A stretch of DNA of 32,000 bases. It comes from Clostridium sp. CAG:417 (GTDB lineage: Bacteria > Bacillota_I > Bacilli_A > RF39 > UBA660). The stretch is taken from the NCBI GenBank assembly GCA_000432835.1, contig FR890370.1, positions 102,092-134,091 of the forward strand. The letters run 5' to 3'. The stretch's first letter is position 1, and each line of letters begins with the position of its first letter. Positions 1-32,000 of the stretch are shown in pieces. Both the position numbers and the translations under genes were made by a program. The notes beneath the pieces were generated by a model. That model was given only the letters and a program-made list of their open reading frames with translations, did not search any database and was not told where the DNA came from.

Positions 1-1452
1 TATATGATAGCCCACTTCTTAAGTGATATTTGTAATAAAAAAGTAAATACGAATCTATTAGTCAAGATAGTCCTAGCAGTAAGTATCATACTTTTCATGT
101 TAGACTGTAAATACCTAATCTTTTATTTAGATATTATATTAACAATACTAAGTATCTTATTTTATAACAAATATAATAAAAAATATTTTATATTTATCCC
201 CTTAATAGTAATATCTGCCGTCAACTGTCTATCAGCCAATACAAAAGAAAACTATGTCCGAAAAGACTATAAGAGAGTAGAATTTAAAGTAAAAGATTAC
301 TACAGAACAAATAATCTGGTAGACGAATTACATAGTGGCAATGATACCACAAACTATACTACCAGCATCTATTCATCAGTATATAATCCTAATTATTATC
401 ATCTCTATACTAAAGTCTTTAACATGCCTTTTGCCCATAGAAATAAACTAATGACCCTAAATCAAAATGAACTTTTATTTCAAAAATTTATGGGCGTAAA
501 ATACATCATTACCACCAAGGATAACTTCATAGATTATGAAGAAGTAGCCAAAAAGAGTAAGTATAAACTCTTAAAAAATGATGATGTCTTTGCTTTAGGA
601 TATGGAAGTAATAATTTAATGAGTTATGAGGAGTTTTCTAAATTAAAATATCCATATAGTGCAGAAGCCCTAATGCATTATGTTGTTGTAGACGCTAAAC
701 TAAAAACCACTACTTTTAAAAGTAATTTAAAAGAGTATCACCCAACTTACTCATATACAACTAAAAAATTAGATATTAAAAGTGGTAAAACCTATATGAT
801 AAACTCCAATGATGGAAAGCTAAACATAAAACTAGATAGCCCGCTAAAAAATCAATTATTGTTTATAAATTTCAATATGGACTATCAACAAGTTTGTAGT
901 ATTACAGAAAAAAATAATGATCAAACAATAACTATAAATGGTATTACCAACAAACTAACATGTAAGGGTTATGAATATGATAATAAAAACTACAACTTTT
1001 CCTACGTCATTAGTGAAAAAAACTTAACAGAATTAAAAATAAAGTTTTCTAAAGGAAGATATAAAATATCTAACATCAAAATGTATACTCTAGATAACAC
1101 CACTTTAAAAGATATAAAACATGATGATTTAGTAATAAACAAAATGGAAAATGATTGTCTTAAAGGACATATTAATATGAGAAATGATGGTTATTTCGTA
1201 TTATCAATACCGTATGATGAAGGTTTTAATATTACCATGGATGGTAAAAAGGTAGCCTATGAAAAGACAAATGTAGATTTAATAGGATTTAAAATGCCTA
1301 AAGGTAAACATAAAATAATAGTAAAATATAACTCTCCATTATTACACTTTGGAGAAGTAATTAGCCTTATTTCTTTAATGGTTTTAATCATATTTACTAG
1401 ACATAAAACTCCTAAAAAGCAAAACAACAGATTGAAAAATACTAAAATTTAA
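1..1452 (+). CDS. YfhO-like polytopic membrane protein, C-terminal part (5' end cut by window edge)
   Basis: The frame is open from nt 1. Hydrophobic segments are followed by a large soluble region and a C-terminal TM. The tail LSIPYDEGFNITMDGKKVAYEKTNVDLIGFKMPKGKHKIIVKYNSP resembles the conserved YfhO C-terminus. Confidence 0.55.
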   Translation, partial: YMIAHFLSDICNKKVNTNLLVKIVLAVSIILFMLDCKYLIFYLDIILTILSILFYNKYNKKYFIFIPLIVISAVNCLSANTKENYVRKDYKRVEFKVKDYYRTNNLVDELHSGNDTTNYTTSIYSSVYNPNYYHLYTKVFNMPFAHRNKLMTLNQNELLFQKFMGVKYIITTKDNFIDYEEVAKKSKYKLLKNDDVFALGYGSNNLMSYEEFSKLKYPYSAEALMHYVVVDAKLKTTTFKSNLKEYHPTYSYTTKKLDIKSGKTYMINSNDGKLNIKLDSPLKNQLLFINFNMDYQQVCSITEKNNDQTITINGITNKLTCKGYEYDNKNYNFSYVISEKNLTELKIKFSKGRYKISNIKMYTLDNTTLKDIKHDDLVINKMENDCLKGHINMRNDGYFVLSIPYDEGFNITMDGKKVAYEKTNVDLIGFKMPKGKHKIIVKYNSPLLHFGEVISLISLMVLIIFTRHKTPKKQNNRLKNTKI

Positions 1453-1483
1453 GTTACAATATATAAAGAATAGGAGGATAGGT

Positions 1484-2008
1484 ATGGAAATAGAAACAGT
1501 AGTTACTGGTGCTTTAGATGAAAATTGTTATATTTTAAAGAAAAATAATACCTGCCTAGTAATAGATCCAGGAAGTGATTACCTTAAAATTAAAGAAAGA
1601 ATAGGAAATAATAAAATACTAGGAGTTTTAATAACTCATGCTCATTTTGACCATGTTGGAGCTCTTCGTAATTTTCTAACAAAAAGAAGTATTAAAATAT
1701 TCAAGAAAAGTAATTGCAATGAAGAAAAATATACTATAGGGGATTTTAATTTTGAGGTAATATATACCCCAGGTCACGCAAATGATCAAATAGCCTTTTA
1801 TTTTGCCGAAGATAAGGCTATGTTTTCGGGAGACTTTATCTTTAAAGAAAGTATAGGAAGATGTGATCTACCAGGAGGAAGCGAACCTGATATGGCAAAA
1901 AGCCTTGAAAAAATTAAAACATACGCCAAAGATATTGTTATATATCCAGGACATGGTGATAAAACAACTATAGGTTATGAGCTAGAAAATAATGAGTTTT
2001 TAAGATAA
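1484..2008 (+). CDS. MBL-fold metallo-hydrolase (glyoxalase II-like)
   Basis: Metal-binding motif THAHFDHVGA (HxHxDH), then a later TPGH motif and a GD...PGHG motif. RBS aggagg lies 7 nt upstream. Confidence 0.85.
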   Translation: MEIETVVTGALDENCYILKKNNTCLVIDPGSDYLKIKERIGNNKILGVLITHAHFDHVGALRNFLTKRSIKIFKKSNCNEEKYTIGDFNFEVIYTPGHANDQIAFYFAEDKAMFSGDFIFKESIGRCDLPGGSEPDMAKSLEKIKTYAKDIVIYPGHGDKTTIGYELENNEFLR

Positions 2009-2021
2009 AGAAAAGAGGTAT

Positions 2022-2336
2022 ATGATGTATATAGATTTAATTATTTTTATTATTTTAATAGCAGTAGTGTTTATCTTTTTTAGAAAGTTTTCAAGTATAG
2101 TCTACGCTATTTTTATCATAGATTTAATCCTTAGAGCGCTTACTTATATAAAATGGAACATTAACTTGTTAGATATAAAAAATGTTATAAATAATTATAT
2201 TCCAGAAAATGTTCCTGCTATATTTGGAAAGTACTTAACAGGACTTCCTTATACCATAGTTATGTGGATATATATCATTTTCATGTTTATATTCATAGGC
2301 TATTTAGTAAGAACATTTATAAAAAAACGTAAATAA
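2022..2336 (+). CDS. small integral membrane protein, unknown function
   Basis: 104 aa with three hydrophobic segments and an RBS (agaggt). A hairpin plus T-run follows at ~2341-2372. Confidence 0.5.
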   Translation: MMYIDLIIFIILIAVVFIFFRKFSSIVYAIFIIDLILRALTYIKWNINLLDIKNVINNYIPENVPAIFGKYLTGLPYTIVMWIYIIFMFIFIGYLVRTFIKKRK

Positions 2337-2376
2337 AACCAAAAGGCGACAAAAAGTTTAGCCTTTTTTTTATACA

Positions 2377-3183
2377 ATGATTTTGGTGAGATTTGTGAAG
2401 ATATATTTAGATGTCATTCTATTAATAAATTTTTCCTTCGACTTTATTCTCCTATTTTTAGTATCCTACCTCCTAAAAAGAAAGCAAAAGATGTATCGAA
2501 TATTATTAGGAGCTTTAGTAGGTAGCATGTCAATCTTATTTCTATTCTTACCACTATCTAGTCTAACATTATTTCTTCTAAAACTATTAGTAAGTATATT
2601 TATGATATTAGTAACTTTTGGTTATAAAGACATATCATCCTTTAAAAAAAACTTTTTCTATTTTTACATACTAAGTATCATGTTAGGGGGGATAATATAC
2701 TTCTTAGACATTACGTTTAGTTACAAAAATACGGGTTTAATATTTTTTAATAACGGATTATCAATAAACTTCATTGTTCTTCTTATAATTGGACCTATTA
2801 TTTTATTTCTCTATATAAAAGAGCAAAAAGAATACAAAAAAAATTATACCTTAATACACACGGTAGAAGTAAAAATAAAAAATAAAACATATACTTATAG
2901 GGCCTATTTAGATACCGGTAATAAGTTAGAAGATCCTTATAAAAAAAGAGCCATATTGCTTGTGTATGATAAAAAGTTAGGCTTCAATTATAACGACAGT
3001 ATATTAGTTCCATATCAAACTATAGACGGTACAGGAGTTTTAAAGTGCCATAAAGTTGACTCTATAAAAATTGATAATATTGAGATAAAAAATAACGTAT
3101 TAATAGGAGAAAGCAAGCAAAAATTTAATATTGAGGGAGTAGATTGTATCTTACCAAATAAAATTAAGGAGGAATTTTTATGA
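2377..3183 (+). CDS. spoIIGA: sigma-E processing peptidase SpoIIGA (membrane aspartic protease)
   Basis: Five N-terminal TM segments and a C-terminal DTGN aspartic protease motif (AYLDTGNKLEDP). ATGA overlap with sigE. The true start may be GTG 2395 (VKIYLDVILLINF, RBS ggtgag). Confidence 0.88.
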   Translation: MILVRFVKIYLDVILLINFSFDFILLFLVSYLLKRKQKMYRILLGALVGSMSILFLFLPLSSLTLFLLKLLVSIFMILVTFGYKDISSFKKNFFYFYILSIMLGGIIYFLDITFSYKNTGLIFFNNGLSINFIVLLIIGPIILFLYIKEQKEYKKNYTLIHTVEVKIKNKTYTYRAYLDTGNKLEDPYKKRAILLVYDKKLGFNYNDSILVPYQTIDGTGVLKCHKVDSIKIDNIEIKNNVLIGESKQKFNIEGVDCILPNKIKEEFL

Positions 3184-3869
3184 TCAGTCTTTTATTTTTA
3201 ATCGCAGCCTTATTAAATAAAAATGTAATATTCTATGTAGGAAAAGCAGATGTTTTGCCAGAACCACTAAGTCGTGAAAAAGAAGAGGAATACTTGTGTT
3301 TAAGTGAACAAGGTGACCAAAAGGCAAAAGATATTTTAATAGAACATAATTTGCGTTTAGTAGTTTTTCTTGCTAAAAAATACGAAAACACAGGCGTAGA
3401 CTTAGAGGATTTAGTAAGCATCGGTACAATAGGACTCATAAAGGGAATTAACACATTTCATAGGGGTAAAAATATTAAATTAGCAACTTATGCCTCAAGA
3501 TGTATTGATAATGAAATTTTAATGTATTTACGAAAGAACAAAAAAACTAAGACAGAAGTTAGTATTGATGCTTCTCTAAGTTATGATTCAGAAGGAAATG
3601 AACTTCATTTAGAAGATGTATTAGGAACAGAAGATGATATAGTAACAAAAAGCATTGAAGATGAAGATGATAAAAAAATTATGATAGAAGAGATAAAAAG
3701 ATTAAATAAAAGAGATAGGGATATTCTTATTTTAAGATATGGTCTCTTTGGTGTAGAAGAAAAGACCCAAAAAGAAGTAGCTGACATGTTAGGCATTAGC
3801 CAATCGTATATTTCACGTATAGAAAAAAAGGTAATAAAAAGACTAAAAAATGTAGTTAACTGCACTTAA
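3180..3869 (+). CDS. sigE: RNA polymerase sporulation sigma factor E (pro-sigma-E)
   Basis: Pro-sequence plus YVGKADVLPEPLSREKEEEYL. Region 2 is HNLRLVVFLAKKY...DLVSIGTIGLIKGINTF. Region 4 HTH is TQKEVADMLGISQSYISRIEKK. Sits immediately downstream of spoIIGA. Confidence 0.92.
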   Translation: MISLLFLIAALLNKNVIFYVGKADVLPEPLSREKEEEYLCLSEQGDQKAKDILIEHNLRLVVFLAKKYENTGVDLEDLVSIGTIGLIKGINTFHRGKNIKLATYASRCIDNEILMYLRKNKKTKTEVSIDASLSYDSEGNELHLEDVLGTEDDIVTKSIEDEDDKKIMIEEIKRLNKRDRDILILRYGLFGVEEKTQKEVADMLGISQSYISRIEKKVIKRLKNVVNCT

Positions 3870-3871
3870 AA

Positions 3872-3898
3872 ATGTTAGGTATTTCCTAACATTTTTTA
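3872..3898. terminator. intrinsic terminator after sigE (bidirectional hairpin)
   Basis: atgttagg-tattt-cctaacat stem-loop followed by TTTTTT. An A-run on the other side lets it also serve the convergent - strand gene. Confidence 0.75.
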
Positions 3899-4094
3899 TT
3901 ACCACGATTAATTTTTTTATCAATAAGAGTATAACCATTAATATAAATACCTGTTACACCTAAAAAATAGTTTGTTTTCTTTCTCCTTAAATAAGTACCT
4001 AAAGGAACAAGAAAGTATACCAATTTCTAAATATCAAATAAAAAAATCAACTATAAAAGTTGACCAAACTGCCAAATTTAAGAAAATACTTCCC

Positions 4095-4451
4095 TTAACT
4101 TTTTTTATTTTTGGAGGAGCGCTTCATACTACCAAGAACAGGCAACAAAAAGATAATTAAATAATATATTAAAAGATTTATATTAAATTCATGTTCAAAA
4201 ATCATATTCAACAAAATAAATGTTATAACAGCGACTCCACCTATTTTTATTCCTTCCAAAAAACTATACTTATTAGAAGTATTACCAAGTCTTATACCAT
4301 TAAAATATAAAATTAAGACCATAAATAATAATTCCATATATTTATATATTTTATCACTTAAAATATTAAAGTAGGATAAAAGGCTCAACACAAGAGTAAC
4401 AACAATCACTTCAATAGTCATTCTGATAAAAGTTTTCAAATACTTTTTCAT
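4095..4451 (-). CDS. small multi-pass membrane protein (YrzE-like?)
   Basis: 118 aa with four hydrophobic helices and RBS gaggtg upstream of the ATG. No catalytic motifs. Confidence 0.55.
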   Translation of the reverse strand: MKKYLKTFIRMTIEVIVVTLVLSLLSYFNILSDKIYKYMELLFMVLILYFNGIRLGNTSNKYSFLEGIKIGGVAVITFILLNMIFEHEFNINLLIYYLIIFLLPVLGSMKRSSKNKKS

Positions 4452-4527
4452 AATTCACCTCTAATAAACAATATGAAATGTATAAAAAAATATTCATGAG
4501 ACCTATATATAATTAGGTGATAAAATT

Positions 4528-5175
4528 ATGTTAACAGGAATTGTCTTAATAGTACGTACTATTATTTCATACTTACTAATGCTACTTCTAATATATTTAC
4601 AAAAAAAAGATCAAAATAAAAAGTTATTAATCTTAGATAAAGTAATTCTACTTTTGATAATAGTAATTAATAGTAATCTAATACTAAACTATGATATAAA
4701 TGTCTTAATTTATATTATCCCCATAATTACACTTCTTTTATTAAGAGAAGTAACTAGATTAATATTAATTGATAATAATAAAGTAAAAAATATCTTTGAA
4801 AAAGATCCAATTATCTTAGTAAAAAATAGCAAGATATATTTTAAGAATCTTATTGATCATAATTATTCTATAGATACTTTATTAACAGAACTTAGAAAAA
4901 ATAGATTCTATTCTTTAAAAGATATTAAATATGTCTTTTTAGAGTCAGATAACACTTTATCTATATTCCCATACGATAAAAACAAATTTGAAACTTATCC
5001 TATACCAATAATATTAGATGGTATCCTTAATGATTTTTTGCTTAAAGAACTGCATCTTACAAAAGAAAAAATAGAAAAAATGTTGATAAGAGATAATCTT
5101 TTGATAGAGGATATATATTACGCTATGTATGAAAATAATAAATTATTTATAATTAGAAAAGATGAACTAAAATAG
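4528..5175 (+). CDS. DUF421/YetF-like membrane protein
   Basis: N-terminal TM helices. The soluble C-domain pattern (PIILVKNSKIYFKNL...YSIDTLLTELRKNRFYSLKDIKYVFLESDNTLSIF) is typical of the YetF family. Confidence 0.65.
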   Translation: MLTGIVLIVRTIISYLLMLLLIYLQKKDQNKKLLILDKVILLLIIVINSNLILNYDINVLIYIIPIITLLLLREVTRLILIDNNKVKNIFEKDPIILVKNSKIYFKNLIDHNYSIDTLLTELRKNRFYSLKDIKYVFLESDNTLSIFPYDKNKFETYPIPIILDGILNDFLLKELHLTKEKIEKMLIRDNLLIEDIYYAMYENNKLFIIRKDELK

Positions 5176-5220
5176 ACAAAATAATTATTTACTTTATCAT
5201 ATATTTAAAGTGGTGATTAC

Positions 5221-6390
5221 ATGAATCGAAAAGTGTTAATTTTAATAATCATTTCTTTGCTAATAATTTATTTTTTTATACCTCAGCCAGAAGAAAAAAA
5301 GAAAAGTGTTGTTAAAACAATAAAAGAAAAAGAAACAGAAGAAATGAGAGGAATATTCATCTCTTATATTGAACTAAATAATTATATCAAAAATAAAGAT
5401 GAATTAGAAAGTAAAAAAAATATAGATCAAATGATTAAAAATATTAAGACAAACCACTTTAATACTATTTTCTTACAAGTAAGAAGTCATGCAGACAGTA
5501 TATATGAATCAGATATATTCCCAACAAGTAAAAGTATCATTCTAAGTGATAATACCCATTATGATGTCTTAAAATACTTTATAGACAAAACAAAGAAAGA
5601 AAAAATAAATCTTTATGCTTGGGTTAATCCATATCGAATAGGACCAACAATTGATAAAAGCAGTAAATATTATCAAATGGTTGGAGAAGAGGCAATTGAG
5701 AATATAAACAATACCTATTATTTTAATCCTGCAAATCCTAAGGTAGAAAGTCTTATAGTAAAGGGGATTGAAGAAATAGTTGCTAAATATAAAATAAAGG
5801 GCATTATTTTTGATGATTACTTTTATCCTAGTAATGATATCGATCTAGATTATTATAAAAATAGTAAAACAGAAAAAAGTATAACAGAATATAGACTAGA
5901 TATAGTAACAAGTTTAATAGAAAATGTTAATAAAAGTATCAAAAAAATAAATTCCAAAGTTTTATTTGGAGTATCCCCAGAAGGAAATATTGATAACAAT
6001 TATAATAAAAACTTTGCCGATGTAAAAAAATGGGGCAGTAACAGTAAATATGTCGATTTTTTAATGCCTCAAGTATATTATGGCTTTAATAATAGTTCAA
6101 AACCATTTGAAAGTGTTATTGCAGAATGGTCAAATATTATCAGTGACCAAAATATTAACTTATATTTTGCTTTGCCATTTTATAAAGTAGGAACCATAGA
6201 TTTATATGCCAAAGATGGTAAAAACGAATGGACAGATAATTGTAATATTATAAGAAGGCAAATAGAATCAACTAGAACACTATCTAATTATGATGGCTTT
6301 AGTCTTTTTAGATATGATAATTTATTTAATGAGGAAAAATTTACTAATAATTCTAAAGCCGAATTAGAAGAATTGAAGAAGATAATGTAA
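5221..6390 (+). CDS. glycoside hydrolase-like 10 (GHL10/YngK-like) lipoprotein or anchored protein
   Basis: N-terminal signal/anchor. MRGIFISY...FNTIFLQVRSHADSIYESDIFP...AWVNPYR...IIFDDYFYP matches the family-10-like TIM-barrel hydrolase pattern. Confidence 0.65.
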   Translation: MNRKVLILIIISLLIIYFFIPQPEEKKKSVVKTIKEKETEEMRGIFISYIELNNYIKNKDELESKKNIDQMIKNIKTNHFNTIFLQVRSHADSIYESDIFPTSKSIILSDNTHYDVLKYFIDKTKKEKINLYAWVNPYRIGPTIDKSSKYYQMVGEEAIENINNTYYFNPANPKVESLIVKGIEEIVAKYKIKGIIFDDYFYPSNDIDLDYYKNSKTEKSITEYRLDIVTSLIENVNKSIKKINSKVLFGVSPEGNIDNNYNKNFADVKKWGSNSKYVDFLMPQVYYGFNNSSKPFESVIAEWSNIISDQNINLYFALPFYKVGTIDLYAKDGKNEWTDNCNIIRRQIESTRTLSNYDGFSLFRYDNLFNEEKFTNNSKAELEELKKIM

Positions 6391-6418
6391 ATAATTGTCA
6401 GCCATCTAAAAATATATA

Positions 6419-6447
6419 TTGTTTATCCTGTACTTTAGTTTTATAAT
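6419..6447 (+). promoter_or_regulatory. sigma-A-type promoter for the first pilin-like gene
   Basis: TTGTTT (6419-6424), 17 nt spacer, TATAAT (6442-6447). The predicted TSS lies downstream of the ORF-track ATG at 6419, which supports the 6473 start. Confidence 0.5.
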
Positions 6448-6472
6448 TACAATAGGAAGACGGTGGATTAAA

Positions 6473-7015
6473 ATGAAAGTGAAGAACAGTCTAGGATTTA
6501 CACTAATAGAGTTAATTGCGACAATTACAATACTAGGTATTATTATGTTAATAGCGGTACCTAATGTTATTAGTGTAGTTACTAAAAATAAAAATCAAAC
6601 TTATGTAAATGATGCCAGAAAATTTGTTACTTTAGCTAAATACAAATTTGAGTCGGATGCAAATATTATGCGACCAACTAGCACTAATTGTGCCGTAATA
6701 ATGTTAAGTTCTGTAGATAGAAGTGAATTACAATCAGGACCAGAAGACGGTACATATGAAACAGACTCTAACGCTACAGATCAATCATATGTAGTTATTA
6801 AATATGAAAACAGTACTTATGTATACTATGTTCAGTTGATAGAAACCTATTCTAATAAGAATAATACGGCTCAAAAAAAAGGAATTGCTTTGATGAAGTA
6901 TGATGATCTAGTTCAAATAGATGCCAAAAACAGTGCTATAAAAACATCAGGTTGGATAAATACAGGTTCAATGGGAGCAACAACTGGCTGTACTAATAGT
7001 GACATATATGAATAA
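6473..7015 (+). CDS. type IV pilin / pseudopilin-like protein (prepilin-type N-terminal cleavage/methylation domain)
   Basis: MKVKNSLG|FTLIELIATITILGIIMLIAVPNV is a short leader, G-F cleavage site, Glu5 and hydrophobic helix. Two Cys in the globular domain. RBS ggtgga upstream of ATG 6473; the ORF-track start at 6419 is probably too long. Confidence 0.8.
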   Translation: MKVKNSLGFTLIELIATITILGIIMLIAVPNVISVVTKNKNQTYVNDARKFVTLAKYKFESDANIMRPTSTNCAVIMLSSVDRSELQSGPEDGTYETDSNATDQSYVVIKYENSTYVYYVQLIETYSNKNNTAQKKGIALMKYDDLVQIDAKNSAIKTSGWINTGSMGATTGCTNSDIYE

Positions 7016-7038
7016 TATGCTTAAGGCATATTTTTTTG
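7015..7038 (+). terminator. intrinsic terminator
   Basis: atatgc-ttaag-gcatat hairpin followed by a T7 run. Confidence 0.7.
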
Positions 7039-7171
7039 TATGTAAAAAGAAAAAATGTAAAAAATACTAATAGTGTCAAAAAATGTACAGTGACAAAAAA
7101 CACTTTCGAAAACATTTACAATTAAAAACTACTATGATAAATTTTAGTGTAGGAAAGGTAGGAGAAAAGAA

Positions 7172-7717
7172 TTGAAAAAAATAGATCAAAAAGGTTTTAC
7201 ATTAATTGAGTTGCTAGCTGTAATAGTAATATTAGCCATCTTAATGATAACAGCTATCCCAGCGGTTACAAATTCAATTGCAAAATCAAGAAAGGATACA
7301 TTTGCAACTAACGCTAAAAACATTATTAATGCTGTAAGAACTTCAATGGCTAGTGGTGATGTCAAAAAAGAAACAACTGCTGGTTCAGATGAGTGTTCAT
7401 ATCCTGCTACAGGAGCAAAAGTTGCAGTAGTCCTAACAAGAGCAAACTTAACCAGTTTACTTGAACGTGGAGGAGATAAGAGTTCATTCGGTAGAGCATA
7501 TGCTGAAACAGGTACTAACGCTGTTAAACCTGCAGGATATGTAGTTATTGAAAATAGTAATGATAAATTTAGTTATTCAATTTCTTTAGTTGATGCAGGC
7601 GGAAATGGAATTGCTGCTCCAATAAAAGAATCAGCAATCACAGGTTCATCAGTAAAATTAGGAAATCAAGCATTATCATTATTAAGCACTGGTTATACAC
7701 TATGCTATATAAATTAG
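7172..7717 (+). CDS. type IV pilin-like protein, tandem paralog 1 (TTG start)
   Basis: MKKIDQKG|FTLIELLAVIVILAILMITAIPAV prepilin motif. Cys pair (C75/C178 of the ORF). RBS aggtaggag 8 nt upstream of TTG. Confidence 0.85.
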   Translation: MKKIDQKGFTLIELLAVIVILAILMITAIPAVTNSIAKSRKDTFATNAKNIINAVRTSMASGDVKKETTAGSDECSYPATGAKVAVVLTRANLTSLLERGGDKSSFGRAYAETGTNAVKPAGYVVIENSNDKFSYSISLVDAGGNGIAAPIKESAITGSSVKLGNQALSLLSTGYTLCYIN

Positions 7718-7733
7718 GAAAGGAATAAATAAT

Positions 7734-8279
7734 ATGAAAAACACAAATGAAAAAGGTTTTACATTAATTGAATTATTAGCAGTTATCGTTATTTTAGCTA
7801 TCTTAATGATAACAGCTATCCCAGCGGTTACAAATTCAATTGCAAAATCAAGAAAGGATACATTCGCAACTAATGCTAAAAATGTTATCAACGCTGTAAG
7901 AACTTCAATGGCAAGCGGTGATGTAAAAAATGGATCAGAAGAATGTTCATATCCAGCAGAAGAAAGTGCAGTTAAGATAACAATTACATCAGATGCCCTA
8001 AAGGGATTACTTGAACGTGGTGGAGATAAGAGCTCATTTGGTAGAGCATATAATGATTCTTACGTAATTATTTATAATAAGGGCGGAGATAAATTTGATT
8101 ATTACATTGCTATCACAGATAAAGGTGGAAACGGAGTTGCTACATTTACCAAAGAATCTGCTTTAACTGGTTCAAACATTAAATTAGGAAATGCCGGTAA
8201 CATTACTGGAACATTTAAACCAGAAGGATCTGAAAATGCTCTTGCTACTTCTAACATATCAACTTGTACAGTTAGCTAA
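7734..8279 (+). CDS. type IV pilin-like protein, tandem paralog 2
   Basis: MKNTNEKG|FTLIELLAVIVILAILMITAIPAV. The first ~65 aa are nearly identical to paralog 1 and the C-terminal globular part has diverged. Conserved LLERGGDKSSFGRAY block and a Cys pair. Confidence 0.85.
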   Translation: MKNTNEKGFTLIELLAVIVILAILMITAIPAVTNSIAKSRKDTFATNAKNVINAVRTSMASGDVKNGSEECSYPAEESAVKITITSDALKGLLERGGDKSSFGRAYNDSYVIIYNKGGDKFDYYIAITDKGGNGVATFTKESALTGSNIKLGNAGNITGTFKPEGSENALATSNISTCTVS

Positions 8280-8284
8280 ACTTA

Positions 8285-8307
8285 AAGGTATCACTGATAC
8301 CTTTTTT
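8285..8307 (+). terminator. intrinsic terminator after the pilin pair
   Basis: aaggtatc-act-gatacctt stem followed by a T-run. Confidence 0.75.
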
Positions 8308-8358
8308 CTTGCTAAGAAAAATTAATTATGTTATTTTAATATAAATGGAGATGATAGA

Positions 8359-9231
8359 ATGTTACTTATTGGAAGTCATGTAAATTATAATAGTAAAACT
8401 CAATTATTAGGTGCTTTAAGGCAGGCTCTTTCGATGAATGAAACGACCTTTATGTTCTATACAGGTGCCCCTCAAAATACTATGCGTTCAAAAGTTGATA
8501 GTAAGCTTGTCGAAGAATCTTTAAAAGAGTTGCAAGAAAATAATATTGATATTAATAAAATAATCGTTCATGCCCCATACATTATAAATCTAGCTAATAC
8601 CGAAAAATATGTTTTTGCAGTGAACTTTTTAAAACAAGAAATCTCAAGATGTGAAAGTCTTCACATAAAATACATGGTTTTGCATCCAGGAAGTCACGTT
8701 GGTTTAGGAGTCGACAAGGGAATTGAAAATATTATTTCAGGATTGAATGAGGTATTAGAAAATAGTACTGTAACAATCCTTTTAGAAACTATGGCAGGCA
8801 AGGGAACTGAAATAGGTCGCAACTTTGAAGAATTAAAGAAAATAATTGACGGCATCAATCGTAAAGATCTAATTGGTGTTTGCCTTGATACATGTCATTT
8901 AAATGATGCCGGTTATGATATTTCAAATTTTGATGAGCTCTTACAAGAATTTGACAAAATAATTGGTATAAATTATATAAAATGTATTCATATTAATGAT
9001 AGTAAAAATGAAAGATCATCTCATAAAGATCGTCATGAAAACATTGGATTTGGAACAATTGGTTTTGATAAATTAATCAACATTATATATAATGACAAAC
9101 TAAAAGATATTCCTAAAATACTAGAAACACCATATGTTTTTGATTTACCACCTTACAAAGAAGAAATAGAAATGATAAAAAATAAAAAGTTTGATAATAA
9201 ATTAAAAGAAAAAATAGCCAGTATCTCATAG
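8359..9231 (+). CDS. nfo: deoxyribonuclease IV (endonuclease IV, AP endonuclease)
   Basis: Endo IV metal-ligand blocks HAPYIINLA, LHPGSH, LETMAGKGTE, CLDTCH and HINDS. Confidence 0.92.
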   Translation: MLLIGSHVNYNSKTQLLGALRQALSMNETTFMFYTGAPQNTMRSKVDSKLVEESLKELQENNIDINKIIVHAPYIINLANTEKYVFAVNFLKQEISRCESLHIKYMVLHPGSHVGLGVDKGIENIISGLNEVLENSTVTILLETMAGKGTEIGRNFEELKKIIDGINRKDLIGVCLDTCHLNDAGYDISNFDELLQEFDKIIGINYIKCIHINDSKNERSSHKDRHENIGFGTIGFDKLINIIYNDKLKDIPKILETPYVFDLPPYKEEIEMIKNKKFDNKLKEKIASIS

Positions 9232-9480
9232 ATACTGGTTTATCATTTCTAAGTATAAAGCAAGTAATTTTTCATACTTTACTTCTGAAATGTTTTCCTT
9301 AATAATTTTAAAAACATCATCATATTTTTTATTAAATAATGTTTCCCAATTTTCTTTAGCTAAATTTGTAAGTAAAATAGCCTCATCCATATTAACATTT
9401 ATTCCTTTATCATTTAAAAAGTTACTAGTGATAGTAGGATTAAGTTTACTAATATTATTTTTTAACAATTTATAATACAT
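9226..9480 (-). CDS. small DUF2624/YqfT-like protein
   Basis: 84-aa helical protein with RBS ggaggt. Its position convergent to nfo mirrors the Bacillus yqfS(nfo)-yqfT neighbourhood as I recall it. The family call is tentative. Confidence 0.45.
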   Translation of the reverse strand: MYYKLLKNNISKLNPTITSNFLNDKGINVNMDEAILLTNLAKENWETLFNKKYDDVFKIIKENISEVKYEKLLALYLEMINQYL

Positions 9481-9555
9481 AAAGACCTCCTAGAAAAAAT
9501 ATATGAAATAACTTTTAAATTATGTAGCACAATATTAATAGAAAGAAGGATTAAT

Positions 9556-11610
9556 ATGAAACGTAAGAAGAAAAGAAGTGAATATAGAGAAAATATAAAC
9601 AAGAGAATACTAATATATCTAGTGATAGTTATACTTCTTTTTATGGTTATTATTTTAAGACTTTTTCAAGTTATGATAATAGATAATAAAAAATATAAGA
9701 ATAAATTAGGTGAACTAACTCTTAAAGTAGTAGAAAAGTCTCAGGCCCCAAGGGGAAGAATTTATGATAGAAATTATAATATTATAGTAGACAATAAAGC
9801 TGTCAAGGTAATTTACTATCAGAAAGATAAAAGCCGAACTAAAAATGCTGAAATAAAACTTGCTTATCTTCTAAGTCCTCATATTACACTTGATATATCA
9901 AAACTAACGAATGACATAAAAAAAGATTTTTTTCTTGCAAAAAACTCAGAAGAGATGAAAAAAAGAATAACACAAGAAGAATATCAATCATTAGAAGAAA
10001 GAAAGTTAACTGTAAAAGATATTGAAAATTTAAAGAAGAGTCGTATTACGGATGAAGAACTTAATAGTTTTACTGAACTAGATAATAAAACGGCATATAT
10101 TTATTATTTGATGAATAAAGGATACACTTATGAAAAGAAAATAATAAAAAATAGTGATGTCAGTGAAGAAGAATATGCTTATATTTTAGAACACGATAAT
10201 GAGTTAAAAGGTTTTAACGTTGAGGAAGACTGGGAACGAGTTTATCCATATGGAGATACCTTTAAAAGTATTTTAGGAACAGTTTCGACTTCTACTCAAG
10301 GTATACCAAAAGAAATGCGTAAGTACTACCTAAGTAAAGGTTATTCACTAGATGATAGAGTAGGACTTAGTTATCTTGAAAAACAATACGAAGGATATTT
10401 AAAAGGAACAAAAGATAAATATCAGGTCATAAATAGACATAGTTTAAAATTAATTAGTAGTGGTAGAAGAGGAAATGACATCGTTTTAACCATAGATATC
10501 AATCTGCAGCAGCAAATAGAAAACATTTTAAGTGAGGAGATAATAAAAGCTAAAAGTGAGCCTAATACTAATTATTATGATCATAGCTTTGCCATGATTC
10601 AAGATCCTAACACTGGAGAAGTTTTAGCAATGGCTGGAAAAAAAGTAGATTGGGAAGATGGTAAGTGGGTAGCACATGATTATACTCCCGCTATGTTAAC
10701 ATCTCCTATGACCCCAGGTTCTGTTGTAAAAGCAGCCTCTATGTTAGTAGGATATAATAATAATGCTATAAAAATAGGAGAGTATATGATGGATGAATGT
10801 GTAAAAATTGCCTCAACTCCCAAAAAGTGTTCTTGGCGTAACTTAGGATATATAAATGATATAGATGCCTTAGCTCTATCAAGCAATGTTTATCAGTTTA
10901 AAACAGCTATGAGAGTCGCTGGAGCAAACTATACATATAACATGCCGTTTAAAATATATAATGATGCTTTTTCAAAATATCGTAATATGTACCATTCCTT
11001 TGGCTTAGGTGTAAAAACAGGAATAGATTTACCTTTAGAAAGTACTGGTTATACTAGTAAGGATGAAACACCTGGTCTTTTACTAGACTTTGTTATGGGA
11101 CAATTTGAAACCTATACACCTGTACAATTATCGCAATATGTCTCAACTATCGCTAATGGTGGAAACAGATTAAAACCCCACTTATTAAAAGAAGTACGCT
11201 CATCAAGTGCCACTAATGAAATAGGAAAATTACAAAAGACAATTACTCCAGAAAGATTAAATTGTATCGATACCAAAGAAGAATATTTTAATCGAGTAAA
11301 AGAAGGCCTTCACGCTGTTACTATGTCAAGCTATGGTTTAGGAAAAAATTATATTGACAAAAGTCATGATCCTTCTGGTAAAACAGGTACCTCTCAAAGC
11401 TTTTTAGATACTGATAATGATGGTATAATTGATACCGAAACTATTTCTACTGCTTTTATTGGTTATGCTCCAACGACAAATCCTAAAATGTCTATTGTCG
11501 TAACTAGTCCAGACTCATCTCACCCTAATAGTCAAACAGACTACAATAGCCTAGTTAACCTACACATAACTAAGAAAATATCAGCAAAATACTTTGAATT
11601 ATATCCCTAA
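9556..11610 (+). CDS. class B penicillin-binding protein (PBP2/SpoVD-type transpeptidase)
   Basis: N-terminal TM anchor and dimerisation domain. Transpeptidase motifs SVVK (SxxK), SSN and KTGT are present in the correct order. Confidence 0.9.
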   Translation: MKRKKKRSEYRENINKRILIYLVIVILLFMVIILRLFQVMIIDNKKYKNKLGELTLKVVEKSQAPRGRIYDRNYNIIVDNKAVKVIYYQKDKSRTKNAEIKLAYLLSPHITLDISKLTNDIKKDFFLAKNSEEMKKRITQEEYQSLEERKLTVKDIENLKKSRITDEELNSFTELDNKTAYIYYLMNKGYTYEKKIIKNSDVSEEEYAYILEHDNELKGFNVEEDWERVYPYGDTFKSILGTVSTSTQGIPKEMRKYYLSKGYSLDDRVGLSYLEKQYEGYLKGTKDKYQVINRHSLKLISSGRRGNDIVLTIDINLQQQIENILSEEIIKAKSEPNTNYYDHSFAMIQDPNTGEVLAMAGKKVDWEDGKWVAHDYTPAMLTSPMTPGSVVKAASMLVGYNNNAIKIGEYMMDECVKIASTPKKCSWRNLGYINDIDALALSSNVYQFKTAMRVAGANYTYNMPFKIYNDAFSKYRNMYHSFGLGVKTGIDLPLESTGYTSKDETPGLLLDFVMGQFETYTPVQLSQYVSTIANGGNRLKPHLLKEVRSSSATNEIGKLQKTITPERLNCIDTKEEYFNRVKEGLHAVTMSSYGLGKNYIDKSHDPSGKTGTSQSFLDTDNDGIIDTETISTAFIGYAPTTNPKMSIVVTSPDSSHPNSQTDYNSLVNLHITKKISAKYFELYP

Positions 11611-11634
11611 AAAGCAAAAAAAACTAAAAAAACT

Positions 11635-11663
11635 TTGCAATATAGATAATACTTTGCTATAAT
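11635..11663 (+). promoter_or_regulatory. sigma-A promoter upstream of rpmG
   Basis: TTGCAA, 17 nt spacer, TATAAT, with an extended -10 TGn (tgc tataat). Confidence 0.6.
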
Positions 11664-11697
11664 GTATACAGACGTTTCGTGTAAGGAGGTGTTTTTC

Positions 11698-11862
11698 GTG
11701 GCAAAGAAAGTTGGAAATAGACAAAATAAAACACTAAAGTGCAGTGTTTGTGGTGAAGAAAATTATCGTGAAGAAAGAAATGTAAAAAATAGTGATAAAC
11801 TAGAAATCAGCAAATATTGTTCTAGATGTAGAAAACACACAACACATAAGGAAAAGAAATAA
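11698..11862 (+). CDS. rpmG: 50S ribosomal protein L33 (zinc-ribbon C+ form)
   Basis: VAKKVGNRQNKTLKCSVCGEENY...CSRCRKHTTHKEKK with CxxC...CxxC. GTG start 8 nt after a perfect aaggagg; the upstream ATG at 11662 lacks an RBS. Confidence 0.9.
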   Translation: MAKKVGNRQNKTLKCSVCGEENYREERNVKNSDKLEISKYCSRCRKHTTHKEKK

Positions 11863-11902
11863 AATAAGATAATATCTTATTTTTTGGTTATGGAGGATAA
11901 AT

Positions 11903-12460
11903 ATGACTAACTCAAATGATTTTAAAGTAGGAGTAACTATTGAAGTTGATAATGCCATTTATACTATTTTGGAATTTCAACACGTTAAACCTGGTAAAGG
12001 AGCAGCAATAGTTAAAACTAAACTAAAAAACCTAAGAACTGGTTCAATTATTGAAAAAACATTTAATGCAGGTGAAAAAGTTGCGTTAGCTAGAATTGAA
12101 AAGAAAAATATGCAGTTCTTATATGAAATGAATGGAACTTATTATTTCATGAATATGACTACATATGAACAAATCGAACTAGATAAGTCATTAGTAGAAT
12201 ATGAATCAAAATTCTTAAAAGAAAACTTAGAAGTAATTATGATGTTCTATGGTGATGAAGTTTTAGGTATAACTTTACCTGATAAAGTAGTTATGAAGGT
12301 TGTTAGAACTGAAGCAGCAGTTAAAGGAAACACAACAAACAGTGCTATGAAAGACGCTGAAGTTGAAACTGGTTTAGTTGTAAAAGTACCATTATTCATT
12401 AATCAAGATGAAGAAATATTAATTTCTACAAAAGATGGTAAATATGTTTCAAGAGCTTAA
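11903..12460 (+). CDS. efp: translation elongation factor P
   Basis: 185 aa with the ...FQHVKPGKGAAIVKTKLKNLRTGS... loop and the conserved modified-Lys context. Full-length EF-P pattern. Confidence 0.95.
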   Translation: MTNSNDFKVGVTIEVDNAIYTILEFQHVKPGKGAAIVKTKLKNLRTGSIIEKTFNAGEKVALARIEKKNMQFLYEMNGTYYFMNMTTYEQIELDKSLVEYESKFLKENLEVIMMFYGDEVLGITLPDKVVMKVVRTEAAVKGNTTNSAMKDAEVETGLVVKVPLFINQDEEILISTKDGKYVSRA

Positions 12461-12478
12461 TTGAGCTCTTTTTATTTT
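12452..12478 (+). terminator. intrinsic terminator after efp
   Basis: agagct-taattg-agctct hairpin overlapping the stop codon, followed by TTTTTATTTT. Confidence 0.7.
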
Positions 12479-12532
12479 GTTTAACTTGAAAAGAAAAAGA
12501 ACTTATGACATAATACTAGGCAAGAGGTTTTT

Positions 12533-13663
12533 ATGATGCAGTACGGATGGGATAAAAAAGAAATAATTGAAACAAGAAAAATATATTATAATTTAGAAAA
12601 ACAGTTTTCTAATAACAAAGATCATTTATCAATTAAAAATAGTAGAAATTATAATGAAACTAGAGAATACTATAACTTATTATTTGAGATTTTAACGGCT
12701 CCAAATGGCGAAGATATCAAGCAGAGTAATAAGGAACTTCTAAAAATAATTAGAGAAGAATATGCCTATGAAGAGGAAATAAACTATATTGATAAACAAA
12801 TAATTCTTTCCTTACAGGACATAATTCAAAAAGAAGAAACTATGCCTGATAAATTAATATTAAGTCAAACAAATTTTACCGATAAAGAAAAAATAGAACT
12901 TGTTGGTGATATGATTCAGTCAAAATTAACTAAAGAGCATTACTTATATTTTAAAAATCTATTTATTGATAATAAAAATCATATTTTATTTTCAGATACA
13001 ATAGACTCCGTATTTTTATATAACTCCTACAATAACGACCGTCACGTAATTATCGAAAAATGCAATAACATTTCAGAAATTTTAGATATAGCTCATGAAG
13101 CAGGTCATAATTATCGGAACTGTATTAATCCTATTAGAACTCTTAATGACAATGACATAGTAGGTGAAGTTGAATCAATGTGGTATGAATTATTAATGGA
13201 TTCTTATCTAATAGAAGAGGAAGTTTATAAAGACGATGCCATAGGCTTAATCACAGATACATTTAGTAGTGTTGAAAAGAAGACCATTGTCTCTGGTGTA
13301 TGTTTAAGAAATGATATACAATCAATAAAAAGTATCCAAGAATTTACTAAAATGGCACAGGAATATAACTTATACGAAAAAACGAATAGTAATTCTAATA
13401 CAGATTTATTATCTTTAATATATAAAGCAAAATGCGAAGCTACCCATATTTATATGTATTCACTTCTAGTGGTATTAGAGCTTTTGGAAATATATAAACA
13501 AGATAAAAAAAGAGGCCTTCTTTGTTACGAAAACTTTGTAAGTAGATTAGATAATGCTTCAAACTATAGCCTTGTTAAAGAGTTAAACAATGACTACATT
13601 ACCTTTAACAATCTAAATAATTACAAAAAGTATAGACAAAAATTGCTTCGTAAAGTGAGATAA
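12533..13663 (+). CDS. hypothetical HExxH protein (possible M3/PepF-like zinc metallopeptidase remnant)
   Basis: Single HEAGH motif (DIAHEAGHNYRN) in a helical 376-aa protein. Shorter than canonical oligoendopeptidase F. Confidence 0.4.
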   Translation: MMQYGWDKKEIIETRKIYYNLEKQFSNNKDHLSIKNSRNYNETREYYNLLFEILTAPNGEDIKQSNKELLKIIREEYAYEEEINYIDKQIILSLQDIIQKEETMPDKLILSQTNFTDKEKIELVGDMIQSKLTKEHYLYFKNLFIDNKNHILFSDTIDSVFLYNSYNNDRHVIIEKCNNISEILDIAHEAGHNYRNCINPIRTLNDNDIVGEVESMWYELLMDSYLIEEEVYKDDAIGLITDTFSSVEKKTIVSGVCLRNDIQSIKSIQEFTKMAQEYNLYEKTNSNSNTDLLSLIYKAKCEATHIYMYSLLVVLELLEIYKQDKKRGLLCYENFVSRLDNASNYSLVKELNNDYITFNNLNNYKKYRQKLLRKVR

Positions 13664-13712
13664 TATTTACAGGATAAAAAATAAAAATTATAATAAGGAT
13701 AGGAGGCTAATT

Positions 13713-14279
13713 ATGTGTGAAGGTAATCTAAATTTTCAAATCCTTTTAGATAACAAAGACTTAGTAGCAGAAAAGGTCTTAGAATGTATAGACAAAAACT
13801 TTTCCATAGAAGAACAAGAAAAAATATATGTTGCAGAAATTGATACCAAGTATATTGATGGAATAGGTCTATGTAACCACTATAATATACCAAGAAAACA
13901 AGGCGCCAACTGTCTTATAGTTGAATGTATAAGAAAAGATATTAAAAAATATGTTGCCTTATTAATACCAGTTGGTTATAAATTTAATATGTCATCAACA
14001 GTTCGTAAAAAGACAAATTCTAGGATGGTTTCAGTAGCAAATCTTAACTATGTTTTAGAAAAAACAAAGGTCGAAGAAAATAGTATAAATCCATTATGTA
14101 TTCCGCCTACTTGGCCCATATATGTTGACCCCAAATTATTAGATGTTCCAAATATAATTTGTGGTAGTGGATTACAAAAATCAAAATTATTAATTCCAAG
14201 CAAATATCTATTAAAATTACCTAATGTAGAATTAGTCGCAGATTTAGCGAAAGAAATTAAGGAGGAAAAAAATGAATAA
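13713..14279 (+). CDS. YbaK/ProX-like aminoacyl-tRNA deacylase-domain protein (tentative)
   Basis: Size and overall alternating pattern (GANCLIVECIRKD...YVALLIPVGYKFN...) are reminiscent of the YbaK/EbsC fold. The call is weak. Confidence 0.35.
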   Translation: MCEGNLNFQILLDNKDLVAEKVLECIDKNFSIEEQEKIYVAEIDTKYIDGIGLCNHYNIPRKQGANCLIVECIRKDIKKYVALLIPVGYKFNMSSTVRKKTNSRMVSVANLNYVLEKTKVEENSINPLCIPPTWPIYVDPKLLDVPNIICGSGLQKSKLLIPSKYLLKLPNVELVADLAKEIKEEKNE

Positions 14280-15000
14280 AGTAGCCTTAGTAACGGGAGC
14301 CAGTAAAGGACTTGGCAAAGCAATTGTTATAGAGCTTGCTAAAAGACATATTGATGTAGTTATTAATTATTTACATAGTGAAAATGAAGCTAAAAATCTA
14401 GCAGAGTTTATTAATAAAAATTATGGTGTATCTTCATTAGTTATAAAAGCAGACGTTGGAAAAGAAGATGAAGTAGAAAATATGTTTCAACAAATAGCTG
14501 AAAAATATCAAAAGTTAGACTACCTTATAAATAATGCTGCTATCGCAAACGATAGTGTATTTTTAGACAAAACAAAGGAAGATTTTCTGAATGTTTACAG
14601 TACTAATCTTGTTGGTCCTTTTCTTTGCAGTAAACATGCCCATAAATTAATGCCTAAAACAGGCTGTATTGTAAATATTTCATCAACAAATGCCATCGAT
14701 ACATTCTATACCTATAGTGCTGACTATGATTGTAGTAAGGCAGCCCTAATTTCTCTTTCCAATAATCTAGCAGTAGAACTTGCTCCAATAAGAGTAAATA
14801 CCGTTGCTCCAGGGTGGATTAATACATCGATGAATAAAGATTTAGAGGAAGAATTTTGTTGTGAAGAAAAGAAAAAAATTCTTTTAAATCGCTTTGCTGA
14901 ACCAAATGAAGTAGCAAAAGTTGTTTCATTCCTTTGTAGTGAGGATGCAAGCTATATTAATAAAAGTGTTATCAGAGTAGATGGAGGATTTTATGAATAA
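14272..15000 (+). CDS. SDR-family oxidoreductase (FabG-like)
   Basis: TGASKGLGKA Rossmann motif, NNAA, and catalytic S...YxxxK (YDCSK). 8-nt overlap with the upstream gene. Confidence 0.88.
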   Translation: MNKVALVTGASKGLGKAIVIELAKRHIDVVINYLHSENEAKNLAEFINKNYGVSSLVIKADVGKEDEVENMFQQIAEKYQKLDYLINNAAIANDSVFLDKTKEDFLNVYSTNLVGPFLCSKHAHKLMPKTGCIVNISSTNAIDTFYTYSADYDCSKAALISLSNNLAVELAPIRVNTVAPGWINTSMNKDLEEEFCCEEKKKILLNRFAEPNEVAKVVSFLCSEDASYINKSVIRVDGGFYE

Positions 15001-16216
15001 AGAAAAATTAGTTTTAGAATGTGAGAATGATCTTTCACAAGAATTTAAAAAGATAGATGAGATAGAGTTTTATAACAGTAAAAAAGTACTTGATGCCTTT
15101 CATAAAGAAAGCGTTGTAGAAAGTGATTTCAATGAAACAACAGGTTATGGCTACAATGACTTCGGAAGAGATAAGATTGAACGCATTTTTGCCCGTATAT
15201 TCAAAGCCGAAAAAGCTGTTGTTCGTGGTCAATTTATATCAGCAAGCCATGCTTTATGCGTAACCTTTTTTGCTCTTTTAAGACCAAATGATACCCTTCT
15301 TTCCATCACTGGTAAACCTTATGACACTCTAGATGAAGTAATAGGATTAAAAGAAAATAGCTCCTCTCTAAAAAGCTTTGGTATCTTCTATGAACAAATA
15401 GACCTAGTCGATAATGATTTTGATTATGAACGTATTTCTTCATTTCTAAAAGAAAATAAAGTAAAGGTTATTGAAATACAACGTTCTAAGGGATACTCTA
15501 CTAGAAAAAGTATTGGTATTGATAAAGTAGAAAAAGTAATCAAACTAATAAAAGAAATAGATGAAAATATCATTGTAATGGTCGATAACTGCTATTGTGA
15601 ATTTGTATCATATAAAGAACCAATTGAAGTAGGGGCTGACATAGCAGTAGGATCACTCATAAAAAATTTAGGTGGTGGTATTGCTCCTAATGGTGCCTAC
15701 GTCGTTGGTAGAAGTAATTTAATAGACTTAGTCGGTGAAAGATTAACTCTTCCTGGAGAAGGATTAGAAGTAGGACCATCACTAGGAATGAATAAAAAAA
15801 TATTACAAGGTTTATATATGGCTCCAAGTGCTGTTGGCAGTGCTCTTAAAACAGCTATTTTAACCAGTAAAGTTATGGAAACACTAGGCTATGAAGTAGA
15901 ACCACGTTACAATGATGAAAGAGTAGACATCGTTCAAAATATTACTTTTGGCTCTAAAGAAAAAATGGTAAAATTTTGTTCTGGCATTCAAACATCTTCC
16001 GCTATCGATTCTAATTCAGTCGTTGAAGGCTGGGATATGCCAGGATATGATGATCCAGTAGTTATGGCATCTGGTTCATTTACTCAAGGTTCATCAATTG
16101 AATTAAGTTGTGATGGCCCATTAAGAGAACCATATATTGCTTATATGCAAGGTTCCTTGACATATGATTATGGAAAATTAGGTTTAATAAGTGCTTTAGA
16201 ATATTTAGATAAATAA
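14993..16216 (+). CDS. YnbB-like PLP-dependent methionine gamma-lyase / C-S lyase family protein
   Basis: Typical family N-terminus (...TGYGYNDFGRDKIERIFARIF...) and fold-type I PLP enzyme length. ATG 14993 follows ggagga and overlaps the SDR stop (ATGAATAA); the ORF-track start is 14981. Confidence 0.7.
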   Translation: MNKEKLVLECENDLSQEFKKIDEIEFYNSKKVLDAFHKESVVESDFNETTGYGYNDFGRDKIERIFARIFKAEKAVVRGQFISASHALCVTFFALLRPNDTLLSITGKPYDTLDEVIGLKENSSSLKSFGIFYEQIDLVDNDFDYERISSFLKENKVKVIEIQRSKGYSTRKSIGIDKVEKVIKLIKEIDENIIVMVDNCYCEFVSYKEPIEVGADIAVGSLIKNLGGGIAPNGAYVVGRSNLIDLVGERLTLPGEGLEVGPSLGMNKKILQGLYMAPSAVGSALKTAILTSKVMETLGYEVEPRYNDERVDIVQNITFGSKEKMVKFCSGIQTSSAIDSNSVVEGWDMPGYDDPVVMASGSFTQGSSIELSCDGPLREPYIAYMQGSLTYDYGKLGLISALEYLDK

Positions 16217-16219
16217 CTT

Positions 16220-16248
16220 TCATAAACTCCTCTTACTTAACATAGTAT
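16220..16248 (+). promoter_or_regulatory. putative sigma-E-type promoter upstream of spoIIIAH-like gene
   Basis: TCATAAA, 14 nt spacer, CATAGTAT, compared with my recalled consensus kCATATT-14-CATACAhT. Match by eye only. Confidence 0.3.
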
Positions 16249-16271
16249 AGGATAGATAGAGGAGGATATAC

Positions 16272-16778
16272 ATGAATAAACAAAACTTATGGTTTTTAAC
16301 TTTATTCAGTTTAATACTAGTATTAGGAATTTATTATGTGACTATGCCAAATGAATTATTATTAGGCAAAAATGAGAGTACTGTAAAAACTACCGCTCAA
16401 AAATCTACTAAAAAAACAACCGTCAAAGAAAATTCTACCTTAGAAGCCATGCGAGTCAGTCTAGAAGAAGAACGTAATGAGCAAATGACCGCGCTACAAG
16501 CCCAATTAACAAGTGACAAAATAACAACAGAAGAAAAAAACAACGCATATGAACAATTAAAATACCTAAATCAATTACAAGGAAAAGAAGAATCTTTAGA
16601 AAAAAAGATTAAAGAAAAATACAACTTAAATTGCTTTGTAAAAATAGATAACTCTAACATCACAACCGTTTGTATTTCTTCTAAACACGATAATGCTTTA
16701 GCCAATAACATCATGCGTCTTATTCAAGAACAATATGAAAATAAAATGTACATAAGTGTAAAATTTGAAAAGAAGTAA
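16272..16778 (+). CDS. spoIIIAH: SpoIIIAH-like stage III sporulation protein
   Basis: N-terminus NKQNLWFLTLFSLILVLGIYYV resembles the SpoIIIAH anchor. This is followed by a low-complexity linker and a C-terminal YscJ/FliF-like domain (VKIDNSNITTVCISS...ANNIMRLIQEQY...VKFE). Confidence 0.7.
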   Translation: MNKQNLWFLTLFSLILVLGIYYVTMPNELLLGKNESTVKTTAQKSTKKTTVKENSTLEAMRVSLEEERNEQMTALQAQLTSDKITTEEKNNAYEQLKYLNQLQGKEESLEKKIKEKYNLNCFVKIDNSNITTVCISSKHDNALANNIMRLIQEQYENKMYISVKFEKK

Positions 16779-16805
16779 CTAAAATATACATTCCTACATA
16801 TAATA
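16778..16805 (+). promoter_or_regulatory. putative sigma-K-type promoter upstream of gerE
   Basis: AC, 17 nt spacer, CATATAATA, compared with my recalled consensus AC-16/17-CATAnnnTA. By eye only. Confidence 0.25.
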
Positions 16806-16837
16806 TCTTAGTAAAAGTATGAGAGGATGTATTTTTA

Positions 16838-17047
16838 ATGTCTAAAAAGATATTAACAATGAGGGAGAAAGAGATATTTTCTAAGTTGATTGAAAATATG
16901 ACTACTAAACAAATCGCTCAGTCACTGAATATCAGTGAAAAAACAGTTAGAAATCATATTTCTAATGTTATGCAAAAATTAGGTGTTAATGGTAGAGCAA
17001 GTGCAGTTGTTGAATTAATTAAACTGGGAGAATTAAAAATAAACTAA
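16838..17047 (+). CDS. gerE: GerE-type LuxR-family HTH transcriptional regulator
   Basis: 69 aa made of a LuxR-type HTH only (LTMREKEIFSKL...TTKQIAQSLNISEKTVRNHISNVMQKLGVNGRASAV). Size and sporulation neighbourhood fit GerE. Confidence 0.8.
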   Translation: MSKKILTMREKEIFSKLIENMTTKQIAQSLNISEKTVRNHISNVMQKLGVNGRASAVVELIKLGELKIN

Positions 17048-17129
17048 TACCATCATTGTTATATACTAATTAAGAAATATTATTTGGAATATAATAATAT
17101 TTTTTTCATATATATTAATAGGTGATTTT

Positions 17130-18089
17130 ATGATAAAAGATAAGGCTTTAAAAAAAATCTTAGTGGCATCGACTACCTTACTTATTATCTTAACAATCTA
17201 TGTGATTAAAGATTTTTCTAAACCAAATACTTTGCAAACTAACTTAGAGTTAGAATATGTAACCGGAGTAGGTACCAATAATATCTATCTTCTTAATAAA
17301 AATGGCCTTTTAGTAAAAAGTAAGATTTTGATTACTGAAAATAATAAGGAAAAACAAATCAAAACAATATTAAAAAATTTAACTATCGGTCAAAACAATA
17401 ATTACCCAGATGAATTAAGTGGAACAATTCCAAAAGACACCAAGGTTAAAAACGTTGTATATGATGAGGGATATGTTACTATAGATTTTTCAAAAAATAT
17501 ATTAGGTGTTAAAGAGTCAAAGGAAAACAGCATGCTTGAAAGCATTGTTTATAGTATTTTTGATCTTAAGGATATTAAAGGCATAATCATTCAAGTAGAA
17601 GGTGAAGTTTTAGAAAATTACCCCAACTCTAAAGCCAAAATAACTTATCCTTTAACAAAAAGTATAGGAATAAATAAAGAGTATAACCTTCATCAAAGAA
17701 ATAATATTAATAAGGTAGTAGTTTATTACTTAGAAGAAATTGATAATAAAAACTATTATGTACCAGTAACAAAATATCTAAATGATCCAAATGATAAAAT
17801 CAAAATCATCATTGATTCTCTTACGACTAGTTATATATATGAACCTAATTTAATGAGCTTTTTAAATAGTAATGCTAAACTTAATAGTTATAGTGAAAAA
17901 GAAAATGTTTTCTTTTTAGACTTTAATACTAATTTATATGATAGTAAGGATAAAGTTTTAGAGGAAGTAATTTATAGCATTAGTTATTCTATTTTTGATA
18001 ACTATGATGTCGGAAGCATCGTATTTAGTGTAGATGGTAAAAATATCAAAACAGTTTCCTTGATGGATGATACCAAGAGTAAAAACTAG
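17130..18089 (+). CDS. gerM: GerM-like germination/sporulation protein (two GerMN domains)
   Basis: N-terminal anchor. Two repeats show the GerMN pattern (...GTIPKDTKVKNVVYDEGYVTIDFSK...ESIVYSIFD...; ...FFLDFNTNLYD...EEVIYSISYSIFD...). Confidence 0.7.
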   Translation: MIKDKALKKILVASTTLLIILTIYVIKDFSKPNTLQTNLELEYVTGVGTNNIYLLNKNGLLVKSKILITENNKEKQIKTILKNLTIGQNNNYPDELSGTIPKDTKVKNVVYDEGYVTIDFSKNILGVKESKENSMLESIVYSIFDLKDIKGIIIQVEGEVLENYPNSKAKITYPLTKSIGINKEYNLHQRNNINKVVVYYLEEIDNKNYYVPVTKYLNDPNDKIKIIIDSLTTSYIYEPNLMSFLNSNAKLNSYSEKENVFFLDFNTNLYDSKDKVLEEVIYSISYSIFDNYDVGSIVFSVDGKNIKTVSLMDDTKSKN

Positions 18090-18149
18090 TATAAATTGAC
18101 ATATATTAGTCAAAATAATATTAAATAGAAGAGAAAATAAATAAAAAAT

Positions 18150-18178
18150 TTGACAAAATAACATTAATGTGCTATAAT
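18150..18178 (+). promoter_or_regulatory. near-consensus sigma-A promoter driving the 18228 gene
   Basis: TTGACA (18150-18155), 17 nt spacer, TATAAT (18173-18178), with extended -10 TGc. A second TTGACA-17-TATTAA candidate lies at ~18097-18125. Confidence 0.7.
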
Positions 18179-18227
18179 GTGTGTACTTTGAAGGTACAGG
18201 GCATTAATACGATTAGGGGGCGTTATA

Positions 18228-18656
18228 ATGACAGAAGCTAAAAATATGTATATATTTGAATATTTAGATGAGAATGATTTCAGAAAGAAAGAAAGATCAG
18301 TAAGAAAGTATAATATGCTTGCTTATAAGAAATTAACATTCGACTATTATCCAAAACTACGTAAGGGTGAATTTCTTGGTGAACTTATTAAAAAAGATGA
18401 AAAGACTAAAACTAAAACATATGAGTTAAAGTTACCAACAGATGAATTATTTACAAAAGTTCATGGTGAAATCAGACTTCATTATACAGTATATACTGAG
18501 AAAAAAATTATTTTACTTACTAATATTACTCCAGAAGGTATTTTAGATGAGGGACATCGAGCTGAACTTTCAACTTATAAAGGTGTTATGATATCTAAAA
18601 AAGATCCTGAAAGAGATATGTTTAAAATTAATTTATTAAATATGTTAGATAAATAA
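18228..18656 (+). CDS. hypothetical protein (weak RelE/HigB-Gp49-like flavour)
   Basis: RBS aggggg. The pattern YELKLP...GEIRLHYTVYTEKKIILLTNITP loosely recalls the beta-core of RelE/ParE/Gp49 toxins. Not diagnostic. Confidence 0.5.
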   Translation: MTEAKNMYIFEYLDENDFRKKERSVRKYNMLAYKKLTFDYYPKLRKGEFLGELIKKDEKTKTKTYELKLPTDELFTKVHGEIRLHYTVYTEKKIILLTNITPEGILDEGHRAELSTYKGVMISKKDPERDMFKINLLNMLDK

Positions 18657-18736
18657 TTATGGTTACTACAGTAATCATTTTTCTTTCTCTAGAAATAGGT
18701 AAGTAGACTTTCTTGCTATAATTTGCTAAAATGTAA

Positions 18737-19123
18737 ATGGTGATTATTACGAAAAAAGTAAAAATTATATTTTATATATTTTCAGCATCATTATTAAGTA
18801 TATTACTATTTGCCTTTATAGCATCATTTTCTTTTGAAAGCATGTATTATAATAAAGATGATGATACTTTAATACGTTTAAACAAAGAAGATGGTTCAAG
18901 TATTTTTATCTATAGTGATAAGGATAGAGAAATTAAAGGTACATCAACAATAATTGATGGTAAGATTACTTTATTAGTAAATAATCATAAAGTTTTAACT
19001 GCGACATATTATAGTAACGCAAAAAAACTAGTTATAACTGGAAAAATAAATGACAAAAATTATAAAAACAAAGAATATAAACAAGTTAGTTCCTTTAAGG
19101 AATATTTAAAAGCTATATTTTAG
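18737..19123 (+). CDS. hypothetical membrane-anchored protein
   Basis: N-terminal TM (IIFYIFSASLLSILLFAFIASF) followed by a ~95-aa beta-rich domain. Confidence 0.5.
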   Translation: MVIITKKVKIIFYIFSASLLSILLFAFIASFSFESMYYNKDDDTLIRLNKEDGSSIFIYSDKDREIKGTSTIIDGKITLLVNNHKVLTATYYSNAKKLVITGKINDKNYKNKEYKQVSSFKEYLKAIF

Positions 19124-19135
19124 GAGGTAGAAATT

Positions 19136-20017
19136 ATGATATATATATCAGGCTTTTTATTATTAGAATTATCAAGTGTTTTAATATCACGTGCATTTTT
19201 TGAAAGATTGCCAATGTCATCAGTATTGAATGTTGCAAAAAAGGGTTATAGAATAAAACCTTATAGAGAAGAAGACTTTTCATTCCTATTAAATGAGTAT
19301 GAAGAGCAATTAATAAAAATTAAATCTATGAAAAATTTAGCTATGTTAATACCAGGTTATAATATTGTTAAAGCCTATTCAAAAGTCAAATCAATACAAG
19401 AGGATATAATAGATGAAGCTCAAAGTAAAGACATTCTTTATGAAATAACAGATACTGAAAGAAGAGAATATAATACTTTAACTAATCATGATGATAAATA
19501 TTTATGGACACTATCTTTTAAACAAGAAGAACTAGAAATAAAGGATATTCCTAAAAAAAATATTATGGACAAAGAAATTAATTATCAAACTCTTTTTTAT
19601 CCTAAACTTAAAGATAAGTATTCTGTAGAAGATGTAGAAACTTTGAATGGTTTAACCGGATATGGTTATAAATTAGGAACAATAGAAGGTATTCCTACAG
19701 CTATTATTGGTATATATGATTGTGATATGAAATTTGATATGGTAAGTATCAAAAAAGAAGGTAAAGAATATCACGAATTTAAGCCTGTTTCTAAAAAAGA
19801 AGCAGAAGCAACTAACATGAAATTTGATGTTTATAGTTATATCAATATAGATTCTATGGAATTTAGTGAGGAAATGGAAAAAATTCATTTTTTCAATAAA
19901 ATGCAGGGATTAGAATTAGGTGATGCTATTCTAGAAACAACAGAAAACACTGTTGTTGAAGAAAACCAAGAAGATTCAAAAGAAAAAAACAAAGTTTTAA
20001 CATTATCATTCAAATAA
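19136..20017 (+). CDS. hypothetical protein
   Basis: 293-aa ORF starting 12 nt after the previous stop, with RBS aggagg. Hydrophobic N-terminus. No motif recognised. Confidence 0.5.
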   Translation: MIYISGFLLLELSSVLISRAFFERLPMSSVLNVAKKGYRIKPYREEDFSFLLNEYEEQLIKIKSMKNLAMLIPGYNIVKAYSKVKSIQEDIIDEAQSKDILYEITDTERREYNTLTNHDDKYLWTLSFKQEELEIKDIPKKNIMDKEINYQTLFYPKLKDKYSVEDVETLNGLTGYGYKLGTIEGIPTAIIGIYDCDMKFDMVSIKKEGKEYHEFKPVSKKEAEATNMKFDVYSYINIDSMEFSEEMEKIHFFNKMQGLELGDAILETTENTVVEENQEDSKEKNKVLTLSFK

Positions 20018-20036
20018 AAAATAAATCTAGTATGAT

Positions 20037-21077
20037 TTATTTTTTTGTGAACTTTTTACATTTAATTAACTTATCGATCCTAAGTGTTGTTTCAAAAGAT
20101 TTTAAATATTGTCTTAAAAAATATATTTTATCAAGATTATTATCAAAAATCATATCACATAACTCTAATGCCTGTTCTAAGTATATTTGATTATATGAGT
20201 ATATCTGATAATTTTTCTTATTATGTTTATATCTAGTATCTATAATATCATCATTAAATTTAGTACTTTTGGCGTATAACAATAATTTAGAAAAAAGATT
20301 AACATTGTTTTGCCAAATTACAGGATCAAGCGTTCCATTTGGGCAACGAAACTCTATTGTGTTACCTTCTTTTTTTACAGCACTTATAAGATGAACGTGT
20401 CCAAAATTAACTGCATTATTTTTCATGTCGCCGATTTGAAATAAGACTTCTGAAAGTGGAATGCTTGGCTTTTTAAAATACTTATAATCATTTTTTAATT
20501 CCTCTACCATACTTGCAGCATATTGAAATATTTTTGGTCTAGGATTTAAAAACTCACCATATGAAAATCTATAAATAATATTTTCATAAGTCGCCCACAA
20601 CTTAAAAAAGTTAAACCAATTCTTTTTATCACTTCCAAGAATTTGAGAACCAATATGAACATGGCCTCCAGCATTTTTAAAAGAAATATTCGTATTTATA
20701 CTATTAGCTTTCTTTAAAACCGCATTGCAAATTTTTTTTAACATTTGCCAATTAGCCTTATTATCAACTAGTATAGGTGAGTTTATTTCAGCACCTCTTT
20801 CTAGTGATGAGTCACAACAAACTGGCCATGATTCTGAAAAATACCTTTCTAATAATAGGCGAGTAGTAACAGTATTAATTCCTTCAAACTCTATTTCAAG
20901 TCCAAAAGTATTATCACTATCTAAATTAATACTATTTCTAAGTTCCAGTTTATATTTGTTTTCTAAAGTAAATAATTCCTGTAAATCATATCCTTTCAAA
21001 TTAGAAAGAATGCAATTATCTTTAGGTGGCAAATATTTAAATATTGTAAAGTCATTTACTAGTTCATCTTCATTCAT
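20037..21077 (-). CDS. amidoligase-like enzyme (glutamine synthetase / carboxylate-amine ligase fold)
   Basis: Ordered motif set GLEIEFEG, GAEINSPIL, GGHVHIG and NTIEFRCPNGTLD. This is the E-x-E / E..SP / H-x-H / E-x-R pattern of GS-fold amidoligases (Amidoligase_2/GCS2-like). Confidence 0.6.
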   Translation of the reverse strand: MNEDELVNDFTIFKYLPPKDNCILSNLKGYDLQELFTLENKYKLELRNSINLDSDNTFGLEIEFEGINTVTTRLLLERYFSESWPVCCDSSLERGAEINSPILVDNKANWQMLKKICNAVLKKANSINTNISFKNAGGHVHIGSQILGSDKKNWFNFFKLWATYENIIYRFSYGEFLNPRPKIFQYAASMVEELKNDYKYFKKPSIPLSEVLFQIGDMKNNAVNFGHVHLISAVKKEGNTIEFRCPNGTLDPVIWQNNVNLFSKLLLYAKSTKFNDDIIDTRYKHNKKNYQIYSYNQIYLEQALELCDMIFDNNLDKIYFLRQYLKSFETTLRIDKLIKCKKFTKK

Positions 21078-21079
21078 CG

Positions 21080-21922
21080 TTATTTCCTCAATCTATTATA
21101 GTTATCCATTTCTGTTTTCAAGCTTTTTTTCAATTGCTTAATATAATTAGCATCAGGATTTAAGTTACGCCTACATTCTTTTAGTTCTCTTACAGCTCTA
21201 TTACGATTAGCGATGGGGAGGTCAAGCTCTGTAGAGGCTTTATATAAACACAATTGAATTATACCGGTAACAAGAAGAAATAAGGCCGTCTCGAAAAGAT
21301 TATCAAAGAAACTTTCTTGAACAACAACATATTTATCTGAAGAAGTGGAGTAGGTAATAACTTTAATTATTTCTTTTTGCTTTAGTTCTTCCTCAGCAAC
21401 ATTATTCCTAGTTTCTATCTTATTTGAAGTAGGTTCTCCTAATATTTTTTCAACGTCTTCTAAATCTCTCTTTAAAAAATCTTCAACATTTTCATAAGTA
21501 AGAGGATCAACTTGATAGGTTTTTACACTTCTTTCAAAATAGTTATTATCACATTTTTTCCATTCTCCATAACAAAGCACAAGATTATAATTACTCATAT
21601 GCTCATCATTTACATGACCAAGATATTCTTCTTCATAACTAATATTTCCTAAAGAGTCCATTTCCTTTGTTGTATGTAATTCTAATTTTCTATTGCCTGT
21701 ATAAAAAGGAGACATACCAGCTAATGATGCTGCCCCAAAACCTACGCCAGCAACTAGAAGATAGGGTGCAATAAAACTAGTAAAAGCTTTTATGCCTTTT
21801 TTTCTATAATATTTTTCTTTATTTAGCTCTTTTTGAATATTGTTAATCTGATTCTCTAAATCTAAAAGTAATCTTCTTTTATTTTTTAACTCACTCTTAG
21901 CTATCTTTCTATCTTTTTTCAT
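21080..21922 (-). CDS. two-TM membrane protein with cytoplasmic coiled-coil ends and a ~150-aa external domain
   Basis: Basic coiled-coil N-terminus, TM1 (FIAPYLLVAGVGFGAASLAG), a Cys-containing middle domain, TM2 (ALFLLVTGIIQLCLY) and a basic C-tail. Its stop lies 2 nt before the amidoligase ATG. Confidence 0.55.
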   Translation of the reverse strand: MKKDRKIAKSELKNKRRLLLDLENQINNIQKELNKEKYYRKKGIKAFTSFIAPYLLVAGVGFGAASLAGMSPFYTGNRKLELHTTKEMDSLGNISYEEEYLGHVNDEHMSNYNLVLCYGEWKKCDNNYFERSVKTYQVDPLTYENVEDFLKRDLEDVEKILGEPTSNKIETRNNVAEEELKQKEIIKVITYSTSSDKYVVVQESFFDNLFETALFLLVTGIIQLCLYKASTELDLPIANRNRAVRELKECRRNLNPDANYIKQLKKSLKTEMDNYNRLRK

Positions 21923-22053
21923 AATATTCTTCCATTTCTACACTCAAGTTTTGCCTACTATACTAACATAACAGCCCTCTAAAATCAATAAAAGCACCAC
22001 AATTAGTTTATAAAATGCTTTTTCATTCTATATAAAATTATATTAAGATAATA

Positions 22054-22082
22054 ATAAAAAAAGAACTTCTTAAGAAGTTTCT
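22054..22082 (-). terminator. intrinsic terminator of the tRNA pair
   Basis: On the - strand, agaaacttc-ttaa-gaagttct hairpin followed by a U7 run. Confidence 0.7.
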
Positions 22083-22094
22083 TTGATTTACTAG

Positions 22095-22178
22095 TGGTGC
22101 GGGTAACAGGAGTTGAACCTGCACGTCTGGGACACTAGATCCTAAGTCTAGCGCGTCTGCCAATTCCGCCATACCCGC
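22095..22178 (-). tRNA. tRNA-Leu (anticodon TAG), type II with long variable arm, CCA encoded
   Basis: The reverse complement reads GCGGGTA...CTAGA-CTTAGGA-TCTAG...GGTTCAACTCCTGT-TACCCGC-ACCA. Acceptor and anticodon stems pair perfectly. Confidence 0.93.
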
Positions 22179-22181
22179 AAG

Positions 22182-22258
22182 TGGTGGACCCTATAGGACT
22201 TGAACCTATGACCGCCCGGTTATGAGCCGGATGCTCTAACCAACTGAGCTAAGGGTCC
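22182..22258 (-). tRNA. tRNA with CAT anticodon, most likely tRNA-Ile2 (lysidine-modified) rather than elongator Met
   Basis: The reverse complement reads GGACCCTTAGCTCAGTTGGTTAGAGC...CCGG-CTCATAA-CCGG...GGTTCAAGTCC...AGGGTCC-ACCA. The acceptor and D-arm resemble known tRNA-Ile(CAU) sequences from memory. Confidence 0.9.
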
Positions 22259-22444
22259 ATGACTTTTTAATAATAACATATAAATTTCTATCTGACAAGT
22301 AGAAAATTAAAAATATTTCACTATTTTTTGAAAATAATAACATTTTATAAATTTCAATAAACGTATTGAAAAAAAACAGCATCCATATTATAATAAATAC
22401 ATAAATTAAAAGCAATGAAGAAGAAATAGTAATAAATAAACTCA

Positions 22445-22626
22445 TTTTTTAGAGAGATTATGTTTGGTGAAAATAATCAATGAGTATTTATGAATTCACC
22501 TTCCAAGTCTTGTAGTAAAATTACAAGCGTTAATCGCGTTAAGATATCAAGTGTATAGATAACTATAAATTAAGGTGGTACCGCGAACTATTCGTCCTTA
22601 AATTATAGTTATTTTTTATTTTTTAA
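22445..22626 (+). promoter_or_regulatory. T-box riboswitch leader, Phe-specific, controlling pheST
   Basis: AGAGA box (22451), GGTGAAA (GA/K-turn element), and specifier TTC followed by A at 22495-22498. T-box sequence AAGGTGGTACCGCG at 22572-22585. Terminator arms at 22561-22575 / 22596-22610 plus a T-run. Confidence 0.9.
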
Positions 22627-22660
22627 TACATTGTTTTTAATATATAAAGGAGTGACATAA

Positions 22661-23701
22661 ATGAAGATAGAAGAAGTTAAACAATTACTCGAAAAAGATA
22701 AAGAGACTGTAACCGATTTGAATAGTTTAAATGAACTAAAAGTAAAATATCTTGGTAAAAAGGGTATGCTTACAGAACTTAATCAAGAAATAAAAAACAT
22801 TCCAAATGAAGGAAAAAAAGAATTTGGACAAAAAGTAAATGAAGTACGAAATAATTTTACTAATTTTTATGAAGAGAAAAAAAGTGAATTTGAAACAGCT
22901 ATTTTAAACGAAAAATTAAAGAGTGAAGCAATAGACATTAGTTTACCTAGTTATAATATTGTAACTGGTGCTCCAAATATCTTAGAAAAACTTGTAGAGG
23001 ATGTAGAAGAGGTATTCATGTCTATGGGATATGATGTTGTCGATGGCCCAGAAATAGAAGAGGATAAATATAACTTTGAAATGTTAAATATTCCAAAGGG
23101 ACACCCAGCACGTGATGCTCAAGATACCTTCTATCTCGAAGGAGAAGAAATTTTACTTCGTAGTCAAACTTCACCAGTTCAGGTTAGAACAATGTTAAAG
23201 GGAGAAGGTAAAACGCCAATTAGAATGATTTGTCCAGGTAAGACTTATCGAAGAGACGATGATGATGCTACTCATTCTCACCAATTTATGCAAATTGAAG
23301 GGTTACTTGTTGATAAAGATATTAGTTTAAGTGATTTAAAAGGTACACTAGACATTATTTGTAAAAATTTATTCGGAAATGATGTAGAAACAAGGTTCCA
23401 TCCTAGTTATTATCAATTTACAGAGCCATCTGTAGAAGTTGATATTAGCTGTTTTAATTGCAAAGGACATGGTTGTAATATCTGTAAAAACACTGGTTGG
23501 ATAACAGTAGCTGGAGCAGGACTAGTCCATCCTAATGTTCTTAGAATGGCAGGATATGATCCTAAAGTATGGAGTGGTTTTGCCTTCGGTTTTGGGGCAG
23601 AACGTCTTGCCATGCTAAAATATAATATTAACGACTGTAGAGTATTTTATAACACTGACTTAAGAGAAACAAAAACTTTTGATAGAAAGGAGAGCGAATA
23701 A
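22661..23701 (+). CDS. pheS: phenylalanine--tRNA ligase alpha subunit
   Basis: Class II aaRS motifs (...GHPARDAQDTFY..., ...RTQTSPVQVR-like LRSQTSPVQVRTM, ...FGFGAERLAML). Located downstream of a Phe T-box. Confidence 0.96.
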   Translation: MKIEEVKQLLEKDKETVTDLNSLNELKVKYLGKKGMLTELNQEIKNIPNEGKKEFGQKVNEVRNNFTNFYEEKKSEFETAILNEKLKSEAIDISLPSYNIVTGAPNILEKLVEDVEEVFMSMGYDVVDGPEIEEDKYNFEMLNIPKGHPARDAQDTFYLEGEEILLRSQTSPVQVRTMLKGEGKTPIRMICPGKTYRRDDDDATHSHQFMQIEGLLVDKDISLSDLKGTLDIICKNLFGNDVETRFHPSYYQFTEPSVEVDISCFNCKGHGCNICKNTGWITVAGAGLVHPNVLRMAGYDPKVWSGFAFGFGAERLAMLKYNINDCRVFYNTDLRETKTFDRKESE

Positions 23702-23702
23702 C

Positions 23703-26072
23703 ATGATTAGTTTAGAATGGGTTAAAGACTATATTGATATTAGTGACCAAGACTTGGAAGAATTAGCTGTAAAAATTACTCAATCAGGTATTAATGTTGA
23801 AAAAGTTATAACCAATCATATCAATAACCTAGTAATAGGTGAGGTATTAGAGTGTGTTGCGCATCCTGATAGCGATCATCTTCATGTCTGTAAAGTAAAC
23901 GTTGGTAATACCACTGAACAAATAGTTTGTGGTGCGCCTAACGTTCGTGAAGGCTTAAAAGTAATAGTAGCACTACCAGGAGCATTTCTTCCAGGAGATT
24001 TTGAAATTAAGAAAAGTAAAATTCGTGGTGTAGAATCTAACGGAATGCTTTGTGCTTTATATGAACTAGGTTTAGAAGAAAAAAATGACGAAACATATGC
24101 GAAAGGTATTGAGGAACTAGGAGCTGATGCCCCAGTTGGAGAAGACCCACTTAAATATTTAGGACTAGATGATACCTTATATGAACTAGATATTCATAAA
24201 CACAGAAACAATGATTGTTACTACCACATTGGTTTTGCTTATGAAATAGGTGCTATCCTAAATAGACCAGTTACTCTACCAGACCTTAGTTTCAAAGAAG
24301 ACCAAAATAATGTAGAAAACTATTTTACTCTAGATGTAGAAACAGAAAAATGTCCATTTTATTTAGCTAAGATGGTTAAGAATGTGAAGATAGGAGAGAG
24401 TCCAGAATTCATCAAAAAACGTCTCCTTGCAGCTGGTATGAGACCTATTAATAATGTTGTTGATATTTCAAACTACGTAATGCTTGAATTTGGTCAGCCA
24501 CTACATTTTTTCGATAAGAATAGATTAGGAAATCATATTCTAGTAAGAGATGCTAAAGATAAGGAAGAAGTAATTACTCTTGATGGAAAAAGAAGAATTT
24601 TAAGTAGTAATGATATCGTAATTACAGATGGTAATAGACCAGTTTGTATAGCCGGCGTCATGGGTGGTGAAAACACAGAAGTAGAACAAGACACAACTGA
24701 TATTTTAATTGAAGCTGCTATATTTGATCCTGTTTCTATCCGTTATACAGCAGCAAACCTAGATCTTAGAAGTGAAGCATCAATCAGATATGGTAAAGGA
24801 CTTAGTTATGAATATACAGAAATGGCTCTAAAAAGAGCTTGCCATCTTTTAGAAAAGTATGCTGGTGCAACAATTCTTTCCGGATGTATAAGACATGATG
24901 TTATCGATAAAACACCTAAAGTAGTTGAATTTGTTCCAGAAGATGTTAATAAACTTTTAGGTATTACCATTACTGTTGATGACATGAAAGTAGAACTTAA
25001 AAGATTAGGATTTGACTATAAATTAGTAGACAATAAATTTATTGTGACTATTCCAAATAGAAGACTAGATATAGATTCTAACGTTAATGATATTGCCGAA
25101 GAAATAGTAAGATTATATGGTTATCAAAATCTAGTATCTACTATTCCTAAAGTCCCAATTAAGCGTGGAGAATATGTTGGAGATGTAAAATATAGAAAAT
25201 TAGTTTCTAAAAGACTTAGAACTTTAGGCCTAAATGAATCCAAAACATATACTTTAGTATCACCAGAAATGACCAAAATATTTAGATATAGAGACGTAGA
25301 AAACAAGACTCTTCCAAATCCAATGAGTGTTGATAAAAGTGTTGTTAGAACCACATTAATTCCATCTCTATTAAATGTATATGAATATAATAAAAAACGT
25401 AAAGTAAAAGACATTAGCTTATATGAAATAGCTAAAACATATGATAAAGATTATAATGAGGCAAGTCTAATTGCGGGACTATGTTCTGGTAATTATCTAA
25501 GTAATGGTTGGACAAAACCAGTTAAATATGATTTCTATATTGTAAAGGGTATAGTAGAAAATGTTTTAGAGTACATGGGCTTTAAAAATAGATATAGTTT
25601 TGAGGTTAGTACTTGTACTTCTCTTCATCCAGGAATAAGTGCCGATATCTTCCTTGATAGAAAAAAGATTGGTATCATTGGTAGAGTTCATCCAAATATT
25701 TGTAAAGACGAAGTCTATGTATTTGAAATGTCTTTGAATGCATTAATGAGTAAAATTAAACCATTAAAATATAAACCATCACCTAAGTATCCAGGAATTT
25801 CTAAGGATATGGCATTTATCTTAGATAAAAACACAACTGCCGGAGAAGTTATGGCTATTATAAAAAGAGCTGGTGGAAGATTGCTTGACAGTGTAAGTGT
25901 ATTTGATGTTTATACAGGTGAAAATATTGCATCAGACAAGAAATCAATAGCCTTTACACTTAATTTTATTAACCCTGAAAGGACTCTTACCGATGAAGAG
26001 GTAATGGAAGTATTTAATAAAATTATCTTAGAGGTGACAACTAAATTAAATTGTGAATTAAGAGATAAGTAA
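23703..26072 (+). CDS. pheT: phenylalanine--tRNA ligase beta subunit
   Basis: MISLEWVKDYIDI start, tRNA-binding (OB) domain, B3/4, B5 and FDX-ACB domains by pattern. ATG 23703 lies just after the pheS stop; the ORF-track start 23679 is an upstream in-frame extension. Confidence 0.95.
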   Translation: MISLEWVKDYIDISDQDLEELAVKITQSGINVEKVITNHINNLVIGEVLECVAHPDSDHLHVCKVNVGNTTEQIVCGAPNVREGLKVIVALPGAFLPGDFEIKKSKIRGVESNGMLCALYELGLEEKNDETYAKGIEELGADAPVGEDPLKYLGLDDTLYELDIHKHRNNDCYYHIGFAYEIGAILNRPVTLPDLSFKEDQNNVENYFTLDVETEKCPFYLAKMVKNVKIGESPEFIKKRLLAAGMRPINNVVDISNYVMLEFGQPLHFFDKNRLGNHILVRDAKDKEEVITLDGKRRILSSNDIVITDGNRPVCIAGVMGGENTEVEQDTTDILIEAAIFDPVSIRYTAANLDLRSEASIRYGKGLSYEYTEMALKRACHLLEKYAGATILSGCIRHDVIDKTPKVVEFVPEDVNKLLGITITVDDMKVELKRLGFDYKLVDNKFIVTIPNRRLDIDSNVNDIAEEIVRLYGYQNLVSTIPKVPIKRGEYVGDVKYRKLVSKRLRTLGLNESKTYTLVSPEMTKIFRYRDVENKTLPNPMSVDKSVVRTTLIPSLLNVYEYNKKRKVKDISLYEIAKTYDKDYNEASLIAGLCSGNYLSNGWTKPVKYDFYIVKGIVENVLEYMGFKNRYSFEVSTCTSLHPGISADIFLDRKKIGIIGRVHPNICKDEVYVFEMSLNALMSKIKPLKYKPSPKYPGISKDMAFILDKNTTAGEVMAIIKRAGGRLLDSVSVFDVYTGENIASDKKSIAFTLNFINPERTLTDEEVMEVFNKIILEVTTKLNCELRDK

Positions 26073-26128
26073 TTTATCTTTTTTTTCTTGTTCTTATCTG
26101 CTATAATACATTTAGAATCGAGGTATAT

Positions 26129-27028
26129 ATGAAAGTAATTTGTATTGGACACATTGCTTATGACCTTACTTTTCCTGTTTCAAGAATTCCAGAAGAAAAT
26201 ACCAAAATTAGAACTACACATCACGTAGAATGTGGAGGAGGCCCAATGCGTAATGCGGCTCTTCCTCTAGCTTTCTGGCATTCAAACGTTGAATTATGTG
26301 GGATGATAGGCAACGATTATCAAGGTGAACAAATAATTAATGAACTTAAAAATCTAGGAATTGGTACTAAATATATTGTAAAAAGAAATGGCATTCCAAC
26401 TGATCAAGCAGTTATTCTTGCTGCTACAAATGGTACAAGGACAATTGTTACTTCCGTAAAGCCTAAAGAACATCCACTGATAAAAATTTCTGAAAATTTT
26501 GATGGTATTCTAATTGATGGAGAAGAGTATCAAACATCCCAACAAGTCTTAAAAAACAATAAGACTGCCTTATCTATAATTGATGCCGGAAAGTATAACA
26601 GTGAAGTTATATCATTAGCTCATAAAGTAAAGGTTGTAGCTTGCAGTAAAGAGTTTGCTGAAAAATTCTCTCAAGAAAAGATTGACCCATCAAACATGGA
26701 ACAATTAAAAAACATTCATCTAAAATTAGAGAATGAATTTAAAAATATAGTAATTATTACCCTAGAGGAGTATGGTTCATTCACAAAAATAGGTAACGAA
26801 TATAAATTAATTCCCAGTATGAAAGTAAATACTGTTGATTCATCAGGGGCTGGCGATATTTTTCATGGAGCCTTGCTATATTTTATGTTAATGAACTATT
26901 CTCTAGAAGATTCTATCAAACTTTCAAATATCTGTGGTGCTTTAGCAACTACAAGGCTTGGCAACAAAGATTTTAATTTTTCTCTAACTAAAATACTTAA
27001 ATATGGAGGCGTCAATGATATTATCTAG
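26129..27028 (+). CDS. PfkB-family carbohydrate/nucleoside kinase (ribokinase-like)
   Basis: N-terminal GG motif region (ECGGGPMRNAA) and C-terminal DSSGAGDIFHGAL (DTxGAGD) ATP/anion-hole motif. Confidence 0.8.
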   Translation: MKVICIGHIAYDLTFPVSRIPEENTKIRTTHHVECGGGPMRNAALPLAFWHSNVELCGMIGNDYQGEQIINELKNLGIGTKYIVKRNGIPTDQAVILAATNGTRTIVTSVKPKEHPLIKISENFDGILIDGEEYQTSQQVLKNNKTALSIIDAGKYNSEVISLAHKVKVVACSKEFAEKFSQEKIDPSNMEQLKNIHLKLENEFKNIVIITLEEYGSFTKIGNEYKLIPSMKVNTVDSSGAGDIFHGALLYFMLMNYSLEDSIKLSNICGALATTRLGNKDFNFSLTKILKYGGVNDII

Positions 27029-27266
27029 TTATCCTACAATAGATTTACATGGTTGTGATAGAGATTATGCTGTTTATTTAGTAAAAGATTTTATAAATGA
27101 CAACTATAAATTACAAAAACATACTATCGTTATAATTCATGGCATAGGAAATGGTATCTTAAAAAATGCTGTTCATAAACACTTAAAAAATAACCATTTA
27201 GTAAAAGAGTTTCATGTCGACGTAATAAATACAGGGTGTACGGTAGTTGATTTAGATCTCAATTAA
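27015..27266 (+). CDS. stand-alone Smr (small MutS-related) domain protein
   Basis: TIDLHG...VIIHGIGNGILK Smr signature. ATG 27015 lies 5 nt after ggagg; the ORF-track alternative is 27003. Confidence 0.8.
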   Translation: MILSSYPTIDLHGCDRDYAVYLVKDFINDNYKLQKHTIVIIHGIGNGILKNAVHKHLKNNHLVKEFHVDVINTGCTVVDLDLN

Positions 27267-27296
27267 AAGTTAAACTATGAAAGTTTAACTTTTTTA
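27267..27296 (+). terminator. intrinsic terminator ending the pfkB-smr unit
   Basis: aagttaaac-tatgaaa-gtttaactt perfect 9-bp stem followed by a T-run. Confidence 0.8.
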
Positions 27297-27300
27297 TATA

Positions 27301-27371
27301 AAATAGTAATAACAGCGCATCTTGTGCTTATTAATAAAATGTGTTATTATATCAAAACAAATACAAAGGGG
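27301..27371 (+). repeat. promoter-bearing repeat, copy 1 (partner at 31787-31863)
   Basis: The core 27317-27371 aligns with 31810-31863 at roughly 46 of 55 positions by eye. It contains TTGTGC, 17 nt spacer, TATTAT with TGt extended -10 (27322-27350). Confidence 0.7.
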
Positions 27372-27522
27372 ATAATAAAGGATATACCCAAAGTATATAA
27401 ATAAGTTAAAAAGCCTTATAATACAAGGAATTGATGAATGTTTGAATTTTATTAAAATTTGATAAACACCAAGAAAAAATCAAATTATTATACGGTAAAA
27501 TATAATTACGGAGATGATTAAA

Positions 27523-29463
27523 ATGAATAGTCAAGATTTAACTTTATTGTCAGAAGGACAAATTTGGGGAAACGATAGTGAATCCCAATTAGAAGTAATT
27601 AGAAAATATGGAACAAAAGCTGCAATTACAGATTTATGTGTTTTAACAGGTAGTTATTTATGTGAAGATACTGATTATAATATAGATGAAGATAAATCTT
27701 TAACTGGTAGAACTAGTTGGTTTTGGACTAGATCTGATGATGGCAATAATGATGTCCGCACGGCCGAGGAGGATGGTATTAGGCACATCAAGTGTAGGTA
27801 TAAACGCCATGGTGCTGTTCGCCCAGCTTTGCAATCTTCTGTAATCTTTTCCCAAATCTCCCCGAACAGAGTGAGGGGATACAATGAAACAGAAGAAGTA
27901 GAATATGGAGAATATCCTCAAAATGCTGCTGATTCAAGAATGCAAAGTATACTAGAGGCAGAATATATACTAAAGGCAGAATATAATAGAGGAATGAATA
28001 AAACAGGAAGAAGTTACACTTTTGATTCTGTAAAATATGATGACTATAATACAGGATTTAAACCTGTAACCTATGAAGAATACGAATATCAAGGAAAGGA
28101 ATATATTCGTATAAAAGCTAACTCTGTTTTTGGTGGCAAGAGATTCCTGCTTTCAAATGGTGTTAAATATAGAAATGGTGATTACGTTTGGGTAGAAGTA
28201 TCACCGGTTAAATGGTTGATAGATGATAGAACAGGAATTTTAATTTCAAAAAAAGGATTGGTTTCTGGTATAAGGTTTCTTGATAAAAATACTAATTATA
28301 AAGGTGATTTTGATAGAACAGAAATGAAAGAATATCTTGATAGATATATGCTTCGAGATTTAACTCAAACTGTAACATTTACTCGTGTTCAAGATATGAC
28401 ACCAGAAGAAAAAGCTCAATTTGAGGAAGAACAAAAACAAGCTGAAAGAAGAAGAAACCCTTATGGTTTAAAATTTGGACAAGTAAGTGAAGAAGAAATC
28501 ATAAGAGGAGCAATAGAAAGTGGTGTAGCGGTATTCTTGCATGGCCCTTCATCAGAGGGTAAATCTGCAAGAGTAAAACAAATTGATCCTACTTGCGAAA
28601 TAATATATCTTCGTAATGCGACACCAGAAAGTTTAAATGGTAAAAGTGTATATAATGGATCAACAGGAGAAATGATGGATGTTCCACCAACATGGCTTAA
28701 GAAATTACAAGAAAAATGTGAAAAGGAACCAAATAGACTTCATGTAGTATTCTTTGATGAAATAACAAATGCACTACCAAGTATTCAAGGTATAGCGTTT
28801 AATATAGTTTTAGATAGAGAAGTAAATGGTATTTGGAAATTACCAGAAAATGCTAGAATTGTAGCAGCAGGAAATGATATGAAAGATTCATTAGCTGCAA
28901 ATCAGTTAGCAGAACCATTATTCAATAGATTTGCTCATGTATATATTAAAACAACAACCGAAGGTTGGTTAAAGTGGGCAAGTGAACATAATATACATCC
29001 AGCAATTTATTCTTATATTGCTTATAAGAAGGGTGAAACACTCCGAAGTAAGTATGATGGCAAGAAACCTAATGCTGATCCTAGAAAGTGGGAAATGGCT
29101 TCTAAAATGCTTTATGCAACAGGATGTCCAGAAATGTTAAGGGCATTAGTAGGTGAAGATATAACAAGAGAATTTGTTGAGTTTTGTAAACAACAAGTAA
29201 TAACATTAGATGATGTAATAAATGGAAATTATACCGATAGAGATATGCAGGCATTAAATACTGCTGAAAGATATGCAACAACTATGGAATTAGCACGGGT
29301 AGATGATGATAATTTAGAAAAAGTTAGAGGATTCGTTACAGGCTTAGGAGCAGAGTTTGGAGCAATTTTTGATGCTTTATGGACACATGGCGATGAAAGT
29401 AAATTAGAAAGACTTGCAGAAGCAAAACTTGCTGAAATGCCTGGAGGAGGTATAAGAAGATAA
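27523..29463 (+). CDS. fusion protein: N-terminal W-x-R-S...V-R-P-A-L motif domain(s) plus C-terminal MoxR/AAA_5-type AAA+ ATPase
   Basis: Walker A GPSSEGKS (nt 28543-28566), Walker B VVFFDE (28744-28761) followed by ITNA, sensor-1 AAGN, and NRF Arg. N-terminal TSWFWTRSDD...GAVRPAL motif. ATG 27523 lies 9 nt after ggag; the ORF-track alternative is 27514. Confidence 0.8.
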   Translation: MNSQDLTLLSEGQIWGNDSESQLEVIRKYGTKAAITDLCVLTGSYLCEDTDYNIDEDKSLTGRTSWFWTRSDDGNNDVRTAEEDGIRHIKCRYKRHGAVRPALQSSVIFSQISPNRVRGYNETEEVEYGEYPQNAADSRMQSILEAEYILKAEYNRGMNKTGRSYTFDSVKYDDYNTGFKPVTYEEYEYQGKEYIRIKANSVFGGKRFLLSNGVKYRNGDYVWVEVSPVKWLIDDRTGILISKKGLVSGIRFLDKNTNYKGDFDRTEMKEYLDRYMLRDLTQTVTFTRVQDMTPEEKAQFEEEQKQAERRRNPYGLKFGQVSEEEIIRGAIESGVAVFLHGPSSEGKSARVKQIDPTCEIIYLRNATPESLNGKSVYNGSTGEMMDVPPTWLKKLQEKCEKEPNRLHVVFFDEITNALPSIQGIAFNIVLDREVNGIWKLPENARIVAAGNDMKDSLAANQLAEPLFNRFAHVYIKTTTEGWLKWASEHNIHPAIYSYIAYKKGETLRSKYDGKKPNADPRKWEMASKMLYATGCPEMLRALVGEDITREFVEFCKQQVITLDDVINGNYTDRDMQALNTAERYATTMELARVDDDNLEKVRGFVTGLGAEFGAIFDALWTHGDESKLERLAEAKLAEMPGGGIRR

Positions 29464-29855
29464 TGGAAAACAAGAAAGAAATATTATTATCATATATTAA
29501 AGCAAATGTTGCACCAATATTAGTTGATTTTATATCTGGTAAGGATTTGAATGGTGCAGTTGTAGTACCTGCCAATGTTGATATTAAAGAGTTAAATGGT
29601 CATTATGATGGAGCAGATTTTATGCCTCCTAAATGGCTTAACGAAATATTAAGTACAAATGCCAGTAGAATATTAGTAATTGATAAAATTGATTCGATTT
29701 CTAAAGAAGAACAATTAAAGTTTTGTGAATTATTAGAACATAGGAAAATATCTACATTTAAATTACCTAAAAGCTGTATAATAATTGTTACTGCAAATGA
29801 AATAAATAAAGATAAAATAAGTGAAGAAATATTTTCATTAGTTGCACGAATTTGA
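29463..29855 (+). CDS. degenerate, P-loop-less paralog of the upstream AAA+ core (130 aa)
   Basis: TAATG overlap with gene A. It aligns by eye to A residues ~325-478 (PPKWL vs PPTWL; ILVIDKID vs VVFFDEIT; KLPKSCIIIVTAN vs KLPENARIVAAGN; EEIFSLVARI vs EPLFNRFAHV). SGKDLNGA replaces GPSSEGKS. Confidence 0.65.
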   Translation: MENKKEILLSYIKANVAPILVDFISGKDLNGAVVVPANVDIKELNGHYDGADFMPPKWLNEILSTNASRILVIDKIDSISKEEQLKFCELLEHRKISTFKLPKSCIIIVTANEINKDKISEEIFSLVARI

Positions 29856-29865
29856 GGTGTGAGTT

Positions 29866-31374
29866 ATGAAATATGATATAGCAGCATTAAAAAGAAAAAT
29901 GCTTGTTAAATATCCTTTTTTTGGGAGTGTAGTAGCAAGTGTAGGTTATAAAGAAAATAAAGATATACAAACCGTAGGTACAGATGGAGAAACAATATAT
30001 TATAATCCGGAATATTTAGAGGGATTAAGTGTTGAGGAACAAACTTTTATATTTGCCCATGAAGTATGTCATATTGCATTCAATCATATATTAAGAAGTG
30101 AAGGTAAGAATCCTGAATTATGGCATATTGCTACTGATGGTGTTATTAATCAATTTTTAAAACGAGATGGTTTAAAAATGGCACCCGGTGTTGTTGATAT
30201 GGCAGAAGCTATTAATTATGACGCTGAACAATTATATGAAAAATTATTACAAGAAAAACAACAAAGACAACAACAAAGTGGACAAGGCAATAGTCAACAA
30301 AATCACCAACAAAGTAGTGGTGGTAGTCAAAGTGAAAATAATCAACAACAACCTCAATCACAACAAGATAATGGAGAAACACAGAATCAGCAACAGCCTC
30401 AATCACAACAACAAGGTAATTTAGGTAGTGGAGGTTCACAAGGGCAAGAAAAGCAATCACAAGAACAGAGTGGTGGTGAATCTGGGGAAGATTCACAAAA
30501 AGAAGATAAATCAAAACAAGATGTTGGGCATGATACTCACAGTATGTGGGAACAAGCAGTAAAAAAACATAAAGAACAACGAGAAAAAACTGATAAAAAA
30601 GAGAGTTTATTAGACAAATTATTAGGAAAAGATAAAGAGAAAACTGAACTTGAAAAGAAACAAGAAGAACTTGAAAGTATGGGAGAAAAAGATGCTTTTA
30701 AAAAGAACCTTGAAGATAAAAAGAAACAGCTAGAAGAATTAAAAGAGGTAATTTCAAAACAAGCATCACAAGCAGGCACATCAACGAATAGAGATATTAG
30801 AACAGTTAATAATATAGGTACTGCTAAACCAATAATTGATTGGCGTTATGTTTTAAGAGAGGCAATTAAGTATGATGTTGATTGGTCTTATAAAAATGCA
30901 ACATTAGAAGATGGTGTAGTTAGTGCTAATTTAGAAGAACAGCCAATGCCAGAAACTGAAATTGTTCTTGATACAAGTGGCTCAATAAATGAAGTATTAT
31001 TAAAGAACTTTTTAAGAGAATGTAAAAATATATTACAACATACTAAATTAAAAGTTGGATGTTTTGATACAGAATTTTATGGATTTCATGAGATTAGAAC
31101 AGAGGAAGATATAGAAAAAATGCGATTTGAAGGTGGAGGAGGTACTAACTTTGACGTTGCTGTAGGTGCTTTTTCAAGACGAGTTGAAAATAAAATAATT
31201 TTCACTGATGGTAAAGCTTCAATGCCAGATATGCCACTTGATGCAATATGGATAGTTTTTGGTGGTGAAAAAATTAATCCCAAAGGTGGTAAAGTAATTC
31301 ATATAGACAACGAACAACTTGAAAGACTATATAATTATCAAATGACTAATGAAACAAAAGGAAGGTCAAGGTAA
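29866..31374 (+). CDS. HExxH metallopeptidase-like domain (DUF2201_N-like), Q-rich/KE-rich linker, and vWA-like domain
   Basis: YPFFGSVV...VGTDGETIYYNPEYL...FIFAHEVCHIAFNHILR (HExxH at nt 30058-30072). MIDAS-like VLDTSGS (30970-30984), then GGGGTNF and IIFTDG. RBS gaggtg. Confidence 0.8.
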   Translation: MKYDIAALKRKMLVKYPFFGSVVASVGYKENKDIQTVGTDGETIYYNPEYLEGLSVEEQTFIFAHEVCHIAFNHILRSEGKNPELWHIATDGVINQFLKRDGLKMAPGVVDMAEAINYDAEQLYEKLLQEKQQRQQQSGQGNSQQNHQQSSGGSQSENNQQQPQSQQDNGETQNQQQPQSQQQGNLGSGGSQGQEKQSQEQSGGESGEDSQKEDKSKQDVGHDTHSMWEQAVKKHKEQREKTDKKESLLDKLLGKDKEKTELEKKQEELESMGEKDAFKKNLEDKKKQLEELKEVISKQASQAGTSTNRDIRTVNNIGTAKPIIDWRYVLREAIKYDVDWSYKNATLEDGVVSANLEEQPMPETEIVLDTSGSINEVLLKNFLRECKNILQHTKLKVGCFDTEFYGFHEIRTEEDIEKMRFEGGGGTNFDVAVGAFSRRVENKIIFTDGKASMPDMPLDAIWIVFGGEKINPKGGKVIHIDNEQLERLYNYQMTNETKGRSR

Positions 31375-31379
31375 AACAA

Positions 31380-31407
31380 AGATTTAGAAAAAATTCTGAA
31401 TCTTTTT
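31380..31407 (+). terminator. intrinsic terminator after the three-gene cassette
   Basis: agatttagaa-aaa-ttctgaatct 10-bp stem (one G.U pair) followed by a T6 run. Confidence 0.7.
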
Positions 31408-31481
31408 TGTATAATTTTAATCTTCCTTTATATATAATGAGAATCATTTTATTTGTATACGATATCCTATAAATGGTTAGT

Positions 31482-31783
31482 TAAATGCAATTTGTATTAA
31501 ATTATTGATATTTAAGGGTATAATGCAATTTATACCTTTATTTTTTATGAAAATATGTATAATAAATAGTGAAAAAGGAAATTTATTGCACTATGAAAAC
31601 AAGTTTACATTTTTATTTTCAAATTAAATGCAACTTTTTGTAATAGTATATTTAATCAATTGTTAGTCTTTTTTCATAGTATAACCTCCTTCGCTCTCTA
31701 AGCAAAACAATTGATTGAGATATATTAAAATGCATTATTAGACTAAATGCAACTTTAAAAATAAAAAAATAAAATTGCATTTA
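31482..31783. promoter_or_regulatory. cluster of TAAATGCAAYTT motifs (putative operator/iteron array)
   Basis: Exact 12-mers at 31482-31493, 31625-31636 and 31744-31755 (forward) and 31772-31783 (reverse), plus degenerate copies near 31521 and 31727. The last two full copies form a 9-bp inverted repeat with a 22-nt spacer. Confidence 0.5.
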
Positions 31784-31786
31784 CTT

Positions 31787-31863
31787 TTTAAAGTAATAAT
31801 AATCACCATGCATCTTGCAATTATTAATAAAATGTGGTACTATACCAAAACAAATACAGGGGG
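31787..31863 (+). repeat. promoter-bearing repeat, copy 2 (partner at 27301-27371)
   Basis: TTGCAA (31815-31820), 17 nt spacer, TACTAT (31838-31843), followed by the same CAAAACAAATACA...GGGG tail as copy 1. Confidence 0.7.
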
Positions 31864-31877
31864 CATATGTAAACAAA

Positions 31878-32000
31878 ATGAAAAATAAATTTGAAGAAAT
31901 ATGGATTATTAAATATAATATTGCATCAGCATATTATGAACACAATGGAAATTTAGAAATACCAGAAAAATTTAAAACCTTGAATGGTTATGAATATGAT
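31878..32000 (+). CDS. helicase-associated (HA) domain-like protein, N-terminal fragment (runs off window)
   Basis: MKNKFEEIWIIKYNIASAYYEHNGNLEIPEKFKTLNGYEYD fits the W..x..Y..a..Y...hGnL.iP..f pattern of HA-domain repeats. Only 41 codons are visible. Confidence 0.4.
   Translation, partial: MKNKFEEIWIIKYNIASAYYEHNGNLEIPEKFKTLNGYEYD

What the first reader, a model, noticed from the sequence alone, without database searches (positions are those of the whole stretch)
27523..31374. Coupled three-gene cassette (domain-fused MoxR-type AAA+, dead AAA+ paralog, HExxH-vWA protein) that looks like an inserted NTP-dependent conflict/defence-type module
**Seen in the sequence.**
- Three + strand genes sit behind their own promoter and in front of their own terminator (31380-31407).
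- The A/B junction is a TAATG overlap, and B and C are separated by 10 nt with a gaggtg RBS, so all three are probably made stoichiometrically.
- Gene A carries intact Walker A (GPSSEGKS), Walker B (VVFFDE), sensor-1 (AAGN) and Arg (NRF) motifs of the MoxR/AAA_5 type.
- Gene C carries an HExxH motif (HEVCH) in a context resembling the 'putative metallopeptidase' N-domain that accompanies VWA-like DUF2201 proteins. It also has a C-terminal DxSxS MIDAS motif.

**Established knowledge.** MoxR AAA+ ATPases work with vWA partners, for example RavA-ViaA, CbbQ-CbbO and NorQ-NorD. Comparative-genomic work from the Aravind group around 2020, as I recall it, proposed that ternary vWA-MoxR systems are biological-conflict systems.

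**Inference.** This locus has no metabolic client genes nearby. It sits directly after the terminator of a housekeeping unit and is bracketed by repeats. It is compositionally patchy and combines three unusual features: an N-terminal extra domain on the ATPase, a dead ATPase paralog, and a long disordered linker in the vWA protein. That combination is what I would expect of an accessory sensing/effector module such as an anti-phage or anti-MGE system with a protease output, not of a chaperone for a metabolic enzyme.
Basis: partly seen in the sequence, partly recalled or inferred. Interest (0 to 1): 0.88.

Follow-up and report, generated by a model that had tools for sequence, protein, structure and literature searches.

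The report
Hypermutation-target ATPase–protease cassette, now frozen
These three genes encode a MoxR-type ATPase, a dead copy of its core and a metalloprotease–vWA partner; in related gut bacteria a retroelement hypermutates the ATPase's front domain, but this genome has lost that retroelement and the variable patch is fixed.

Summary
In related gut Bacilli, and in one prophage-like contig, a diversity-generating retroelement (DGR) sits directly upstream of gene A, in the order bAvd-like gene, template repeat, reverse transcriptase. It rewrites codons 76-102 of A, and in seven loci every template/variable mismatch lies at a template adenine.

In this window the DGR is absent. The left-end sequence that precedes a DNA methylase gene in a 93%-identical relative is joined here, two bases on, to the sequence that follows the RT stop codon. 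That junction looks like a ~4.6 kb deletion. The former variable region survives as a 52% GC patch in a 33% GC gene. It is near-identical across the contigs of this species that were checked.

A's ATPase domain folds like NorQ and CbbQ (MoxR class). B is a truncated, inactive paralog of that core. C is a Pfam DUF2201_N zincin plus a DUF2201 vWA domain. The cassette changes genomic position between species, and in places sits between a relaxase and a serine recombinase or next to prophage lysis genes.

My best reading is a cytoplasmic, once-diversifiable sensor ATPase coupled to a protease. A conflict or defence role is inferred, not shown. I rate it a new variant of a known kind.

The parts
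27265..27296 (+). Intrinsic terminator of the upstream pheST-pfkB-smr unit (12-bp hairpin plus U-tract)
   Evidence: dG -10.1 kcal/mol, z -4.6, no shuffle out of 200 folds as well
27302..27374 (+). Copy 1 of a 73-nt direct repeat. It looks promoter-like (TTGTGC, 17 nt, TATTAT preceded by TG). Copy 2 precedes the downstream HA-domain gene.
   Evidence: family D2, 81% identity; sequence read. The promoter function is my reading and was not tested.
27368..27442 (+). Remnant of the island's left end. It is homologous to the sequence that lies just upstream of the DNA methylase gene in the DGR-bearing relative L079; a shorter match also exists in L024.
   Evidence: window 27368-27442 matches L079 3253-3326 at 81% and L024 5196-5257 at 81%
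27443..27444 (.). Inferred deletion junction. In L079 about 4.6 kb lie between the two flanking homologies: methylase, two HTH genes, a 162-aa gene, a bAvd-like gene, the template repeat and the reverse transcriptase.
   Evidence: window 27445 onward matches L079 7936 onward, which is the last base of the RT stop codon, at 93.6% identity
27445..27522 (+). Conserved leader between the RT stop and the A start in relatives, with a GGAG ribosome-binding site at 27507-27510
   Evidence: cassette homology starts at 27445-27488 in the close relatives (L079, L080, L001-L006, L008, L025; 27519 in L026); sequence
27523..29463 (+). Gene A (646 aa): an N-terminal variable-region module, a helical linker, and a MoxR-class AAA+ ATPase
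27523..28392 (+). N-terminal module of A (residues 1-290). It is predicted as a compact unit with no significant structural or Pfam match, apart from a weak similarity to DUF6273.
   Evidence: pLDDT 95.4, pTM 0.92; no Foldseek match with E <= 0.001; DUF6273 E 0.003-0.02, below the cut-off
27753..27832 (+). Former DGR variable region (codons ~77-103 of A, ending ...GAVRPAL). It is now fixed, and forms a GC-rich, A-poor patch.
   Evidence: template/variable pairs in relatives; entropy 1.42 against 0.31 bits, p 2.7e-11; composition; the same variable region across strains
28480..29382 (+). AAA+ ATPase domain of A (residues ~320-620). Walker A is at nt 28543-28566 and Walker B at nt 28744-28761.
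   Evidence: motifs; NorQ 9qh4 E 5e-10, TM 0.63 on the target; CbbQ2 6l1q; phrog_1297, 6.6e-47; dN/dS about 0.04-0.1
29463..29855 (+). Gene B (130 aa): a truncated AAA+ core paralog of A. It has no Walker A lysine, and its Walker B reads D-K in place of D-E.
   Evidence: hhalign probability 90%, E 1.5e-6, to A residues 360-473; motifs; B is absent from the Clostridia-type loci
29866..31374 (+). Gene C (502 aa): a zincin-like DUF2201_N domain (HEVCH at nt 30058-30072), a low-complexity Q/E/K-rich linker (nt ~30238-30765), and a DUF2201 vWA domain (MIDAS motif DTSGS at nt 30970-30984)
   Evidence: 2.6e-35 and 3.5e-13; motif conservation; homolog lengths 381-761 aa; weak match to the minigluzincin MJ1213, E 0.02; phrog_1314, 1.5e-64
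31378..31409 (+). Intrinsic terminator of the cassette
   Evidence: dG -10.8 kcal/mol, z -4.3. Cassette homology to relatives ends at 31408-31452 in most of them (31343-31376 in two).
31795..31867 (+). Copy 2 of the 73-nt repeat, directly upstream of the HA-domain gene that starts at 31879

Best explanation
The cassette is the target-and-effector half of a mobile diversity-generating retroelement (DGR) system. Here it is stranded without its retroelement.

**Shown**
- Gene A joins a 290-residue N-terminal module to a MoxR-class AAA+ ATPase.
- In relatives, a DGR immediately upstream rewrites codons ~76-102 of that N-terminal module by adenine-specific mutagenic retrohoming. Its order is bAvd-like gene, template repeat, reverse transcriptase.
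- Gene B is an inactive partial duplicate of A's ATPase core.
- Gene C carries an HExxH zincin domain, a disordered linker and a vWA domain with an intact MIDAS motif.
- None of the three proteins has an N-terminal hydrophobic leader on reading the sequence (no predictor was run), so the system is probably cytoplasmic.
- In the window's lineage the sequences that flank the methylase-to-RT block in a relative are joined, which looks like a ~4.6 kb deletion. The variable region has been frozen since, while the ATPase stays under strong purifying selection.

**Inferred**
- A forms a ring whose N-terminal modules act as hypervariable ligand receptors. That is the usual position of substrate or adaptor-binding domains in AAA+ proteins.
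- Ligand binding is transmitted through the ATPase to C via its vWA/MIDAS domain, as in the characterised MoxR-vWA pairs NorQ-NorD, CbbQ-CbbO and RavA-ViaA.
- This unmasks or positions C's metallopeptidase, which cleaves an invader or host protein.
- The likely role is recognition of phage or other mobile-element proteins, on behalf of the host or of the element that carries the cassette.
- In this species a single specificity has been fixed.
For: **DGR in relatives**
- An RVT_1 reverse transcriptase (9e-19) and a weak bAvd-like protein lie directly upstream of A. The RT has the LGNQSSQ and YMDD motifs (sequence).
- In L001, L009, L015, L021, L022, L025 and L046, every template/variable mismatch is at a template adenine. 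Over all loci the count is 150 adenine sites against 33 others.
- The template ends CCCAGATTTGC where the variable region has CCCAGCTTTGC (or CCCAGTTTTGC in some).
- Across 28 unique variable regions, entropy is 1.42 bits at template-adenine positions and 0.31 elsewhere (p 2.7e-11).
- Near-identical proteins differ only in this patch.

**Loss in the window**
- No RT, Avd or template repeat is present in the 32 kb window or in the ~10 kb beyond its downstream end.
- The deletion junction is mapped against L079.
- The variable region is identical or one residue different in 14 cluster members that diverge by up to 2.5% elsewhere. Seven of eight other strain contexts agree at nucleotide level (six identical, one with a single mismatch). 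The eighth carries an indel in A, so its nucleotide comparison is out of register.
- Three non-adenine differences from the nearest template repeat have accumulated.

**Domains:**

**Selection:** dN/dS for the AAA+ domain is about 0.04-0.1. HExxH is kept in 53 of 58 C homologs and MIDAS in 58 of 58.

**Mobility**
- Genomic position varies between species.
- A Mob_Pre relaxase and a serine recombinase flank the cassette in L015.
- A prophage-like contig carries it after holin and endolysin genes.
- In L079 a methylase and an Abi_2 gene are neighbours.

**Precedent**
- DGR-diversified MoxR-vWA conflict systems: PMC7159879 and PMC10907252.
- AAA ATPases as DGR targets in CPR bacteria: PMC10907252 and PMC5758913.
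Against: - No functional test of defence, proteolysis or ligand binding exists for any member.
- PADLOC has no convincing match (best E 0.002).
- The C-type-lectin fold expected of a DGR variable domain was not confirmed. Foldseek finds nothing significant in PDB or BFVD. The DUF6273 similarity is below threshold and seen in 1 of 40 members.
- In 39 of 59 species-level loci no RT lies within the fetched flanks. Most family members therefore work without ongoing diversification.
- Within this prevalent, small-genome species the trio is fixed at one site with one specificity. That fits a domesticated or housekeeping role as well as it fits defence.
- The related phage MoxR plus metallopeptidase-vWA pair has been proposed to act in virion assembly (PMC7824862).
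Confidence: 0.6

Rival explanations
1. The cassette is a chaperone-protease for the mobile element's own proteins. As proposed for the MoxR plus metallopeptidase-vWA pair of jumbo phages, A and C would fold, assemble or process structural or transfer proteins of the carrier element. The variable N-domain would then track changing clients.
For: - The AAA+ part of A matches phrog_1297 (6.6e-47) and C matches phrog_1314 (1.5e-64).
- Each has several hundred tblastn matches in phage genomes, notably N4-like and jumbo phages: 698 records for A and 499 for C. In the two phages inspected, a gene of matching size that I take to be the C homolog lies 1-2 kb downstream of the ATPase gene; this was not verified.
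- Iyer et al. propose a virion-assembly role for that pair (PMC7824862).
- One prophage-like contig carries the full cassette.
Against: - In that prophage the cassette sits after the lysis genes, in the accessory position, not among the structural genes.
- Most copies are chromosomal and have no phage genes nearby.
- A self-assembly chaperone has no obvious need for adenine-mutagenesis of its receptor.
- The phage ATPases lack the N-terminal module.
Confidence: 0.12
2. The cassette is a domesticated housekeeping MoxR-vWA maturation factor. In this species the trio would act on a fixed cellular client, through cofactor insertion or complex remodelling as NorQD or CbbQO do. The DGR history would be irrelevant to its present role.
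For: - The trio is fixed after smr in all 8 strain contexts shown for a very prevalent species.
- The variable region is frozen.
- The ATPase is under strong purifying selection.
- The genomes are small (contigs of 1.2-1.5 Mb), where dispensable genes tend to be lost.
- The fold is closest to NorQ and CbbQ.
Against: - No conserved client gene accompanies the trio. The neighbours differ between species.
- C keeps a peptidase motif, which NorD and CbbO lack, to my knowledge.
- Tandem arrays of up to six A copies with different variable regions occur in relatives, which suggests a repertoire of recognition modules.
Confidence: 0.15
3. The cassette is a surface or adhesion-type DGR target. Like most cellular DGR targets, A would display its variable domain outside the cell to bind changing ligands.
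For: - Most described DGR targets are ligand-binding surface or tail proteins (PMC5758913).
- The weak DUF6273 similarity links A to phage receptor-binding proteins (PMC10743442).
Against: - A, B and C have no signal peptide or membrane segment on reading the sequences. No predictor was run.
- The variable module is fused to an ATPase, which needs cytoplasmic ATP.
- The partner proteins are soluble.
Confidence: 0.03

Closest known systems
DGR-associated vWA-MoxR ternary conflict systems (Kaur et al. 2020, PMC7159879; Doré et al. 2024, PMC10907252)
   Same: Both combine a MoxR-class ATPase, a vWA/MIDAS partner, a peptidase, and a DGR that diversifies a predicted cytoplasmic ligand-binding domain. 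In both cases the function is proposed from genomics only.
   Different: - There, the variable C-type-lectin (FGS) domain sits at the C-terminus of the vWA protein or of a separate target. The third component is a VMAP protein, usually with a trypsin or caspase domain. The hosts are mostly multicellular cyanobacteria, actinobacteria and proteobacteria.
- Here, the variable module is at the N-terminus of the ATPase itself. The peptidase is a zincin fused to the vWA protein. The third gene is a dead AAA+ fragment. The hosts are small-genome gut Bacilli and some Clostridia.
Fusions of an AAA ATPase to a variable domain as DGR targets in CPR bacteria (Paul et al. 2017 as cited in PMC10907252; the UVR4 'Midasin' targets in Wu et al. 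2018, PMC5758913)
   Same: In both, the DGR target protein contains an AAA ATPase of the MoxR/midasin kind.
   Different: - As those papers describe them, the ATPase motif lies upstream of the variable region (Wu et al., category g) and the signal is sensed in the C-terminal region (Doré et al.). Here the variable region is N-terminal, an arrangement Wu et al. found in only 3 of 372 DGRs.
- No zincin-vWA partner is reported there.
- I could not read Paul et al. directly.
Phage MoxR ATPase plus metallopeptidase-vWA pair (phrog_1297 / phrog_1314; jumbo phage group 2.2 in Iyer et al. 2021, PMC7824862; N4-like phages)
   Same: The two-gene core is the same: a MoxR-type ATPase followed by a DUF2201_N zincin plus DUF2201 vWA protein.
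   Different: - The phage ATPases are ~340-370 aa and lack the N-terminal module.
- They have no dead paralog, and no RT or Avd gene is annotated in the two regions inspected.
- Identity is only 25-32%.
- The proposed role there is virion assembly.
Characterised MoxR-vWA chaperone pairs: NorQ-NorD, CbbQ-CbbO, RavA-ViaA
   Same: The ATPase fold is the same (Foldseek E 5e-10 to NorQ, 1.9e-8 to CbbQ2), and each has a partner with a vWA/MIDAS domain.
   Different: - Those pairs have defined metabolic clients encoded nearby and, to my knowledge, no peptidase domain in the vWA partner.
- Sequence similarity is undetectable by profile search against PDB.
DUF6273 N-terminal variable domains of phage 'tentaclins' (PMC10743442)
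   Same: Both have a variable region near the 5' end of the target gene, ending in a ...G-x-V-R-P-like motif. There is weak Pfam similarity to the C-terminal third of DUF6273.
   Different: - Tentaclins are tail-associated proteins with Ig-like domains.
- The similarity here is below the Pfam cut-off, and the predicted structure does not significantly match a DUF6273 phage protein (E 0.19).

Membership tests
MoxR-class AAA+ ATPase (gene A, C-terminal half) | Intact Walker A, Walker B, sensor 1 and arginine motifs | tested here: met
   GPSSEGKS 341-348, VVFFDE 408-413, AAGN 448-451, NRF 468-470. All are invariant or nearly so in 36 homologs.
MoxR-class AAA+ ATPase (gene A, C-terminal half) | Fold closest to solved MoxR proteins | tested here: met
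   The best Foldseek hits are NorQ (E 5e-10, TM 0.63 on the target) and CbbQ2, for a model with pLDDT 85.7.
MoxR-class AAA+ ATPase (gene A, C-terminal half) | Score above the Pfam AAA_5 gathering threshold | tested here: not met
   15.1 bits against a cut-off of 22. 10 of 40 family members reach E <= 0.01, best 4.4e-7. No PDB hit by sequence profile.
MoxR-class AAA+ ATPase (gene A, C-terminal half) | Adjacent vWA partner with a MIDAS motif | tested here: met
   Gene C has a DUF2201 domain and the DTSGS motif; DxSxS is present in 58 of 58 homologs.
Pfam DUF2201_N + DUF2201 protein (gene C) | Both domains score above their gathering thresholds | tested here: met
   122.8 bits against 23.2, and 50.2 bits against 26.4.
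Pfam DUF2201_N + DUF2201 protein (gene C) | HExxH zinc-binding motif conserved | tested here: met
   HEVCH at residues 65-69. HExxH is present in 53 of 58 homologs. Weak alignment of the motif region to the minigluzincin MJ1213.
Diversity-generating retroelement system | DGR-type reverse transcriptase next to the target | tested here: not met
   None in the window or in L076. Present in 13 species-level relatives plus L079 and L091, and as fragments in 7 more.
Diversity-generating retroelement system | Template repeat / variable repeat pair whose mismatches fall at template adenines | tested here: not met
   No second copy of the variable region exists in the window or its flanks. In relatives the criterion is met cleanly. 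Against the nearest relatives' template, the window's variable region has 10 adenine-site and 3 other differences.
Diversity-generating retroelement system | Ongoing hypervariability of the variable region within a population | tested here: not met
   The variable region is the same, or one residue different, across strains that diverge by up to 2.5% elsewhere. The 93%-identical lineages that carry an RT are hypervariable.
Diversity-generating retroelement system | Variable region embedded in a C-type-lectin (or Ig) fold | tested here: inconclusive
vWA-MoxR-VMAP ternary system (Kaur et al. 2020) | A third component carrying the VMAP domain | tested here: not met
   The third gene, B, is an AAA+ core paralog. 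No other conserved partner appears across the loci. The authors' VMAP profile was not available to run.
vWA-MoxR-VMAP ternary system (Kaur et al. 2020) | Effector or FGS domains fused C-terminally to the vWA component | tested here: not met
   In C the vWA domain is C-terminal and the only other domain is the N-terminal zincin. The variable module is on the ATPase.
Catalogued anti-phage defence systems (PADLOC-DB v2) | Significant match of any of the three proteins to a system model | tested here: not met
   Best E-values are 0.002-0.05, over short stretches, to unrelated models. DefenseFinder was not available.

The most novel reading that the evidence does not exclude
The family is a retroelement-programmable AAA+ protease. 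The DGR rewrites the substrate-receptor domain of a MoxR ring, and that ring drives a zincin-vWA partner. This would give gut Bacillota and their mobile elements an anticipatory, protein-level recognition system. The system can then be locked: the prevalent species in this window would have deleted the mutator and fixed one receptor variant, either against a persistent invader or for a newly acquired cellular client.
Probability: 0.3. Interest if true: 0.8.

Novelty: new variant of a known kind. Interest (0 to 1): 0.6.

Why it matters
**If the mechanism holds**
- This would be a compact three-gene system in which the substrate-recognition domain of an ATPase-protease machine is rewritten by a retroelement.
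- That is a natural template for evolvable, targeted proteolysis.
- It would also extend DGR-linked MoxR-vWA conflict systems from multicellular bacteria to small-genome human gut Bacilli and their integrative elements and prophages.

**A natural comparison set**
- Some lineages carry an active mutator and hypervariable receptors.
- Others carry decaying RT fragments.
- This species has what looks like a clean deletion and a receptor fixed across strains.
- Together they allow a direct test of what diversification buys, and what is selected once it stops.

**For annotation**
- Gene A's N-terminal 290 residues form a confidently predicted module with no Pfam or structural assignment.
- The phage homologs of C are widely mislabelled 'HNH endonuclease'.

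Tried and rejected
- **Sequence profile of 36 A homologs against PDB.** Nothing beyond a chance hit, so the MoxR assignment had to come from a predicted fold.
- **Foldseek of the N-terminal model against PDB and BFVD.** No significant match, so the C-type-lectin fold is left open.
- **Pfam scan of 40 family members.** This did not strengthen the DUF6273 link; 1 of 40 matched.
- **NCBIfam.** No family for any of the three proteins.
- **PADLOC.** No credible match.
- **RT, Avd or template repeat in the window or in L076.** None found.
- **RT and Avd profiles built from the relatives.** No further RTs found in the 39 loci without one.
- **Consensus promoter scan.** Not informative in this AT-rich DNA.
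- **Plasmid collection.** Only matches to the ATPase domain alone, labelled as MoxR or AAA family ATPases.
- **Viral contig scan.** Only one full-length relative.
- **Literature searches** for DUF2201, PF13203 or PF09967 together with DGRs found nothing. Roux et al. 2021 and two DGR reviews do not mention ATPase or vWA targets. Paul et al. 2017 could not be read.
- **Rejected: a NorQD/CbbQO-like chaperone with a neighbouring client.** The neighbours are not conserved.
- **Rejected: a pseudogenised remnant.** All three ORFs are intact and under purifying selection.

Full report
**What is in the window.** Three + strand ORFs occupy 27523-31374.
- Gene A runs 27523-29463 (646 aa). An in-frame ATG at 27514 lies too close to the GGAG at 27507-27510 to be the likely start.
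- Gene B runs 29463-29855 (130 aa).
- Gene C runs 29866-31374 (502 aa).
- A and B overlap in TAATG. B and C are 10 nt apart, with GAGGTG across the B stop codon.
- A 12-bp hairpin with a U-tract closes the unit at 31378-31405 (dG -10.8 kcal/mol, z -4.3).
- The preceding pheS-pheT-pfkB-smr unit ends in its own hairpin at 27265-27293.
- A promoter could not be verified. Consensus matches are at chance level in this 28% GC DNA.

**Domain assignments.**
- C is a clear Pfam DUF2201_N 'putative metallopeptidase' (2.6e-35) plus a DUF2201 vWA-like domain (3.5e-13). HExxH is kept in 53 of 58 homologs and the DxSxS MIDAS motif in 58 of 58. The low-complexity linker varies in length, giving totals of 381-761 aa. 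The HExxH region aligns weakly with the minigluzincin MJ1213 (E 0.02).
- A is only weakly AAA_5 by Pfam and has no PDB relative by sequence profile. An AlphaFold model (pLDDT 85.7) matches NorQ (E 5e-10, TM 0.63 on the target) and CbbQ2 best. On fold and motifs it is MoxR class.
- B aligns by profile-profile comparison to A residues 360-473 (probability 90%, E 1.5e-6). It lacks the Walker A lysine and reads D-K where Walker B has D-E. It is a truncated, inactive paralog of A's core. It is absent from the Clostridia-type versions of the locus.
- PADLOC and NCBIfam give nothing credible.
- PHROGs places the AAA+ part of A in phrog_1297 and C in phrog_1314. Both have many homologs in N4-like and jumbo phages, and in the two phages inspected a likely C homolog lies near the ATPase gene.

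**The decisive context: a DGR.** A scan of one genome per species returned 75 loci with A homologs of 50-92% identity. These are mostly uncultured gut Bacilli. Their records are titled Bacilli, Tenericutes, Candidatus Faecisoma, Coprobacillus sp. CAG:605 or Clostridium sp. CAG:609.
- A-B-C is strictly syntenic in these genomes. Some Clostridia have A-C only.
- Clustering the neighbouring ORFs showed a recurrent block directly upstream of A. It consists of two HTH genes, a 162-aa gene, a weak bAvd-like gene and an RVT_1 reverse transcriptase (9e-19). The RT carries LGNQSSQ and YMDD.
- An 80-100 nt template repeat lies between the Avd-like gene and the RT. Its partner is codons ~76-102 of A.
- In seven loci every mismatch is at a template adenine.
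- The template ends ...CCCAGATTTGC where the variable copy has ...CCCAGCTTTGC or, in some...CCCAGTTTTGC.
- Over 28 unique variable regions, positional entropy is 1.42 bits at template-adenine sites and 0.31 elsewhere (Mann-Whitney p 2.7e-11).
- Proteins that are otherwise near-identical differ only in this patch (P0010 against P0012).
- Thirteen loci carry two or more A copies. Tandem arrays reach six copies, and in L019 the copies carry different variable regions.

**The window has lost the DGR.** No RT, Avd or template repeat is present in the 32 kb window or in the ~10 kb beyond its downstream end.
- The comparison is with L079, whose cassette is 93.6% identical in DNA. L079 carries methylase, HTH, HTH, the 162-aa gene, Avd, RT, A, B and C in that order.
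- Window 27368-27442 matches the sequence just left of the L079 methylase gene. Window 27445 onward matches from the RT stop codon.
- The simplest reading is a ~4.6 kb deletion of the methylase-to-RT block.
- The former variable region (27753-27832) remains as a 52% GC, 25% A patch in a 33% GC, 39% A gene.
- Against the nearest template repeat it has 10 adenine-site and 3 non-adenine differences. Active loci have no non-adenine differences.
- It is frozen. Fourteen members of the window's protein cluster diverge by up to 2.5% elsewhere, yet share the same variable peptide, or differ by K90Q.
- Six of eight independent strain contexts are identical at nucleotide level and a seventh differs at one base. 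The eighth carries an indel in A, so its nucleotide comparison is out of register.
- Other lineages show intermediate states. Of 59 species loci with enough upstream sequence, 13 have a full RT, 7 have RT fragments and 39 have none.

**Mobility and selection.**
- Of the 75 species-level loci screened for the flanking genes, only two have pheT upstream of A. Elsewhere the cassette lies between RNase Y and FtsY, or downstream of smpB, a putative RsmD-type methyltransferase (Cons_hypoth95) and a DNA methylase, with an Abi_2 gene downstream.
- In L015 (with cluster-level evidence for the same context in L009) it lies between a Mob_Pre relaxase (2.3e-30) and a large serine recombinase. That points to an integrative mobilizable element.
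- One IMG/VR contig carries Avd, RT, A, B and C after tail-fibre-like, holin and endolysin genes and two further minus-strand ORFs.
- Within the window's own species the trio is fixed. The exact Smr protein occurs in 1738 collection blocks, and all 8 contexts shown read smr-A-B-C. Only the region downstream of C varies.
- The ATPase domain has dN/dS of about 0.04-0.1. It stays 77% identical to Clostridia copies although synonymous sites are saturated. The N-terminal 290 residues evolve several-fold faster.

**The N-terminal module.**
- Residues 1-290 are predicted as one compact unit (pLDDT 95.4, pTM 0.92).
- Foldseek finds nothing significant in PDB or BFVD. A DUF6273 phage protein appears only at E 0.19.
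- Pfam DUF6273 has been described as C-type-lectin-like and DGR-targeted in phage 'tentaclins' (PMC10743442). It matches residues 48-106 weakly (E 0.003-0.02) and matches 1 of 40 family members.
- The expected lectin fold is therefore unconfirmed.
- An exhaustive search finds 573 clusters at 50% identity with E < 1e-30. Many are full length and some have two matched stretches.
- No isolate phage or plasmid record covers the N-terminal module.

**Mechanism.** The shown and inferred steps are separated in the best explanation above. In brief, a MoxR ring would carry hypervariable N-terminal receptors in the cytoplasm. It would be coupled through a vWA/MIDAS domain to a zincin, with a dead paralog as a lineage-specific accessory. 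The DGR, the multi-copy arrays and the carriage on mobile elements argue for recognition of changing, foreign ligands. The conserved peptidase motif argues for a proteolytic output. Nothing here tests binding, proteolysis or protection. Fixation of one variant in a small-genome species keeps a domesticated role in play.

**Relation to known systems.**
- DGR-diversified MoxR-vWA 'ternary' conflict systems are described (PMC7159879, PMC10907252).
- AAA-ATPase DGR targets are reported in CPR bacteria (PMC10907252, PMC5758913).
- A phage MoxR plus metallopeptidase-vWA pair has been noted (PMC7824862).
- The present architecture differs from all three. The variable region is at the N-terminus of the ATPase, the vWA partner is a zincin-vWA protein, there is a dead AAA+ paralog and no VMAP component, and the hosts are gut Bacillota.
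- I found no description of it in the searchable literature. I therefore rate it a new variant of a known kind.

**Verdict.** The main addition is that this is a DGR target operon whose mutator is missing here, apparently through deletion.

Noticed in passing
window 31484-31781: The 10-mer AATGCAAYTT occurs five times in the 32 kb window (0.64 expected by chance). All five lie in the 300 nt between the cassette terminator and the HA-domain gene promoter, four on the + strand and one on the - strand. They look like a cluster of regulator binding sites.
   Followed up: partly
window 31879-32000 and onward (L076 14356-15495; L083-L090): The gene downstream of the cassette encodes tandem helicase-associated (HA, PF03457) domains (3.2e-74, 4 stretches). 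It has internal repeats spaced 231 nt apart. Its called length varies between strains of the same species (171, 297, 379 and 528 aa). Other contexts show ORFs of 304 and 533 aa at the same position but without a recorded HA hit. In some strains an extra 232-aa minus-strand gene or a 130-aa gene lies before it.
   Followed up: partly
window 27302-27374 and 31795-31867: A 73-nt direct repeat (81% identity) brackets the cassette. Copy 2 is the promoter-like region of the HA gene. Copy 1 ends exactly where homology to the island's left end begins. It is unresolved whether this marks an insertion with target duplication or a recombination.
   Followed up: partly
L019, L029, L026, L031, L038, L041, L059, L060: Gene A occurs in tandem arrays, for example A-A-B-C-A-A-B-C-A-A in L019 and A-B-C-A-A-A in L029. 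In L019 the copies carry different variable regions. In L029 four copies have identical variable regions and non-adenine mismatches to the template.
   Followed up: partly
phage records H31-H60, L081, L082: Phage homologs of C (phrog_1314) are widely annotated 'HNH endonuclease' or 'putative homing endonuclease'. This looks like an annotation error carried over from the PHROG label, because the family is a zincin plus vWA protein.
   Followed up: no
window 20037-21922 (- strand): An Amidoligase_2 (PF12224) gene and an adjacent 280-aa ORF with no Pfam hit lie on the opposite strand, next to tRNA-Leu and tRNA-Met at 22095-22258.
   Followed up: no
window 7172-7717 and 7734-8279: Two adjacent 181-aa ORFs are tandem paralogs. 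They share 85% DNA identity over 218 nt and 90% over a further 50 nt.
   Followed up: no
L001 7319-7807, L015 7293-7826 and equivalents: A conserved 162-177 aa gene with no family assignment always lies between the HTH genes and the bAvd-like gene of the DGR. It may be an unrecognised DGR accessory factor.
   Followed up: no
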